From assembly GCA_963749915.1 (NCBI GenBank), contig CAVVOP010000022.1, positions 598,681 to 662,680 on the forward strand: a stretch of DNA of 64,000 nucleotides. The letters run 5' to 3'. Under the pieces are notes generated by a model, which was not told where the DNA came from, made no database searches, and was given only the letters and a program-made list of their open reading frames with translations. The first letter of the stretch is position 1, and every line of letters begins with the position of its first letter. This stretch comes from an uncultured cyanobacterium (GTDB lineage Bacteria; Cyanobacteriota; Cyanobacteriia; Cyanobacteriales; Cyanobacteriaceae). The translations under genes and the position numbers were made by a program. Below, one piece after another: positions 1 to 64,000 of this stretch.

Positions 1-75
1 TATACCCAACTCACATTAGTTTGCGGTAGATTTTGAATTATAATTAGGATTGGGAACTAAATTGGGTCAAATTTC

Positions 76-2256
76 ATGGATGCAGAGAAGTTAAAAAAGT
101 TAGAAGAAAAACTTTATAATGAAACCCCTTTAATTGGCGATCGCATTAGACAACAAGCGGCCAAAGAATTAATCCAAGAAAGAAATCCCCAAACTATCGA
201 ATTGATAGCTAATGCCTTTGTTTTTACTAAGGACAAAAACTTGCAAAACTTAGTTTTAAGTGCATTACGGAACATCAAAATACAGGACAAAGAATTGGTT
301 GATGTAGTGTGCCAAGTGTGGGCTGAAAGTAGAGATTCAGAATTAGGCAAAATCTTAAAATTAAAAGGGTGGGTAGCCTCAAAACCCTTAGAATTAAGAC
401 TTTTAACTGCTTTAAATCTGGGGTGGCAAGGAGTTATCGAAGAGAATAGTACTATAATTGTTGCCCCTTTGTTATCTTTGTTCCATGATCAAGATGCGTT
501 TATTCGACAAACTGCTAAAGAATGGTCAGCCTCTTTTACATTTCCTGAGTTACAAGAAGAAGTGTGTCGCCTTGCCAGTGAAGAAAATAATCAGGATGCC
601 TTAGAAGTAGCTACCCGTTGCGGTTATACCCCTACTGAACCATCCCAAGCCGCTTTATTCTTTTATTTTACGCAGTTGTGGGATAAATACCAAGAAGTTG
701 ATCCTGAATACAGATTACTAGAGGAAACTTATTATAATGCTCCAGAAGAATTAAAAAACCGCATTGATAATCAGGGCAAAGTTCATAAGCGTTTAGAATG
801 GGTATGGATGCTTTTAGGGGGCAAAGAAGGCAGAAGGGTATCGGAAATTGATTTGCCGCAATGGCATACCATTATTGACTTTTTAGCTAATGGTAAACAT
901 TGGGAGACGATTTGGTCATTAGTTGCTTTTACTCCTGTCGTTTTCGCCAAAGTAATTATGAAGCGTCTCGAAAATAATCGTTGGTTGCCCAAAGATCCTA
1001 ATGATAAAATTAGGTTTAATGAGTTTGCCAAAATCGTCAAAAATGTTAAAACTAAAACTCCTCCTCACCGTAAATTAGTTCGCTGTATTCATACTTTAGA
1101 AGGACATACTCAAAGTATAGAGGCCATCGCTGTTACTCCTGATGGTAAAACAGTAATTAGTGTGGGGGATAATATTATTCGCCTTTGGGATGTCAGTGAA
1201 GGACAATTGGTTAAGACCCTAAAAGGGCATTTAAAAGGTGTCACTAGCATCTGTTTAAGTAAAAACGGTGCAACCTTAGCCAGTGGTAGCCGCGACAAAA
1301 CCATTTCTATATGGCGCTTACCCGACGGGAATTTGTTGGGGAATTTATCGGCAAATGTTGCTTCAGTATGGTCATTGGCCATGACAGAGGATGCTAAAAT
1401 GCTCGCTAGTGCTAGTTATCGAGAAATTCGTTTATGGCAATATCCCCCCGGAAAATTATACAAAAATTTGAGAGGACATCAACGGGAAGTCGAAAAAGTA
1501 ATTATCAGTGACGATGGTAGTTTATTAATCTCTGCCGGTGGTAAGAATGACAATACTGTCCGAGTTTATTCATTACCCAGTGGAGATCATAAATATACTT
1601 TAACCGGTCATGAGGACGGCATTTGGGATTTAGCTATTAGTCCTGATAACCAAATTCTGGCAACGGCTAGTCAGGATCACACCGTAAAATTATGGTCATT
1701 GTCCGATGGCACAGAAATTGGGACATTAAAGGGTCATCAGGGTAAAATCTGGTGTTTAGGTATAACCCCCGATGGACAAACTTTAGTAACTGGTAGTGAA
1801 GATCACACCGTGAAATTATGGTCATTATCCACCGGTAAATTAAATAAAACTTTGGCAGGTCATGAAGGGGCGATATTCTGTTTAAATATTAGTAACGATG
1901 GTGAATTATTAGCCACAGGAAGCACGGATAATACTGTCAGACTTTGGAATCTAGATACAGGGGATAATATGGGGGTTTTAACAGGACATCAAGACCAGAT
2001 TACGACCTTAAAAATCACCGATGATGGTCGTACTTTAATAACAGGAAGTCGTGATTGCACCTTAAAACTATGGCGTTGGGATTTATCTCGTCTTTGCAAT
2101 ATCCCCGTTTCAATGATTACAAAAGAGGATCAAGAATGGATCGAAAACGCCCTAATCAGCGAGAATATAACCCCAGAGGAACGACACTGGCTGATTTTGA
2201 TGCAAAAAGTCATAATGAACAAACAATTAATAGTACCATCTAGCTTGTCTTATTAA
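76..2256 (+). CDS. WD40-repeat protein with N-terminal helical (HEAT-like) region
   Basis: About 8 GH...W(D/S/N) repeats in the C-terminal half (e.g. LEGHTQSIEAIAVTPDG...IRLWD, LAGHEGAIFCLNISNDG...VRLWN). Confidence 0.9.
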   Translation: MDAEKLKKLEEKLYNETPLIGDRIRQQAAKELIQERNPQTIELIANAFVFTKDKNLQNLVLSALRNIKIQDKELVDVVCQVWAESRDSELGKILKLKGWVASKPLELRLLTALNLGWQGVIEENSTIIVAPLLSLFHDQDAFIRQTAKEWSASFTFPELQEEVCRLASEENNQDALEVATRCGYTPTEPSQAALFFYFTQLWDKYQEVDPEYRLLEETYYNAPEELKNRIDNQGKVHKRLEWVWMLLGGKEGRRVSEIDLPQWHTIIDFLANGKHWETIWSLVAFTPVVFAKVIMKRLENNRWLPKDPNDKIRFNEFAKIVKNVKTKTPPHRKLVRCIHTLEGHTQSIEAIAVTPDGKTVISVGDNIIRLWDVSEGQLVKTLKGHLKGVTSICLSKNGATLASGSRDKTISIWRLPDGNLLGNLSANVASVWSLAMTEDAKMLASASYREIRLWQYPPGKLYKNLRGHQREVEKVIISDDGSLLISAGGKNDNTVRVYSLPSGDHKYTLTGHEDGIWDLAISPDNQILATASQDHTVKLWSLSDGTEIGTLKGHQGKIWCLGITPDGQTLVTGSEDHTVKLWSLSTGKLNKTLAGHEGAIFCLNISNDGELLATGSTDNTVRLWNLDTGDNMGVLTGHQDQITTLKITDDGRTLITGSRDCTLKLWRWDLSRLCNIPVSMITKEDQEWIENALISENITPEERHWLILMQKVIMNKQLIVPSSLSY
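137..144. repeat. HIP1 octamer GCGATCGC (representative copy; recurs throughout the window)
   Basis: Palindrome seen many times in AT-rich DNA, e.g. also 60446, 60625, 60803, 61764, 63013; hallmark of many cyanobacteria. Confidence 0.9.
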
Positions 2257-2819
2257 TAATTAACTTCTAATTCAAAATCTGGTAAAACATCCTCTCCTGA
2301 CAATAAACAAGGCATTTTCAATGGTTGGACTGGTTTTTCAGGTTGATAAATTTCTACTTCTCGATCTTGGGGATTAATTAACCAACCTAACCGTAACCCA
2401 CAGTTTAAATATTCTTGCATTTTTGCTTGTAGTAGCTTTAATCTATCACTTTGAGAACGTAATTCAATGACAAAATCAGGGCAAATAGGCGGAAATTGCC
2501 GTTTTTCTTCCTCTGTTAAACTATTCCATCTTTCTGTCGTAACCCAAGCTACATCAGGAGATCGATCGCCTCCATGTGGTAATTTAAAAACAGTAGATGA
2601 ACTAAAAACAAATCCCAACCTACTTTTGTCATTCCAGACACTAACTTTAAAAATTAAATTAGCTTCTCGATTGCCACTTTCTCCACCTACTGGCGACATA
2701 ATAATTAATTCTCCTTGAGCACTTCTTTCCATTGGTATATCGGGGTTACCAAGGCATAGTTGATAAAATCTCTCACTGGTTAACTTTGTCAGAGATTCCA
2801 TATTAATTACTGTAATCAT
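2253..2819 (-). CDS. Uma2 family (DUF820) putative restriction-endonuclease-fold protein
   Basis: GELIIMSP, RSPDVAWV, PDFVIELRS, KMQEYL..G.RLGWLINP, LSGEDVLPDF motifs. Confidence 0.92.
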   Translation of the reverse strand: MITVINMESLTKLTSERFYQLCLGNPDIPMERSAQGELIIMSPVGGESGNREANLIFKVSVWNDKSRLGFVFSSSTVFKLPHGGDRSPDVAWVTTERWNSLTEEEKRQFPPICPDFVIELRSQSDRLKLLQAKMQEYLNCGLRLGWLINPQDREVEIYQPEKPVQPLKMPCLLSGEDVLPDFELEVNY

Positions 2820-2860
2820 AAAGGATGTATAGTTTGTTTTGCTAACGACAACGACTAAAA

Positions 2861-3778
2861 TTATTGATCTAGATTATCGGTTTCGATAATTGAACCAATA
2901 CCCTGTAAGGTAGAGAGAATTGAGTTAGGATTCATAAACATAACTTTGCTACTGTTGCTACTACCAATAATTTTACCCGTGTCTAAATACTGTTGAGTTA
3001 AGAGAAATTGTAAGGCTTTTTGCGATCCCTCATCGCTGTTAAGTTGCTTCATGATAATTGCCAAAGATTGTGCGGTGGCCTCCGCTTGAAGAAGTTGCTG
3101 TTGTTTTTTGGCTTCGGCTTCCAAAATGGCCGCCTTTTTCGTTGACTCTGCTTCTAACAGTTGCGCTTCAGCCCTACCTTTAGCAGAGTTAACCGCCGAA
3201 TCTCTCTCTCCTTCAGAATTTAAAATTATCGCCCGTTTTTTTCTTTCTGCAGTCATTTGTTGTTCCATAGACTGTTGTACTGCGGTGGAAGGAGTAATAT
3301 CTTTTAATTCTACCCTTAGCACTTTTACTCCCCAAGGATCTGTAGCCGTATCTAATTCTCTAAGTAATATATTGTTGATTTCGGTTCGTGCCACGAAAGT
3401 CTCATCTAATTCTAACTTGCCAATTTCTGAGCGAATTTGAGTTAAAACTAAGTTTTCCATGCCCAATTGTAGATTTTCAATCTTATAATAGGCTTTCTCC
3501 ATATCTACAATACGCCAATAAACTACAGCATCAACGCTAATGGCAACGTTATCTTTAGTGATGCAGGATTGAGGAGGAACATCTAAAATTTTGTCTCTGA
3601 TAGTGTCTTTATAAACAACTTTATCGAGGAAAGGCACGACAAAATTTAATCCTGGAGAAAGTTTTTTATTGTAACTACCAAGACGTTCTACGAGATACTC
3701 ATTTTTTTCGTTAACGATTTTTACACTACCAAATAATGCTGAACCGCCTAAAATCACTAAGACTAGTAACTGTTCCAT
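2861..3778 (-). CDS. SPFH/band 7 (stomatin-like) protein
   Basis: N-terminal TM, VERLG, ITKDNV.I.VDAVVY, PWGVKV.RVE, coiled-coil tail; downstream of nfeD. Confidence 0.92.
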
Positions 3779-3788
3779 AATTTTTCAC

Positions 3789-4238
3789 CTAAAAACTTGA
3801 ACTTTTTAAAAATCTTGTGGGTAAAACAGATAAAGTGTTACCGTTTCTACTGACAATATAAACCTTTTCATCGGGAAGAATCTTTATATTTTCGTCGGCA
3901 CAAGTAGCACTCCATGAATTGCCTTCATACATAACTTGACCGGTTTTTCCTGGTTCAATGACGGTAATAGTCACCCCTTCTTGTGCTTCCTCTAAAATAG
4001 GGTCTTTTCTTTTGGGCATAATAAACTTTTTCGTAAGAAGGATTAGGGCTACGGAAATAACCATCCAGAAAATTATTAAAATGTTATTGTCGGGAATTAT
4101 TAGGGCTAAACCGGCTACAATAATAGCACTCACTCCCATGGCAAACTCAACAAAAGCCGTAGGAAAAATAAGTTCTAAAACACATAAAGTACAGCCAATT
4201 ATGAGCCAAAAAAGTACGGGAGAAAACATAAAGCTCAT
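3789..4238 (-). CDS. NfeD family membrane protein (short form)
   Basis: Three hydrophobic helices plus OB-fold tail (G.V.YEG.SW.A); classic partner of an SPFH gene. Confidence 0.88.
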   Translation of the reverse strand: MSFMFSPVLFWLIIGCTLCVLELIFPTAFVEFAMGVSAIIVAGLALIIPDNNILIIFWMVISVALILLTKKFIMPKRKDPILEEAQEGVTITVIEPGKTGQVMYEGNSWSATCADENIKILPDEKVYIVSRNGNTLSVLPTRFLKSSSF

Positions 4239-4365
4239 TACTATTTATCTATTCTCCTAATATAATCAGATTCTTTGGCTATTGACCATTGTTAGAGTGT
4301 ATTTCTTCATAATTAGGAGTTCAGGTTTTAGATTCCCTTGTCTTTCTCCCAAACCCAGACTCAAC

Positions 4366-5220
4366 TTATTTAGTGAAAATTCCCTGAGGGCGAATTAATA
4401 ATATGCCGATCATAATAATTAACGCCACTCCCAATTTATATTCAGATCCGAAGAATGGTACACTTAGTTCCTGGGCAACGCCAATAATTAACCCCCCGGC
4501 GATCGCACCATAGGGATTACCTATGCCTCCCAAAATTACTGCCGCAAACATAGGTAGTATTAAAAACCATCCCATATTGGGGCGTACTGCGGTCATTAAA
4601 CCGTATAAACCTCCCCCCATGGCCGTTAATATCGCGGTAATGATCCAAGTAAATAAAACTACTTGCTCAACATTAATACCTGAAACCCTGGCTAAATCAA
4701 TATTGTCCGCCACCGCACGCATGGCTTTCCCGATTTTGGTATTTTTTAAAATAAGATGAAGTGCCACGATGGCTAGAATAGTTAAAGCAATGACAATAAC
4801 TCGATAGTAAGCAATTTTTATGCCGCCAATATCAATTGCTTCTAAGATAGGTAAATCATAATTTTGGTTACTACCACCCCAAATAAAAAGAATGCCGTTG
4901 CGCAAAAATAATGCCAAACCGATGGAAAGAATAACCAGAGAAGTACTATTCGCCCGTCTATCTCGCATGGGTTTCCATAACAATTGCTCACAGATTAATG
5001 CTAAAAGTACTGTGCCCATGGCACCGACAATCATAGACAACCAAATATTGACACCACTATCATTAACTAACCATGTTAGATAAGCACCCACCGTTAAAAA
5101 ATCACCGTGGGCAAAATTTGATAGTCTCAAAATTCCCAGAGTGAGAGTTAAACCTACGGCCGCTAAAGCAATAACACTACCCACCGCCACACCATTAAAA
5201 AGTGATTGTATTGTTTCCAT
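4366..5220 (-). CDS. natD: Neutral/branched-chain amino acid ABC transporter permease (LivH/NatD-like)
   Basis: ALAAVGLTL..GI.RL.NFAHG, GKAMRAVADN.DLA..SGIN, GGIGNPYGA. Confidence 0.85.
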   Translation of the reverse strand: METIQSLFNGVAVGSVIALAAVGLTLTLGILRLSNFAHGDFLTVGAYLTWLVNDSGVNIWLSMIVGAMGTVLLALICEQLLWKPMRDRRANSTSLVILSIGLALFLRNGILFIWGGSNQNYDLPILEAIDIGGIKIAYYRVIVIALTILAIVALHLILKNTKIGKAMRAVADNIDLARVSGINVEQVVLFTWIITAILTAMGGGLYGLMTAVRPNMGWFLILPMFAAVILGGIGNPYGAIAGGLIIGVAQELSVPFFGSEYKLGVALIIMIGILLIRPQGIFTK

Positions 5221-5421
5221 TAATCAAACTTGTTAATTTTTTTTAATATTAAGATTAAATAACCAGTAATCAAAGCATTTAATTGAGAATCCTTGACAAA
5301 AAATCATGCAGATTCGCAATCACCAATTATAATGTTCACTATGAAGAAAAAATATTATTTACACAATCAACCGCTTTTATTAAACCATTTGATCGCATAT
5401 TGGAGAAGTTAATCAAAACCT

Positions 5422-5961
5422 GTGACCTATAGCAACAACAAAAGAACCAGTCAAAGAGATCTACCAAAAATCAATAATAATATTCGTTTTCCTCAAGTGC
5501 GGGTAATTGGCACCGAAGGAGAACAATTGGGCATCCTTGACACCAGAGACGCAAATCGGATGGCTGAGGAACAAGAATTAGACTTAGTATTGGTCAGTGA
5601 AACTTCTGATCCTCCTGTTTGTCGTATCATGGATTACGGCAAGTTTAAATTTGAACAGGAAAAAAAAGCTAGGGCAATTCGCAAAAAGCAACATACGGCG
5701 GATATAAAAGAAGTTAAAATGCGTTACAAAATTGATGAGCATGATTATCAAGTGCGTGTCAGTCAAGCAAAACGTTTTCTTAATGCTGGGGATAAAGTTA
5801 AAGCCACTATTAACTTTAGAGGCCGAGAAGCACAACACGTTCATTTGGGACAAGAATTACTGGAACGCATGGCTCAAGATTTGGCAGAGATGGCAGAAAT
5901 CCAACAAAAACCAAAAAAAGAAGGCCGTAATATGATTATGTTTCTCTCCCCTAAAAAATAG
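5422..5961 (+). CDS. infC: Translation initiation factor IF-3
   Basis: [41 protein letters not shown] start. Confidence 0.97.
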
Positions 5962-5976
5962 AATGGGGGGACAGGT

Positions 5977-6006
5977 GTTGGGGGCTGGAGATTATTCAGC
6001 CTCTAC
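5977..6006 (-). repeat. GTAG-type REP-like palindrome downstream of infC
   Basis: Minus strand GTAG-AGGCTG-aataatctc-CAGCCC; imperfect stem. Confidence 0.4.
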
Positions 6007-6023
6007 GGGGGGAGACTAGTGGA

Positions 6024-6058
6024 AGAATGCAGAATTAAGAATGCAGAATGCAGAATGA
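6024..6058. repeat. Heptamer STRR (AGAATGC)n
   Basis: agaatgc agaatta agaatgc agaatgc agaatga. Confidence 0.75.
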
Positions 6059-6184
6059 AAAATCTTTAATTTCCAAGGCTTAAAAATTAGAAACTCTCGT
6101 TTTATTTCCGCACTCTATCACTAGAACACTAGAAGAAAATTAATTAATTGTCTATTATCCATTATCCATTAACTATTAACCATT

Positions 6185-7426
6185 ATGTCTGATTGGCAAG
6201 TAATTGAAGGGGGTATCACCGCCCCTAAGGGCTTTAAATCTTCAGGAATTACCGCAGGATTAAAACCCTCCAAAGCACCAGATTTATCCTTAATTTACTC
6301 AGAAACCGATGCGATCGCCGCCGGGGTTTTTACCACTTCCGAAGTTCGTGCCGCTTGTGTAGATTATTGTCGCCAAAAATTACAAAAAAAGTCTAGTGCC
6401 AGAGCCATTATCTGTAATGCTGGTCAGGCCAATGCTGCCACTGGAGAACAAGGTTTGCAAGATGCTTTAGATACGGCTTCGGTTTTAGCTAAAGAATTAA
6501 ATATCGATGCAGACTCCATTTTATTAGCCTCTACCGGGGTAATTGGACAACGCATCAAAATGGATATATTGATAAATGCCATACCTCAATTGGTGGCGGA
6601 ATTATCGGAAAATGGTGGGGAGGCAACGGCAAAAGCCATTATTACCACTGACTTAGTTACCAAATCCATCGCCCTTGAAACTATGATAGATGATCGCCCA
6701 GTGCGCATTGGCGGTATTTCTAAAGGTTCGGGGATGATTCACCCTAATATGGCTACTATGCTTGGTTTTATTACCTGTGATGCGGCGGTTTCTACTCAAC
6801 TATGGCAACAAATGTTAAAACGGGCGACGGATAAGAGTTTTAATCAAATTACCGTTGACGGCGACACCAGCACTAATGATAGTTTAATCGCTCTTGCCAA
6901 TGGGCAATCTCGCACCCCTGCTATTACTAGGTTAGACGAAAATGGGCAAAAATTAGAGGCGATGCTTACGGAAGTATGTCAACATTTAGCGAAGGCGATC
7001 GCCCGTGATGGTGAGGGTGCAACTTGTTTAATCGAAGTAGAGGTGCAAGGCGCTAACGATGAAGCCTCCGCCCGTCAAATAGCTAAAACCATTGTGGGAT
7101 CATCCCTCGTGAAATCGGCCATTTTTGGACGAGATCCTAATTGGGGCAGAATTGCCGCCGCCGCAGGTCGAGCGGGAGTAGCATTTAACCAAAATGATTT
7201 AATGATTAAACTTGGTGACTTTTTGTTAATGGAAAGAGGACAACCTCAAGCTTTCGATCGCCAAGGTGCAAGTAATTATCTTAAACAAGCCGCCGCTGGG
7301 GAATATTTAAAAACAGACACTGTCACGATTTCTGTGACTGTGGGTAACGGTTCGGGAGTTGGAAAGGCTTGGGGCTGTGATTTGAGCTACGATTACGTCA
7401 AGATTAACGCTGAATATACAACTTAA
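6185..7426 (+). CDS. argJ: Bifunctional glutamate N-acetyltransferase/ornithine acetyltransferase
   Basis: ASTGVIG, KGSGMIHPNMATML, VDGDTSTND, DPNWGRI, YVKINAEYTT. Confidence 0.97.
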   Translation: MSDWQVIEGGITAPKGFKSSGITAGLKPSKAPDLSLIYSETDAIAAGVFTTSEVRAACVDYCRQKLQKKSSARAIICNAGQANAATGEQGLQDALDTASVLAKELNIDADSILLASTGVIGQRIKMDILINAIPQLVAELSENGGEATAKAIITTDLVTKSIALETMIDDRPVRIGGISKGSGMIHPNMATMLGFITCDAAVSTQLWQQMLKRATDKSFNQITVDGDTSTNDSLIALANGQSRTPAITRLDENGQKLEAMLTEVCQHLAKAIARDGEGATCLIEVEVQGANDEASARQIAKTIVGSSLVKSAIFGRDPNWGRIAAAAGRAGVAFNQNDLMIKLGDFLLMERGQPQAFDRQGASNYLKQAAAGEYLKTDTVTISVTVGNGSGVGKAWGCDLSYDYVKINAEYTT

Positions 7427-7439
7427 CAATGAACAATAA

Positions 7440-7994
7440 ATGGAGAATATTTTAAGAGGTTTAAACGTTTATTTGATAGGTATGATGGGTTCAGGTAAAA
7501 CTACTGTAGGCAAGTTATTAGCAGAAAAATTACATTATCGTTTCTTAGATACCGATTCCATCATCGAAAAAGTCAGCCAAAAAACCATTAATCAAATTTT
7601 TGCCGAAGAAGGAGAAGCGAGTTTCCGTCAATTAGAAAGTGATGTTTTAAAGGAAGTTTCTGCTTATATTCGCACCGTTATCGCCACGGGGGGGGGTATT
7701 ATTCTCCTTCAGAATAATTGGAGTCACTTGCGTGATGGTATAGTTATTTGGTTAGATTTACCTGTAAATGTATTAGTCAAAAGATTGGCCGGTGATAACA
7801 CTCGCCCATTATTACATCAAGAAGAGTTAACCGCAAAATTAACAGATTTACTACAACAAAGACAGTCATTGTATCAACAAGCTGATATTACCCTTCCTCT
7901 CAGCGATAAAGATACCCCTGAAGATATTGTCAACAAATTACTTAGGGAAATTCCCCTTCACGTCAAGCCAGAGTTTAACCCAGATTTAAATTAA
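7440..7994 (+). CDS. aroK: Shikimate kinase
   Basis: GMMGSGKTTVG P-loop, GE..FR..E, ATGGG, RPLL. Confidence 0.95.
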   Translation: MENILRGLNVYLIGMMGSGKTTVGKLLAEKLHYRFLDTDSIIEKVSQKTINQIFAEEGEASFRQLESDVLKEVSAYIRTVIATGGGIILLQNNWSHLRDGIVIWLDLPVNVLVKRLAGDNTRPLLHQEELTAKLTDLLQQRQSLYQQADITLPLSDKDTPEDIVNKLLREIPLHVKPEFNPDLN

Positions 7995-8038
7995 AAATTA
8001 ACAACTAATTTATCATAACTACTGTAGAAGAACCACAA

Positions 8039-10306
8039 TTATAATCGATTTTCGATGGCATTTGACCAAGTATTAGTTATAGTCTTAACATCTAAATTAA
8101 TCAGATTATTAATACTTAAAACCGTTGATTTTACTTGCCCAATTTGTTGCCAGCTATTGCCTAGTTTTTTTGTTAATAAAGTATTCCATTGGGCCTTATT
8201 TTCGGGCTTAATCGACACAATAATGAAACTCGCTAATTCTCCGAATAAAACATTATCTAAACGAGTATTAATTGCTGGTAAAGTCACTTCACAGCCTAAA
8301 TTACCACTGATGCAGCACTCCGCTAAAGCCACAGAAATCCCTCCTTCCGTGCAATCATGAGCAGATTTAACAAAACCTTGGCGAATACCCTCACGACAAA
8401 CCATTTGTACCTGTTTTTCTAACTTATAATCCAGTTCTGGTGGTTTTCCAGCTACGATATTGTGAATAGTAGCTAAATATTCCGATGCACCTAAATTGGG
8501 GCTAAATTTACCCAAAATATAGATTAAATCGCCTTCTTTTTGCCAACCCTGCCCACAAATTTTGTTGATGTCAGGAATTAACCCCACCATGCCAATAACG
8601 GGGGTTGGGTAAATGGGTTGGGGGTTGCCTTCACTGTCAACGGTTTCGTTATACAAGGAGACATTACCGCCTGTTACGGGGGTGTTAAACTCTCCACAAG
8701 CCTCTGAAATTCCCCGACAAGCGTGGTGTAACTGCCAATAACCGGTGGGTTTTTCAGGGCTACCAAAATTAAGATTATCTGTAACTGCAATAGGTTCAGC
8801 TCCAACACAACTCAAGTTACGGGCGGCCTCAGCTACGGCTAATTTTGCCCCCAAATACGGATCTAAATATACATAACGGGGGTTGCAGTCAGTAGTTGCT
8901 GCTATGGCTGTCTTGGCTAACTCTGGCTTACTGCTAAGAGGGCGCACTCTAATGATTGCCGCATCTGCACCGCCCGGAAGCATTACGGTGTTATTTTGTA
9001 CCTGGTGATCATATTGACGATATATCCACCGTTTCGAGGCAATGGTAGGAGTATCTAACAAATTTAAGAGAATTTGCCCCCAATTTTCACCATTAACGCC
9101 GTTTTTCTCTACTTTTGTTAATTCTGCTTCTGTCCAAAACCCTGCTTTCCTTGCATATTCTGGAGGATTTATCAAGACTTGATGATGATAAATGGGGGTA
9201 TTATCAGCTAAAGCAGTAGATGGCACTTCGGCGGCGATGGTTCCCTGATGTAGTATTCTAACCATAGATTCAGGGATAACCTTACCGGCGACAACGGCAT
9301 GAAGTCCCCACCTTTCAAAGATATCGATCAATTCTTGTTCTCTGCCTTTTTGAGCCACAAAAAGCATTCTTTCTTGAGATTCCGACAGTAGGTACTCGTA
9401 GGGTGTCATGGCTTTTTCCCGTGCCGGAATTTTGTCTAAGTCTAACTCGATGCCAACCGCACCTTTTGCCGCCATTTCTGAGGTTGAGCAAGTAATTCCT
9501 GCCGCTCCCATATCTTGGGCCGCCACGACAGCACCTGTTTTAAAGGCTTCTAAACAGGCTTCTATTAGGGATTTTTCCAAGAAAGGATCCCCCACCTGTA
9601 CTGCAGGGCGGTCATCTATGGATTCATGGGTTAATTCCGCACTGGCAAAACTCGCACCTCCCATGCCATCCCTACCGGTAGTGGAACCAACGTATAATAC
9701 AGGGTTACCAATACCTGATGCCCCTGATTTAACTATGTCATCAGTTTCCATAAGTCCGATCGCCATAGCATTAACAAGGGGATTTCCACTATAAGCGGAG
9801 TTAAAATAAACCTCCCCACCGACAGTGGGTACGCCTACGCAATTACCATAATGTGATATTCCTTCTACAACTCCCTTAAAAATTCTTCGGGTTTGAGGAT
9901 TATCTAAATTTCCAAAGCGCAAAGAGTTTAAAATAGCGATGGGACGTGCCCCCATAGTAAATATATCTCTTAAAATTCCCCCTACTCCTGTGGCGGCACC
10001 CTGGAAGGGTTCGATGGCACTAGGATGATTATGGGATTCTATCTTGAAAGCTACCCTTAAACCGTTGCCAAAATCCACAACTCCGGCATTTTCCCCCGGT
10101 CCTACTAAAATGCGATCGCCTTCGGTGGGAAACTGGGATAGTAAAGGTTTTGAATTTTTATAACAACAATGTTCTGACCACATTACCCCAAACATTCCTA
10201 ACTCTGCCTTGTTGGGATGTCTGCCTAATCTTTTGACGATTTCCTCATACTCTGCGGGTTTAATGCCTTCGGCGGCAATTTCTTGAGGGGTAAAGGGTGC
10301 GGACAT
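8039..10306 (-). CDS. purL: Phosphoribosylformylglycinamidine synthase subunit PurL (small type)
   Basis: [54 protein letters not shown]. Confidence 0.97.
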
Positions 10307-10630
10307 ATTTTTTCTAGATTAATTGATTTAATAACAATATATCAGCACCATTGGCAATGATCAATAAGTAAGCTCTTGGGCATCTAAATTCTTGGGGAAG
10401 ACGAATGACAAATAATGGGGAAATTGATCAATATCTTTACAAAAACTTGATATACTCTGTGCATTCTGGGACTAAATTTTGAATATACTGGTGAAGATAA
10501 GGAATAATCCCTCGATCAAGGGGCAATAACAATGATAAAAAAACTCTCACCCTCAGAACATCATAACTAAAAAGATGATCTTTGTCGAAAGTTAAATCCC
10601 TACTTTTTGTCGTACTATACTACTAATTTT

Positions 10631-12463
10631 ATGCAAACAATAAACAATAAAAAAAATAACAATAAGACTGACTCACTAGTTAAGGAGCTAAAAGATTTAT
10701 TTAGTTACTTAAGTCATCGTCGTCGAGTTCAATTCGGGTTACTTATTATCCTGATGTTATTGTCTTCCCTGAGTGAAATGATTAGTTTGGGGGCAATTTT
10801 TCCCTTTCTGAGTGCCATAAGTAATCCAGAAAGGTTGTTAAATAATCCTCGATTACAATCTATTTTTGCTCTTTTCCAAATAGGTACGCCTAAACAGTTA
10901 ATAACATCACTAGCGGTGGGGTTTGTCATCGCCATCTTTTTGGCTAATGGGTTGCGTTTATTGACATTGAATGTTCGCACTCGTTTCGCGGCTGCCTTGG
11001 GAGCAGATGTGAGCAATCAAATTTATATGAAAACCCTACGACAACCTTATAGCTTTCATGTTATGCACAACTCCAGTGATTTAATGCAGACGGTGACAGG
11101 AGACACTGGAAAACTAACAAGTCAGATTTTGATGCCTACGATAACGTTTGTGAATAATGCTTTCCTAGTGCCATCTTTGATCGGAGCACTTTTCTTGATT
11201 GATGCGAAAATAGCCCTTATTGCCGCAGTTTTTTTGGGTAGTTGTTACACTATCATTTATCGTACCCGGGAAAATTTACTCAAACGAAACAGTAAAATAA
11301 TTTCTCAAGCGGGAAAACGAAGAATTAAAACGGTGCAAGAGGCTATAGGTGGCATTAGGGATGTACTATTAAGCCACAGTCAAGACTTTTTTGAGAAAAG
11401 CTATTGGAAGTCAGAAAATGCCCTGAGACAGGCAACAGCTACTAATGCCGTGATTTCTCAGTCCCCCACCTTCGTTCTGGAAGCAATAGCTTTATCTTCT
11501 ATCGCCCTACTGGCTCTTATTTTAGGTAGAAATGGAGATTTTAGTCAAGCAATTCCTATTTTAGGAAGTCTTGCCTTGGGGGCGAAAAGGCTATTACCTG
11601 CCTTGCAAGAACTGTTTTCTTGTGTAGCTAAAGTTCAGGGATCCAGAGCCTCTTTGACCAGGGTTTTAGTGGCATTACAACGTCCCGTAAAAACCCTAGT
11701 TCACACTGATTCGGTAACAACGCCTTTACCGTTAGAGAAAGAAATACGATTAGACGGGATCTGGTTTCGCTATGGAGAAGATACGGACTGGGTATTACAG
11801 GATCTCAATCTAACCATCGCCGCTAAGACAACGGTGGCTTTTGTGGGCAGTACGGGCAGTGGTAAAAGTACCACGGCAGATTTAATTTTAGGTCTTCTGC
11901 AACCCCAAAAGGGCCGCATTCTAGTTGATGATTTACCCTTAGAAGGGGATGAGCGTTTATACCAATGGCAGAAAAATATCGCCCATGTACCTCAGTCTAT
12001 TTTTCTGAGTGATGGTAGTATTGCCGATAATATTGCTTTTGGTATTCCTTCCCAGCAGATTGATTTTGAACAGGTACGAAAAGCTGCTCGACTTGCTCAG
12101 ATTGAGGAATTTATCGAGGGCTTACCAGCTAAATATGAGACCTATGTGGGGGAGAGGGGTATTCGTCTCAGTGGTGGGCAAAAACAACGGATTGGTATTG
12201 CTAGAGCTCTTTATGGTAATGCCTCTGTGATTGTATTTGATGAGGCTACCAGTGCCTTGGACAATGCCACCGAGAAGGAGGTCATGGCTGCCATCGAAAG
12301 TTTGAGTCATCAGTTCACTATTATTTTGATTGCCCATCGATTGAGCACCGTAGAGAAGTGCCATCGTATTTTTGAATTAAGTCAAGGTCAAGTGGTATCA
12401 CAAGGTAACTATCAGGAACTTTTAGATAGTTCTGTTACTTTCAAACGGATGGCAACACTTTAA
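10631..12463 (+). CDS. ABC exporter, fused permease/ATPase (PglK/HepA-like polysaccharide or glycolipid exporter)
   Basis: TM region plus GSTGSGKST, LSGGQKQR, VFDEATSALD, IAHRL; ATG 10631 preferred over TTG 10607. Confidence 0.85.
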   Translation: MQTINNKKNNNKTDSLVKELKDLFSYLSHRRRVQFGLLIILMLLSSLSEMISLGAIFPFLSAISNPERLLNNPRLQSIFALFQIGTPKQLITSLAVGFVIAIFLANGLRLLTLNVRTRFAAALGADVSNQIYMKTLRQPYSFHVMHNSSDLMQTVTGDTGKLTSQILMPTITFVNNAFLVPSLIGALFLIDAKIALIAAVFLGSCYTIIYRTRENLLKRNSKIISQAGKRRIKTVQEAIGGIRDVLLSHSQDFFEKSYWKSENALRQATATNAVISQSPTFVLEAIALSSIALLALILGRNGDFSQAIPILGSLALGAKRLLPALQELFSCVAKVQGSRASLTRVLVALQRPVKTLVHTDSVTTPLPLEKEIRLDGIWFRYGEDTDWVLQDLNLTIAAKTTVAFVGSTGSGKSTTADLILGLLQPQKGRILVDDLPLEGDERLYQWQKNIAHVPQSIFLSDGSIADNIAFGIPSQQIDFEQVRKAARLAQIEEFIEGLPAKYETYVGERGIRLSGGQKQRIGIARALYGNASVIVFDEATSALDNATEKEVMAAIESLSHQFTIILIAHRLSTVEKCHRIFELSQGQVVSQGNYQELLDSSVTFKRMATL

Positions 12464-12648
12464 AGTCTTTCCTTTGAGAAAGGCAATAGTTCTCTTACAT
12501 CACTTTGTCTATGAATTGTGTGATTCTTTGATGTTGAGAAAAATCTTTGATAGCCGTCAGATTTAGGTAAAATAATGTTAAGTTATGAACTAGAATTATT
12601 AGTGATAGTGTATAGAGCAGATTAGTAAAAGAAATATCAACAAGTAAT

Positions 12649-13782
12649 ATGCCAGGTGACTACTACGAAATATTGGGCGTTCCCCGTACAGCAACAAAGG
12701 ACGATTTAAAATCGGCCTACCGTAAAATGGCACGGAAATATCACCCTGATGTCAATAAAGATCCGAATGCTGAAGAACGTTTCAAAGAAATTAATCGTGC
12801 CTATGAAGTGTTATCCGAACCTGAAACAAAGGCTCGTTACGATCGCTTTGGGGAAGCAGGGGTTTCTGGGGCAGGATCCGGAGGTGTAGGTTTTGATCCT
12901 ACAGATATGGGCGGATTTGCTGATATTTTTGAGACTTTTTTCGGCGGTGGTTTCGGAGGCGGCACAAGTACCAGCACTCGTCGTCGCGGTCCCACAAGGG
13001 GGGATGACTTACGTCTCGATTTGAGATTAAAATTCCGAGAGGCAGTTTTTGGCGGTGAAAAAGAGATTAAAATTCCCCACCTAGAAACCTGTCAAACCTG
13101 TAACGGTAGTGGTGCTAAAAATGGAAGCGCTCCGAAAACTTGTAGTACCTGTGGCGGAACTGGTCAAGTACGAAGGGCTACGAGAACTCCTTTTGGTAGT
13201 TTTGCTCAAGTTTCAACTTGTCCTACCTGTAACGGTGAAGGGCAAATTATTGAGGAAAAATGCGATTCTTGTGCTGGTCAAGGTAGAAAACAGGTTAATA
13301 AAAAGCTCAAAATTACGATTCCGGCCGGAGTTGACACTGGCACACGTTTAAGAGTGAGTGGTGAGGGTGACGCTGGTACTCGTGGGGGTCCTGCTGGGGA
13401 TTTATATGTTTACTTATCCGTAGAGACTGATTCCCATTTCAAGCGGGAAGGCAACAATATTTTGTCAGAAATTAGTATTAGCTATTTACAAGCAATTCTC
13501 GGTTGCCGTTTGAAAGTTCCCACCATTGATGGCGATCATGAAATTATCATCCCTTCTGGATTACAACCAAATACAGTGATGACTTTAGAGGATAAAGGTG
13601 TGCCTAAACTTGGTAATTCTGTCAGTCGTGGGGATCACTTATTAACAATAAAAGTAGAAATTCCTAATAAAATTAATTCTGAAGAACGAGAATTATTGGA
13701 AAAACTGGCTCAAATAAAAGGAGAACATACTTCTAAAAGAGGCTTTGAAGGATTCTTCGAAAGTATATTTCATCATAAATAA
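12649..13782 (+). CDS. dnaJ: Chaperone DnaJ (type I)
   Basis: J domain HPD, G/F-rich linker, four CxxCxGxG repeats. Confidence 0.97.
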
Positions 13783-13826
13783 TTAGTAATTAGCAATTGA
13801 CAATTAATTTTCTTTTATTCTATTTT

Positions 13827-14045
13827 ATGAATCAAAAACTAGACTTAAGAGGCACACCCTGCCCCATTAATTTTGTCCGCAGTAAGTTACAACTAAAAAA
13901 AATGTCGTCAGGAGAGTTGCTCGAAATTTGGTTAGATGCAGGCGAACCCATCGAACAAGTACCGAATAGCTTAAGTATGGAAGGTTACATGATAGAAGGA
14001 ATAGAGGATCAAGGGGGTTTCTTTAGTCTGTCGGTTCGGGCTTAG
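13827..14045 (+). CDS. TusA/SirA family sulfur-carrier protein
   Basis: LDLRGTPCPINF, LEIWLD.GEP; ATG 13827 preferred over TTG 13797. Confidence 0.88.
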   Translation: MNQKLDLRGTPCPINFVRSKLQLKKMSSGELLEIWLDAGEPIEQVPNSLSMEGYMIEGIEDQGGFFSLSVRA

Positions 14046-14053
14046 TTTCGATT

Positions 14054-15145
14054 ATGGTTACACCGCAATGGTCTTCTCCCGAAGAACCTGAGTTATTTAC
14101 AGGTACGGTTATCGCTGCCCAAGCTAATTTTTATCAAGTGCGCTTAGATTCTCAACAAGAATCTCTTTTGTGTACAAGACCTACGCGGTTAAAAAAGATT
14201 GGACAATTGGTCTTAGTAGGGGATCGAGTTATGGTTAAATCTAGGGAGTTTGAACGGGGTGCGATCGCTGAAGTGTTACCCAGAAAGACGAAGTTAGAAC
14301 GCCCCCCCATAGCCAACGCCGAACAAATTTTATTAGTATTTGCCTTAGAAGAACCTACATTAGATCCTGTACAACTAAGCCGTTTTTTAGTCAAGGCAGA
14401 ATCCACAAATTTAAGGCTATTATTGGGGTTGAATAAAGCAGACCTAATTGCCCTCCATGAGAAAGAAGCGTGGCAAACAAGGCTCAAAAACTGGGGCTAT
14501 GAAGGCCATTTTTTTAGTGTTAATACTGGGGAGGGGGTCGAAGAACTAAAAGAAATTTTACAGCATAAGATTACGATTTTAGCGGGTCCTAGCGGTGTCG
14601 GTAAGTCGAGTTTAGCCTCTTTATTGATACCTAAATTAGATATTCGTATCGGTGCAGTTTCGGGTAAGCTACATAAGGGTCGTCATACCACCCGTCATGT
14701 AGAATTATTTGAACTTATAGAAGGTGGTTTTATCGCTGACAGTCCGGGTTTCAACCAACCGAATTTTAATTTTTCCTCTGAATCTCTAATTAACTTTTTT
14801 CCCGAAGCTAGATCAAGATTGGCAGAAAATACCTGTAAATTTCATAATTGTATTCATAAAGATGAGCCTGGTTGTGCCGTTAAAGGAGAATGGGAACGTT
14901 ATCAATATTACCTCAAATTTTTAGAAGAAGCGATCGCCTACTCAGAAAAAATTCTCCATAAACGAGAAGAAGAATCAACACTGAAGACGAAAATAAAAGC
15001 CTCCGGGAAAAAATATAATGAACCAAAATTAGAAGCTAAAAAATACCGTCGGGTTTCTCGTAAAGTTAGTAATCAAAAATTAGAAGATTTATATACTTCT
15101 CAATCTCTTAATTCTCCTGATGATGAAATGGATTTCGATGGTTGA
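14054..15145 (+). CDS. rsgA: Ribosome small subunit-dependent GTPase A
   Basis: Circularly permuted GTPase NKAD, GPSGVGKSS, GRHTT, DSPG, Zn finger C.F.NC.H..EPGC. Confidence 0.96.
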   Translation: MVTPQWSSPEEPELFTGTVIAAQANFYQVRLDSQQESLLCTRPTRLKKIGQLVLVGDRVMVKSREFERGAIAEVLPRKTKLERPPIANAEQILLVFALEEPTLDPVQLSRFLVKAESTNLRLLLGLNKADLIALHEKEAWQTRLKNWGYEGHFFSVNTGEGVEELKEILQHKITILAGPSGVGKSSLASLLIPKLDIRIGAVSGKLHKGRHTTRHVELFELIEGGFIADSPGFNQPNFNFSSESLINFFPEARSRLAENTCKFHNCIHKDEPGCAVKGEWERYQYYLKFLEEAIAYSEKILHKREEESTLKTKIKASGKKYNEPKLEAKKYRRVSRKVSNQKLEDLYTSQSLNSPDDEMDFDG

Positions 15146-15470
15146 ATGAGGACCTCTTCAAGAATTTGTGAAAATAAATAATCTCATCCCGAAGGTGGTT
15201 TCTTTCTTAAATCCAAGAGAGGGGGAAGATGGGGAAGATTCCTCAACCAAAGAATAGGCTTTTCACTCCCTTGTCTACTTTCCTTCCTCTCTTGGTCAGC
15301 ATTCCCTTGCGACTGTCGTCGTCGCGGGGTCTGACCGCTTGTCCTCCTTGTCTTGTCAACACCCAATTATAAAAAACCTACCCTTGTAAGCTGCCTTCTG
15401 CCTCCTGACTTGAAAGTGCCAACTTTCATCTCCGATGGTGAAAATTTTTTTTTCATGGAGACTGCCTTCT

Positions 15471-17204
15471 TTAACGTACTTGTTTCAAACTTTCCACTTT
15501 CTTGGTGAATAGTTCTGTAAATAGACTCAACACCGTACGATTTTCTTTGACTTTGATGTTGACACTCACGGACATCCCTGATTGTAAGACGACGGGTTCG
15601 CCTCTGATGACTAATTCTTGGGCATCTAATTCTATTTTCACGGGGAAACGATAGAAGTTATAAATTTGATCGGGGGGTAGTGCATCTGACCCTACAAAAT
15701 AAACCTTGCCCTTTATATCCCCAAATTCACTGTAGGGAAAAGAATCGATTCTGACATCACTATCTTGTCCTAGTTGTACAAAACCTATATCTTGGTTAGT
15801 AACATAGACTTCAGCTATTAAAGGATTATCAGGACCGGGATCCGGTACAATTTTTAGTAATGCTTCTGATTGTCCTGTTTTAGGCACAAATCCGGGGCCT
15901 GCTTGTAAGTCAAACACGACACCGGATACCGGGGCTTTTAATTCTTGATATTTAATGGTTTGTTTCGCACTACTGATCTGACTGTTAGTTTCGGCGATAC
16001 GTTTTTCATTATCGACAATGACTTTATTAATTTGACTGTCTAACTCTGCAATACGTTGACTGTTGACTGCCATGCGATCGCGCACATCTTTTTCTGTAAT
16101 AGCAAGAGTATTTTTAAATTGTTCTTCTGCTTGATTGATATTAAGACGCAAACGAGCCTTTTCTTCTTCTAATTGTCGAATTTCCGCTAAACGAGTTTCT
16201 ACTTGTTGCTTTTGGTTTTCAAACTCAATTTTACCATTGGCTTTGCGATCGACTAAATCTGTCTTTCTATCTTGTACTTGTTGTTTTTGTCGCTCAATTT
16301 GAATTTTGGCTAATGCACCTTCTTCCGATAGCGGTTTGATACTATCGAGAATTTCTTGATCGATCCTCAAACTTTCTTCCGCTTCAACGATCGATTTTTC
16401 GTTACGATTTTCGATTTCTCTTAAAACTTTGCGATCATTAATTACTTGTTTTTGAGCATCAGCTAATCTAACTTCAGTTTGAGTAAGTTGTTTTTCTAAT
16501 TGTTGAGCCTCTAATTTTGCTGCACCAGAACGGGAATTTAATTCGGAAAAAGCCGCTTGTAGTCTCGAAATTTGCTCGGGTTTGAGATCCCCAATCTTAC
16601 CAGTACCTTCAGATAATTGTATCTGATATAATTGATTTTCTGCTACCAATTCGGCTCTATTTAAGGCCAAGGCTTGTATTTCTGGAGGCAATTCTAACTT
16701 TCTAATAGCCTGTTGTATTTCTGAAGGACTTAACAAAGAATTAATTAAAGTACGATAAAATTTGTTTTCTTGAACTAAAGAGTTTCTGATTTTTTCCAGA
16801 GATTGTAATTGTGCTTCCGTTGCTTCCGAATCGAATATTAAAAGAGAATCTCCTTTTTCGATACGTTGTCCATCTTCCACGTTAACTTCCCGCACCACCC
16901 CATTCAATGGGGCTTGAATTTCCTGAACAGTGGTTTTCGGTTTCAATTGTCCTCTTGCGGTTACAACTTGCTCTATTTTGGCGATGGCAGCCCAAGCAAC
17001 GGCAAATACCGTCACGCCCATAATACTCCATGCCATAGTCCGTGACCAGATGGGAGATTGTTTGAGTATGACGTCTTTTTCAAAATCAGAAGTATCTAGG
17101 TTAATTTTCGACTCTTCAATTTGATTTTTACTGTTAGTATCAGCAGAATTTTTCTGTAATAAGGTATCTATTTTTGTGGGATTGTTACCGTTACCGTTAG
17201 TCAT
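15471..17204 (-). CDS. hlyD: HlyD family type I secretion adaptor
   Basis: TM, long coiled coil, LKAPVSGVV, DIGFV, DSFPYSEFG, LQSGMSV. Confidence 0.92.
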   Translation of the reverse strand: MTNGNGNNPTKIDTLLQKNSADTNSKNQIEESKINLDTSDFEKDVILKQSPIWSRTMAWSIMGVTVFAVAWAAIAKIEQVVTARGQLKPKTTVQEIQAPLNGVVREVNVEDGQRIEKGDSLLIFDSEATEAQLQSLEKIRNSLVQENKFYRTLINSLLSPSEIQQAIRKLELPPEIQALALNRAELVAENQLYQIQLSEGTGKIGDLKPEQISRLQAAFSELNSRSGAAKLEAQQLEKQLTQTEVRLADAQKQVINDRKVLREIENRNEKSIVEAEESLRIDQEILDSIKPLSEEGALAKIQIERQKQQVQDRKTDLVDRKANGKIEFENQKQQVETRLAEIRQLEEEKARLRLNINQAEEQFKNTLAITEKDVRDRMAVNSQRIAELDSQINKVIVDNEKRIAETNSQISSAKQTIKYQELKAPVSGVVFDLQAGPGFVPKTGQSEALLKIVPDPGPDNPLIAEVYVTNQDIGFVQLGQDSDVRIDSFPYSEFGDIKGKVYFVGSDALPPDQIYNFYRFPVKIELDAQELVIRGEPVVLQSGMSVSVNIKVKENRTVLSLFTELFTKKVESLKQVR

Positions 17205-17242
17205 AAATTTTAATGGATAATGGATGATGGATAATTTGTGTC

Positions 17243-17301
17243 CTAGTCCTCAAATTTGAGGGAATAAGAAAATCAAGTCCCCAAAATTAGGGATTTAGGA
17301 G
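17243..17301. repeat. Two degenerate cyanobacterial dispersed palindromes (GTCCCC-AAATT-GGGGATTTAGG type) between hlyB and hlyD
   Basis: gtcctcaaatttgaggg and aagtccccaaaattagggatttaggag. Confidence 0.5.
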
Positions 17302-17307
17302 TGGAAT

Positions 17308-20300
17308 TTAATTTTTATTTGATTTTTGCTGCTGTTGATAGAGGTAAAAATAACGTCCTTTCATAGCCATCAATTGACTATGAGTACCCGTTTCCACCAC
17401 AGAACCACTATCCATAACTACAATTATATCTGCATTCTGAATAGTGCCTAAGCGGTGAGTAATAAATAATACCGTGCGATCGTGAAAAGCATGAATTAAG
17501 TTTTGGCATACTTGAGCCTCGGTGTTGTAGTCTAAAGCACTGGTGGCCTCATCCAAGATTAACATTCTCGGATTTTGTAACACAGAACGAGCGATAGCAA
17601 TTCGTTGTCTTTGTCCCCCAGATAAAGAAGCACCCCTTTCCCCGACTCTGGTGTTATAACCATTGGGTAAATTCATGATAAAGTCATGAGCAACGGCTAT
17701 TTGAGCCGCCTCGATAATTTCTTCGGTGGTGGCATCAGGATTAGTTAAGGCGATGTTTTCTAAAATAGTGCCATCAAATAATAGACTTTCTTGAGGTACT
17801 ACCCCAATCTGTCTTCGTAAAGAATATAACTCTACTCTATTAACGTCATAACCATCAATCAAGATACGTCCGGATTCAGGCTCATATAATCGAGAAATTA
17901 GCTTTGTCATGGTACTTTTACCAGCACCACTTTCCCCCACAATACCCACGAATGTACCCGCAGCAAACTCGAGACTAACGTTATTTAATTGTAAAGGACC
18001 ATGGGGTTTAAAACGAAAACAGACGTTATCATATTTCAACGTACCTTGAATCAAGGGCATTGGAATATTATCCCGATCTTCTTCCGCTTCTTGAGGATGA
18101 TCCACAATATCCGCTAAACGTTCGAGAGAAAGGGCTGTTTGTTGGAAATTTTGCCATAATTGGGCAAGGCGTAAAATAGGTGAAGTTACATAACCAGAGA
18201 TAATACGGAAAGCGATTAATTGCCCTAAAGTTAAGTCTCCTTGTAATACTAGATAAGCCCCAACCCACAATACTAAAAGTTGGGATAATTTGTTGAGAAA
18301 GTTACTAGCCGAACCGGCTAAAGTTTGAGTAATAACGGTTCTGAATCCCGTACCCACATATTTAGCATAACGCTCTTGCCACTCCCAACGGGATCTTAGT
18401 TCGATATTTTGGGCTTTGACTGTTTGAATCCCTGTCATAATTTCCACCAGGTGGGATTGAGTTTCGGCGTTACGTTCGGCTTTTGCTCGTAATTGACGAC
18501 GGATAAGGGGAGAAAAAACTAGGGTCAAAATCACAAAGATAGGGATAATACCCAAAGCCACAAAGGTTAATAAGGGGCTATAAACGAACATGACCACAAT
18601 ATAAATAACGGAGAAAATGGCATCTAAAACCACGGTTAAAGCAGTCCCCGTCAAAAATGATCTAATATTTTCTAACTCATTAATACGGGTAGAAATTTCC
18701 CCTACAGGACGCTTTTCAAAATATCTAAGGGGTAGTCGCAAAAGGTGGTCGATAATATCTGAACCCAAAGCCATGTCAATGCGGTTGGTGGTATCCACAA
18801 AGGAATATGTCCGCAAAGTACTTAAAATAGCTTCAAATACCGCTAAAACTACTAAGAAGATTCCCAAAACTTGCAAAGTATCAGGACTATTTTGCACAAT
18901 TACCTTATCAATGATAATTTGAATCATTAAAGGATTGGCAAGGGCGAACAGTTGTACGAAGAAAGAAGCAATGAATACTTCTATCAACATCCACTTATAT
19001 TTAATTAAAGAGGGAACAAACCAACTTAAACCAAATTTTTCCTGGGGGGTTTCTTTAGTTTGCTTGAGTAGTAAAACTTTTCCTTCTTGTCCCCAGATTT
19101 CTAGAAAGTCGTTAGTTTGATATTCTTTTACTCCTGAAAGGGTCGGATCTGCCACGACAACGGTTTTATCACTGGTTGCATAGACAATAACTAAAGAATC
19201 GGACAATTTAGTTAAAAAAGGTCCTTCTAAACGTCCAAAGGCCCCAGCAGGTACTCCTATCAATTGAGCATTTAAGCCGATTAATTCTGTAATTGCCCCA
19301 CAAATATCGAGGGATAAACGTCCATTTCGTTGGACTTGTTCTTTGATAATCCGAACTAATACTTCCCCCCTGTAGGGCATTTTATAGTATTTACTTAACA
19401 TGCGCATACAAGCAATACCAACATCGGCCTCCGTGTTACCACCAAAAAAAGGATAATTTTTCAGAGGTTTTTTACTTTCGATGCCTAAAGAATTGGGTTG
19501 TCGCTGCAATATTGTCGGATCGGCTACGGGAATTTCTTCCCTATCCATCAACACCGATGGCGTAACGGTGGGAATGGGATCATTTTTTGAGGAAGAATCT
19601 TCGGACCAAACATCCTCTATTTCCTCTTGTTCAATGGTTGTGAAGGCATTTTCGGATTGGTGTATTTCTTGATGTTCAGGTAATTGTAGGGAAACAAAAC
19701 GGCAGTCAGTTTCAAGGGTTAAACTACTGTCTAACAGTATTTCTGAGCCTATTTCGAGGTTTTTGATGGTACCGCTACTTAATACCCAAATTTGATTTTC
19801 TGGGGGTGGTGGTAGTTTTTTTTCTTTACCTGAAGATAAATTATAGACTTGAGCATTCTCAATGGCTTGTTTGGCTAATTCTTTGAGATTTCCTTCCCCA
19901 GTGGCGCGGTGGGTGAGTTGATAACCTAATAAATCAAAGACTTCGATTAAACCTGCCTGATTCTGATAATATTCTTTAACCGATGGGTTTTGATTGACCA
20001 ATTCTAAAAATTTTTCTCTGTCTAGGGTTAAAGCTATTACCTCCGTTGATGCGATCGCCGTTTCACAAGGAAAACCTCGAATTAAACCTTCCCAACCGAT
20101 AACATTACCATTACTAAGCAATTGTAAACTTACGGGCAGACTATTTCGAGGGTCATAAGCAATACAACGGGCTTGTCCCTCATAGATAATGGCAATATAA
20201 GGAGGAATTTTTTCTTTAATAAGCATAATTTGCCCCATTTCATACTTGAGGGGTTGAAAATGCTGAGATATTTCTTGAATGGTAGTTTGTGGTAGTTGTT

Positions 20301-20355
20301 TAAAAGGTGTAACCGTAGAGAGAAATTCCCCTACAGAACTAACTGTATAGACCAT
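17308..20355 (-). CDS. hlyB: HlyB family type I secretion ABC transporter with cNMP-binding and C39-like domains
   Basis: N-terminal cNMP-like region, C39-like segment (DVGIACMRM), TM domain, GESGAGKST, LSGGQRQR, LDEATSALD. Confidence 0.93.
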   Translation of the reverse strand: MVYTVSSVGEFLSTVTPFKQLPQTTIQEISQHFQPLKYEMGQIMLIKEKIPPYIAIIYEGQARCIAYDPRNSLPVSLQLLSNGNVIGWEGLIRGFPCETAIASTEVIALTLDREKFLELVNQNPSVKEYYQNQAGLIEVFDLLGYQLTHRATGEGNLKELAKQAIENAQVYNLSSGKEKKLPPPPENQIWVLSSGTIKNLEIGSEILLDSSLTLETDCRFVSLQLPEHQEIHQSENAFTTIEQEEIEDVWSEDSSSKNDPIPTVTPSVLMDREEIPVADPTILQRQPNSLGIESKKPLKNYPFFGGNTEADVGIACMRMLSKYYKMPYRGEVLVRIIKEQVQRNGRLSLDICGAITELIGLNAQLIGVPAGAFGRLEGPFLTKLSDSLVIVYATSDKTVVVADPTLSGVKEYQTNDFLEIWGQEGKVLLLKQTKETPQEKFGLSWFVPSLIKYKWMLIEVFIASFFVQLFALANPLMIQIIIDKVIVQNSPDTLQVLGIFLVVLAVFEAILSTLRTYSFVDTTNRIDMALGSDIIDHLLRLPLRYFEKRPVGEISTRINELENIRSFLTGTALTVVLDAIFSVIYIVVMFVYSPLLTFVALGIIPIFVILTLVFSPLIRRQLRAKAERNAETQSHLVEIMTGIQTVKAQNIELRSRWEWQERYAKYVGTGFRTVITQTLAGSASNFLNKLSQLLVLWVGAYLVLQGDLTLGQLIAFRIISGYVTSPILRLAQLWQNFQQTALSLERLADIVDHPQEAEEDRDNIPMPLIQGTLKYDNVCFRFKPHGPLQLNNVSLEFAAGTFVGIVGESGAGKSTMTKLISRLYEPESGRILIDGYDVNRVELYSLRRQIGVVPQESLLFDGTILENIALTNPDATTEEIIEAAQIAVAHDFIMNLPNGYNTRVGERGASLSGGQRQRIAIARSVLQNPRMLILDEATSALDYNTEAQVCQNLIHAFHDRTVLFITHRLGTIQNADIIVVMDSGSVVETGTHSQLMAMKGRYFYLYQQQQKSNKN

Positions 20356-20548
20356 GATTGATAATTTTTAAGCTATTTTGATCGTCAATAAAATAATGAT
20401 TCTAATTCAAATAAATATGGTCAATTATAACTTTAAATCTAAAATATATAGTGCTGTTGTCAGAACTCCTAACTTAGAATTCATATTAAGTACTTATTCA
20501 AAAACAATAGTTAATTTTAGATTTAATTCCAGTTTAATATGAACCCCT

Positions 20549-21307
20549 TTATATATTTTCCTTCACTGTTTCTCCCGGAATGTTGAATTTTACTTCTTTT
20601 TGGATGTTTTCATTCAACCATGTATTGAATAACTCATCGAGTAATCTTCTTTTCATATTTTGATCTAATTGGGCGGCTAAATACTTTTCTAACCTTAAAA
20701 TAACAATCCATTCACCGATTCTCATGGGCGGTAATACTTGCCCTGGTTGAGACGTCATAAGTTTTTGAGCTATTTCGGGATGAGGGACTGTTAATTCTAC
20801 GGGTCCAATTAATCCGCCAGTTTCAGCTTCCGCACCTTGAGAATGTTGTCTTGCTAACTCAGCAAATTCTTTTTCTCCTTCACTGATACGAAAATATAAT
20901 TCTTGTGCCTGTCCAGGGTTTTTTGTTCTGATTAGAGAATAAATTATTTTGTCTAGTTGCCTCTTTCTTTTTAAATAGTAAGACTCGATTTCATTACCCC
21001 AAGTTTGTTCTTTATATTTTTCCAGTTTGATGCCTCTTAAAATTATTTGCTGTAATTGTCCCCTCGTCAAATAGTTTCTTTCTAGCCATATTTGTAACTT
21101 TTGCGGTTCATTGGGATTGAGTTGCATTTGCGTGAAAAACTTTTGTTCCGCCATGGCTGTTTCTTCTGGGGTACATTGAATTTCTGCGATGGCCTGATCT
21201 AAAATAATTTCTTTTGCTAGAAGGGAGATCATTTGTTTTTCAGCTAATAGAGGGAAGATATTTTCTGGGGTAAGAACAATATCGCCAACTTGTAAACTAG
21301 GATTCAT
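20549..21307 (-). CDS. PpiC/parvulin-type peptidyl-prolyl isomerase associated with T1SS
   Basis: AQELYFRI..GE..FAELARQHSQG.EA.TGG.IGP; immediately upstream of hlyB. Confidence 0.88.
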   Translation of the reverse strand: MNPSLQVGDIVLTPENIFPLLAEKQMISLLAKEIILDQAIAEIQCTPEETAMAEQKFFTQMQLNPNEPQKLQIWLERNYLTRGQLQQIILRGIKLEKYKEQTWGNEIESYYLKRKRQLDKIIYSLIRTKNPGQAQELYFRISEGEKEFAELARQHSQGAEAETGGLIGPVELTVPHPEIAQKLMTSQPGQVLPPMRIGEWIVILRLEKYLAAQLDQNMKRRLLDELFNTWLNENIQKEVKFNIPGETVKENI

Positions 21308-21459
21308 AAATAATAATCAATAAACATAACATCAAATACTATAACAATGAACAATTAATAATTAACAGTTAATTTTCTTTTGGTTTTCCATTCTTCCAGA
21401 TTCTATCCTTCCGTATCCACCTGTTCTCTTGTATTTTTTTTATATATCCCAAACAAATA

Positions 21460-21477
21460 TTTACATTTATTTATAAA
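21460..21477 (+). promoter_or_regulatory. Putative HLR1 (RpaB) site upstream of glgA
   Basis: TTTACATT-ta-TTTATAAA fits (G/T)TTACA(T/A)(T/A)-N2 direct repeat with one mismatch. Confidence 0.4.
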
Positions 21478-21541
21478 ATCACGAAGTTTTGATATAAAAT
21501 GTATCAATTTGCAAAGAAAAACTAAGAGGTAAAAGCTCTCT

Positions 21542-23017
21542 ATGTATATTGTTCATATTGCTTCAGAGTGCGCACCTGTAATCAAAGCAGGGGGATTAGG
21601 GGATGTAGTCTATGGGTTAAGCAGAGAAATCGAAAATCGAGGTCATAGTGTAGAAATCATTTTACCTATGTATGATTGTATGCGTTACGATCACATTTGG
21701 GGTTTACATGATGCCTATAAAGATTTATATGTACCTTGGTACGGTGGTGTTATTCATTGTTCCGTTTTTTGTGGTTGGGTACATGGTAGACTCTGTTTCT
21801 TTATTCAACCCCATTCAGGGGACAATTTCTTTAATCGAGGCTGTTACTATGGCCAAAATGATGACAATATGAGGTTTGCTTTTTTCTCGAAAGCGGCTTT
21901 AGAGTTTCTTTTCATAACCAATAAGCGCCCTGATATTATCCACTGTCATGATTGGCAAACGGCTTTAGTACCAGTTATGTTATATGAAATGTATAAGTGG
22001 CATGGTATGGCTAATCAACGGGCTTGTTTTACAATCCATAACTTTAAACATCAAGGAATTTGTGGTTCTGAAGTTTTATGGGCTACGGGATTAAATAATG
22101 ATCCTTACTATTACAGTTACGATCACTTAAGAGACAATTTTAATCCTTTTGCTCTCAATATGATGAAAGGGGGTATTGTTTATTCCAACCATGTTAATAC
22201 TGTTTCTCCTCACCATGCTTGGGAAGCAAGATATAGCGGTGTTAGTTATGGTTTGGGTCATACTTTAGAACTTCATAACTATAAATTTAGCGGTATTCTC
22301 AATGGTATCGATTATAATATCTGGAATCCTGATGTAGATACTTTTACCCCTTACCATTACAACATCGATGATATTAGTGGAAAGGACAAAAATAAACAAG
22401 CCTTAAGAGAAAGACTCTTATTAAAAGACGATCAAAAACCCATCGTTGCCTACATTGGCAGACTAGACTATCAAAAAGGAGTCCAGTTAGTCCATCATGC
22501 CTTATACTATTGTCTTCATCATAACGCCCAATTTGTTCTCTTAGGATCGGCGACAGAACCCTCTATTAATAACTGGTTTTGGCATGAAAAATACAATCTC
22601 AATAATAACCCTGATTGTCACTTGGAATTAGGCTTTAATGAAGAGTTAGCCCATTTAATTTACGCTGGAGCCGATATTATTGTAGTACCTAGTGATTATG
22701 AACCCTGTGGTCTAACTCAAATGATTGGTTTAAAGTACGGTACTGTACCCGTGGTCCGTGGGGTGGGCGGTTTAATAGATACGGTTTTCGATAAAGATCA
22801 TGATCAAAATCATGATGAGGAGGAAAGAAACGGATTTGTCTTCTATCAAACAGATCACCATGCCTTAGAATCTGCATTGGAACGGGCAATTGGATTATGG
22901 CATCATTCCCCTAAAGAGTTTGAGAAATTGCAAAAACAAGGGATGAGTTATGATTATTCTTGGAAAAATCCGGGTCAAAAGTATATAGATCTTTACGAAT
23001 TTTTACGTCATAAATAG
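21542..23017 (+). CDS. glgA: Glycogen synthase
   Basis: SECAPVIKAGGLGDV, IHCHDWQT, GILNGID, EPCGLTQ, GGL.DTV. Confidence 0.96.
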   Translation: MYIVHIASECAPVIKAGGLGDVVYGLSREIENRGHSVEIILPMYDCMRYDHIWGLHDAYKDLYVPWYGGVIHCSVFCGWVHGRLCFFIQPHSGDNFFNRGCYYGQNDDNMRFAFFSKAALEFLFITNKRPDIIHCHDWQTALVPVMLYEMYKWHGMANQRACFTIHNFKHQGICGSEVLWATGLNNDPYYYSYDHLRDNFNPFALNMMKGGIVYSNHVNTVSPHHAWEARYSGVSYGLGHTLELHNYKFSGILNGIDYNIWNPDVDTFTPYHYNIDDISGKDKNKQALRERLLLKDDQKPIVAYIGRLDYQKGVQLVHHALYYCLHHNAQFVLLGSATEPSINNWFWHEKYNLNNNPDCHLELGFNEELAHLIYAGADIIVVPSDYEPCGLTQMIGLKYGTVPVVRGVGGLIDTVFDKDHDQNHDEEERNGFVFYQTDHHALESALERAIGLWHHSPKEFEKLQKQGMSYDYSWKNPGQKYIDLYEFLRHK

Positions 23018-23018
23018 T

Positions 23019-23063
23019 CAATTATAATTAACAATTAACAATTAACAATTAATAATTAACAAC
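23019..23063. repeat. Heptamer STRR (AATTAAC)n
   Basis: aattaac aattaac aattaac aattaat aattaac directly after the glgA stop. Confidence 0.75.
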
Positions 23064-23132
23064 AGAGTATCCGATTAATTAATAGACTTTATATATATGT
23101 CATTTCTCTGAGATTCTTCGCCCTCCAACAAT

Positions 23133-23157
23133 AAAAAGGGTGAGCACTGCCCACCCC
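23133..23157 (-). terminator. Intrinsic terminator downstream of psaL
   Basis: Minus strand GGGTGGGC-AGT-GCTCACCC followed by TTTTT. Confidence 0.6.
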
Positions 23158-23303
23158 GATCATTGTTTATTGTTAATTTGTCTATGATTAATTACTATGG
23201 GATATTACGCACTCCAGGTCCAAAACCCTTAGCATTTCCTTTCCCACTGATGGCTGAAACTATAAAATCTTGTTTAGCTACATAACCTCAGTGATTATGA
23301 TGA

Positions 23304-23786
23304 CTAAACACCCCCAGCAACTTGAATTAAAGGTTTTAAGAGGGGAGTTTCGCATAGGAAAAAGGCAAAGAAAGCACCACCACAAGCACCTAATAAGAAA
23401 CCACCGGCAAATTCGCTCCAACCTTCTTTGGTAGCTAAGTCCATCGGTACATTAGGAGTAGTAAGAGTTTCACTTGGTTTGCCAACGCCTACAGCACCAT
23501 AGATAGATAAACAAATGGTCAGAATAGAAACTAAACCAATAGTTGCTAATAAACCAGCTGTAGGTCCATATTCCGATAAACGGAGAGGTCCTAATACTGC
23601 GAAAGGTCCGTATAATAAATAACCGTGTGCCATGCCCACTTCTAATCCACGACGATTCGGAGATAAACCCTGGCGGTATGCGGGTAAAGCGTTGATAAAG
23701 GCTTTAGTAAAAGCAGATCCGTTTACGGGAGTAGAGAGATTTCCTACTTGAGGATCGCCACCTGATTGAATTACATCCATACTCAT
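23304..23786 (-). CDS. psaL: Photosystem I subunit XI
   Basis: DPQVGNLSTP, LPAYR.GLSP.RRGLEVGMAHGY.L.GPF, GWSEFAGGF. Confidence 0.96.
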   Translation of the reverse strand: MSMDVIQSGGDPQVGNLSTPVNGSAFTKAFINALPAYRQGLSPNRRGLEVGMAHGYLLYGPFAVLGPLRLSEYGPTAGLLATIGLVSILTICLSIYGAVGVGKPSETLTTPNVPMDLATKEGWSEFAGGFLLGACGGAFFAFFLCETPLLKPLIQVAGGV

Positions 23787-23878
23787 TGACTTCTATGTAA
23801 TTTCCTTAAAATTTTGATCAAATAATTGACTATTTGTAGCTTAACTTTAACTTGATCGGACTCAGAGAGAATTTTTTT

Positions 23879-23896
23879 GTTAAGAATCTTTATATT
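23879..23896 (+). promoter_or_regulatory. Putative HLR1 (RpaB) site between divergent psaL and psaI
   Basis: GTTAAGAA-tc-TTTATATT; HLR1 sites are typical of cyanobacterial PSI promoters. Confidence 0.4.
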
Positions 23897-23972
23897 TAAT
23901 CTTTTTTGGTCAAGGTTCGCAGTAATATCCTTCTAGGTTAATTTTATTTTTTAGTATAGGAACATATCAATC

Positions 23973-24089
23973 ATGCTTGGAGAATACGCCGCTTCTTTTT
24001 TACCGATGATTTTAGTACCTGCTGTTGGTTTAGTTATGCCCGCGGTGGTTATGGGATTATTATTCTTACAAATCGAAAGCGAAGCCTAA
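23973..24089 (+). CDS. psaI: Photosystem I subunit VIII (38 aa; not in the ORF track)
   Basis: Manual translation [42 protein letters not shown] upstream; adjacent to psaL. Confidence 0.95.
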
Positions 24090-24217
24090 TTTTAACAATG
24101 AACAATTGACAATGGATAAGGGACACTGGGAGATTAGGAGACTACAAAAAACGTTTACTTTTGTCTGTTCCCTGTTTCCTGTTCCCTTTTTTTACTATCA
24201 ACCATCAACGATTATGA

Positions 24218-25891
24218 ATGACCACTGAAAATATTTACGGTAATCTTCAAGGTTTAAAGCCTAGTCAACTTAAACAGTTACAAAAACTTTATTATCAACG
24301 TATCAGAAGCGATCGCCTGACCACTACAGAATTTGCCGAAAGAATCGCCGCTATTAGTACTGACCTTAAGCAGCCCGTGTGCGTGTATTTAAACCGCCGA
24401 GGACAAGTGATTAGGGTGGGAGTTGGGACTCCCCGTCAAACTCAAATTCCTCCTTTAGAATTGCCCCGTTATGGTATGGAAAGACTATCCGGCATTCGTT
24501 GTTTAGCTACCTCATTAAAATCTTCTCCCCCCAGTGAGGCTTGTTTAACGGCGATGGCACGGCAGAGATTAGACGCTCTGGTGCTGCTTACTTTAACGGG
24601 AAGCGGCGTTATCCGTAAAGGAGGGGGAGCAAGGGGTTTTATTGAGGACACTTATGTAGCCCATTTATTGCCGGTTCAGGAGAATGAAGCCTATTGGGAA
24701 GTGTCCCTACCACAAGAAATCGAGGACATCGCCGAGCAGGATTTTCTGGATTTGGTGGACAGTTTGGAAACGGAATTTAGTCGAGAATTTATCGCCCAGG
24801 ATGTTTCCTCCCAAGAGGATAGGGTCTTATTGGTGGGGTTGATGACGGCAAATATGACGGAGCAAAAATTTGAGGATAGTTTACAAGAGTTAGCTTTATT
24901 GGTGGATAGTGCCGGTGGAAAGGTCTTGGCTACCATTGAGCAAAAACGCTCTAGGCCTCACCCACAAACCTTGGTAGGTGCGGGAAAAGTGGAAGAAATT
25001 GCTTTACAGGTACAAACTTCAGGTGCGAATTTAGTGGTATTCGATCGAGAATTGTCCCCTGGTCAAGTGCGTAATTTAGAGTTACAATTCGGTGTTAGAG
25101 TTGTCGATCGTACAGAGGTAATTTTGGATATATTTGCTCAACGGGCACAATCGGGAGCGGGTAAATTACAAGTAGAATTGGCTCAGTTAGAATATATGCT
25201 ACCTCGTTTGACCGGTAGAGGATTAGCTATGTCAAAGTTAGGAGGTGGTATTGGTACAAGAGGACCCGGGGAGACTAAACTGGAAACAGAAAGACGGGCA
25301 ATCCAAAAACGCATTAACAGACTTCAGCAAGAAGTTAATCAGTTACAATCTCATCGATCCAGATTGAGACAACAACGACAAAAACAAGAAATTCCTTCGG
25401 TGGCGATCGTGGGTTATACTAATGCGGGAAAATCCACTTTAATTAATGCCCTTACTAACGCGGAAGTTTACACCGCCGATCAACTTTTTGCAACCTTAGA
25501 TCCCACTACAAGAAGACTAACTATCACCGATAATACAGGAGAGTCTCGCACAATTTTATTGACGGATACCGTGGGTTTTATCCATGAATTACCCCCTCAA
25601 TTAGTAGATTCTTTTCGGGCGACATTAGAGGAAGTAACAGAAGCCGATGCCATGTTGCACGTGGTCGATTTATCGCACCCCACATGGGAAAGTCACATTA
25701 ATTCGGTGAAGACGATTTTAGCCGATATGCCTTTAGCACCGAATAGGTCGTTAATCGTATTCAATAAGATAGACAAAGCCGATAGTGACCAGTTAGAAAT
25801 CGCTAAAAAAAATTATCCCCAAGGGGTGTTTATTTCGGCACAAAAACGTCTAGGTTTAGAAACCTTGCGCAGTCGTCTAGTGAGTTTTTAA
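24218..25891 (+). CDS. hflX: GTPase HflX (long cyanobacterial form)
   Basis: ILDIFAQRA, GGIGTRGPGE, GYTNAGKST, LFATLDPT, DTVGF, NKID. Confidence 0.96.
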   Translation: MTTENIYGNLQGLKPSQLKQLQKLYYQRIRSDRLTTTEFAERIAAISTDLKQPVCVYLNRRGQVIRVGVGTPRQTQIPPLELPRYGMERLSGIRCLATSLKSSPPSEACLTAMARQRLDALVLLTLTGSGVIRKGGGARGFIEDTYVAHLLPVQENEAYWEVSLPQEIEDIAEQDFLDLVDSLETEFSREFIAQDVSSQEDRVLLVGLMTANMTEQKFEDSLQELALLVDSAGGKVLATIEQKRSRPHPQTLVGAGKVEEIALQVQTSGANLVVFDRELSPGQVRNLELQFGVRVVDRTEVILDIFAQRAQSGAGKLQVELAQLEYMLPRLTGRGLAMSKLGGGIGTRGPGETKLETERRAIQKRINRLQQEVNQLQSHRSRLRQQRQKQEIPSVAIVGYTNAGKSTLINALTNAEVYTADQLFATLDPTTRRLTITDNTGESRTILLTDTVGFIHELPPQLVDSFRATLEEVTEADAMLHVVDLSHPTWESHINSVKTILADMPLAPNRSLIVFNKIDKADSDQLEIAKKNYPQGVFISAQKRLGLETLRSRLVSF

Positions 25892-25975
25892 GGTTTTGTA
25901 AAAATAAAAGGTTCTTTCAGATTAACTGTGCTTTACTTCAAATTGATTTTAATTGTTGGGGATGTTGAACACCAA

Positions 25976-26353
25976 TTATTCTTCTTCCGTCGAAGGGTTC
26001 TCTTTGGGAGTTATACGGTTGATTAAATTAATCAGGTTATCCCCTTTTTCTAATGAAGAATCTTCCACAAAGCGAATTTCTGGAGTATGACGCAGACTGA
26101 TTCTTTTGCCCAAACTTCTTCTTACAAATGAGGTACAGGCTTTTAAGCCTTCCATAGTTTCGTGTTTAGCACTATCTGTGCCGTAAATACTAACAAAAAC
26201 TTTTGCGTGTTGCAAATCTCCTGAAATCTCTACTTCAGTAATACTAACCATACCCGCCCCCACTCTGTCATCTTTAATTTCACTAATCAACATTTGACTG
26301 ATTTCTCTTTTAATTAAGGATGATACTTTTTCCACACGACGACTATTTGCCAT
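25976..26353 (-). CDS. rbfA: Ribosome-binding factor A
   Basis: [26 protein letters not shown]. Confidence 0.96.
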
Positions 26354-26458
26354 TATTTTTCCGTAATAAACGCCCCAATGAGTAATAATGAGTTCCGATA
26401 TTTATCCTTTTTCTCGAAATATTTGACTATATTATTTGACTATATTTTTATGGAATCT

Positions 26459-26704
26459 TTATGAGACTGGATTAATCCCCAACATGGCTTTGAGAGTGAA
26501 GTAGAGAAACAAAAAACTACCGATCAGTAACCCACATACAGCAGTGGCTGTTAAGGGATTTTTAAACAACGGTTTAATTTGTTCCCACAAAAAAAAGAAT
26601 ATTCCTAAAATCAAACTCACCATGTAGCGAGGATAACGCAACACATTTTCCCAAAAACCTTCCGTTTCCATAGTTGATAAGTCTTTAATTTTTCTAATAA
26701 TCAA
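26459..26704 (-). CDS. ycf33: DUF751/Ycf33 family membrane protein
   Basis: FWENV.RYPRY, TLKAMLG; upstream of rbfA; true start may be the second Met. Confidence 0.8.
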   Translation of the reverse strand: MIIRKIKDLSTMETEGFWENVLRYPRYMVSLILGIFFFLWEQIKPLFKNPLTATAVCGLLIGSFLFLYFTLKAMLGINPVS

Positions 26705-26745
26705 TATTTGTAATATTTAGCTTAGCATGAATAATCATCAGTAAT

Positions 26746-27537
26746 TTAATGATTATTTTCGTGAAAATCGATAGGTATAGGTAAATCAGGCACAGAAATA
26801 AAATCAATCAAACCTAATTGAATATAAGGTAACATCAATTTTGTCATTTTCACAATATCTTGGTTTAACTGTAAGCTCAAATCCCGCAAAGTATTTTTCC
26901 CATTAAACAACTTAATCATCATTTGAGAAGTTTTCGGCGAAGTACGTTGTTTAAGTTGATCTGGTTGTCGAATAAAAGGACAATCATTGGGAAAACGATC
27001 AGCTAATTTTGCACCTTGCCATTGTTGCCATCCTTGCCATGCTTCTACAATAACCTGATCGGCATCAATAAATACTAATTGAGTGGAGAAAGATTGAGAC
27101 ATCTTCAACTGAAAGACAATCTCCATAGCCTGAGTAACATCAAATAAAATTTCTATAACCATAGAACGGATAATTTGATTTAGTTGTTGTCTAGTAACTT
27201 CCTGATTTTGTAACCAATAGTTTAATAATTCATATTCCCAACATTTCTGAAAACTATCTTGTTGAAACAGATTAGTATCAATTGACGGTAAATAAGTAAT
27301 CAACGCCGGGGCAAATCTAGTTATATTTCTTGTCCATCTTCTTACAGGATGTCTTCCTCCAGTGGCATAGATTATTCGACCCAGATAAAGATAAAAGGTC
27401 CATTGTTCACCTTTTGCCGAACCAAATATCAACTCTCCTGTAAACTGTGGTTGTTTGAGAGTCTGAAATAAATTAGATTGCTTTGTCCCAACAAATTCTC
27501 GGATAGGAATTTTAGGAGATTGACTAGATTCTGTCAT
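26746..27537 (-). CDS. PATAN/DUF4388 domain protein (PatA-like N-terminus, no receiver domain)
   Basis: FTGEL, W.FYLYLGRIIYATGG.HPVRRW, EILFDV.Q, TLRDL. Confidence 0.8.
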   Translation of the reverse strand: MTESSQSPKIPIREFVGTKQSNLFQTLKQPQFTGELIFGSAKGEQWTFYLYLGRIIYATGGRHPVRRWTRNITRFAPALITYLPSIDTNLFQQDSFQKCWEYELLNYWLQNQEVTRQQLNQIIRSMVIEILFDVTQAMEIVFQLKMSQSFSTQLVFIDADQVIVEAWQGWQQWQGAKLADRFPNDCPFIRQPDQLKQRTSPKTSQMMIKLFNGKNTLRDLSLQLNQDIVKMTKLMLPYIQLGLIDFISVPDLPIPIDFHENNH

Positions 27538-27672
27538 TACTACAATTTAGATTCAGTGATTAGGTTACTTAAATTGATTTTAGATTAACGGTTATGATGG
27601 AATAAAATTTACTTAAACATTCTTTAGTTTATCCTTAATTCGACCAAGATTCTAGAACTATTTTAGGGAGTT

Positions 27673-28287
27673 ATGATGAGTGACACGGTGACAATTTTAC
27701 GGGAGTTGATGACTAAAGCAGAAATTCAAGATTACCTTCAACTTAGTCGAAAAAGTCGAGTATCAGAATTGCAATTTTACCGCCTTGAAAATAATTTGTT
27801 GGATAATATCCCTTTAGGAGTCTTAAAAAAAATTGCTAAGGCTTTGAATATTTCCGTGACAACTTTAATTGATAATTTAAGTAGTAGTTTTGATTCAGTT
27901 AATGACAGTCATCAAGAAAATTTACAAAGTCAAAATCAAGATTTAACTTCCAATTTAATCGCTGAATATCAACAGGAAACAATCTCTATTTTAGAGTCTT
28001 TATTGTTACAATTACCAACACTGATTTATGTGGTTAATAAGAACCCCGGGTTACCTGCTTCTCGAATATTACCCTTGCTTCAACCATTAAATCAACTGTT
28101 ATCTGCATGGGAAATTGAGCCTATAGGTGGGGTTGGTGATCTAGTTGATTATAATCCTCAAGAACATGAATTGATGGAACACAATCATTTAACTCTCGGA
28201 AACATTAAACAAGTAAAAATACGTTATGTTGGCTATCGTCAAAAAGATAAATTATTGTATCGTGCGAAAGTAAGTGTTAACGATTAA
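27673..28287 (+). CDS. XRE-type HTH protein with GrpE-like C-terminal domain
   Basis: LSRKS.VS..Q..RLE...L.KIAKAL.IS; C-terminal YNPQEHE...VKIRYVGY....LLYRAKV. Confidence 0.72.
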   Translation: MMSDTVTILRELMTKAEIQDYLQLSRKSRVSELQFYRLENNLLDNIPLGVLKKIAKALNISVTTLIDNLSSSFDSVNDSHQENLQSQNQDLTSNLIAEYQQETISILESLLLQLPTLIYVVNKNPGLPASRILPLLQPLNQLLSAWEIEPIGGVGDLVDYNPQEHELMEHNHLTLGNIKQVKIRYVGYRQKDKLLYRAKVSVND

Positions 28288-28355
28288 TAAGTTTTTAGGG
28301 GTGAATACTATTCATCCAAAGAATAAGCGATTATCAACTATCAATTAATTAAAAA

Positions 28356-28487
28356 ATGTCATTAACTCAGATTAATAATCAAGAAAATATTATCACAGGT
28401 TTTCATGCTTTATCTAATAGCATTAGAATCCAAGTTTTAGATTTATTAGGCACTGGAACAATATACTCTAAACGGCTAAGAATTTAA
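28356..28487 (+). pseudogene. Truncated ArsR/SmtB family regulator (N-terminal fragment)
   Basis: MSLTQINNQENIITGFHALSNSIRIQVLDLL matches the ArsR F.ALS..R..I..LL helix; reads into the IS630 MITE and stops after 43 aa. Confidence 0.7.
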
Positions 28488-28664
28488 CATTGCAAATTTC
28501 CATAAACGTTCAATTAAGTTCAGATGGGGAGAATAAGAAGGTAAATACAATAACTCTATTCCCAGTTGCTGAGCATGATATCTGACCTTATGGCATTAAT
28601 CGCTATGACTTTACCATATTTAATTTCGCTCTCACAAAAGTTTAGTTTTAAGCCGTTCAGAGTA
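28464..28664 (-). mobile_element. IS630-family internal-deletion derivative (MITE-like, 201 bp)
   Basis: Inverted ends TACTCT(A/G)AACGGCT flanked by TA on both sides; minus strand encodes LGIELLYLPSYSPHLNLIERLWKF, the IS630 DDE C-terminal motif. Confidence 0.88.
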
Positions 28665-28831
28665 TAGCTATGTTATCGCTTTAAAAATTGCTAATGATTT
28701 CTCTCAAGGCGATCGCACCTTATATATGGTAGATGATAGGGCAAATAATAGTGCGATCGCTTTATTAAGAAGCTTATAGGTTAGGAAAATTTACTGTTTC
28801 ACCACCACCTCAACCCAAAATGTGCTAAAAA

Positions 28832-29275
28832 TTACCACTTTTTATAAGGTAAGAACTTACCACACATAGTAACTTTAACACGATCGCCCTTGGGATCTTC
28901 CACTTTATCAACTTCCACGGAAAAATCGATCGCACTCATGATACCATCCCCAAATTTTTCGTGAATTACAGCCTTCAAAGGCATACCATAGACCTGCATA
29001 ATCTCATAAAAACGATAAATTAGAGGGTCGGTGGGTATTTGTGGTTCTAAGCCGCCTTTAAGTGGAGGAATCGTCAACTCTTCTGCCATTTCTTTAGGTA
29101 AACCCAAAGTGGTGACAATTGCTTTTGCCTCTGTTTCGTCTGCACTCGCTTGACGGTAGATAACGGATGCAATCCATGTTTCATCTTTGCCGACAACTTT
29201 TTCTAAATCCTCAAAAGTGATGCCTTTTTCTTTTTTAGCTTTAAGTAGCTTAGTTGTAATTTCAGCGATCGTCAT
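28832..29275 (-). CDS. cynS: Cyanase (cyanate hydratase)
   Basis: [34 protein letters not shown]. Confidence 0.97.
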
Positions 29276-29505
29276 GATAGTTTCTCCTTATTTCAAATTG
29301 AATAGTTTTTCTGTAATAAAATAATCTTGGATTTTTGTGGGGTGTGTTAGAGATTCTTTATTAGTAAACTCGAAACAACTCTTGTTATTAGTCGTAACGC
29401 ACCAATATTCTCAGCAAATCATCTAAAATAATTTTACCTAAGATTACAAAGGTTGTTTAATTTTTTCTCGACTAACGAAATTTACGCTCAGATTCTTTAA
29501 TCGGT

Positions 29506-30393
29506 CTAACTATTGATTCTAGCTTCTTCCACTGCACGAGTTTCTCTGAATAAATGTTGTTCCATTTCCACTTTTAAGCCATGATAATCAGGGTGTTCCT
29601 CAACCCCTAAGCGGTTGCGAGGGCGAGGGAAGGGTATATCTAAAATTTGAGCGATACGTGCTGCTGGTCCTTTTGTCATCATGACTATTTTATCCGACAA
29701 TAAAAGAGCTTCATCAATGCTGTGAGTAATCATAATTACGGTTTTACGGTGTTCCTCCCAAATTCTTTCAATTTCTTCTTGGAGAAAACCACGAGTCAGA
29801 GCATCTAATGCACCAAAAGGTTCATCCATTAAGAGAATTTGAGGGTTGATTGCTAACGCCCTTGCAATACCGACTCGTTGCCTCATACCCCCTGACAGTT
29901 GATGGGGATGCTTTTTGGCGGCGGCTTCTAAGCCCACCAATTGAAGATGTTCTTTGACAACCCGATTTTGTTGAGTCAGAGACATTTTCGGAAAAACAGT
30001 TTCCACCGCAAAACGGATATTTTCATGAACTGTCATCCAAGGCATCAAAGCATAGTTTTGAAAGACCATTCCCCGATCTGGTCCTGGTCCTCGAATCGGC
30101 TCTTTATTCATCATTATTGAACCTTCGGTGGGAAAACTTAAACCAGCAATTATATTTAATAATGTTGATTTTCCACATCCTGATGGCCCAATGATAGTGA
30201 CAAAAGTATTGTGTTCAATGTTGAGGTTGATATTTTCCAAAGCGACAAAATCTGATTTCGCAGAACCAAAAATACTGCCAATTAAACTAGGTTTACTAGA
30301 AAACACTTTAGAAATATTTCTCAGACACAGTTGTACATTATCTGGAGCTTCGAGACAAGTTAAATATTCAGTTTGAGAGGATGATAGTGTCAT
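29506..30393 (-). CDS. cynD: Cyanate ABC transporter ATP-binding subunit (NrtD-like)
   Basis: GPSGCGKST, LSGGMRQR, MDEPFGALDALTR, ITH; upstream of cynS. Confidence 0.88.
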   Translation of the reverse strand: MTLSSSQTEYLTCLEAPDNVQLCLRNISKVFSSKPSLIGSIFGSAKSDFVALENINLNIEHNTFVTIIGPSGCGKSTLLNIIAGLSFPTEGSIMMNKEPIRGPGPDRGMVFQNYALMPWMTVHENIRFAVETVFPKMSLTQQNRVVKEHLQLVGLEAAAKKHPHQLSGGMRQRVGIARALAINPQILLMDEPFGALDALTRGFLQEEIERIWEEHRKTVIMITHSIDEALLLSDKIVMMTKGPAARIAQILDIPFPRPRNRLGVEEHPDYHGLKVEMEQHLFRETRAVEEARINS

Positions 30394-31238
30394 GATGATT
30401 TCTTTCCAAAAGATACCAATTTTTCCAAATAAGCAAAGATTTGATCTAATAAGAGTCCTACAATTCCGATAATCAAAATTGCCACAATGATATTCGGAAT
30501 GTAAAGGTTATTCCATTCATTCCAGATAAAATATCCTAATCCTGTTCCTAAAAGCATTTCAGCGGCAACAATTACTAACCACGAGATACCCATGCTAATG
30601 CGTAAACCAGAAATAATATTAGGTAGTGCGGCAGGAATAATCACTTTAAAGATAGTTCTTAATCTGGAAGCACCAAGGGTTTTTGATACATCTAAATAAT
30701 CTGGACTAACATTAGCAACACCAAAAGCGGTGTTAACCAAGGTAGGCCAAATGCTACTGATTAGAATAATGAAGATTCCTGTTTTTTCTGAATCTCTAAA
30801 TATATAAAGTCCTAAGGGTAGCCATGCTAAAGGGGAGACTGGTTTAAGTAGTTGCACATAGGGATTAAAAGCCTTGGAAGCAACCTTGGAAATACCGATC
30901 ATAATACCTAAAGGGACGGCAATGACAGATGCCATTACATAACCGATAGCGACTCTTCTCAAACTAATTAGTAAATTCCAGCCAATACCTTTATCATTAG
31001 GTCCATTGTCAAAAAAAGGATGAGTTATCCACCACCAAAATTCTTTGAGGGTTACAGAAGCCGATGGCATTCCTTTGGCAAAAATATTGGCATTTGCACC
31101 CAATTCCCAACAGAGGAGGAAAATTCCGAGGGAAAGTAGGAAAATTGCAAAAGCTTTAAAGTTTTCGTTATCTATTAATTGTCTGAATTTTTCCTGAGAT
31201 TCCTGTATTTTAAAGCTGTTATTGTAAGTATTTGCCAT
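30390..31238 (-). CDS. cynB: Cyanate ABC transporter permease (NrtB-like)
   Basis: PFFDNGPNDKGIGW, PVSPLAWLPL, WLVIVAAEML. Confidence 0.88.
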   Translation of the reverse strand: MANTYNNSFKIQESQEKFRQLIDNENFKAFAIFLLSLGIFLLCWELGANANIFAKGMPSASVTLKEFWWWITHPFFDNGPNDKGIGWNLLISLRRVAIGYVMASVIAVPLGIMIGISKVASKAFNPYVQLLKPVSPLAWLPLGLYIFRDSEKTGIFIILISSIWPTLVNTAFGVANVSPDYLDVSKTLGASRLRTIFKVIIPAALPNIISGLRISMGISWLVIVAAEMLLGTGLGYFIWNEWNNLYIPNIIVAILIIGIVGLLLDQIFAYLEKLVSFGKKSS

Positions 31239-31409
31239 TGTGCTTGCTCACTATATTTGTATTAGTATTTTGCTTGTGATTCAAGCTTAATACGGAAAAA
31301 TGGCTGTCTCACCCATATTAATGGAGTGGGTACTAAGATTTCAGAGTTGATAATAAATAGTAATTTCAGTAATTCATGGAAAAACTATTTCTCCATTTAC
31401 AACTCTCAA

Positions 31410-33026
31410 TTAAACCCCGTATTTTTTAATTTGTTCTTCAACATAACTAGTAGGATTTTCTGGATCAAAGCTATCAAACTCTAGGGTTTCAGTACGATAA
31501 ATTTCCTCTGGAGGATTTTGTCCTGTTTCTTTGGCTAATTCTCTGGCTAAGTCAGTCAAGAAAATTTCTTGTCCTAGTTCGTTATATTTACCTTCGACAA
31601 TGATTTCTTTAGCTTTGCCATCTCCTTGTAAATCCCAACGAACTAATTGAGACATAATCCAGTTAGCGAAACTTTGCCAAGGATAAGCGTCAAAATCAAT
31701 ACGATCAGGTATATCAAGGTTGTTACCTAGTCCGTCATCGAATTTACCGGTTAAAACAGCTTCTACCACTTCTACAGGCTGATTGAGGAAAGCACGCTCG
31801 GAGATAGCTTTAGCAATTTCAGGACGGTTCGCGGGTTGGTGAGCGTATCCTGCTGCTTCAATAATCGATTTGTTTAAAGCTCGGAAAGTATTAGGATTAG
31901 CGTTAATCCACTGATCGCTAGCGGCAAAAGCACAACAGGGATGACCAGGCCAAATATCTTTAGTTAATTTGTGGATAAATCCTGCCCCTTCATAGACGGC
32001 CCGTTGGTTGAAAGGATCGGGCATTAGGTAAGCATCAATATCTCCTGCCACCAATTGAGCGATGCTATCTGGTGGGGGCACAGGACGAATTTTCACGTCT
32101 TTATCAGGATCAATTCCTCCCGTTGCTAAGTAGTAACGTAAGAGGAGATTGTGCATCGAATAGGGGAAAGGTACACCGAGTACAAATCCTTTAAAGTCAG
32201 CAGGACCATTTACTTTTCCTTTGTGTTTGTTGGAAATGGTAATTGCTTGTCCATTAATGTTTTCAATACTAGCTAGTTTGACTCCAAATGCCGCCGAACC
32301 TAATCCCAAAGTCATAGCAATAGGCATCGGTGCTAACATATGATATGCGTCTAATTCTCCTGCGATCGCTGAATCTCTTACTGCACCCCAACTAGGCATT
32401 TTAACAACTTTGGCATTCAAACCATATTTTTTATAAAAACCAAGGGGTTCAGACATGATGATAGGAGTTGCACAGGTGATAGGAATAAATCCTATTTGTA
32501 AATCTGTTTTTTCTAAATTGCTTACATCTACAGGAGTTTCAGAAGAAACAGTATCAGGAGTATTGGGGCTGCTACTACAAGCGTTGGCAACTGTAACTAA
32601 TGCTGCACCAACTGCCAAATTTTGTAAAAACCGACGACGACTAAAACCACCACTAAGAATTGCATCACCAAAAAACCGACCGGCTTTGGAACCAAATGCC
32701 GCAGCAAAGGCATTGTCCAAACCACCAGCAATATCAGCTAAGTCCCTAATTAGTTTTTCGGATTTAGGGTTTCCTTTTGATGACATTTTCAAAAATAATT
32801 CTTTGCGTAACTCAGCAGAACTCAGAGCATCAGCGATTTTAAAACTTTCTTCCTTGTAAAGTCCCATTTTTGCCAAATCATCAATCATGTCAATGGGATC
32901 TTCTGGCATGCTTTGCATGAATTCCCAATGTTCTTGAGTTCCATGAAAACGCCCACACTTAATGCATAAATGTTGTGCTTGGCTTAATTCATCTCTTGGA
33001 ATTAGTAATGACTTTTTAGAGTCCAT
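31410..33026 (-). CDS. cynA: Cyanate ABC transporter substrate-binding lipoprotein (NrtA/CmpA family)
   Basis: GFIPITCATP, MLAPMP, SMHNLLLRYYL, WPGHPCC; internal Tat motif SRRRFL and lipobox VANAC. Confidence 0.88.
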   Translation of the reverse strand: MDSKKSLLIPRDELSQAQHLCIKCGRFHGTQEHWEFMQSMPEDPIDMIDDLAKMGLYKEESFKIADALSSAELRKELFLKMSSKGNPKSEKLIRDLADIAGGLDNAFAAAFGSKAGRFFGDAILSGGFSRRRFLQNLAVGAALVTVANACSSSPNTPDTVSSETPVDVSNLEKTDLQIGFIPITCATPIIMSEPLGFYKKYGLNAKVVKMPSWGAVRDSAIAGELDAYHMLAPMPIAMTLGLGSAAFGVKLASIENINGQAITISNKHKGKVNGPADFKGFVLGVPFPYSMHNLLLRYYLATGGIDPDKDVKIRPVPPPDSIAQLVAGDIDAYLMPDPFNQRAVYEGAGFIHKLTKDIWPGHPCCAFAASDQWINANPNTFRALNKSIIEAAGYAHQPANRPEIAKAISERAFLNQPVEVVEAVLTGKFDDGLGNNLDIPDRIDFDAYPWQSFANWIMSQLVRWDLQGDGKAKEIIVEGKYNELGQEIFLTDLARELAKETGQNPPEEIYRTETLEFDSFDPENPTSYVEEQIKKYGV

Positions 33027-33087
33027 AATTGCTTATCTATAACTGATTTAACTTGGGTTTATTAAAATTCTTTTCCCAGAACTTTAT

Positions 33088-33103
33088 TGTAGTTATCGAT
33101 ACA
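33088..33103 (-). promoter_or_regulatory. NtcA binding site upstream of cynA
   Basis: TGTA-N8-TACA (minus strand TGTATCGATAACTACA), with TTTAAT 22 nt downstream as a -10-like element. Confidence 0.8.
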
Positions 33104-33140
33104 GGAGCAGGAGGTTAGCTTAAAATATAATTTTTTAGAA

Positions 33141-33680
33141 TTAATTCCCAAGAGTCGAAGGGGTTTGATTTAATAAAATGGCCAAACTTTTGATCACCTC
33201 AGAAATTCCCTGAACAATTAATAAAATTGGGCTAATAATAATCATGGTTTTAATGGGATAACGAGGCAAACCACCATCATCAGGAGATATTTCCATTATC
33301 TGCCATGAATTAAAAACATATTGCCAAGAAAAATAAATAATCATCCCACAAAAGGGAATTAAGAAAAATAGAACTCCGACAATATTCACTAAGGCTTTAC
33401 CTTTAGAAGACAAATTTTTATAGAAAATATCTACTCTTACATGACTATCTTTTTTGAGAGTATAAGCCGCACCTAAAAAGAAGATTAAATCGAATAAATA
33501 CCATTGTAATTCTATTAAACTATTAGAGCTTAAATTTTCTCCAATTATTCTCCCAATATATCTACCAACTACATTCCATACGCCAATACCAATCATTACC
33601 AACACTAACCAGTAAACAATTTTACCGTACCATTCGGTAATTAAATCAATTATTTGAGCTATTCTCAGTGCTAAACTCAT
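33141..33680 (-). CDS. TRAP transporter small permease (DctQ/GtrA-like)
   Basis: ELQWYLF...F.LGAAYTL....HVRVDIFY, SPD.GGLPRYP. Confidence 0.9.
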   Translation of the reverse strand: MSLALRIAQIIDLITEWYGKIVYWLVLVMIGIGVWNVVGRYIGRIIGENLSSNSLIELQWYLFDLIFFLGAAYTLKKDSHVRVDIFYKNLSSKGKALVNIVGVLFFLIPFCGMIIYFSWQYVFNSWQIMEISPDDGGLPRYPIKTMIIISPILLIVQGISEVIKSLAILLNQTPSTLGN

Positions 33681-33758
33681 AATAAATAGGGTATAAATGA
33701 TGGAATAATGTTAATAATAACATTTCTTTGACTCAGAATAAGGATGTCAGTTTAAACG

Positions 33759-36032
33759 CTATACAATCTCTTCTTTTATTGTGGAAACTGATACCTGGGA
33801 AAAATAAGTTTTCTGTAAGTTCTCTTGCTTAATTATATCTTGAAATTGTTGTCTAATTTGCTTATAAATATGAGGAGAAAATGTTGAGTAAATTTGCTTA
33901 AAAATTATATTGTTTTCTATATTTTCATAAGAAATACCTATCTTTTTGAGGGAATCTAAAGCATATTTTAAGGCTAATTCACTAATGCCAATTTCGTCTA
34001 GTAATTTTTGAATTTCTCTTGTTTCATTTCCCTTAATTGAATATTTAACGATACCGATAAATTTTTGCCACAATTCTTCACTATTTATTTGATTATTATA
34101 GCTATAGGCTAAAACTAAATTTGTTTGAGATGCGATCGCTTTTTGATAATTATGGGTAATTTCTTGCCATTGAAAAGGACATTCTTCTAATAAAATATCA
34201 GGAAAATTATTAGCATTTAAAGACGGGATTTGATAACGATGATCAATAATTGAAGGTAAAGATTTTATAGTAGTATAAAGATTAGAATTTTCTTGACTAA
34301 ATTTAAGATCAACGATTCTAATATAATATTTTTGATCGACAAAATTAAAGTCTAATTCTGCAACTATATCATAAGCATAATTTGGATTAATTTCATTGCC
34401 ATAATGTCCTAACCAAATACCATCAAAACCTTGATCTTGCCGGGTATGATCATAAATTTTAAAATAAGTTTGGATATATTTTCCTTGTTCACCTTTACTT
34501 TTATAGCTTTGACTTTTATTTTTAATATCTTTCAACCAGCAATTTTTTATTAATAATCTAGAATTTAAATTATCAATACTACAGGGCTCAATTAATCTCA
34601 ATTCATGACGTAAATTCTTGCCTAACTCAGCAACAGTAACGACTAAATCAATATTAATAATTGGTCGTAGAAAATTAAGATTAATTGTACTTCTTAATCG
34701 TTGGTTAAGACTATCTCTGAATAAGGAAATGTTTTCTACAGATAAAGACAATTCTATGGTGTCATGATACTTACTAAAACTATGTAGTAATTCCTGTTGA
34801 TGGGTTATTAATTCAGCCAAGTCAATATTACCGATAGAAGAACCATAACCTTTAGCTATCATCGAATTATCATCCATAGACAATAAAATAGTGGGACGGC
34901 CATATTCTTTACTAATAAGATTAGCTATTAATCCTAGGAATTTCACTTCCCATTGACTTTCCATGAGAATAATAACGGCAGTATTTAATATATCTAAATT
35001 GTGTATTTTTTTACGTACTTGATCAAGAATTTTTTTCTGTAAATCTTTAACATTAAAGTGAGCTTTTTCTGCTATGTTAGCTAAATTTTGTGCTAATCTT
35101 TTATCGGTAGTAGTTAATAATTGAAGAGCAAAATCAGTACCATTATGGATATAATTAATCCCATTAATTCTTTGAGCAATACCTTGAGAAATATCCATGG
35201 GCCGATCGCCATTTTTTTGACATAATTTAACTAAAATATCAAGACCCCATCGTTTAGTTTTTTGTAAAATTTGAATGCCTTCTCGTGCTAAATAACGACA
35301 ATCTCCTTTTAGTTTAGTGGCATCTGCTAATAAACCAATGGCCACTAAATCGAGCAAATTGGTAACAGGTTGAGGGGAAATAGTCGGAAATTGTTGATAT
35401 AAAGCTTCTAATAACTTATAAGCGATGGTTACCCCTGAAAGATGGTAAAAAGGGTGATTTTCTGCGAAATTTAAGGGATTTAAGAAAGAAACCACCGTCG
35501 GGCGATCGTCGGGTAGAGTATGATGATCAATTATGATTATATCTATTCCCAAACTTTGAGCATAATCAATTTCTGCGATGTTATGACTACCTGTATCGGC
35601 GGTAATAAGGAGATTAACCCCCTGTTGTTTTAGGGAATCAATGCCCTGGCAACTTAAACCATGAGAAATAGAATAACTTAATTGATTTTCTAGAAGGAAA
35701 AACGGCTTTAAACCTTCCCACAAAACACAAGTAGCCGTGACACCATCAATATTATAACCACCCCAAATAGCAACCGTGTCCCCTTGATTCCATGCCTTTT
35801 CTAAACGTTTTAACCCTTGTATCATTTCTCTGCCAAATTCCCAAGGAGAAGTAGATTGATAATTTTTAGTATCTAAAAACCACCTTAATTGTTGAGAATC
35901 ACGAATACCTCTACCCCATAATAACCTTGTTAAATAATCAGATTTATTTCTGTTCGTGAGATGATTTACTTCCGCAAAAAACCAGTCAGGAATATCACCA
36001 GAAGGATAAATTCTCCATTCAGTTTTCATCAT
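33759..36032 (-). CDS. RecJ-like DHH family protein with degenerate catalytic motifs
   Basis: RecJ layout (ITADTG, IDHH, LSGV..A, LDLVAIG..AD) but motif I reads GGYNIDG and the DHHA1 GGH is absent. Confidence 0.8.
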   Translation of the reverse strand: MMKTEWRIYPSGDIPDWFFAEVNHLTNRNKSDYLTRLLWGRGIRDSQQLRWFLDTKNYQSTSPWEFGREMIQGLKRLEKAWNQGDTVAIWGGYNIDGVTATCVLWEGLKPFFLLENQLSYSISHGLSCQGIDSLKQQGVNLLITADTGSHNIAEIDYAQSLGIDIIIIDHHTLPDDRPTVVSFLNPLNFAENHPFYHLSGVTIAYKLLEALYQQFPTISPQPVTNLLDLVAIGLLADATKLKGDCRYLAREGIQILQKTKRWGLDILVKLCQKNGDRPMDISQGIAQRINGINYIHNGTDFALQLLTTTDKRLAQNLANIAEKAHFNVKDLQKKILDQVRKKIHNLDILNTAVIILMESQWEVKFLGLIANLISKEYGRPTILLSMDDNSMIAKGYGSSIGNIDLAELITHQQELLHSFSKYHDTIELSLSVENISLFRDSLNQRLRSTINLNFLRPIINIDLVVTVAELGKNLRHELRLIEPCSIDNLNSRLLIKNCWLKDIKNKSQSYKSKGEQGKYIQTYFKIYDHTRQDQGFDGIWLGHYGNEINPNYAYDIVAELDFNFVDQKYYIRIVDLKFSQENSNLYTTIKSLPSIIDHRYQIPSLNANNFPDILLEECPFQWQEITHNYQKAIASQTNLVLAYSYNNQINSEELWQKFIGIVKYSIKGNETREIQKLLDEIGISELALKYALDSLKKIGISYENIENNIIFKQIYSTFSPHIYKQIRQQFQDIIKQENLQKTYFSQVSVSTIKEEIV

Positions 36033-36152
36033 AATTTCACCTCACAAAAACTTATAATTATCGTTTTAATAAAAGTTAATAGACCATTAGGAATAGATCT
36101 CTCTGAAAATTAAGAAAGCCTCTTTGAGGAGATAACTGTTCATTTTTAATTA

Positions 36153-37046
36153 TTAATTGTTTAATGCCTGACGTAAATTACCGTCATTTTCTGCTAATAA
36201 AAATTCTGCTTCGGCTAAGGTTTTATTTCCCCAGTGCATCAATAAAGCTAATTTTACCTTAGATCCACTCGCCACTAACAGTTTACTAGCACTTTCTCGA
36301 TCTAAATCCGTTAAATCACTGATAATCCGTAATGCTCGATCCTCTAATTTACTATTAGTGACAGACACATCAATCATGCGATTACCATACACTTTGCCTA
36401 ATTTTACCATCACCCCAGTGGAAATGATATTCAGTGCCATTTTTGTAGCCGTTCCTGCCTTCAAACGAGTTGAACCGGCTAAAATTTCTGCCCCCGTCAA
36501 CAAACGAATATCAATATCCGCCTCGATGGGTACTTGGTTTCGGGGAACACAACTCATGGCGATCGCCACTGCTCCTTGTGTTTTTGCTTCTTTTAATGCT
36601 CCATGAACATAAGGGGTTGTCCCTCCTGCCGTAATTCCTATAACTACATCTAAAACACCGATATGATGATCGATCATAGCCTGAGCACCATCTTCTGGTA
36701 AATCTTCTAGGGCTTCCGAACTTTTCACTAAAGCAGACGCACCTCCTGCTAAAATACCCTGTACCATGTCGGGATTAGTACAGAAGGTGGGGGGACATTC
36801 GGCGGCATCCAACACTCCTAAACGTCCGCTGGTACCCGCTCCAATGTAAAATAAACGTCCTCCCTTCCTCAAGGCTGTGGCTGTAATTTCTATGGTTTGG
36901 GCTAATTCCTCTCTAGCATTGGCGATGGCTTCAATGGTTTTTTGATCTTCCTGATTAAATAAATCAACTATTTCCAGTGCCGAAAGTTTGTCCAAGTTAG
37001 TACTAGCTGTGTTAATTTGCTCTGTTAATAAATGACCACGATTCAT
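36153..37046 (-). CDS. murQ: N-acetylmuramic acid 6-phosphate etherase
   Basis: GAGTSGRLGVLDAAECPPTF, GSTRLKAGTATK, GKVYGNRM. Confidence 0.97.
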   Translation of the reverse strand: MNRGHLLTEQINTASTNLDKLSALEIVDLFNQEDQKTIEAIANAREELAQTIEITATALRKGGRLFYIGAGTSGRLGVLDAAECPPTFCTNPDMVQGILAGGASALVKSSEALEDLPEDGAQAMIDHHIGVLDVVIGITAGGTTPYVHGALKEAKTQGAVAIAMSCVPRNQVPIEADIDIRLLTGAEILAGSTRLKAGTATKMALNIISTGVMVKLGKVYGNRMIDVSVTNSKLEDRALRIISDLTDLDRESASKLLVASGSKVKLALLMHWGNKTLAEAEFLLAENDGNLRQALNN

Positions 37047-37052
37047 AAACTA

Positions 37053-37124
37053 AGTAATAGGTAATGGGTAATAGGTAATGAGGAAGAAATTTATTAATTC
37101 TCAATTCTCAATTCTCAATTCTCA
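37053..37124. repeat. Two adjacent heptamer STRRs (GGTAATA/G)n and (AATTCTC)n
   Basis: agtaata ggtaatg ggtaata ggtaatg; aattctc x4. Confidence 0.8.
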
Positions 37125-37505
37125 AAGCAGTCCCTCGAGTTGACGACGGATGCGTTCCAACTCAAAGGCCGACATTTCAGCCTCAGAAAATTCAGAAGAA
37201 GGAGTATAAACCCCCTCTTCATTCCAATCTGTTTGGGGTACACTGTTTTCAGGAGGAATTTCTAACATTCCCTCACTGATAAACTTCCACTCGTAACCAG
37301 TAGAAAGACAAAATTCCTCAACTTCCTCTCTATCAATAGCCTCCACAGAAGGAGTTGGAAAATCTTGAGCCTCTAATAATAAAGCATAACGAATGGCATC
37401 GTCTTCCGATTCAAAGATTAAGACAAAATCCTGATCTCCAATTTGAATAGTATGGATTCCTTCGTTAGTCGTACCTGAATTATATAAAAGAACGTATGTT
37501 CGCAT
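37122..37505 (-). CDS. DUF3110 family protein
   Basis: NEGIHTI, FE.EDDA.RYALLLEAQDFP, LERIRRQLEGLL. Confidence 0.8.
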   Translation of the reverse strand: MRTYVLLYNSGTTNEGIHTIQIGDQDFVLIFESEDDAIRYALLLEAQDFPTPSVEAIDREEVEEFCLSTGYEWKFISEGMLEIPPENSVPQTDWNEEGVYTPSSEFSEAEMSAFELERIRRQLEGLL

Positions 37506-37539
37506 TTATCTATTCTAATCTAATTAATAATTGATAATT

Positions 37540-38418
37540 TTACTGACAACTATAGGTCGTACTAAGGGTAATAACTATTTCATCAATCCCTCGTACTAAA
37601 GCTGTTCCCGATTGACGGGGACTATTTGCTAAAATGCTAAAAACTAAGGTACCATATTGCTGATGATCTAAATAACCAGATAACGCTCTTACTCCTGACA
37701 AAGTGCCAGTTTTAGCGTGAACAAGCCCTTGTACGGAAGTTTGCTTCATGCGATTGCGCAAAGTGCCACTAATTCCGGCAGTAGGTAAGGAGGCGAAAAA
37801 AATATCCCTTTGGGGATTAAAATACATCGCTTTCAGAGTGTCCACCAAAACCCTGGGAGTAGCTAAGTTTCGACGAGATAATCCTGAGCCATCAGCAAAG
37901 TGGAAGCCCAGAGGATTAATACCTAATTGACTTAAGGTTTGTTTCGCTACCGCACCACCGCCAATTCTTTTCAGAAGAGTATCTGCATAATAATTATTGC
38001 TTCTTAAATTAGTCACCGTCACCCATTCTTGCAGGGATTTATTCGCACTGATTGTTGTTGCGGGGGATAATCGTTGTAAAGCCGCCGCCGTAGTTAGAAT
38101 TTTCATATTAGAGGCAGGAATAAACCCTTGATCGGCATTATAATTATAAATAGTTTCCCCATCCGCTAATCGTTGCACTAAGATACCCCAACCGCCACCA
38201 TAACGTTTAATAATGGTTTCAATAGCAGGGGCAAGAAAATCGCTATTGCAAACGGGTGCATAGGTATTATTTTCTGGAGGAATAACCTCGATGGGAATGG
38301 ATAAAACATCTTGATTATAACTGTTAAGACTTGGAGCAATAGGTTGTGCCGACACCGAACCCGCTGAGATAATGGCGAGAATGGAGATCCAGTGAATGAA
38401 TTGTTGCTTTTTCGGCAT
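37540..38418 (-). CDS. dacB: D-alanyl-D-alanine carboxypeptidase (S13/PBP4 family, compact form)
   Basis: Signal peptide, PASNMK, SNN, DGSGLSR, AKTGTL. Confidence 0.88.
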   Translation of the reverse strand: MPKKQQFIHWISILAIISAGSVSAQPIAPSLNSYNQDVLSIPIEVIPPENNTYAPVCNSDFLAPAIETIIKRYGGGWGILVQRLADGETIYNYNADQGFIPASNMKILTTAAALQRLSPATTISANKSLQEWVTVTNLRSNNYYADTLLKRIGGGAVAKQTLSQLGINPLGFHFADGSGLSRRNLATPRVLVDTLKAMYFNPQRDIFFASLPTAGISGTLRNRMKQTSVQGLVHAKTGTLSGVRALSGYLDHQQYGTLVFSILANSPRQSGTALVRGIDEIVITLSTTYSCQ

Positions 38419-38486
38419 AAGATTAGATTTTGGGTTAACTATAATAATTTTTCAGTATTTTAGCAATTTATTTATAGCAAAAACGG

Positions 38487-39137
38487 ATGAATCAAAATCA
38501 ACCATCGCCAAAGGTAAAAAAAACTAAAACAACAGTTTATCATCTTGTCAGGTCTTTTATCGCTAATCCGATATTTCACCTTTTTTTTCGAGGTACTGTC
38601 AGCGGTATAGAAAAAGTACCCCCCACAGGTAAATTAATTATTGTCAGTAATCATGCTAGTGTTTTTGATCCTCCTTTACTGTCTGCTGCTATTCCCCGTG
38701 CTGTTTGTTATATGGCAAAAGAAGAATTATTCCAAATTCGAGGTTTAAAACAATTAATTACTGCCCTTGGTGCTTATCCCGTCAACCGTGAAGGAGTCGA
38801 TCGAAAAGCCATCCGTGAAGCCGTCTCTCGACTGAAACAGGGATGGGCAACAGGTATTTTTATTGAAGGAACAAGAACTTCAGATGGTAAAATTAAAGAT
38901 CCCAAATTAGGTGCAGCGTTAATTGCGGCAAAAGCTCAAGCCCCTTTATTACCTGTGTGTTTATGTGGCACTGAAAAAATTAGCGTATTAGGGAAAAAAA
39001 TACCTCAATTCGTCAAAATCAACATTAAAATCGGGGATTTAATTCCCCCTCCTACCTCCAGTAAAAAAGAACAATTAGAATTAGTCACTCGTCAATGTGC
39101 TGAAAGTATTAATAATCTTTATGAACAATCATCTTAA
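38487..39137 (+). CDS. plsC: 1-acyl-sn-glycerol-3-phosphate acyltransferase
   Basis: NHAS.FD (HX4D), MAKEELF, FIEGTRT. Confidence 0.9.
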   Translation: MNQNQPSPKVKKTKTTVYHLVRSFIANPIFHLFFRGTVSGIEKVPPTGKLIIVSNHASVFDPPLLSAAIPRAVCYMAKEELFQIRGLKQLITALGAYPVNREGVDRKAIREAVSRLKQGWATGIFIEGTRTSDGKIKDPKLGAALIAAKAQAPLLPVCLCGTEKISVLGKKIPQFVKINIKIGDLIPPPTSSKKEQLELVTRQCAESINNLYEQSS

Positions 39138-39146
39138 TTTGTGTTG

Positions 39147-39626
39147 CTAACAAATAAATTTAGCCGCCGCATTTACTAATTCATCGGCTACCCGTATAGA
39201 ATAAGGTTTAATCAGCCACCAAATGAAGGGGGAAAGCCAGCCTCGGAGGGTTATGGAATAGGAAATATAACTACCACATAAAGTTGATTCTATTTGATAA
39301 GTGATGCGTTGTTCAATCCCCGGAATCGCCAATAACCGAATACTTAACAATTCTCTTGGTCTTACGTTTTCGACAAATACTCGAATAGGAATCGGGGTTA
39401 AACGAGTAACTACCTGAAAAATCAAGCCGGGTTTAGGAATTAAACCTTTAGGTAAATCAGTTTGAGAGAAAAGAGGATGCCATGACATATCCGCCAAGTT
39501 GATTAATTTTCGCCAGACAATATCAACAGGAACAGTTGTCACCACTCGATAGGTTTTATAAAGGGAAAATTGACATAATAATTTACCACCTTCGGCTAAT
39601 AATTTAAAAGAGAAATTCAAAATCAT
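39147..39626 (-). CDS. SRPBCC (polyketide cyclase-like) family protein
   Basis: VW.KL.NLADMSWHPL and beta-rich START-like pattern. Confidence 0.7.
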   Translation of the reverse strand: MILNFSFKLLAEGGKLLCQFSLYKTYRVVTTVPVDIVWRKLINLADMSWHPLFSQTDLPKGLIPKPGLIFQVVTRLTPIPIRVFVENVRPRELLSIRLLAIPGIEQRITYQIESTLCGSYISYSITLRGWLSPFIWWLIKPYSIRVADELVNAAAKFIC

Positions 39627-39891
39627 GATATTTACTGGCTACTTACTGTTGCTGATACTTCTTTCAGAAGTTAGGGAATAGGAAATGGTCACCAACACGA
39701 ATTAATTATTGATTGCAATTGATTTTTTTTATTTTGGCAAATGTCTATTGTTTATTTTTATTATCTTAAGGCTAATGTTTGGTTTTTTCTGTTGCAGAAT
39801 ATTAAGATCTACTAATAATCATAGTCTAATGATGCTCTCACAGTTTAGATTGGTAGATTGTAAGTTATTTTAATAAATATTTCTATATAAT

Positions 39892-40911
39892 ATGGCCACT
39901 ACAGAAGCAACTCCTAAGACTTCTTTTCCTCCCGAAGATGCTAAAGCCAGAGTTAGTCAATTTATGCAAACTCTTCAAGAAGAAATTTGTACAGGTTTAG
40001 AAACACTGGACGGCAAAGGTACATTTAAAGAGGATAGTTGGCAGAGAGAAGAGGGCGGCGGTGGACGATCGAGAGTCCTAACCGAGGGTAATATATTTGA
40101 ACAGGGTGGGGTGAACTTTTCGGAAGTGTGGGGGAATCATTTACCTCCTAGTATTTTACAACAACGTCCTGAAGCTGAAGGTCATTCCTTTTACGCCACT
40201 GGCACATCGATGGTATTGCATCCTAAAAACCCTTATATCCCCACTGTACACCTTAATTACCGGTATTTTGAAGCCGGTCCTGTGTGGTGGTTTGGTGGTG
40301 GTGCTGATTTAACTCCTTATTACCCCTTTGCCGAAGATGCCCACCATTTTCATTCCACTTATAAACAAGCCTGTGATCAACATCATCCCGAATATTACCC
40401 CGTGTTTAAGCGTTGGTGTGATGAGTATTTTTACCTGAAACATCGCAAGGAAACCAGAGGAGTTGGCGGACTGTTTTTTGATTACCAAGACGGCACAGAT
40501 CCTCTTTATCGTGGTCCTCATGCTGATAAAGAAGCCGCTGTTTATAGCCGTTCTTTACCCCCTCAAAATCATCGTACATGGGAGGAATTATTTGCTTTTA
40601 TACAAGATTGTGGTAGAGCTTTTTTACCGGCTTATGTCCCTATCGCCGAAAAACGTCAACACACCGAATATGGCGATCGCCAACGTAACTTCCAATTATA
40701 TCGTCGGGGACGTTATGTCGAATTTAACTTAGTTTATGACAGAGGAACTATTTTCGGATTACAAACCAATGGTAGAACCGAGTCAATATTAATGTCATTA
40801 CCGCCCCTTGTGCGTTGGCAGTACGGCTATCAACCTGAACCGAATACCCCAGAAGCGGAACTATATGAAGTGTTCTTAAAACCCCAGAATTGGGCAGAAT
40901 GGGGCAGTTAA
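39892..40911 (+). CDS. hemF: Oxygen-dependent coproporphyrinogen III oxidase
   Basis: [44 protein letters not shown]. Confidence 0.97.
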
Positions 40912-40968
40912 CAATTAACAAGGTAGAAAATTCTCCGTAAATTAAATCGTAAATTAAATACAGACGCC

Positions 40969-41004
40969 AAAAAGCACCCCCTAAATTAATAGGGAGTGCT
41001 TTTT
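40969..41004. terminator. Bidirectional intrinsic terminator between hemF and psbA
   Basis: AAAAAGCACCCCCTA-aattaa-TAGGGAGTGCTTTTT. Confidence 0.82.
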
Positions 41005-41025
41005 AGCGATTATTTTGTTGTTAAC

Positions 41026-42093
41026 TTAACCGTTGATTACAGGAGCAGATACAGGTTCTGCACTAGCTAAATCTAAGGGGAAGTTGTGAGCATTACGCTC
41101 GTGCATGACTTCGATTCCGATGTTGGCACGGTTTAATACGTCTGCCCAAGTTCCAATTACATGACCTTGACTATCTAAGATAGACTGGTTGAAGTTGAAT
41201 CCATTTAAGTTGAATGCCATGGTACTTACACCCATTGCGGTGAACCAAATACCAATTACAGGCCATGCACCTAAGAAGAAGTGTAACGCCCGGCTGTTAT
41301 TAAAGGAAGCATATTGGAAGATTAAACGACCAAAGTATCCATGAGCTGCTACGATGTTGTAGGTTTCTTCTTCTTGACCGAATTTGTAACCGTAGTTTAA
41401 AGATTCAGTTTCCGTGGTTTCACGCACTAAAGAAGAGGTTACTAAAGAACCGTGCATTGCTGAGAATAAAGAGCCACCAAACACACCGGCTACACCCAAC
41501 ATATGGAAGGGGTGCATCAAGATGTTATGTTCTGCTTGGAACACAAACATGAAGTTGAATGTTCCGCTAATTCCTAAAGGCATACCATCAGAGAAAGAAC
41601 CTTGACCGATGGGGTAGATTAAGAATACAGCAGTTGCGGCAGATACAGGTGCACTATAGGCAACACAGATCCAAGGACGCATTCCTAAGCGGAAAGATAA
41701 TTCCCACTGACGACCCATATAGCAGAAGATACCGATTAAGAAATGGAATACTACTAATTGGTAAGGACCACCGTTATATAACCACTCATCTAAGGAAGCT
41801 GCTTCCCAAATGGGGTAGAAGTGTAAACCAATAGCGTTAGAAGAAGGAACAACGGCACCGGAGATGATGTTGTTTCCGTATAATAAGGAACCGGCTACAG
41901 GCTCACGAATACCGTCAATGTCAACGGGAGGAGCTGCGATAAAGGCGATAATAAAACAAGTGGTGGCAGTTAACAGAGTAGGGATCATCAAAGTACCGAA
42001 CCAGCCTACGTATAAGCGGTTGTTGGTAGAAGTGATCCACTGACAAAACTGCTCCCATGGGGAAGACTGTTGTTGCTGTAAAGTGGTAGTCAT
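41026..42093 (-). CDS. psbA: Photosystem II D1 protein (Gln130-type, 355 aa)
   Basis: Full D1 sequence; Mn-cluster ligand motifs [25 protein letters not shown] intact. Confidence 0.99.
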
Positions 42094-42165
42094 CTTTTTA
42101 TGATTTCTTTAATGTATGTATGATTTTTTCGAGGTACAATTAAGTGATTGCTCACTATAGTAACT

Positions 42166-42194
42166 ATTGTAAGATAGGTATGAAGTTTTGTCAA
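42166..42194 (-). promoter_or_regulatory. Sigma70-type promoter of psbA
   Basis: Minus strand TTGACA-17 nt-TACAAT. Confidence 0.8.
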
Positions 42195-42463
42195 GTTTTT
42201 TTCAGAAACAATTTTTCTCACCTGTTCCTTGAACAATGCTCCTAAGACAATTTAAAGGGAAAATAAGACCGAATTAAGAATTTCACTATGATAATTGATT
42301 GTAACTGAACTCTAAGTTTTTAGGAGAACTGTAAACTATAAAATTATGCCAATTTACCCAACAAAAGATTAAGGAAATATCAATAAATTAGATTCTCCAT
42401 ATAGCAAACTAAACGTATAATTGTATGTGTCTAAATTTCAAGAGATAAATTAATTATCAATTT

Positions 42464-43771
42464 TTAGTTATTCATCACTATAATTTTGCCTTGAGAATTA
42501 CGAGGAATTTGGGTTACTTTTTGCCAAATTTTTGGGATTTTATAATTAACAATTTGAGAGACCAATTTTGCTTTTATATCTTTTTCCTTAATGCTACTAT
42601 TAATCGGTACATAAAAGGCAGTAATGACTTCTCCCCAGTAACTATCTCTTTTGCCAACTATAGAAATATCTTTAACCAATCCAGTGGCTAAAATTGCTGT
42701 TTCAATTTCTAAAGGAAAAACATTTTCTCCACCAGTAATAATTTTTTGACTATTACGCCCTAAAATATATAAATATCCTTCATTATCTAAATAACCAACA
42801 TCATCAGTGGTAAAAATATCTATATTTTGAAAATGAGGATAATAGCCTTTAAATAAAGACCGGGATCTTATCTTAATAAGACCTTCTTTTTCTTCATCAA
42901 GAATAATTTGAGCATGAGGTAAAATTTTACCATTACTATAATTCTCTTCTCTAATTTCTCGTGACTTTAAGATACTAATCCCCGATGCAGTTTCCGTCAT
43001 GCCATAGGTTAAAGCTAAAGGAATATGATATTTTTTTGCTAATAGGATTTGTTGAGGATAAATTGACGCCCCTCCCACTAAAATAGTTTTAAACTTACTT
43101 AAATATTGTGGGTTATTATCGAGAAAAAACTGTAACTGAGTCGGCACTAAAGAGATAAAAGAGTCATGATAATCTTCAATGATATCTAAATTATTTTTTA
43201 AGTTTTGAAAACTATTAATAACTAATTTTCCCCCACTTATGAAACTGCGTATCACCTGCATTAAACCGCTAACATGATAAAGAGGCAAACAGCAATAAGA
43301 ATTAATCGATAAATTGTCAAAATATTGATAAAATCCCTTAGCGGAGGCTGTGAGGGTTTCCCACGTATGAATCGCAAATTTAATTTTACCCGATGTGCCA
43401 CCAGTAGGAATCATTATCCCTGTGAAACTGGATGACTTTCGGTTACTAGAAGAAAAATCATAATCAATATTACCAAAAATAATGTCTGGTTTTACTATTT
43501 TCTTTATTTGTTGCCATTCTCTAATCTGCCAATAAGGATTAATTAAAAAGGCACAAGAATCAGTAATAACACTGGCAAAAAAGGCGGCTACAAATTTATT
43601 AAATTCTGTTTCGGCTATGAAAATAATTAGTTTTCCTTTTATCCAATGATAAAAATTAATTTTAGTTAAATAGTCCGTCACTAATTCTTCCATACTTTCT
43701 GATTGATGGTTAAATATCCATTGACTACTTAATAGTTTTAATTGTGGTAATATATCTAACTTTTTAGCCAT
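42464..43771 (-). CDS. menE: 2-succinylbenzoate--CoA ligase
   Basis: PTGGTSG.IKFAIH, LPLYHVSG, TYGMTETAS, TGGENVFP.EIE, GKI. Confidence 0.85.
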   Translation of the reverse strand: MAKKLDILPQLKLLSSQWIFNHQSESMEELVTDYLTKINFYHWIKGKLIIFIAETEFNKFVAAFFASVITDSCAFLINPYWQIREWQQIKKIVKPDIIFGNIDYDFSSSNRKSSSFTGIMIPTGGTSGKIKFAIHTWETLTASAKGFYQYFDNLSINSYCCLPLYHVSGLMQVIRSFISGGKLVINSFQNLKNNLDIIEDYHDSFISLVPTQLQFFLDNNPQYLSKFKTILVGGASIYPQQILLAKKYHIPLALTYGMTETASGISILKSREIREENYSNGKILPHAQIILDEEKEGLIKIRSRSLFKGYYPHFQNIDIFTTDDVGYLDNEGYLYILGRNSQKIITGGENVFPLEIETAILATGLVKDISIVGKRDSYWGEVITAFYVPINSSIKEKDIKAKLVSQIVNYKIPKIWQKVTQIPRNSQGKIIVMNN

Positions 43772-43776
43772 TAAAA

Positions 43777-44466
43777 TTACTGTAATGCTCTTAAATAATC
43801 AATAGCTGCTTCTAATTTAGAAGGATAAGATAATGCAAACTGCTCAAACCAGAAACCTTCATCAGAGTAAGGATCTAAATTTTTCAACCATCTTTCAGCC
43901 GTTCTAATTAATTGTTTTTCTCGTTTTTGTTTCTCTAATTCTTGTCGTCGAATGTCTTCTAAATTATCTGTTTTTTGATGCTGTTTGATCTCTGCTTGTT
44001 TTTGCATAAAATTTTCAGCTATATTCTCCAAAGATATTCCTCCGACAGAAGATGGTCTACCAGATTTTTGGGTAGATTTTTGCTGTTGAAACTTAGCTTC
44101 TATATCCATTAACGAATCCTGTTGAAAGTCACTTTGTTTGGAGGGGGTAGATTTTTGTTGCTGAAATTTCTCCTCCATATCTAACAATAAATCATGTTGA
44201 GAATCACTTTTTTTTGGTGAAGTAGATTTTTGTTGTTGAAATTTAACTTCTATATCTGATAATAAATCCTGATTTTTTTCTTGAGACTTTTGGTATTGTT
44301 TGGAAATCTGTACCTCAGATAAAAAAGAATCTATATGATCATTATTTTCCTTATTATTCACTTTCTGATGATGACCACTAATAGAGTTTTTAAGAGTATT
44401 TATTTCTTGCTGTTTATTTTGATATTTCTTTTCGATCTGATTTAAAAATTTATCTATACTACCCAT
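43777..44466 (-). CDS. Conserved cyanobacterial coiled-coil protein (Slr1339-like) with three 25-aa internal repeats
   Basis: C-terminal WLKNLDPYSDEGFWFEQFALSYPSKLEAAIDYL; D..D.E.KFQQQKST repeated three times. Confidence 0.65.
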   Translation of the reverse strand: MGSIDKFLNQIEKKYQNKQQEINTLKNSISGHHQKVNNKENNDHIDSFLSEVQISKQYQKSQEKNQDLLSDIEVKFQQQKSTSPKKSDSQHDLLLDMEEKFQQQKSTPSKQSDFQQDSLMDIEAKFQQQKSTQKSGRPSSVGGISLENIAENFMQKQAEIKQHQKTDNLEDIRRQELEKQKREKQLIRTAERWLKNLDPYSDEGFWFEQFALSYPSKLEAAIDYLRALQ

Positions 44467-44586
44467 AGCTAGAATTAGGTATATAACACGCTGATTATAA
44501 CATTATTTAATATTTGATAGTTTTAGGGTAGAAAAATTATCAAAAAATTGGCCAATAAAACCAATATTATCTACCCCAAGGATAAA

Positions 44587-45066
44587 CTAAGCCGCTATAT
44601 CCAATGTCGACTGTAAGGTTTGCCAACGAAAATAACGTTCTCCCCCAAGTTCTAAAACTACTTTAATTTTAGGCTGTTGTTTAGTTAAACTGATTAAGTA
44701 CTCTTTCTCTTGATTGGAAAGAACAAAACCTTCAATAATCCATAAAACTAAACCTTTGGAAGAAGAAGGTATCTTTTCGAGTTGAGAAAGTGCCATCGGT
44801 GGGATAAAATAAGTGGGACCAACAGCACCTTCTTGACCAATGTTTTTCTTGCCTAAATGAGCTGGGCGTACCCCGTGAATACCCGTTAAATAGGCACTTA
44901 AATCTCCTAATCCTCTAGCAGAAAAATTATACGTAGTATAGCCTGATGTTCTCAGTCTTCTTTGATAACGCCCTTCAAACCCTCCCTCAAGGGGTGCATA
45001 TACTGCTAAGATCCCTGATTTTTCTAGATCTCGGATAAAATCTTTTCCCGTAGTTAATAATGGCAT
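44587..45066 (-). CDS. ndhN: NDH-1 subunit N
   Basis: PLEGGFEGRYQRRLR..GY, SARGLGD, HGVRPAHLGK. Confidence 0.96.
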   Translation of the reverse strand: MPLLTTGKDFIRDLEKSGILAVYAPLEGGFEGRYQRRLRTSGYTTYNFSARGLGDLSAYLTGIHGVRPAHLGKKNIGQEGAVGPTYFIPPMALSQLEKIPSSSKGLVLWIIEGFVLSNQEKEYLISLTKQQPKIKVVLELGGERYFRWQTLQSTLDIAA

Positions 45067-45228
45067 AATTTTTTTATTGTATAGTGCCTACATCAATTTT
45101 CTTGATTATAATAGGACGAGGGTTGATCTGATCGAGTTAAATAAGGTGATAAACTAAAATACTTTAATAATCTGTAAAAATTTCTATAATGGTATGGTAT
45201 CGGTTAATTAAGTTGTGTGTGATGAGGT

Positions 45229-46086
45229 ATGAAAATTGTGAATGAATTAAGGGCTGCTTTAGAACTGGCCACGGAAGAAGAATTGCAACAAGTTACTAAA
45301 ATTCTCTTTTGTCGGAAGTTTAACCCTATAGATTACTTGCAGACTCCAGATCCTTTTGATGTTCAAAGTCAGGATTGGCAAGAGTGGCTAGATAATATTG
45401 AAAAGCGGTTTCGTTTTTTAGGTGCAGATGGCATAACTGTATTGCGTCGTCAAACAAATAAGGTTTCCTATAGAGATATTTTGATTCAAGTGTGTCGTTA
45501 CCTCAAAATTCCTTACTCTCAAAAAATGACGACTATTGAGATTGAAAGTGAAATTTTCTTAAATTTATTACAACAGGCATGGCGTAAATTTCCCCCATCG
45601 GAACAAAAATCCCTCAATAATAAGGTTGTCACTTCTTTGGCCGATAGCACAAATCCTGAACCATTACCCCTGAGTTTACAACATGATCCTCTTAAAATTT
45701 TACTGCAGGGGGGGAGTTTAGTAGCAGTAAGTTCCATTCTAAAGCCTTGGTTACTACAAAAAATCGCTCAACAATTCGCATTACATTTTGCAACCTATCA
45801 GGTTGCTAAGACAACTTTAGTCAATGGTGGCATTGCTGCAGCTACCCAATTACAAAATCATCTTGCTTTGCAAATGGCTAAACGAGGTATGGCAATGAGT
45901 ACTGCTAGATATACGGCTGTAAGGAGTCTTTTTACATTTTTAGGCCCTGTTTTGTGGGGATGTTTTATTGCGGATTTAGGTTGGAGGGCGATCGCCACCA
46001 ACTATACAAGGATTATACCAGTAATTTTTACTTTAGCTCAAATACGCCTGACTCGTAGCGATGATTGGCAGTTGTCACCCTGCTAA
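45229..46086 (+). CDS. YaaW-like conserved protein
   Basis: ELRAALELATEEEL, RFRFL.ADG.TVL, DLGWRAIATNY.RIIP. Confidence 0.72.
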   Translation: MKIVNELRAALELATEEELQQVTKILFCRKFNPIDYLQTPDPFDVQSQDWQEWLDNIEKRFRFLGADGITVLRRQTNKVSYRDILIQVCRYLKIPYSQKMTTIEIESEIFLNLLQQAWRKFPPSEQKSLNNKVVTSLADSTNPEPLPLSLQHDPLKILLQGGSLVAVSSILKPWLLQKIAQQFALHFATYQVAKTTLVNGGIAAATQLQNHLALQMAKRGMAMSTARYTAVRSLFTFLGPVLWGCFIADLGWRAIATNYTRIIPVIFTLAQIRLTRSDDWQLSPC

Positions 46087-46127
46087 ACTTGGAAGATGGT
46101 AAATTATCCGCAATAATAGGATGCAAT

Positions 46128-47549
46128 CTATTTTTTGATTTTGGCTTTTAACTCCCATTTAATGCGGTTTAAAATTGAAGTTTCATCTAGGGAATTAATA
46201 ATATTTTCTACCACAGCTAAAGGACCATTTTCCCCCCAAGATGCACCATTGGCGAGATACACTTTCGTCACCTGTCCGATGGCATAGGTAGAAACTCCAG
46301 CGATGGCACCTTGGGTAATAGCAACAGAAAGATAGGGAACTACGCCTAAGCCACCAGAGGCAGGAGTTGCTAAGCCTAGTAGGCCTTTCAGGGAACTCAA
46401 GCCAAAAGTGACTAATACATCACTAGCGGTAATCCCCCCTAAACTAATGGCAATTTTTTGTAATAGTTTCACTGCACTTTGTTGAGTCATGGAGATAGCA
46501 TAAACATGAGAAAGGGTTAAGATCATGGCCACATCAATAATCGCCCCTGTAAATAAATCGAAGGCAGTAACTGGATTAAAGGCGATGGCGGTGGCTTTTG
46601 TCATGACGGTTTTTTGAATGATTTTTTCGGCCTCCGCTTCTCGACAAATAATTTTTTGTTGTACTAATTTTTCGTTGATTTCCCCAGTAAATAACATGGT
46701 ATTTAAGGCCACTAGAGATTTTCCTTCTCGATGGAGAATCTGTAAAATTTTGACTTGTAAATCTTGAATTTGCGGTTTTCCCCGTTGACGAAGAATGCTG
46801 ATTTTCCCTTGTTTATTTTTGACCCTGGTAACAATTAAAGGGGAAGCGGCAACCATGACAATTTCATCGGGGGATAATAATTCCCGCACTCTCACATCTT
46901 TGATCGTAGAATAAATTTCTGTGCGATCAGCATCAGGATATTGATCAATTTTATTAAACACTAATAACATGGGTTTTCCCACTTCCCGTAACTGACATAA
47001 GGCTTGATATTCAACCCTCGTAATATCTCCGGCAATAACAAATAAAATTAAATCTACCTGAGTAGCTATTTCATGGGCGAGAATTTCCCTGGTTTCCCCG
47101 TCTATTTCATCAATGCCTGGGGTGTCAATTAATTGAATTTGCACATTTTCTATGGCTTTAATTAAACGTTGTACTTTTTGTTTACTATCGCCGATATTTT
47201 CTTTACTTAAATGCCAGTTAGTTTGATCTTTTTCACGAGTAACACCATGTAAAGGACCAGTAACAAAAATTTCTTGTCCCACTAAAGCATTTAAAACACT
47301 AGATTTTCCCCTGCCAACCATGCCAAAAGCAGCGATTTGAATGACCGAATCTTCCAATTTTTGCAACATTTGGCTTAAATGTTCAATATCGGTTTCTAAG
47401 CCTTGTTTTTCCTCTTCTTTCAGGTTAATATTCAGCAATAAATTTTGTAAAGATTCTTGCGCTTGTTTATAATTAATTTCTCCTTGCAAATGGGCAAAGT
47501 CGAGAATTGTATTTTCCCAGTCTTCTTCTTGCCATTGCCATTCACTCAT
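46128..47549 (-). CDS. Era-like GTPase with DUF697 C-terminal domain
   Basis: GMVGRGKSS, DTPG, NKID, hydrophobic C-terminal region. Confidence 0.85.
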   Translation of the reverse strand: MSEWQWQEEDWENTILDFAHLQGEINYKQAQESLQNLLLNINLKEEEKQGLETDIEHLSQMLQKLEDSVIQIAAFGMVGRGKSSVLNALVGQEIFVTGPLHGVTREKDQTNWHLSKENIGDSKQKVQRLIKAIENVQIQLIDTPGIDEIDGETREILAHEIATQVDLILFVIAGDITRVEYQALCQLREVGKPMLLVFNKIDQYPDADRTEIYSTIKDVRVRELLSPDEIVMVAASPLIVTRVKNKQGKISILRQRGKPQIQDLQVKILQILHREGKSLVALNTMLFTGEINEKLVQQKIICREAEAEKIIQKTVMTKATAIAFNPVTAFDLFTGAIIDVAMILTLSHVYAISMTQQSAVKLLQKIAISLGGITASDVLVTFGLSSLKGLLGLATPASGGLGVVPYLSVAITQGAIAGVSTYAIGQVTKVYLANGASWGENGPLAVVENIINSLDETSILNRIKWELKAKIKK

Positions 47550-47766
47550 AATTTTTTCACTTAAAAGTCAGTTTTAAAAAATCTCATATTTCCCGATTCT
47601 AAATACTAATTTATCACACTTAAACTCTTATGTTTTTCAATTCATTTTGTGGTTACAAAAAAAATCGGAAGATAAATTTATGGGTTTAGTTTTCGCTGAA
47701 ATTCAATTAAGAAATCCTAGTAAAACTGATCTACAATTAATTAAGGTGATGGAATATTTTTTAAAA

Positions 47767-47838
47767 CTCCCCGAGTAGGATTCGAACCTACGACCAATCG
47801 GTTAACAGCCGACCGCTCTACCACTGAGCTATCGAGGA
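47767..47838 (-). tRNA. trnN: tRNA-Asn (GTT)
   Basis: TCCTCGA...GTCGG-CT-GTT-AA-CCGAT...GGTTCGAATCC...TCGGGGA-G cloverleaf; CCA not encoded. Confidence 0.97.
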
Positions 47839-47969
47839 TTGCCCACATTTGCTTATTATAACGAAGGGTTTTTAAAAAAGCAATAGTAAAGAGAAAAATT
47901 TTTTGGTGTAAAACTGAAATTCTCTTTCATTTCGATCTATGCTAGGTATAATAAGTTTTGAGGTTGATT

Positions 47970-48461
47970 ATGTTAACCGAACATCGTTCTGTTTCTCTTT
48001 CCTATATTTCTACCAATTTGGAAATACTCGTTCATTTAGATGGGATCGCAACCCTATATCCAAGGGACAATGATAAGTTTCATGTGGTACTAAATAATGT
48101 GGAGTTTGGTAAAGTATTAGATTCCGTAGGGAGAGATTTTGCAACTAATAATAACAGTCAAAATAGTAAAAATTTATTGTGGCTGGAAATATCCCCTTAT
48201 CGAGTGATCATGACTCAGCAAAATAGAGATGGTGTCAATTATCGTCATTTTTGGGAAAGGGGAATCTATGGTAAAAGTCGTTATTGGATTAATGGTGATT
48301 ATGACGGAAATAATCGGCAAAATTGTCTTCACTTACGAAATTTTACCCGCAGTTTAACCTTAGTAAATAAATCTAATTCAAAATCCTTGAGGATAGAATA
48401 TGAGTTATGGAGTAATCATCTTAATCTGGGTAACTATATTCTACATTTGGAAATTAACTGA
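47970..48461 (+). CDS. Hypothetical protein
   Basis: Open frame with upstream GAGG and TATAAT; LWLEISPYRV and LRIEYELW segments look protein-like; no family recognised. Confidence 0.6.
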   Translation: MLTEHRSVSLSYISTNLEILVHLDGIATLYPRDNDKFHVVLNNVEFGKVLDSVGRDFATNNNSQNSKNLLWLEISPYRVIMTQQNRDGVNYRHFWERGIYGKSRYWINGDYDGNNRQNCLHLRNFTRSLTLVNKSNSKSLRIEYELWSNHLNLGNYILHLEIN

Positions 48462-49518
48462 TGACTAATAGGATCAAAATAGCACTAATTATATAGGATA
48501 CTCCCACAATTTGGGTTTCTGACCACCCGCTTAATTCTAAATGATGGTGAATTGGTGCCATTTTCAATAGTCTTTTACCTTTACCGTCAGCGTCTTTGGT
48601 GGCTTTATAATAGGCAACTTGAGCGATTACGGATAAAGATTCGACAAAAAATAATAAACTGATGATAAATAACGCCCATAGATTTTGACTTAAAATCCCT
48701 ACGGCGGCTAATCCTGCACCTAATGCTAACGATCCTGTATCTCCCATAAATACTGATGCCTTATTGCGATTATGGACGACAAATCCTAAACAACCCCCGC
48801 TAATGGCAAGACAAAATGCCGATAAATCGGGGTGATTTTCCCCTGCCACAATTCCTAATCCTAAAAAAGCGATGGCACTTGTACCTCCTGCTAAACCATC
48901 CACTCCATCGGTTAAATTAGTGGCATTGCTTTCGGCTACCATGACAAAACTGGCTACAAACCAAAAGAAAAAGCCTAACGGTAGTATGAGATTAAAAGGT
49001 AAGTTGATGTTAGTGATAGAAGACGGTTGACTAAAATACATCCATAGACAGAATAGGATAGCAAAACCCATCTGTAAAATTAATTTTTGCTTCGGGGTTA
49101 AACCGAGATTAGTTTTTTTCTGTAAAATTTGCCAATCATCCATCCAACCGATAAAGCCATATCCAAGGACAATGAATGCTACCGCTATCACATCCCCAGT
49201 AACTCCCCCCATGATTAAACCGATAATCACCGCCGTTGGCATAAAGAAAATTCCCCCCATTGTGGGAGTACCAGCTTTTTTTAAGTGACTTTGAGGACCG
49301 TCTTCTTGTATAACCTGAGAGGCTTTTATTTTTTGTAAAATAGGTACAACGATATAACCTAAAGTGCCACAGGCAATAGTTGATAATAATAAAGGCAAAA
49401 TTTGACTAGCGGTTAAAAAAGCGTAGGCAATAATGGCTAAAATTACCAAGAGAACAACCAATAATGTCCATCCGCTAGGGTTTACAAGACGATTTAATGA
49501 GGCAGAATTGCTTTTCAT
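48454..49518 (-). CDS. mraY: Phospho-N-acetylmuramoyl-pentapeptide transferase
   Basis: KAGTPTMGG, GW.DD, NATNLTDGVDGL, FMGDTGS, MAPIHHH. Confidence 0.97.
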   Translation of the reverse strand: MKSNSASLNRLVNPSGWTLLVVLLVILAIIAYAFLTASQILPLLLSTIACGTLGYIVVPILQKIKASQVIQEDGPQSHLKKAGTPTMGGIFFMPTAVIIGLIMGGVTGDVIAVAFIVLGYGFIGWMDDWQILQKKTNLGLTPKQKLILQMGFAILFCLWMYFSQPSSITNINLPFNLILPLGFFFWFVASFVMVAESNATNLTDGVDGLAGGTSAIAFLGLGIVAGENHPDLSAFCLAISGGCLGFVVHNRNKASVFMGDTGSLALGAGLAAVGILSQNLWALFIISLLFFVESLSVIAQVAYYKATKDADGKGKRLLKMAPIHHHLELSGWSETQIVGVSYIISAILILLVIS

Positions 49519-49556
49519 TGTTGTTATCAGTGGGAATAAATATCATTACAATTGAA

Positions 49557-49619
49557 AATTATCAACTATCAACTATTAACTATCAACTGTCAACTGTCAA
49601 CTGTCAACTGTCAACTGTC
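49557..49619. repeat. Heptamer STRR (CAACTAT/CAACTGT)n
   Basis: About 9 tandem units; overlaps the 3' end of the GT39 gene. Confidence 0.88.
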
Positions 49620-52173
49620 TGTAAATTTTCCATGCTTCAAAAAGATTACCTTGCATTACAACGCAAGCACCTTTCAGATATTGAAATTCAATTACGTCTG
49701 GTTTTAGCATCAATGCTGGTTGTAAGGCTTTTTCTGCCTCTTTTCCTTTCCAATCATAAAGATATAAAAAGGTTAAATAACCGTGATTGAAAGCATTTTC
49801 GGGATTCTTTTCTACTAATTCATGGGCAGTGGCGATCGCATCATTAACTTTTTGTTGTAATACTTGAGAGAGAAGCAAAGTGTATAAATAGTCTAAATTA
49901 TCCTCGGTTTGTAGTCGATATTGCATCGCTTTTTCCGCCACTTTGAGATAGTCTTGAGTAGGATCATATTGATTAATTCTGCCAATATCAGCAAAAACAG
50001 AATCTAAACCTTCAATTCCTTGGGATAAATTAGGTGCTAATTTTCTAATTTGGGAAACTAAATCTAACTCTTTATTTAAGGGGATTAAATCGGCGTTTTT
50101 GTCAAGGGTAATTTTTATACCTGGGGTAAAAATAGGAGACGTTTCTCCCGTGTCAATATTGAGATAAGTTGCTTGTAAAATATAATCTCCATCGTCCAAA
50201 TTTTCATCGGCAAACATAGCAGTATTTTCGATGACTTGAAAATCTTGATTAAACTCTTCAGAGTTTAAATTTCCAGAATGTAAATTTCCCATAGCAAGAC
50301 GGTGATCATGAGTCCATTTTTGCTCATTTGCTAAGGATTGCCAGTTTAAAATTACGATGGCATTTTCCAATTTATCCCATGATCCTGACCATTTATAAGT
50401 AACAGGAATAGGTTGTCCCTGTCTAACTTTTTCTGGTACAATTACCTTATCTAATTTAACAGAACTATTGCTAGTATTTAGAGGAATAACTTCATTATAG
50501 GGCAAGAGACGATGATATAGTTTTAATTCACTTTCATCGGGTAATTGCCACCGATTTACTGTTTCAAAGTTATCATTGTTTTCTACTAATTCAACTGTCA
50601 TTTTTTGAGCATCAGGAATTGAACCTTGATAACCCGTTTTTGTCAAAAACCAGTCTAAAGAATTGACATCTTGGAGGACAAATTTTTCCTGAACTCCTAC
50701 TTGTCTTCCAAATACTTTAAAACGGGGAATTGAACCATAAAAAGTAATATTATGTTGATTTATTTCTGGAGTAGAAGGCAAAACACCTATATTAGATCTT
50801 AAATAAGGAGTAGTGTTAATAGCTGTGGTAATAACTTCTGGGGTTGCCCATTTTCTTGCCATGTAAGGAAATTTTTGCATTTCGGAACTAAGTTTTTTTG
50901 TTAAAAATTCACCCCCTAAAGGAAATAAATTGAATACCATTAAAATGAGGGCTAACAATATTGTAAATATTTTTAATAATCTAGCACCAATGCCTTGATA
51001 ACTATAAATTAATGCCGATAAAATTAAAGCTAGTACTGGTAATAATGGTAAGATATAACGGGCATCTTTATTCATGTTTAAGGATGATAATAAATAACCT
51101 CCCACTAAAAATATTGCTAACCAAATACTAATTAAAGAAGTTAAAGAAGAATTGCCATTTTTTATATTTACTTGATTTTGATAAAAGTGATGTTGGGTAA
51201 ATGTATAAATATTACTAAATTTAGATGATTTATTGGAAAAATATTTAATGACCAGATAAATTAAACAAATGAGGGCAATAATTAGTAAATGCCACGATAA
51301 TAAATAAGGTAAAACTTCTCCGTAAAAAGTCCATGCTTGTAAGGTATTTAAGGGGGGATCTCCTTCTAAAATAGCGGATTCAATAGTGGCTCTTTTCCCA
51401 GAGGTAAAAATCAAAAGCCAATTAGTTCGATACCAAGGAAAAAAAACTAAAATTGCAATGATAAAGCTAGTAACTAATTGAGTTAATTTATACCATTTTT
51501 TATAGATAAATAAAGAGATAAAAGCAAAACAAATAGGTAAAAAGAGGAAGAAAGCAAAGGTTTGTTTTAACATTACTCCCAAACCAAAAGAAGCCCCTAA
51601 TAAAATTGCTAACAGCCATGAGTATTTAGCCTTAGTAAAATACCAATAACTGAAACAAGTAAAACTAAAAGTCACCATTACTGCAAGAGGGTAATCTAAT
51701 AAAAATTCGAGGCGATAATAATATAACGCTGGTATTAATTGCACTAATAAACAGGAAAATAAGGCAATTTTGGAGTTAAAAAATAATATTCCCAGATAAA
51801 ACAATGAGATTAATAAAACAAGACTAAATAAAGATAAAACTAAGTTACCATGATCAACACTAGCACCTAAAATTAAGAAAAAAGGTGCTGTAAAAATGTA
51901 CATTAAAGGCGGTATTTTATTGGACAACAACCAAAATTCCCGCCACCATGAAGCGTCAAAAAAATTGGGAGTTTTCAAGGCTTCTTTATATACTATTACC
52001 CCGTTAAGATATTCAGAAGGATCCCAAGCTGGTATCGTATTATCTAAACGAAACCAAATGCGATCGATTATCAAGCCTAAACTCCAAATTAAGATTAGAC
52101 ATATAATAATAAATTTATTGGATAATTTATCCGATGATTGATAACCGTTTTTTTTGATGTTTTTAAGAGGCAT
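49597..52173 (-). CDS. Lipid-carrier-dependent glycosyltransferase (GT39/ArnT-PMT-like) with C-terminal TPR-like region
   Basis: PAWD, KIPPL, FLLDYPL, L.KQ, NKDARY.LP.LP, many TM helices. Confidence 0.82.
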   Translation of the reverse strand: MPLKNIKKNGYQSSDKLSNKFIIICLILIWSLGLIIDRIWFRLDNTIPAWDPSEYLNGVIVYKEALKTPNFFDASWWREFWLLSNKIPPLMYIFTAPFFLILGASVDHGNLVLSLFSLVLLISLFYLGILFFNSKIALFSCLLVQLIPALYYYRLEFLLDYPLAVMVTFSFTCFSYWYFTKAKYSWLLAILLGASFGLGVMLKQTFAFFLFLPICFAFISLFIYKKWYKLTQLVTSFIIAILVFFPWYRTNWLLIFTSGKRATIESAILEGDPPLNTLQAWTFYGEVLPYLLSWHLLIIALICLIYLVIKYFSNKSSKFSNIYTFTQHHFYQNQVNIKNGNSSLTSLISIWLAIFLVGGYLLSSLNMNKDARYILPLLPVLALILSALIYSYQGIGARLLKIFTILLALILMVFNLFPLGGEFLTKKLSSEMQKFPYMARKWATPEVITTAINTTPYLRSNIGVLPSTPEINQHNITFYGSIPRFKVFGRQVGVQEKFVLQDVNSLDWFLTKTGYQGSIPDAQKMTVELVENNDNFETVNRWQLPDESELKLYHRLLPYNEVIPLNTSNSSVKLDKVIVPEKVRQGQPIPVTYKWSGSWDKLENAIVILNWQSLANEQKWTHDHRLAMGNLHSGNLNSEEFNQDFQVIENTAMFADENLDDGDYILQATYLNIDTGETSPIFTPGIKITLDKNADLIPLNKELDLVSQIRKLAPNLSQGIEGLDSVFADIGRINQYDPTQDYLKVAEKAMQYRLQTEDNLDYLYTLLLSQVLQQKVNDAIATAHELVEKNPENAFNHGYLTFLYLYDWKGKEAEKALQPALMLKPDVIEFQYLKGACVVMQGNLFEAWKIYRQLTVDS

Positions 52174-52211
52174 TTTTTGTCCCCAGTTTGATAACTTCTT
52201 TTACTTTTAGA

Positions 52212-52410
52212 TTAGCCCTTTTTTTATTCCTCAAAACAAAGTTGACGACCTACTAGATTCCTCTTCGGTCAAAATCGGGAAACGTGGATAGTCTCCTGAC
52301 TCCTCTCTCCACCAAGCTGTCCCGTCTTAAGTTGGTAGCCCAAATTAAAAAGGAATTAAAAGCTAGCCCTAGTCTTGAAAGTCATTTAGATCAATACCTT
52401 CGCCACTTCC
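52212..52410 (-). ncRNA. Probable conserved cyanobacterial sRNA (resembles PmgR1/Ncr0700 as I recall it)
   Basis: GC-richer ORF-free block in AT-rich spacer; minus strand GAAGTGGCGAAG...TTTCAAGACTAGGGCTAG...CAACTTAAGACGGGACAGCTTGGTGGAGAGAGGAGTCAGGAGACTATCCACG...GAGGAATC; family match unverified. Confidence 0.5.
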
Positions 52411-52600
52411 GAACAAGTATTAGATGAAAATTGGTTACCGTAATTCAGTATTATAAAAAGTGCGATACTATATGTTCTCAATTTGACTTAGAATGGTTTT
52501 GCCAATAATAAATAAAATAAATTTGAAAAGGTGAGCTAGGATCTCAGTTTAAACTAAATTTAAACTAAACGAAACATAAAACGATACTGTATAATATACT

Positions 52601-53917
52601 ATGAAAAACCATCAACTTAAAATATTTTTAACCTTATTAATTAGTGTCAATTGGCTAACCGTTGGGTGTGGCATATTTGGCACAACTGAAGAAAGGACTT
52701 CCACTACCACTGAAATAGGAAGTGGTACTGCTTCTGGTGACGATACGTTAAAATTAGGGGCTTTATTCCCTATTACGGGGGATTTATCGTCTATTGGTCA
52801 AAATATGCCCATTGCCGCTCAATTAGCGGTGGACACCATTAACGCCTGTGGCGGTGTCAATGGAAAACCCGTTACTCTTGTTAAAGAAGATGATCAAACA
52901 GATCCTGTGGCGGGAACTTCTGCTATCACCAAATTAACGGAAGTTGATAGGGTAGTCGGAGTGGTGGGATCTTTTGCCAGTAGTGTTTCTACCGCGGCTT
53001 TGGATGTGGCGGTCAGAAATAAGGTAATGATGATTTCTCCGGGTAGTACAAGCCCCATTTTTACCGACAGGGCGAAAAAAGGCGAATTTAACGGATTTTG
53101 GGCACGCACGGCACCGCCTGACACCTATCAAGCACAAGCCTTAGCCGCCTTAGCTGAGAAAGAAGGGTTTAATAATGTTTCTACCGTAGTTATAAATAAC
53201 GATTATGGGGTAGCCTTTGAGCAACAATTTGTCAATGCTTTTTCCAAGGCAGGAGGCAATATTCTCGATAAAGATAAACCAGTACGCTATGACCCAAAAG
53301 CAACGACATTAGACAGTGAAGCATCGGCTGCTTTTGCCAATCAACCTGATGCAGTAGCGGCAGTTTTATATGCAGAAACGGGGAGTTTATTGTTACAAGC
53401 AGCGTTTAAACAGGGTTTAACTAAAGATGTTACCGTTTTGTTGACCGATGGGGTTTATTCTGAGGATTTCACAAAACAAGTGGGTAAAACGGCTGATGGT
53501 ACTTCAATTATAGCTGGGGCATTAGGCACAGTACCAGGGGCGGATGGTAAGGCTTTAGCTGATTTTACTGTTTTATGGAAAGAAAAAACTGGAGATAAAC
53601 CTGTTACTGCTTTTGTTCCCCATACATGGGATGCTACCATTTTATTGATGTTAGCGGCACAATCGGCCGGAAATAACTCTGGAGAAGGTATTAAGAGTAA
53701 TATTCGGGAAGTATCTGGTGGTGAAGGCACAGAAGTTACAGATCCGTGTCAGGGGATGGAACTATTACGCAAGGGTGAGAAAATTAATTATCAAGGTGCT
53801 AGTGGTAATGTTGATATTGATGAGAATGGAGATGTTATCGGGGTTTATGATGTCTGGCGAGTCAATCCCAATGGTAGTTTAGAGGTTATTGATAAAATTT
53901 CTCCTATTATTGAATAA
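52601..53917 (+). CDS. natB: Neutral amino acid ABC transporter substrate-binding lipoprotein (NatB/LivJ-like)
   Basis: Lipobox (TVGC), INACGGVNG, ISPGSTSP, ARTAPPD, NNDYG, INYQGASG. Confidence 0.85.
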   Translation: MKNHQLKIFLTLLISVNWLTVGCGIFGTTEERTSTTTEIGSGTASGDDTLKLGALFPITGDLSSIGQNMPIAAQLAVDTINACGGVNGKPVTLVKEDDQTDPVAGTSAITKLTEVDRVVGVVGSFASSVSTAALDVAVRNKVMMISPGSTSPIFTDRAKKGEFNGFWARTAPPDTYQAQALAALAEKEGFNNVSTVVINNDYGVAFEQQFVNAFSKAGGNILDKDKPVRYDPKATTLDSEASAAFANQPDAVAAVLYAETGSLLLQAAFKQGLTKDVTVLLTDGVYSEDFTKQVGKTADGTSIIAGALGTVPGADGKALADFTVLWKEKTGDKPVTAFVPHTWDATILLMLAAQSAGNNSGEGIKSNIREVSGGEGTEVTDPCQGMELLRKGEKINYQGASGNVDIDENGDVIGVYDVWRVNPNGSLEVIDKISPIIE

Positions 53918-53926
53918 CAGCTTAGT

Positions 53927-53977
53927 AATTATCAACTGTCAACTATCAACTATCAACTATCAATTATCAATTATCAA
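53927..53977. repeat. Heptamer STRR (CAACTAT/CAATTAT)n
   Basis: About 7 tandem units between natB and parA. Confidence 0.85.
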
Positions 53978-53981
53978 GATT

Positions 53982-54575
53982 ATGTTAATCGCAATTGCTT
54001 CTTTAAAAGGTGGTGTAGGAAAAACAACTACGGCTATACATTTATCAACTTATTTACAAACCGATAAAGCAACTTTATTAATAGATGCCGATCGTAATCG
54101 TTCTGCGTTAGTATGGGCTAGAGAGGACAATCTACCTTTTACCGTTGCATCCCAGGCAGGTTCAGCGGCTTTTATTCCTAGACATCAACATATTGTCACT
54201 GATATGAAAGCTGGCCCAGAAGAAGAGGATTTAGTCGATTTAGCACAAGGGAACGATCTAATTATTATTCCGACAACTCCTAATCATCTCGATTTAGATG
54301 CAACGGTTAAAGCGGTGGAAATGTTGAAAAAACATAATGTTAATAATTATAAAATTCTCTTGACAAAAGTTGATTCACGGACCACTAACAGTCGTACTGC
54401 AAAACAATTTTTAGACAGAGAAAATTTGCCCTTATTTCAAACAGAAATTCCTTTATTGATTGCCTTTGAAAGAGCATCACAAAACGGTAAAACTGTCAGA
54501 GATTATAGTGATTTTCGAGCCAAACAGGCATGGCGACAATATGAATCCGTGGGGAAAGAAATCTTAAACAACTAA
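53982..54575 (+). CDS. ParA/Soj family ATPase (short form)
   Basis: KGGVGKTT deviant Walker A, LIDAD; ATG 53982 (the ORF-track extension is translated STRR). Confidence 0.9.
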   Translation: MLIAIASLKGGVGKTTTAIHLSTYLQTDKATLLIDADRNRSALVWAREDNLPFTVASQAGSAAFIPRHQHIVTDMKAGPEEEDLVDLAQGNDLIIIPTTPNHLDLDATVKAVEMLKKHNVNNYKILLTKVDSRTTNSRTAKQFLDRENLPLFQTEIPLLIAFERASQNGKTVRDYSDFRAKQAWRQYESVGKEILNN

Positions 54576-54611
54576 TAAATAAAAATTCTATTAAATTAAA
54601 TAAATTGTCTA

Positions 54612-55964
54612 TTGATTATCGCTTATACTTATACAGACCCAATTATAGATAAAATCCCAGATGCCTTTATTTGGGGTTTTGAAGTTAGTGGCGTTTATCA
54701 AGATATAGGTAATAGAAAACAATTGGAAGAATTAATTCTCAATTGTCAACAAAATCCGCCTAATTATCTATTAATTCGCAGTTTATCAGAATTGGGAAAT
54801 AGTTTATCCCAAGTTACTCAAGCGATCGACAAAATTGAAAAATTAAATATAGAAATTATTGCCATTGAAGAAGATTATAATAGTAGTAAATTTAAGGTAA
54901 TTAAAGATAGTAAAACAAGAGAAAAATTGAGAGTAATTTGGGAAGAAATAAGCAGAAAATATCATAGTAGAAAATTACAAAAATCTCATAGCAATAATCG
55001 TTTAAACATCCTACCGCCCCCGGGAAAAGCCCCTTATGGTTATTTAAGAGGTAAGGATAGTTACGTGATAAATAGAGCCACTGCCCCTATTGTTAAAGAC
55101 TTTTTTGAGCGCTTTTTATTATATTCTTCCGTGAGGGATAGTGTGAGATATTTGGAAGAAAAATATAATAAAAAAATTGCTTTATCTACGGCCCTTCATT
55201 GGTTAAAAAATCCTGTTTATCGAGGAGATTTAGGCTATAAAAATCAAGAGATTATTGCCGATACTCACACACCCATCATTAGCCGAGAAGAAGCCGCTCA
55301 AATCGATAGAATTTTAAAAAGTCATCGCCTTGTGAAACCTAGAAGTGCCTCCGCTAATTATTCTCTGGCAGGGTTAGTCAAATGTAAAATTTGTCAGTCA
55401 TCTTTTAGGATAACGAAAGTGAATAGTAAAAAGTATCAAGAAAAATATTTATACTTAATTCCTAGTAAATGTAAGGCGAATATCCGTTGTAAGTGTCTAA
55501 AATATGAGCAAGTTTTTGAGGAAGTTATCAATAAAATTTGTATAGAATTTCCTCTACTGGCTAAAAATATTAATATCCCAGATCCTCAATTTGTCATACA
55601 AAAAATAGACCAACAAATACAACAGAAAGAAAAAATTTTACAGAAGATAAAAAAATTAATTATAGAAAATATTTTAGATGAAGAAACAGCACAAATTAGA
55701 AGTTATAAAATTAACCTAGAAATTGCTCAATTAAAACAAAAAATAGCACAATTGCCTCCCGATAATCTTGGCATTATTGCTTGTACCCTTTCTAATCCCC
55801 AATTTTGGTATGATTTATCACCAGCAGAATGTCGTTTTTATTTGCGAGAATTTGTTAAAGTGGTTGAAATTCTTCCCCTTAACAATAATGACAAATGTAG
55901 ATATAATAATTGCAAATATGAGGATATAACATTAGATTTTATTTTTTCAAATTACAACAAATAG
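54612..55964 (+). CDS. Large serine recombinase-like protein, catalytic motif degenerate
   Basis: G.APYGY, WLKNPVYRG, H.PIIS.E, LAGLVKC..C Zn ribbon, coiled coil; N-terminus AYTYTD rather than Y.R.S. Confidence 0.75.
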   Translation: MIIAYTYTDPIIDKIPDAFIWGFEVSGVYQDIGNRKQLEELILNCQQNPPNYLLIRSLSELGNSLSQVTQAIDKIEKLNIEIIAIEEDYNSSKFKVIKDSKTREKLRVIWEEISRKYHSRKLQKSHSNNRLNILPPPGKAPYGYLRGKDSYVINRATAPIVKDFFERFLLYSSVRDSVRYLEEKYNKKIALSTALHWLKNPVYRGDLGYKNQEIIADTHTPIISREEAAQIDRILKSHRLVKPRSASANYSLAGLVKCKICQSSFRITKVNSKKYQEKYLYLIPSKCKANIRCKCLKYEQVFEEVINKICIEFPLLAKNINIPDPQFVIQKIDQQIQQKEKILQKIKKLIIENILDEETAQIRSYKINLEIAQLKQKIAQLPPDNLGIIACTLSNPQFWYDLSPAECRFYLREFVKVVEILPLNNNDKCRYNNCKYEDITLDFIFSNYNK

Positions 55965-56006
55965 AGTTTATAATGTGTAATTATTCATTGTTAGTCACTA
56001 ATTTTT

Positions 56007-56438
56007 ATGCGTATTTTACATACAATGTTGCGAGTTGGCAATCTCGAAAAATCCCTTGATTTCTACTGCAATGTTTTAGGAATGAAATTATTAAGACAAA
56101 AAGAGTACCCAAACGGTAAGTTTACCCTTGCATTTGTAGGTTATGGGGATGAGGTCTCCAACACCGTTATCGAACTCACTCACAATTGGGATACCGATAA
56201 TTATGATATTGGCAACGGTTATGGCCACATTGCCTTAGGAGTTGATGATATTTACGGCACTTGCGAGCAAATTAAGGCTTTGGGTGGTAAAGTAACAAGA
56301 GAACCTGGTCCTATGAAACATGGTTCGACAGTAATTGCTTTTGTAGAAGATCCCGATGGATATAAAATTGAGTTAATTCAACTTGTTTCTCAAAGTAGTA
56401 ATAGCGAATCTCAACCACAGGAAGCTGTGACAATTTAA
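56007..56438 (+). CDS. gloA: Lactoylglutathione lyase (glyoxalase I)
   Basis: [29 protein letters not shown]. Confidence 0.97.
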
Positions 56439-56464
56439 CTATTTACTTCACTTCATACCAGGGT

Positions 56465-57640
56465 TTAAAATTCAGAAAATAAGGCTGTTAAGATAGTATT
56501 AGAATATAAAAATCCTTGGGGATCTTTTAAACTTAGTTGATGACTATTTTCGTCAAATATTACTAAGTTATTCTGCAAAAAACTATCAAGGCAATCTAAA
56601 ATTTTACCCTCTATTTCTTGATAAAAGTTGGCCTTAAGTTTATTTAAATTGACTCCTTTCTTCAGCCGTAAACCTAACATCAAAGTTTCTAATAATTGAT
56701 CGTTTTTAGAAATAGTAGAAATATTAATATTTCCTGATTGTTGTTTATATTTTTCCACCCAGACAAAATATTCTTTTCTGGTACGGGGACGGGTAAAGCG
56801 TTTATTCTCAGTATAACTAGCTGCCCCCATCCCAAAACCATGATAGGATTCATTATGCCAATAAACTTGATTATGACGGCATTCGTAACTCTCTTTAGCA
56901 TAGTTGGAAATTTCGTAATGATTATATCCTGCCTCTGTTAATTTTTCTGAGGCTAAACAATACATTTTGGCAGTGATTTCATCGGCAGGTAAAGGATTAT
57001 CACCTTCCGCGTATTTTCTCCCAAACACAGTGACGGGTTCTAAGACCAAATCGTAACAGGAAAGGTGTTTTGGTTGCAACTCCATCGCCTTTTCTAAGGA
57101 TTCTTGCCAATCATCAAGGGATTGATGGGGTAAACCAGAGATCAAGTCTAAACTCCAATTATGGAAACCTGCCTGATGAATCCAATCTATAGATTGATTT
57201 ATGTCTGTTAATCGATGTGTTCTTCCGCAAGTTTCTAGTAATTTATCTTGAAAGGCTTGCAACCCCAAACTCACTCTATTTATGCCAAATTTTTGGTATT
57301 CTTTAAGCTTGGCTAAATCAAAGGTTGCTGGATCTATTTCTAAAGAAATTTCTGCATTATTACTAATACTAAAATGTTGATTTAAAGTGGTTAAAATTTT
57401 CTCTAATCCCTCTATAGCAAGTAAAGAGGGGGTACCACCACCAAAAAAAATTGTTTCTAATTTGCTAGTATTTTCTTGGGGAGTTGCGATGATTTCTTGA
57501 CAGAGAAAATCTACATACTCTTTTTGCCAAGGAGAATAATTGTTACCTCTATTATCACCTAAAACGGTAATAGGAAAATCACAATAAAAACATCTTCTTT
57601 TACAAAAAGGAATGTGAATATAAGCAGAGTTTATCAACAT
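56465..57640 (-). CDS. hemW: Radical SAM heme chaperone HemW (HemN-like)
   Basis: YIHIPFC.RRC.YCDF, FGGGTPS, YEISNY, HN..YW. Confidence 0.9.
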   Translation of the reverse strand: MLINSAYIHIPFCKRRCFYCDFPITVLGDNRGNNYSPWQKEYVDFLCQEIIATPQENTSKLETIFFGGGTPSLLAIEGLEKILTTLNQHFSISNNAEISLEIDPATFDLAKLKEYQKFGINRVSLGLQAFQDKLLETCGRTHRLTDINQSIDWIHQAGFHNWSLDLISGLPHQSLDDWQESLEKAMELQPKHLSCYDLVLEPVTVFGRKYAEGDNPLPADEITAKMYCLASEKLTEAGYNHYEISNYAKESYECRHNQVYWHNESYHGFGMGAASYTENKRFTRPRTRKEYFVWVEKYKQQSGNINISTISKNDQLLETLMLGLRLKKGVNLNKLKANFYQEIEGKILDCLDSFLQNNLVIFDENSHQLSLKDPQGFLYSNTILTALFSEF

Positions 57641-57783
57641 TAATAAGAAAAGAAAGAAAAAAAATAACTATAACTAACTATAAAGATTAACTAACCATAA
57701 AAAAGTTCTTATTTTCCCGTATTCACCCCTTCCGTTCACTGAATTTTATTGGGAGAACGAAAAAAACTTTAGAATTATTTATA

Positions 57784-57868
57784 TGGGGGCGGAGAGACTT
57801 GAACTCTCACGACCGATTAAGGTCAACGGATTTTAAGTCCGTAGCGTCTACCATTCCGCCACGCCCCC
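57784..57868 (-). tRNA. trnL: tRNA-Leu (TAA), no intron
   Basis: GGGGGCG...ACGGA-CT-TAA-AA-TCCGT, long variable arm, GAGAG-TTCAAGT-CTCTC, CGCCCCC-A. Confidence 0.96.
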
Positions 57869-58050
57869 GGTAAGGCAATTTGCTCACATTTATTCATTGT
57901 ATCTAGTCTTAATTTAAAATGCAAGGGAAAAAGAAAAAGTTTCTAAAAATAGCCTTAAATTCTTAATCTTAGGGGAAAGTAGTGAGGAGATTAAGATAAG
58001 TAAATAGTTTATGATTGATAGCAAATAGGATACCCTGTGGAGGGATAGAT

Positions 58051-59571
58051 ATGACAGCTAAAACCCCCTTGCGAGATGCGATCGTGATTTTGCCTGGAAT
58101 CATGGGAAGTGTTTTACAAAAAGATGGTACAGACCTTTGGAATGTTTCTGGTCAAGTAATTGGGCAGATAGTAAAAAGTTTAGGCAAGGGGTTCAAGGAC
58201 TTGAAGCTAATGGGGGATGATCCAAAAGGTGGAGATATTGGTGACGGCATTAAACCGACTGGCTTGATTCAAGATACTTATCTCGTCCCTGGATTATCTG
58301 GGTTTGGAAAAATTGTTGATGGTTACAATAGAACATCAGAAATAATTACCAAAAACTTTCAAGTTACTGAGGGGAATATCTACGATGATCCAGAGGATAA
58401 AGCAGCAAATTTTTATCATTTTCCCTACGATTGGCGGCGGGATAATCGGGCTAATGCCCATATCCTGAAAAATTTATTAACTAAAAGATTGAAACGGTGG
58501 CGTGAGTTTAGTGGCAATAAAGATGCCAAGGTAATTCTCTTGGCCCACAGTATGGGAGGTTTAATTTCTCGTTATTATTTAGAGGTATTGGGAGGATGGC
58601 AGGATTGTAAGGCATTATTTACTTTCGGGACTCCCTATCGGGGTTCCCTGAATGCCGTTAACATCCTCGCTAATGGCATGAAAAAAGGCCCTATCGATAT
58701 CGGCGAAATCTTGAAGCTTAATGAGGTCATTCCTACCCTGACTTCTATCTATCAGTTACTCCCCAGATATAAAGCCCTGAAAATTGGCAACGATTTTTAT
58801 CGCATCGCTCAATCTCCGGTCGATCTTCCTAACATCGATCGCGTTAAAGCCACAGATGCTTTGAAATTTTATGACGAAATTGATGATGCTGCCGACGCTA
58901 ACCAGGGGAATCTCATTTATCGGAAGTCTTTTGTGACTTGTCCCATCGTCGGGGTACAGCAACCGACTCTGCAATCGGCTGAACTGGTGAATGGAGTAAT
59001 TAGCGTTAGTGAAGTCCTGCCCACTTTTTTACAAGATCGTTCCCATCTGGGGGATGGAGATGGCACGGTTCCTCAAGTATCAGCTACTCCCGTGCAGATG
59101 AACGATCTGGAAATGCTTTCCACTGTCGATTATATTGCAGAGAGTCACGGAGCCTTACAAAATCAGCCCGACATTTTACTGAATTTGCTCAAAGGCATTC
59201 AAACGGCCCAAACGGCTCCTCTGGAAGATGTGCGAGGAGCTCTGGAAAGTGTCACCAGAGGAAGAAGGAGTGGCGTCAAAGGTATTGGTTTGAGTCTAGA
59301 GGATTTCTATCTCATTAATGAACCTGTCACCCTGCGAGCCAAAGTTTCGGGAGGTAGTTCTTTTAACACGCTCACGGCTCAGATTAGCTGCGTTTCCCAC
59401 GATCGCCCTGTAATTACTCGGAATTTTGTCAATGACAATGAAAACTGGGTGATGTCAACAGATAACTTGGAAGCTGGGCTATATCGAGTGAAAGTCCAAA
59501 CCGATAATACCGGCGAAGATGCCCCGAACCCCGTCCACGAACTTTTTGAAGTTGCAGATTTAGGAGAGTAA
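58051..59571 (+). CDS. Alpha/beta-hydrolase (lipase/LCAT-like) with C-terminal beta-rich domain
   Basis: LPGIMGS oxyanion strand, FPYDWR, AHSMGG nucleophile elbow, GTPYRGS, GDGTVP, late His (ESHGAL); GGAGG RBS before ATG 58051. Confidence 0.88.
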   Translation: MTAKTPLRDAIVILPGIMGSVLQKDGTDLWNVSGQVIGQIVKSLGKGFKDLKLMGDDPKGGDIGDGIKPTGLIQDTYLVPGLSGFGKIVDGYNRTSEIITKNFQVTEGNIYDDPEDKAANFYHFPYDWRRDNRANAHILKNLLTKRLKRWREFSGNKDAKVILLAHSMGGLISRYYLEVLGGWQDCKALFTFGTPYRGSLNAVNILANGMKKGPIDIGEILKLNEVIPTLTSIYQLLPRYKALKIGNDFYRIAQSPVDLPNIDRVKATDALKFYDEIDDAADANQGNLIYRKSFVTCPIVGVQQPTLQSAELVNGVISVSEVLPTFLQDRSHLGDGDGTVPQVSATPVQMNDLEMLSTVDYIAESHGALQNQPDILLNLLKGIQTAQTAPLEDVRGALESVTRGRRSGVKGIGLSLEDFYLINEPVTLRAKVSGGSSFNTLTAQISCVSHDRPVITRNFVNDNENWVMSTDNLEAGLYRVKVQTDNTGEDAPNPVHELFEVADLGE

Positions 59572-59577
59572 ACAATT

Positions 59578-61653
59578 ATGGCTGACTTCTGCGCTTTACT
59601 GATCGGTATTGATTATTACCAACCCAATCCTTACTACAAGAGCCTACAGGGGGCGGTGCGAGATATTGACAAGGTTGCAGATTATCTGGAGAAATCCCGA
59701 CAAGTACCTTCAGAAAAAATTACACGGCTGACTTCTCCTTTGCCGGATACTAATTCTCTGGCAGATGTCAGGGCGGCACGTCAGGAAATGCCCCCAACCT
59801 ATGAAAATATTGTCAAGGCTTTTAACCGCATCACCGAAACTGCCCAAGCCCAGGATCTAGTTTACATTCACTATTCTGGTCACGGTGGGCGGGCAAAAAC
59901 AGCTTACCCCGACTTGAAAGGAGAGGGACAGTACGATGAGGGTTTAGTGCCGATGGATGTGGGCAATGATGGCTACTATCTGCGGGATGTGGAAATGGCT
60001 ACTCTGCTGAAACGGATGACGGATAAAGGGTTAATCGTGACGGTTATCTTTGATAGTTGTCATTCAGGGGGTGCAACGCGAGGTGATGGTGAGATTCGGG
60101 GTTCGAGAAATGGAGAACCAGATACCAAGGACAGACCTGCTGATAGTGCCGTAGCGACCAGGGAGGAATTAGTTCAAAATTGGTTAAATTTAACCCAAGG
60201 AGACCAAAAAGAAGGCTGGTTGCCGAATCAAAGGGACTATGTTTTCTTAGGTGCTTGCCGTCCTACGGAGTTGGCCTATGAAGCAGCCTTTGATAGCAAA
60301 GATCGCAATGGAGCATTAACTTATTGGATGATTGATACCCTTGTTAATAGCAAGTCTGCATTAACTTACCAGTCTCTCTACAATCGCGTCAAAGGGATGA
60401 TTCAAAGTAAATTCCCCAATCAATTACCGATGTTGTTAGGGGAAGGCGATCGCTTGGTATTTGGGGATAAACAACAATATAAACCTTATACCCTGGTCGT
60501 TATTGACGTAACTGAAGACCAAAAAGAGATTACATTAGATGCCGGAATGGCGGCTGGTTTAAGCTCTGGTACTCGTTTTGCCATTTATCCCACCGACGAT
60601 GTTTCTGATAAAACCCAACAACTGGCGATCGCCGAATTGACAGACGAGATTCAAGCGGATAAATCAACGGCTAGAATTTTAAGTCCTGATGAGGGGGGAA
60701 TTGTTGTTAAAGGCAAGATCGAACCAGGTGCTTCGGCGGTGATGGTAACCGCACCCGTTAATTTAATTAAGAAAGTTCGTTTATTCACCCAAAAGCAAGC
60801 AGGCGATCGCGAACAGGATCTACCTGTAAATTTAGTTGATAAACAAGTTGAAGCTCTAGCAAAAGTTCGCCAAGCTTTAGTAGATAATGGCTGGGTAGTG
60901 GAAGTTAAAGATGGGGAAGAAGCGCACTATCAAGTTGCGGTTGGTAAAGATGGGGAGTATGAAATCTGTATTGGAATGCCCATTAAAAACTTGCGTCCAC
61001 CCTTAAAAATTGACGATCTAGAAGCACCACAAAAAGTGGTCGATCGCTTGGTTCACTTAGGCAAATATCAAGCTGTGCAAGAGTTGGACAATCCTGCTTC
61101 CGAGTTGACTGATTATTTGGAATTTGAGTTGTGCGATAAGAATAAACAACCTTTTCCCGATCCGCAAAATGTTTCTTTAAAACCGGGAGAGGTTTCCTTT
61201 TTAAAACTTAAAAATACCTACGAGCAAACATTAAATGTAGCGGTTTTAGATTTAGAGCCAACTTGGGAAATTTCTCAGGTTCCCGTTCAAGGAAAGATAG
61301 CCTCTTTTCTGCCTTTAGATCCCGGACAAGAAGCATTTACTAAGTTACGTTTACAACTGCCTGGGGATTATCAGCAAATAATGGAAACTTTAAAAGTGTT
61401 TGCCACTAAGGGAGTAGCAAACTTTCAATGGTTACTGTTACCATCATTAGATGAACAACCAGCAACTAGGGGCGCTACTCTTAATGAGGAGTTACGAACT
61501 AGGGGGGGTAATGTCAATCCGCTTAACAATCTCTTGACGGCTATCGGGGGTGATGTCAATAATCCCCCGAAGTTAACTCGTGCTATGATTTACGAAAGCG
61601 ATCCAGAAGCGGAATGGGTCACGAAAGAAATTGTAATCACCGTTCAATCGTAG
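59578..61653 (+). CDS. Caspase-family (C14 meta/orthocaspase) protease with long C-terminal region
   Basis: ALLIGIDYY, L.GAVRD, HYSGHG (His), IFDSCHSG (Cys), AC...E.A.E, GALTY. Confidence 0.93.
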   Translation: MADFCALLIGIDYYQPNPYYKSLQGAVRDIDKVADYLEKSRQVPSEKITRLTSPLPDTNSLADVRAARQEMPPTYENIVKAFNRITETAQAQDLVYIHYSGHGGRAKTAYPDLKGEGQYDEGLVPMDVGNDGYYLRDVEMATLLKRMTDKGLIVTVIFDSCHSGGATRGDGEIRGSRNGEPDTKDRPADSAVATREELVQNWLNLTQGDQKEGWLPNQRDYVFLGACRPTELAYEAAFDSKDRNGALTYWMIDTLVNSKSALTYQSLYNRVKGMIQSKFPNQLPMLLGEGDRLVFGDKQQYKPYTLVVIDVTEDQKEITLDAGMAAGLSSGTRFAIYPTDDVSDKTQQLAIAELTDEIQADKSTARILSPDEGGIVVKGKIEPGASAVMVTAPVNLIKKVRLFTQKQAGDREQDLPVNLVDKQVEALAKVRQALVDNGWVVEVKDGEEAHYQVAVGKDGEYEICIGMPIKNLRPPLKIDDLEAPQKVVDRLVHLGKYQAVQELDNPASELTDYLEFELCDKNKQPFPDPQNVSLKPGEVSFLKLKNTYEQTLNVAVLDLEPTWEISQVPVQGKIASFLPLDPGQEAFTKLRLQLPGDYQQIMETLKVFATKGVANFQWLLLPSLDEQPATRGATLNEELRTRGGNVNPLNNLLTAIGGDVNNPPKLTRAMIYESDPEAEWVTKEIVITVQS

Positions 61654-61669
61654 AAAGGAGAATGGTTGA

Positions 61670-63175
61670 ATGAAAAAAATCCTCATACTCGCATCTAACC
61701 CCCGCAAAGACCTCAACCTCGACGATGAAATAAGGCTGCTGAGAGATGTAGTCGATCGATCCCGCGATCGCGATCAATTTGAGATTGTCAGTGAACCGGG
61801 AGTAAAAGTTGGGGATTTACAGGGGCTACTACTTCGGCACGAACCACAAATTGTACATTTTTGTGGGCATGGGGGTGGCGAGGAAGGGTTAATCTTCAAA
61901 ATGGAGGGAGGAGGCGAACAGTGGGTACGAGCAGATGCACTGGCTGGTATGTTTAAGCTAAATCCCATCTGTAGCCACGTTAAGTGTGTGTTGCTCAACG
62001 CCTGTTATTCAGAAGAACAAGCCAACGTTATTGTGAGCGGTATTAATTATGTAGTTGGCATGAGCCATGAAATTCAAGATGACGCAGCAATTGCCTTCTC
62101 AAAGGGGTTCTATTTAGCGTTAGGCTACGGATGTTCGATCGATGATGCGTTTGAGTTTGGCAAAAATGCAATTCAGTTAGAGATTTCGGGCAGTTCTAAG
62201 AAACGATCGGCGATATCTGAAGTGCAACGCCAGATGGAGGTGATTGATGCAGTGAAAAACACCCCAATTCCCGAACATTTAAAGCCAATTCTCAAAAAGA
62301 AGGCCACCCTAACCTCAGATTCAAGTCCTAATACTCTCTCTCAGGAAAAAACAGTCGAGATTCAACTGGCTATTGACAAAACATTAGAGGCAGATGACAA
62401 AGAGACAGATGCCAAAGTCAAGCAGTATCGCGATCGGGCCAGATGGTACCTAGAAGATCGAAAATTGACCGAGGTTGAGAAAATTCGGTTAAACCAGCTT
62501 CAAAAACAATTAGGACTTGACCAAAAGGAGGCAGATCGGATTTTAGAGGAGGAGCTTGCGCCAATTCATCGATCGCAGCAGAATTATCGGGAGCTACTGA
62601 ATGAACTCATTACCAGAGGTTGTTATCCATTCGATCCAACGATTCAGGAAGAGTTAAAACAGTGTCAACGAGAAGAAAATCTAACGGAGGAAGAAGTTAA
62701 CGAGATTTCACGTTCTATCCTTGAAGCCGCAGAAGCAGCCTATCAGAAAAAGCAGAGGCAGGAAGCACAACAAGCCGATGAGAATAAACGACAACGCTAC
62801 GAACAGGAGTTTATACGAGCGATTAGTGCTGGGTATCCCATAGAGGATTTAGTTCGCAGTGGTCTGAGAAATTTTCAGCATTCTTTAGGACTGAGTGATG
62901 GGGATATTGAGCGAATTGAACAACCGATTATTGCCCCCAAAGAAGTGGCATATCAACAGGAGTTAGCCGAGGCACAGCGACAAAGGGAACAAGAAGAAGA
63001 AAAGGCAAGAGAGCGATCGCAGCAACGGGAAGAGGCCGAACGGAAACGAGTGCAGGAGGAAGCAGCAAAACGAGAACAACAACGCCAGCTTGAACTCGAA
63101 CGGCAACGTCTGGAAGAAGAACGACGTGAGCGAATGAAAACGAGGCAGGGTAAATCAATCATTACAACGGTTTGA
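61670..63175 (+). CDS. CHAT domain protein with helical repeats and coiled coil (5' part of a frameshifted CHAT-FGE gene)
   Basis: KILILASNP, IVHFCGHG, VLLNACYS, F..GFY.AL..G; AAGGAG RBS; E/R/Q-rich coil. Confidence 0.88.
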   Translation: MKKILILASNPRKDLNLDDEIRLLRDVVDRSRDRDQFEIVSEPGVKVGDLQGLLLRHEPQIVHFCGHGGGEEGLIFKMEGGGEQWVRADALAGMFKLNPICSHVKCVLLNACYSEEQANVIVSGINYVVGMSHEIQDDAAIAFSKGFYLALGYGCSIDDAFEFGKNAIQLEISGSSKKRSAISEVQRQMEVIDAVKNTPIPEHLKPILKKKATLTSDSSPNTLSQEKTVEIQLAIDKTLEADDKETDAKVKQYRDRARWYLEDRKLTEVEKIRLNQLQKQLGLDQKEADRILEEELAPIHRSQQNYRELLNELITRGCYPFDPTIQEELKQCQREENLTEEEVNEISRSILEAAEAAYQKKQRQEAQQADENKRQRYEQEFIRAISAGYPIEDLVRSGLRNFQHSLGLSDGDIERIEQPIIAPKEVAYQQELAEAQRQREQEEEKARERSQQREEAERKRVQEEAAKREQQRQLELERQRLEEERRERMKTRQGKSIITTV

Positions 63176-63254
63176 ATTTGATGTCATTACCGTAGATAAA
63201 AAGGGCAGGGAAAACAGCCGCACTCGAAAGTCAGCCGAGTTCTTTGCTGAGGAT

Positions 63255-63989
63255 TTGGGGAAGGGTGTTTCCCTACACATGGTAAGGATTCCAGGGGGAA
63301 CTTTTCAGATGGGTTCCCCAGCAGGACAGGGAACAGATGAAGAGCGACCTCAACATTCTGTCACCGTGCCTTCATTTTTTATGGGAAAATACCCCATCAC
63401 CCAAGCTCAGTGGCGGGCTATGGCGGCTCTGCCTCAAGTTGAAATCCCACTCAATCCCGATCCGTCTCACTTCAAAGGTGATAATCGTCCGGTGGAACAG
63501 GTCTCTTGGGATAAGGCGGTGGAATTTTGTGAGCGTCTCTCTCGCTTTACAGGGCATCAATACCGTTTGCCCTCTGAAGCTGAATGGGAATACGCCTGTC
63601 GAGCGGGGACAACCACACCCTTCTACTTTGGCGAAACCCTGACCCCAAAGTTGGCCAGATGTAAAGCTAATTTAGGTATGGCTTTAGTTACCATGTTCAT
63701 TGGAAAAACAGCTCCCGTGGGCAGTTACTTGCCAAATGCGTTTGGACTCTATGATATGCACGGTAACGTTTGGGAATGGTGTGCCGATACTTGGCATGAA
63801 AACTATCAAGGTGCACCGACAGATGGAAGCACTTGGTTAGAAAGTGATAATGATTATCGAGTACTGCGGGGCGGTTCATGGGGCGATGATCCCCAGGTCT
63901 GCCGTTCCGCGAGCCGTTTCTGGGGTAGGCTCTTCGACCTCAGCACTTTCGGTTTTCGTGTTGCCTGGGTTTCCGGGAGGACTCTTTAA
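63255..63989 (+). CDS. FGE-sulfatase/SUMF1 (C-type lectin fold) domain; probable 3' part of the CHAT gene (frame open from 63138)
   Basis: IPGGTFQMGS, ITQAQW, RPVEQVSW, RLPSEAEWEYACRAG, NAFGLYDMHGNVWEW, RGGSW, GFRV. Confidence 0.88.
   Translation: MGKGVSLHMVRIPGGTFQMGSPAGQGTDEERPQHSVTVPSFFMGKYPITQAQWRAMAALPQVEIPLNPDPSHFKGDNRPVEQVSWDKAVEFCERLSRFTGHQYRLPSEAEWEYACRAGTTTPFYFGETLTPKLARCKANLGMALVTMFIGKTAPVGSYLPNAFGLYDMHGNVWEWCADTWHENYQGAPTDGSTWLESDNDYRVLRGGSWGDDPQVCRSASRFWGRLFDLSTFGFRVAWVSGRTL
63864..63989 (+). other. Candidate DGR variable region (VR)
   Basis: Between RGGSW and GFRV, 13 of 23 codons end in C and none in A; non-Asn residues occupy positions expected to derive from AAY codons of a template repeat. 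Confidence 0.6.
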
Positions 63990-64000
63990 CCTTTTATTCC

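Follow-up and report, generated by a model that had tools for sequence, protein, structure and literature searches.

What might link a lipase-like hydrolase, a protease resembling caspases and a second, CHAT-type protease associated with a lectin-like FGE domain, all of which are encoded side by side (positions 58051 to 63989) at one end of the window, that is, of the 64,000-nt stretch of DNA analyzed here? Death effectors that are licensed by proteases increasingly look like a central logic of bacterial immunity and a likely root of eukaryotic caspase pathways. The reading favored here, which is assigned a probability of about 0.58, is that these genes form a module of the conflict or cell-death type in which a lipase death effector is licensed by a protease that cuts it at or near Arg395. 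The locus most likely represents a known kind of system--one in which a protease cuts a lipase free--in a new arrangement. The family would add to such systems a licensed effector that is a lipase of the LPLA2/Tle4 fold and whose candidate site (Arg395) is simple and readily tested; a natural experiment, in which three or four peptidase types have each been coupled to one effector; and possibly a relay of two proteases, with a single initiator domain common to many sensors. Because its sensor gene is frameshifted, the window's own copy is less useful for tests with purified proteins.

The genes and their products

All of the features described here lie on the forward (+) strand. Three co-oriented open reading frames (ORFs), at 58051 (or, from a TTG codon, 58015) to 59571, 59578 to 61653 and 61670 to 63175, are separated by 6 and 16 nt, in agreement with the original prediction; a fourth frame, which encodes the FGE domain, follows, and the contig and the window both end 11 nt past its stop codon, so that nothing is visible downstream. 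The GC content is 0.42-0.50 for the cluster versus 0.33-0.40 for the contigs, and the hydrolase, the caspase and the N-terminal CHAT domain (termed here CHAT_N) each occur as a single copy in the genome. A scan for promoters and terminators yielded no excess above the shuffled expectation, and no more than 0.34 of the sampled words occurred in any of nine DNA runs (sediment metagenomes). PADLOC, the use of which had been suggested along with the original prediction, recognized no complete known defense system: the caspase alone was matched (PDLC02987, 2.6e-39), and no family was assigned to the hydrolase, CHAT or FGE ORFs. NCBIfam likewise provided no family for the hydrolase and CHAT ORFs and no complete known system. 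Pfam found no SAVED or cas match in the four ORFs and the six genes upstream of them, and no MoxR ATPase, vWA protein or VMAP domain occurs among the ORFs of the interval from 49.6 to 64 kb, at which point the contig ends.

The first ORF (58051..59571) encodes a 506-residue alpha/beta-hydrolase of the LCAT/LPLA2-like type, as indicated by a Pfam LCAT match (PF02450; 6.1e-15, 55.8 bits versus a cut-off of 21), by its catalytic triad, by an AF2 model (pLDDT 88.7, pTM 0.92) and by Foldseek, whose best matches to that model are LPLA2 (4x92; 6.2e-12, TM 0.44/0.56), Tle4 (4r1d; 2.9e-10) and LCAT. The triad consists of Ser167 (58549-58551), Asp337 (59059-59061) and His366 (59146-59148), which are conserved in 47/48, 48/48 and 48/48 of the sequences compared, respectively. 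With LPLA2/LCAT and with the T6SS phospholipase Tle4, the hydrolase shares a similar fold, a Ser-Asp-His triad and the Pfam LCAT assignment, but it is just 14-18% identical to them in sequence, adds an Ig-like domain and is cytoplasmic, with no signal peptide evident by inspection. From the modeled fold, we infer that it may act on phospholipids.

The additional domain is a C-terminal Ig-like beta-sandwich (residues 411-502; 59281..59556), which is modeled entirely as strands and which Foldseek aligns locally with CARDB and Ig-like domains, such as 3idu. It is preceded by a linker (residues 395-402; 59233..59256) that starts with Arg395-Gly396, that is the sole segment of the hydrolase model with a pLDDT below 50, and that is a candidate site of protease cleavage. 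The presumptive P1 residue of this linker is Arg or Lys in 35/35 caspase-partnered hydrolases and Arg in 23 of the 26 hydrolases partnered with a transglutaminase-like domain; among the hydrolase-CHAT fusions listed, 111 of 120 have Arg there. That the Arg is kept in the transglutaminase-like-partnered hydrolases as well makes a shared cleavage logic less neat, and it could mean that this residue serves some other role.

The second ORF encodes an orthocaspase of about 700 residues. Its orthocaspase/metacaspase-type protease domain (residues 1-300; 59578..60477) is identified by Pfam (Peptidase_C14; 1.6e-20, 74.3 bits versus a cut-off of 21.4), by PADLOC, by VIA-align (metacaspase 4, 6w8r_A, at Z 25.7 and rmsd 3.2 over 264 aligned residues; 8a53_A at Z 25.6) and by a profile search of PDB sequences, in which metacaspases are matched at 8.4e-19. 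The catalytic dyad, His102 (59881-59883) and Cys161 (60058-60060, in DSCHSG), is present in 29/29 sequences. Shortly after the Cys, a loop (60079..60102) contains Arg168 and Arg174, which their conservation suggests as candidate processing sites: both are invariant (29/29), the next residue is Gly in 26/29 and 21/29, respectively, and in both cases in the window, and residues 163-170 have a pLDDT below 50. Proteases of the metacaspase/orthocaspase family are expected to cleave after Arg or Lys, as the available text of PMC6426788 indicates and as references in the available text of Steens et al. (10.1101/2023.06.23.546230) also support for metacaspases; a preference for Arg or Lys at P1 is likewise expected of the orthocaspase described here. 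The remainder of this protein (60481..61653) comprises a beta-barrel (residues 302-393), a mixed domain (approximately 400-505) and an Ig-like sandwich (509-691). This C-terminal region matches nothing in Pfam or NCBIfam and has no named family; its VIA-align matches are middling (Z about 9 to ATPase N-terminal barrels, Z 7.9 to filamin), and the protein Atlas offers at most a lead, to DUF4384 (0.94), which is found on 17% of one cluster. The region co-travels with the protease domain in related loci.

The third ORF begins with a minimal CHAT-type caspase-fold domain (CHAT_N, residues 1-170; 61670..62179), for which the Pfam match is marginal (PF12770; 1.2e-05, 25.3 bits versus a cut-off of 24) and for which the sole match among PDB sequences is SAVED-CHAT (8tl0_A; 2.9e-14, residues 10-163 on 300-453). 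Its dyad consists of His67 (61868-61870) and Cys112 (62003-62005, in NACYS), which are conserved in 116/120 and 114/120 sequences, the remainder being gaps. The catalytic motifs, which had been described as intact, are thus present in the hydrolase, the caspase and the CHAT domain alike and are conserved in their relatives. Helical repeats followed by a charged helix rich in E, R and Q can be read from the translation (62237..63154), where helical repeats and a coiled coil had been proposed; residues 244-373 of this ORF weakly match Tic110 (Pfam), and 71-73% of the CHAT query remains covered by relatives whose C-terminal domains differ.

The FGE-sulfatase (FGS lectin-like) frame (63138..63989) matches Pfam at about 63276-63968 (2.6e-62, 211 bits; a general domain) but falls below every NCBIfam enzyme cut-off (PvdO, 165 versus 500 bits; GldK, 108 versus 350; EgtB, 74 versus 360). 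Fused CHAT-FGE proteins share 74-77% identity with it in their C-terminal parts. A single CHAT-FGE gene had been anticipated; both domains are there (by Pfam), but they occupy two frames rather than one ORF: the CHAT frame is closed by a TGA (63173-63175), the FGE frame is +1 relative to it, and the first ATG, GTG or TTG in the latter is the TTG at 63255, with no usable start earlier. As the ORF frames and the fused homologues indicate, a +1 shift within the overlap (63138..63175) is needed to join the two; among the matches listed, 76 of 119 relatives are fused and colinear across the CHAT-FGE junction. A tandem AATC-AATC at 63153-63160 is likely a 4-nt duplication and the lesion behind the frameshift. 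Programmed +1 frameshifting at the stop codon was considered and rejected, because conserved residues just upstream of the FGE core are already in the FGE frame before the CHAT stop, which places the shift upstream of that stop, at the AATC duplication. A sequencing error in a homopolymer, the A-run at 63137-63141, was also rejected, because the 4-nt tandem repeat better explains the junction. As for a diversity-generating retroelement acting on FGE, the assembly contains no template-repeat-like copy of the 3' end--at which the contig stops--but only paralogue matches of about 70%.

Partners of the hydrolase in other genomes

Co-occurrence of these genes in other genomes had been named as one of the points upon which the original prediction would stand or fall, and they do co-occur. 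The same orthocaspase of about 700 residues, with both its protease and C-terminal parts, is found in 35 of 80 hydrolase loci (on the same strand in 34), and a CHAT-type N-terminal domain is found in 21 of those 35; these proportions support a conserved conflict or cell-death module over a chance neighborhood. CHAT_N is absent within the fetched flanks, some of which are short, in 14 of the 35 hydrolase-caspase loci, and neither partner is found in 19 of the 80 hydrolase loci, 12 of which have short flanks. The domains to which CHAT_N is fused are interchangeable sensors, namely NACHT, WD40, HEAT, FGE, GUN4, YARHG and TIR+AAA_35.

In 28 of the 80 loci, the hydrolase is instead followed by a conserved transglutaminase-like domain (weak Pfam matches) that is fused to STAND NTPases or to FGE and within which a Cys and a His are invariant. 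A profile of this family retrieves nothing meaningful from PDB sequences (best E 0.16), and HMMs of the caspase N-terminal domain, the caspase C-terminal region and CHAT_N all give E > 1 against the N-terminal domains of STAND proteins encoded beside distant hydrolases; these STAND-fused domains form a separate family. Among the 120 longer hydrolase relatives listed, 111 are hydrolase-CHAT proteins, 3 are hydrolase-transglutaminase-like proteins and 1 carries a Peptidase_S8 domain; by hhalign, the fused protease domain matches the window's CHAT_N with a probability of 87.9 (E 3.2e-06) and the caspase with a probability of 6.5. Taken together, the synteny and fusion counts indicate that Cys or Ser peptidase domains of three or four kinds accompany the hydrolase. 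Of 9 annotated loci, 7 have peptidoglycan hydrolase genes next to the caspase. The cluster was found in 0 of 19 genomes of the same family and in 1 of 21 genomes from the order's other families. As judged from these comparisons and from its GC content, the cluster is a conserved accessory module, one that was probably acquired horizontally.

Relation to known systems

In the available text of Evans et al. (10.1101/2025.11.14.688446), a caspase-like protease (LcCaspase) cleaves an alpha/beta-hydrolase zymogen (LcHydrolase) between R and G. The locus described here is similar in that an alpha/beta-hydrolase gene adjoins a caspase-family protease gene in a conflict-system context, in that the presumed scissile bond joins a conserved Arg to a small residue, and in that varied sensors, FGE among them, are connected to the protease side. 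It differs in that its sensors are on a second, CHAT-type protease rather than on the caspase, in that MoxR, vWA and VMAP genes are absent from its visible ORFs, and in the hydrolase itself, which is LCAT/LPLA2-like, has 506 residues and a C-terminal Ig-like domain, and contains one candidate site (395); LcHydrolase, in contrast, has about 300 residues, judging from the fragment sizes reported in that text, and is cut near its N-terminus, at Arg73 and Arg117. Given these differences in length and cut positions, homology between the two hydrolases, which are compared here by description only, is unproven.

A second parallel is type III-B CRISPR, in which, according to the available text of Steens et al. 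(10.1101/2023.06.23.546230; structure 8TL0), SAVED-CHAT activates PCaspase. There, too, a CHAT protease fused to a sensor accompanies a separately encoded protease of the caspase family, and the CHAT domains are those that match at 2.9e-14. The locus described here, however, has neither a SAVED domain nor a CRISPR context, and nothing in it points to a cyclic-oligoadenylate signal; its sensor is FGE/FGS lectin-like (or, in relatives, NACHT, WD40 and others), and it includes a lipase-like effector.

The original prediction held that this combination was uncharacterized, which is true in part: the available text of Kaur et al. (eLife 2020) already predicts an 'alpha/beta-hydrolase-CASPASE pairing' and describes FGS sensors, but no exact match--that is, no paper on an LCAT-like hydrolase with an orthocaspase and CHAT-FGE--was found in the literature searched; the tables of Kaur et al. 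(2020, 2021) and the supplements of Evans et al. may already show the arrangement. As far as the available text of these two Kaur et al. papers extends, the FGS/GUN4 NTP-dependent conflict systems are similar in being cyanobacterial, in that FGS is always C-terminal, in having GUN4, TIR, STAND, WD40 and HEAT as alternative domains, and in that several paralogous sensor genes are possible per locus; they differ in their shared N-terminal module, a Death-like EAD adaptor where the proteins described here have a CHAT protease domain with its catalytic residues intact. The logic proposed here is also that of bacterial gasdermin systems, in which a neighboring caspase-like or CHAT protease removes the inhibitory C-terminal part of a membrane-damaging effector; here, however, the effector would be an enzyme and not a pore-former, and there is no gasdermin gene.

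Proposed activation of the hydrolase and alternative readings

From the domain identities, catalytic residues, synteny, fusions, fold and disordered linker with its conserved basic residue that are observed here, we infer the cleavage and its site, the lipid substrate, the toxicity, the trigger and the order of the proteases. The hydrolase would be a cytoplasmic phospholipase-like enzyme that is kept latent until its cleavage by a cysteine protease of clan CD, at or near Arg395 and between its catalytic and Ig-like domains; once freed, it would attack membrane lipids and thereby bring about cell death. Upstream, the FGE/FGS lectin-like sensor would bind an invader-derived ligand and the CHAT module would be activated by assembly, with the CHAT domain serving as the constant N-terminal module and the C-terminal sensors as swappable parts. 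Protease activity would then reach the hydrolase either via the orthocaspase, in an initiator-executioner relay like that from SAVED-CHAT to PCaspase, or directly. The earlier suggestion that a protease frees a phospholipase effector gains from the fold and from the basic residue of the linker, and both steps have precedents. The suggestion that FGE is the sensor fares less evenly: FGE is among the sensor domains, but it is one of many interchangeable ones and is frameshifted in this genome.

The order from CHAT to caspase to lipase, upon which the original prediction settled, is plausible, but it was not borne out as stated; the hydrolase-CHAT fusions favor a direct link at least equally. A tentative version of the relay, held with less than even confidence, is that interchangeable CHAT sensors converge on one orthocaspase, which licenses the phospholipase and perhaps peptidoglycan hydrolases for lysis; if true, this would constitute a three-tier protease-to-lipase cascade with hub-and-spoke sensing, which is so far undescribed for bacteria. 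A serious rival, though on balance a doubtful one, is that the CHAT-type protease cuts the hydrolase directly and that the orthocaspase is a parallel or downstream executioner with targets of its own, as PCaspase is. A direct cut would suit the single-chain hydrolase-CHAT fusions (111/120 among the longer relatives listed), in which the protease is nearer to CHAT_N than to the caspase and in which the linker Arg is retained (111/120 of the listed fusions); yet in 14 of 35 loci it is the orthocaspase without CHAT_N that sits beside the hydrolase, and the Arg or Lys found throughout the 35 caspase-partnered members fits metacaspase specificity. Craspase, one characterized CHAT protease, is not known to cleave after Arg. 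A complex prediction for the hydrolase with caspase residues 1-300 (score 0.00, mark 0.32) counts neither way on binding.

Other readings concern whether the genes belong together, what they are for, and whether they still function. It is highly improbable that they are three unrelated housekeeping genes--a lipid-metabolism esterase, a proteostasis protease and a sulfatase-maturation enzyme--that are adjacent by chance: each domain family does have housekeeping members too, but co-orientation and adjacency conserved across phyla, along with the gene fusions, contradict this, and an FGE domain that scores under all NCBIfam enzyme cut-offs and a cluster that turned up in none of the close relatives searched (0/19 same-family genomes) also speak against it. 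A role in developmental or stress-induced programmed cell death or in kin discrimination, rather than in phage defense, is quite unlikely as well; reviews, in their available text, discuss orthocaspases in cyanobacterial cell death, and the peptidoglycan hydrolase genes beside the caspase (7/9 annotated loci) suit lysis generally, but conflict systems are typified by a patchy, island-like distribution and by sensors of the STAND, TIR and lectin kinds that can be swapped, according to the available text of Kaur et al. (2020, 2021). A stronger, though still uncertain, contender is that the module in this genome is a decaying, non-functional remnant, whose truncated single sensor gene passes no signal to the proteases. 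The frameshift within 63138-63175 and the FGE frame's want of a usable start point in this direction, as does an identical public contig piece that spans 63062-63247 without gaps (and that possibly comes from the same source sample). With just one copy each of the hydrolase, caspase and CHAT_N, the genome has no sensor in reserve, and because the +1 frameshift splits the sole CHAT-sensor gene, the sensor here may no longer be coupled to the system. Nevertheless, none of the other ORFs is broken, and their catalytic residues are conserved; no decay is seen in the FGE frame, from which it follows that the lesion is either recent or an assembly error; and the CHAT protein could still act without a sensor. 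Such a remnant would, in any case, be compatible with the protease-licensed lipase module as the best explanation for the family overall. In one relative's contig, 29 nt stand where the window has 63 nt, which changes the length by -34 nt and restores the frame.

Gene layout and the split sensor gene

The best-supported reading of the cluster at the 3' end of the window, to which we assign a probability of about 0.58, is that it encodes a lipase death effector that is licensed by a protease and coupled to swappable sensors, among which FGE (the FGE-sulfatase or FGS lectin-like domain) is one of many. Four open frames lie there in the same orientation (+ strand): a hydrolase ORF (58015/58051-59571; Pfam LCAT, 6.1e-15), whose start is placed at ATG 58051 by alignment with relatives; an orthocaspase ORF, termed here the caspase (59578-61653; Peptidase_C14, 1.6e-20); a CHAT protease ORF (61670-63175; CHAT, 1.2e-05, 25.3 bits against a cut-off of 24); and an FGE frame open at 63138-63989 (FGE-sulfatase, 2.6e-62). 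These coordinates bear out the gaps of 6 and 16 nt in the original prediction, and the catalytic residues that it named are all present and conserved in the hydrolase, caspase and CHAT alignments.

CHAT and FGE had also been read as one gene, which the DNA as it stands does not bear out, since it holds two frames: the CHAT frame stops at 63173-63175, and the FGE frame, +1 relative to it, has its first usable start at TTG 63255, 3' of conserved residues. Each piece aligns colinearly with its part of fused, single-chain homologues of 750-770 aa (CHAT ORF residues 1-492 with homologue residues 1-485; the FGE frame, starting at residue 2-9, with homologue residues 467-490), and the two domains share one chain in 76 of the 119 non-self relatives among the matches listed. 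The frames overlap at 63138-63175 only; at 63153-63160 stands a perfect tandem repeat, AATC-AATC, which is likely the 4-nt duplication behind the frameshift. Among public contigs, one 186-nt piece matches 63062-63247 identically and gap-free (it may derive from the window's own source sample), and a relative's piece has 29 nt instead of 63 nt, a net change of -34 nt that restores the frame. The sensor gene is broken in the window's genome. The window ends with its contig (CAVVOP010000022.1), 11 nt past the FGE stop (63990-64000). At least six FGE-domain paralogues are present in this genome; a repeat may therefore have caused the contig break, and another contig could carry further members of the module.

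Conserved domains and a candidate cleavage site

The hydrolase belongs to a large family (5355 relatives at E <= 0.001 among 8000 candidates scored), and its alignment keeps Ser167 in 47/48 and both Asp337 and His366 in 48/48 sequences. Its structural model is confident (pLDDT 88.7, pTM 0.92), the top matches being lysosomal phospholipase A2 (LPLA2; 6.2e-12), the type VI secretion phospholipase Tle4 (2.9e-10) and LCAT. Residues 411-502 model as an Ig-like sandwich; pLDDT falls below 50 only in segment 395-402, which starts at Arg395-Gly396. The residue at this linker position differs by partner type: it is Arg or Lys in 35/35 hydrolases with a caspase partner, Arg in 23/26 with a transglutaminase-like partner, and Arg in 111/120 hydrolase-CHAT fusions among the matches listed. 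Arg395 is a candidate protease site, being the lone basic residue conserved in a flexible linker that varies elsewhere.

The caspase domain, which carries a DSCHSG motif, has a metacaspase fold by structure comparison (Z 25.7, rmsd 3.2, 264 residues); its His102 and Cys161 dyad is kept in 29/29 aligned sequences, and a disordered loop following Cys161 bears invariant Arg168 and Arg174. No named family matches its last 390 residues; in the model they form a small barrel, a mixed domain and an Ig-like sandwich, for which the structural matches are only middling. The CHAT domain (185 aa) retains His67 in 116/120 and Cys112 in 114/120 sequences, the rest being gaps; a sequence comparison with solved structures gives it a single relative, the CHAT domain of SAVED-CHAT (8tl0_A, 2.9e-14).

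Partners of the hydrolase in other genomes

Eighty loci of hydrolase relatives, drawn from one-genome-per-species contigs, were scanned using the window's proteins and HMMs derived from those proteins. The same orthocaspase, comprising both the protease part and the unusual C-terminal part, is present in 35/80 loci (34 on the hydrolase strand), and 21 of these 35 contain one to five genes starting with a CHAT-type domain. In nine caspase-type loci annotated with Pfam, this domain is fused to NACHT, WD40, HEAT, FGE, GUN4, YARHG or TIR+AAA_35. Peptidoglycan-hydrolase genes (PG_binding_1 + VanY, phage lysozyme, M74 or YkuD) adjoin the caspase in seven of the nine (L009:977-1891, L013:4656-5573, L014:1295-2920, L015:2921-4498, L016:1440-2441, L025:1065-2875 and L030:6282-7823, where L denotes a hydrolase locus), and Peptidase_C39_2 genes are present in L007 and L030. 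Both kinds may be additional lysis effectors; neither was seen in the window.

A transglutaminase-like partner directly follows the hydrolase in 28/80 loci, two of them among the 35 with an orthocaspase; 19/80 have neither partner, and 12 of these 19 have short flanks. This partner is a conserved domain, about 270-330 aa long, whose members match one another at E 1e-24 to 1e-117 and share an invariant Cys (GTCLD) and an invariant His (GHA). Its Pfam matches are weak (DUF553 and Transglut_core in 5/16 members each), it is fused to NACHT, NB-ARC, iSTAND, TCAD2 or FGE, and it seems to be a cysteine-peptidase-like partner domain that has not been named. It begins the gene after distant hydrolase members (L039:9498-10475, L047:9485-10447, L073:6328-7134 and 25 further loci). 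FGE fusions also occur with a C14 caspase domain (L015:5258-7162) and with the transglutaminase-like domain (L068:9480-11144; L070:5882-7582), so that in hydrolase loci one lectin-like sensor is carried by three peptidase-type N-domains.

Two models are live for the protease that would cut the hydrolase. Cutting by the orthocaspase is favored by its tight adjacency to the hydrolase, by their pairing without CHAT in 14/35 loci, and by a linker position that is strictly Arg or Lys. Cutting by CHAT is favored by the many single chains in which the hydrolase is followed by a CHAT domain (111/120 longer relatives among the matches listed, with a transglutaminase-like domain instead in 3/120 and a subtilase in 1/120); in hhalign, the fusion protease domain aligns to the CHAT profile of the window at a probability of 87.9 (E 3.2e-06), as against only 6.5 for the window's caspase. 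With evidence on both sides, the three-step cascade first proposed, from CHAT to caspase to hydrolase, is one of two live models. The fusions (P0242, P0245, P0249, P0274 and others in our list of longer relatives) span about 970-1200 aa, and many are myxobacterial.

This kind of system is already known. Kaur et al. (2020) describe a caspase domain that in their conflict systems always has an adjoining alpha/beta-hydrolase gene, and a cyanobacterial FGS domain that follows many other domains at the C-terminal end; Kaur et al. (2021) suggest that FGS is a lectin sensing invaders inside the cell and that the hydrolase is an effector acting on membrane lipids; a preprint by Evans et al. (bioRxiv 10.1101/2025.11.14.688446) describes a Lysobacter caspase-like protease that cleaves an alpha/beta-hydrolase twice, at R|G sites, rendering it lethal to E. 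coli; and in that of Steens et al. (10.1101/2023.06.23.546230) PCaspase is cleaved and activated by SAVED-CHAT and then cuts many proteins. The claim that the combination is uncharacterised therefore stands for the arrangement itself, which was not found described in the literature searched (the neighbourhood tables of Kaur et al. and the supplements of Evans et al. may include it), and fails for the kind of system. New here are a hydrolase that is LPLA2-like, ends in an Ig-like domain and has one candidate site; a free-standing orthocaspase bearing its own C-terminal domains; and a SAVED-CHAT-like protease module on sensors.

Genomic setting

The cluster is accessory in its lineage: the hydrolase was found in none of the 19 same-family genomes searched and in 1/21 from other families of the order. 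The window's genome has one copy each of the hydrolase, the caspase and the CHAT domain, and the cluster's GC is 0.42-0.50 versus 0.33-0.40 for the genome's contigs. Genes for a ParA/CbiA-like ATPase and a large serine recombinase (53889-55964) lie about 2 kb upstream, and GC climbs from about 0.31-0.36 to 0.42-0.50 toward the cluster, which together suggest that the region is mobile or acquired. Elsewhere in this genome (G000), the 3' ends of FGE paralogues are repeated near reverse-transcriptase genes, in two repeat pairs (C1:22931-23049 versus 24709-24826, and C23:2790-2922 versus 1481-1616) that are 89% and 82% identical; these resemble diversity-generating retroelements that would target other FGE proteins.

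Follow-up and report, generated by a model that had tools for sequence, protein, structure and literature searches.

A probably fossil DGR variable region in the split CHAT-CLec gene of a hydrolase-caspase operon from an uncultured cyanobacterium

The 3' end of a gene of the CLec/FGE fold, reaching the stop codon close to the end of a 64,000-nt stretch of an uncultured cyanobacterial genome (hereafter the window, G000:C22:598681-662680), is probably a fossil variable region (VR) of a DGR (diversity-generating retroelement, a type of element that alters binding sites), i.e., a formerly hypervariable and now orphaned part of the broken sensor of a laterally acquired operon, whose neighbouring genes and published counterparts suggest a role in defence. 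The original prediction, made from the codon pattern, was that the sensor is, or was, hypervariable; an adenine-specific scar and the divergence of the homologues at the variable positions speak for the past tense, while the present tense is not supported, as a cognate template was found neither in the assembly nor more widely, no near-identical reads over the VR were seen, and the sensor gene is frameshifted. The features concerned are as follows.

57784-57868, minus strand: tRNA-Leu(TAA), the higher-GC operon beginning about 150 nt from its 5' end.
58015-59571, plus strand: LCAT/PGAP1-like alpha/beta hydrolase (PF02450, E 6e-15; AHSMG elbow; ATG at 58051).
59578-61653, plus strand: caspase-like protease, Peptidase_C14 (PF00656, E 1.6e-20; PADLOC caspase, E 2.6e-39; GHG and DSCH motifs).
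61670-63175, plus strand: CHAT domain and helical/coiled-coil linker, the N-terminal half of the split gene (PF12770, E 1.2e-5; His66 and Cys112 motifs).
63147-63989, plus strand: FGE-sulfatase/CLec-fold domain, the C-terminal half, an open frame of 280 aa (PF03781, E 2.8e-62; TvpA 2y3c, E 7e-19).
63154-63161, plus strand: ATCA tandem duplication at the frameshift between the CHAT and CLec halves, from the sequence and the fused homologues.
63864-63989, plus strand: DGR-type VR, with LRGGSW, a 23-codon core (63882-63950), GFRV, a tail and the stop, from codon skew and comparison with template repeats (TRs).
63990-64000, plus strand: start of a pyrimidine-rich tract, which also follows the stops of the other VRs of the genome; end of contig C22.

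The 23 core codons had been quoted correctly: 13 of them end in C, 6 in T, 4 in G and none in A, the third-position usage being A 0.31, T 0.37, C 0.17 and G 0.15 in the genome, and A 0.26 and C 0.20 upstream within the same FGE frame. With the amino acids fixed and the codons redrawn, at least 13 C-ending codons with none ending in A were obtained in 0 of 200,000 draws by genome usage and in 1 of 200,000 by the usage of the operon; an equal skew was found in 841 of the 998,582 overlapping 23-codon segments of 2,470 long ORFs. It is therefore very improbable that the segment is merely a fast-evolving binding loop in a foreign gene of higher GC, with C-ending codons by chance and no DGR involved; the raised GC of the operon and the lack of a found template would agree with such an origin, but the operon's own codon usage yields the pattern in that single draw, and the synonymous positions follow the TR consensus.

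This consensus was built from motif matches extracted from the genome and the fetched loci, 155 in number, of which 34 were template-like and 116 coding, the remaining 5, neither coding nor A-rich, being left out. Compared with the consensus of the 34 cyanobacterial TRs, which is not the cognate TR, the window is changed at 10 of 14 adenine columns and at 2 of 45 conserved non-adenine columns, the third positions of the AAY codons being pyrimidines in all 7 cases. The reference set of 28 VRs, defined as in-frame coding ends with no more than three non-adenine mismatches to one of the 34 TRs, differs from the same consensus at 2-11 adenine columns and 0-7 non-adenine columns (mean 2.7), with 0-1 A-ending codons; the 11 FGE ends with at least four A-ending codons show 7-15 non-adenine differences. 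The Fisher test of the scar contrast (p 9e-7) is somewhat overstated, because the non-adenine columns include the protein scaffold and the controls were picked by their A-ending codons. The length of 23 codons is unique to the window among 114 in-frame cores, and GFRV is followed by W where most others have C, which may be due either to drift or to an unusual template. The tail resembles other VR ends, its CGGGAGG end being common to the templates of contigs C23 and C8. Taken at the sequence level, the scar was very probably written by a DGR.

In six close homologues, the identity to the window amounts to 78-81% in the domain body and to 6-28% at the variable positions (P0238 and P0124 were left out of this comparison, their bodies having been mis-parsed). 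In the genome G739, within the same domain subfamily, two VRs flanking avd differ at 17 sites, all of them at codon positions 1-2. The locus itself (L216:9278-14548; G739:C145) has two CLec genes of the caspase type, whose sister VRs lie on either side of avd and a Pepco gene; neither RT nor TR was found there, and the TRs found in G739 do not fit the subfamily VR tested. It is improbable that the window gene has never been a target and that a single recombination event gave it the 3' end of a paralogue diversified by a DGR. For such an origin, CLec ends are known to be shuffled as modules (PMC7517822, in the part consulted), the tails after GFRV differ among P0114, P0116, P0119, P0122 and P0123, and four of the five closest BLAST homologues end in the ..PxLF type, the window in ..SGRTL. 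However, the tail of P0112, from the same subfamily, is ..APRTL, the G739 member carries a VR and has avd behind it, and no donor paralogue with the tail of the window was found in the genome.

DGR cassettes or their relics occur at five places in the genome. The cassette on C1 has the order target-avd-RT-TR, with an intact avd (NF033474, 133 bits) and an intact RT of 356 aa; this complete DGR (G000:C1:19450-24990; L236, L003) lies behind a caspase-nSTAND1-CLec target, beside a divergent Trypco1 gene, and its VR contains one base more than the TR, at an adenine run, which throws the last codons into another frame; the DGR itself may have made this indel. The DGR of C23 comprises RT, TR and target on that contig and a remote target on C21. 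At its locus (G000:C23:1-2917; L005), which holds no avd, a truncated PIN gene stands directly 5' of the RT, the latter being spread by two frameshifts over three frames, and the TR is one base longer than either target. The remote target, with 15 adenine mismatches and one non-adenine mismatch to the C23 TR, is the CLec gene of a VMAP ternary system of CHAT, EAD1-VMAP-C, a MoxR-type AAA and the CLec target (G000:C21:764170-771813; L237); it is broken within the FGE domain and then followed by a DDE transposase. The RT on C8 (G000:C8:888072-890103; L004) is damaged like that of C23, its 3' end being deleted into its own TR, of which the tail remains, with IS1 directly upstream, and no VR carrying this tail was found. 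At C8:366k, avd and a VR stand alone, with neither RT nor TR, and at C5:190k only stumps of a VR and of avd are present. These loci (G000:C8:364908-371734 and C5:190090-190400) hold a second orphan VR family of three VRs with one common tail, core lengths of 27 and 20 codons at C8, and avd or an avd stump after two of the VRs; no template for it was found in the assembly, and the flanks of the orphan VRs on C8 and C5 are fully assembled. Indels were observed in the C23 RT (two), the C23 TR, the C1 VR, the C21 target and the window gene. Sequencing error in general is an unlikely cause of them, since a detector able to catch 56 of 106 simulated deletions raised no flag in any of 106 ordinary genes.

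The original prediction proposed searching the genome for a template-like copy and for RT or avd genes, the lack of both counting against it. DGR RTs and avd are present, all the avd and RT matches of the assembly belonging to other loci and none being linked to the VR of the window, while the matching template was not found: an adenine-tolerant scan of the whole assembly (34 contigs) returned the window itself only. The group II intron-like RTs on C10 and C12, with 26% identity to the DGR RT, were set aside. The closest TR of the genome, that of C23, differs from the window by 17 non-adenine mismatches and 7 gap positions, versus 1 and 2 non-adenine mismatches to its own true targets; the C1 TR differs by 22 mismatches and 15 gap positions, and the best-fitting of the 34 TRs, a foreign one, by 14 and 6. 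The C23 TR shares 64% nucleotide identity with the window VR over 131 nt and so passes the rule of more than 50% for remote targets (PMC7517822), which, as worded in the part at hand, is loose, and passing it does not make a template cognate. This identity and the shared CGGGAGG end are what could be said for the window as a remote target served in trans by a resident DGR, whether the intact one of C1 or that of C23; nevertheless, retrohoming would copy the non-adenine bases of the template, and the misfit of the window largely refutes this scheme, which is left with next to no credence.

Wider searches gave the same outcome. The template pattern, with three mismatches allowed, was found in 0 of 400 genomes of the phylum, many of them from distant lineages; a metagenome scan produced 10 loci, 1 TR-like and 2 VR-like, none of them cognate; the scans of viral sequences contained no cognate template, none of the TRs of G739 and G809 fitted the window in an ungapped comparison, and the best match of a plasmid BLAST (69.7%) was not cognate. 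No close orthologue of the CLec gene was found in 40 relatives, the best DNA identity being 67-70% over long stretches, and the GTDB scan reached 59% protein identity as the best among the matches listed (top full-length loci). The avd gene was above the cut-off in 4 of 20 genomes of the family, the own genome counted. In 4 of the 15 listed sequencing runs, no near-identical read was seen over the VR, at the duplication or at the end of the contig, and no read spanning the frameshift; runs X1 and X3, from sediment populations, contained reads 99-100% identical to parts of the domain body, and run X15 gave no matching read.

The window stops 11 nt past the stop codon because contig C22 terminates there, within the pyrimidine tract. 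The start of avd follows the VR stop by 97 nt on C8, 113 nt on C1 and 125 nt on a Microcystis plasmid, and the smallest of the 34 contigs has 6.5 kb, so that a small cassette could be missing. Thus, an avd-RT-TR cassette in unassembled DNA right past the end of C22, or on a small lost contig, is a rather unlikely alternative, to which the very clean scar also lends some weight; the VR could then still be rewritten, though the frameshift leaves a separate CLec piece only. Against it, all the avd and RT matches in the assembly lie elsewhere, and a cassette that shares no more than 65-70% with the others would be expected to assemble as unique sequence. Moreover, no contig end of the assembly overlaps the window tail, the order of the contigs carries no adjacency signal, and orphan VRs with fully assembled flanks exist in this very genome. 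The next contig after C22 was not found by synteny, because the genus is rearranged around the tRNA-Leu. A join of C22 to C23 was considered and found unsupported: C23 starts with the truncated PIN gene and its TR misfits the window. Quite unlikely is the fuller version of the same idea, in which a CLec receptor diversified by a DGR, with its cassette just past the contig end and intact CHAT-CLec alleles in the population, would be wired to a lipase-caspase zymogen module and, as a hypermutable sensor, set off a death effector in the form of a lipid hydrolase under protease control.

The FGE/CLec frame and the CHAT ORF are in different reading frames, which the original prediction did not mention. 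In each of the four closest homologues aligned, both parts belong to one protein, of 749-767 aa, and the FGE core is present in 68 of the 119 homologues of the CHAT half among the matches listed. Judged by these alignments, the gene is a former CHAT-linker-CLec fusion of about 750 aa, now split by a 4-nt duplication: four extra bases account for the frame shift, the junction length then equalling by eye that of P0114, and chance alone would put a 4-nt tandem repeat into 7.7% of stretches of 29 nt. Translation of the FGE/CLec frame could possibly restart at TTG 63255 or ATG 63279. Because the assembly offers no fitting template and the gene is broken, it is most likely a frozen leftover of a well-known system; with no cognate TR found and no intact ORF (frameshift at 63154-63161), it does not count as a current DGR target and is probably dead, resembling a target which has stopped working. 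Catalysis by SUMF1/FGE depends on two catalytic Cys after the RGGS-aromatic motif. The corresponding segment of the window contains one Cys only, the matches to FGE structures stopping at residue 209-216 of 244, and the frame, devoid of the second catalytic Cys, is accordingly not predicted to be a formylglycine-generating enzyme (SUMF1).

The operon consists of three same-strand units after the tRNA-Leu, namely the hydrolase, the caspase, and the CHAT ORF with the FGE/CLec frame following it; the hydrolase lies next to a caspase-like protease with catalytic motifs, and such motifs are present in the hydrolase, the caspase and the CHAT ORF. The operon looks to be of foreign, lateral origin, judging by its composition and distribution: its GC content is 0.44-0.49 versus 0.37 in the genome, the caspase was found in 0 of 19 genomes of the family, and the lipase is encoded in 16 of 400 genomes of the class, the best match (81% identity) being in a genome from another order. 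The first 80 nt of contig C17 (G000:C17:1-80) also look GC-richer than the genome and may be foreign or chimeric. In the genomes G001 and G004, the place 5' of the tRNA-Leu is occupied by a gene that in G000 (C22:470970-471695) lies 185 kb off and inverted, which points to a rearrangement breakpoint at the start of the foreign operon; in G003, the tRNA-Leu match falls into two pieces about 200 nt apart (intron-like). The same lipase-caspase pair (81%/61%) occurs in G788, followed by a caspase-nSTAND1-WD40 gene. Other lipase loci carry CHAT-NACHT, CHAT-AAA or CHAT-TPR genes, and some unrelated ones; the genes beside the 15 fetched lipase homologues vary, with a caspase homologue within the fetched DNA in 3 only. 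As the neighbours differ in this way between G788 and the other lipase loci, the sensor slot looks exchangeable. The lipase has RG motifs at residues 394 and 402, and a VTRG linker insert is common to the lipases of the window and G788 (L161) only, among 15 aligned. TRG motifs are present also in the caspase (residues 168, 631 and 642), candidate cleavage sites of the pair (58015-61653).

For cyanobacterial DGRs it is established that RT and Avd miscopy the template adenines, that the cDNA replaces the VR, and that the CLec binding surface varies as a result (PMC7517822, in the part consulted). In the window gene, a DGR RT with Avd would likewise have copied an AAC/AAT-rich template RNA with miscopied adenines, and the cDNA would have replaced the 3' end of the CLec gene. 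The mutagenesis would have randomised the ligand-binding face of the CLec domain, on which the VR residues are placed by homology to CLec domains, the third-position pyrimidines having stayed. The CHAT-CLec gene has probably arrived by lateral transfer in the company of the lipase and caspase genes, the three making up a putative module of the defence type with CLec as the putative sensor, CHAT and the caspase as proteases and the hydrolase as the protease-activated effector; binding of a ligand would have brought both proteases, CHAT and caspase, into action and so released the hydrolase for activity. The own template has probably been left in the donor or lost, as happened with other cassettes of the genome, in which case the sequence would be frozen and the sensor would no longer carry its CHAT domain.

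The meaning of the finding is modest: the feature is real, was correctly recognised and is of a known kind. It adds one more orphaned DGR target and indicates that a DGR since lost can be recognised from its trace in the codons, even where the template is gone. Turnover is well illustrated by this genome: it has five cassettes or relics, two or more VR lineages lacking a template, and indels that cluster in DGR parts. Were a live cassette hidden in the gap, DGR hypermutation would be linked to a hydrolase-caspase effector module, i.e., a testable three-gene system.

Among the known systems, a protease-activated alpha/beta-hydrolase module from Actinobacteria and Pseudomonadota, with a hydrolase of about 33 kDa that turns toxic once cut at Arg-Gly sites, was described by Evans et al. 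2025 (PMC12642450). As far as the sections at hand go, the window is alike in that the hydrolase adjoins a caspase-like protease, contains RG motifs and the sensors change, whereas its own hydrolase has 506 aa with a C-terminal extension and is likened by gene context, not by homology to that hydrolase. In the same sections, FGE is named with Pepco and DGRs with EACC1, neither with the hydrolase. The pairing of a hydrolase with a DGR-type CLec sensor was not found in the literature searched, of which the supplements listing loci may hold it. Counter-invader systems with FGS/FGE domains and linked DGRs were presented by Kaur et al. 2021 (PMC8195603); from the portion consulted, the likeness lies in the FGS domain as a proposed invader-binding lectin fold fused to effector peptidases, with the DGR adjacent or elsewhere, while the window operon is without an NTPase or EAD and has the lipase-caspase pair as its partner. 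According to the part consulted of Dore et al. 2024 (PMC10907252), clade 5 DGRs diversify putative antigen sensors of conflict systems. Common to both are CLec targets in a CHAT, caspase, STAND or VMAP context, the genome of the window also having caspase-nSTAND1-CLec and VMAP-MoxR-CLec targets, and several loci per genome, many degenerate and IS-associated; however, each class there keeps one complete locus, with diversification seen in reads, and for the class of the window there is neither a template nor read evidence. A precedent for the architecture is provided by Vallota-Eastman et al. 2020 (PMC7517822), in the part consulted of which C-terminal CLec domains with a 3' VR are set on N-terminal signalling or protease domains, CHAT-like N-termini being listed, and Nostoc all3226 is a paralogue that retains remnants of TR-VR homology although no RT lies near it. 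The window resembles these variable proteins in a CLec domain with a 3' VR on an N-terminal domain, and differs from them in that no template of its genome fits and the fusion is frameshifted; CHAT-CLec DGR targets and orphaned VRs as such are already published there.
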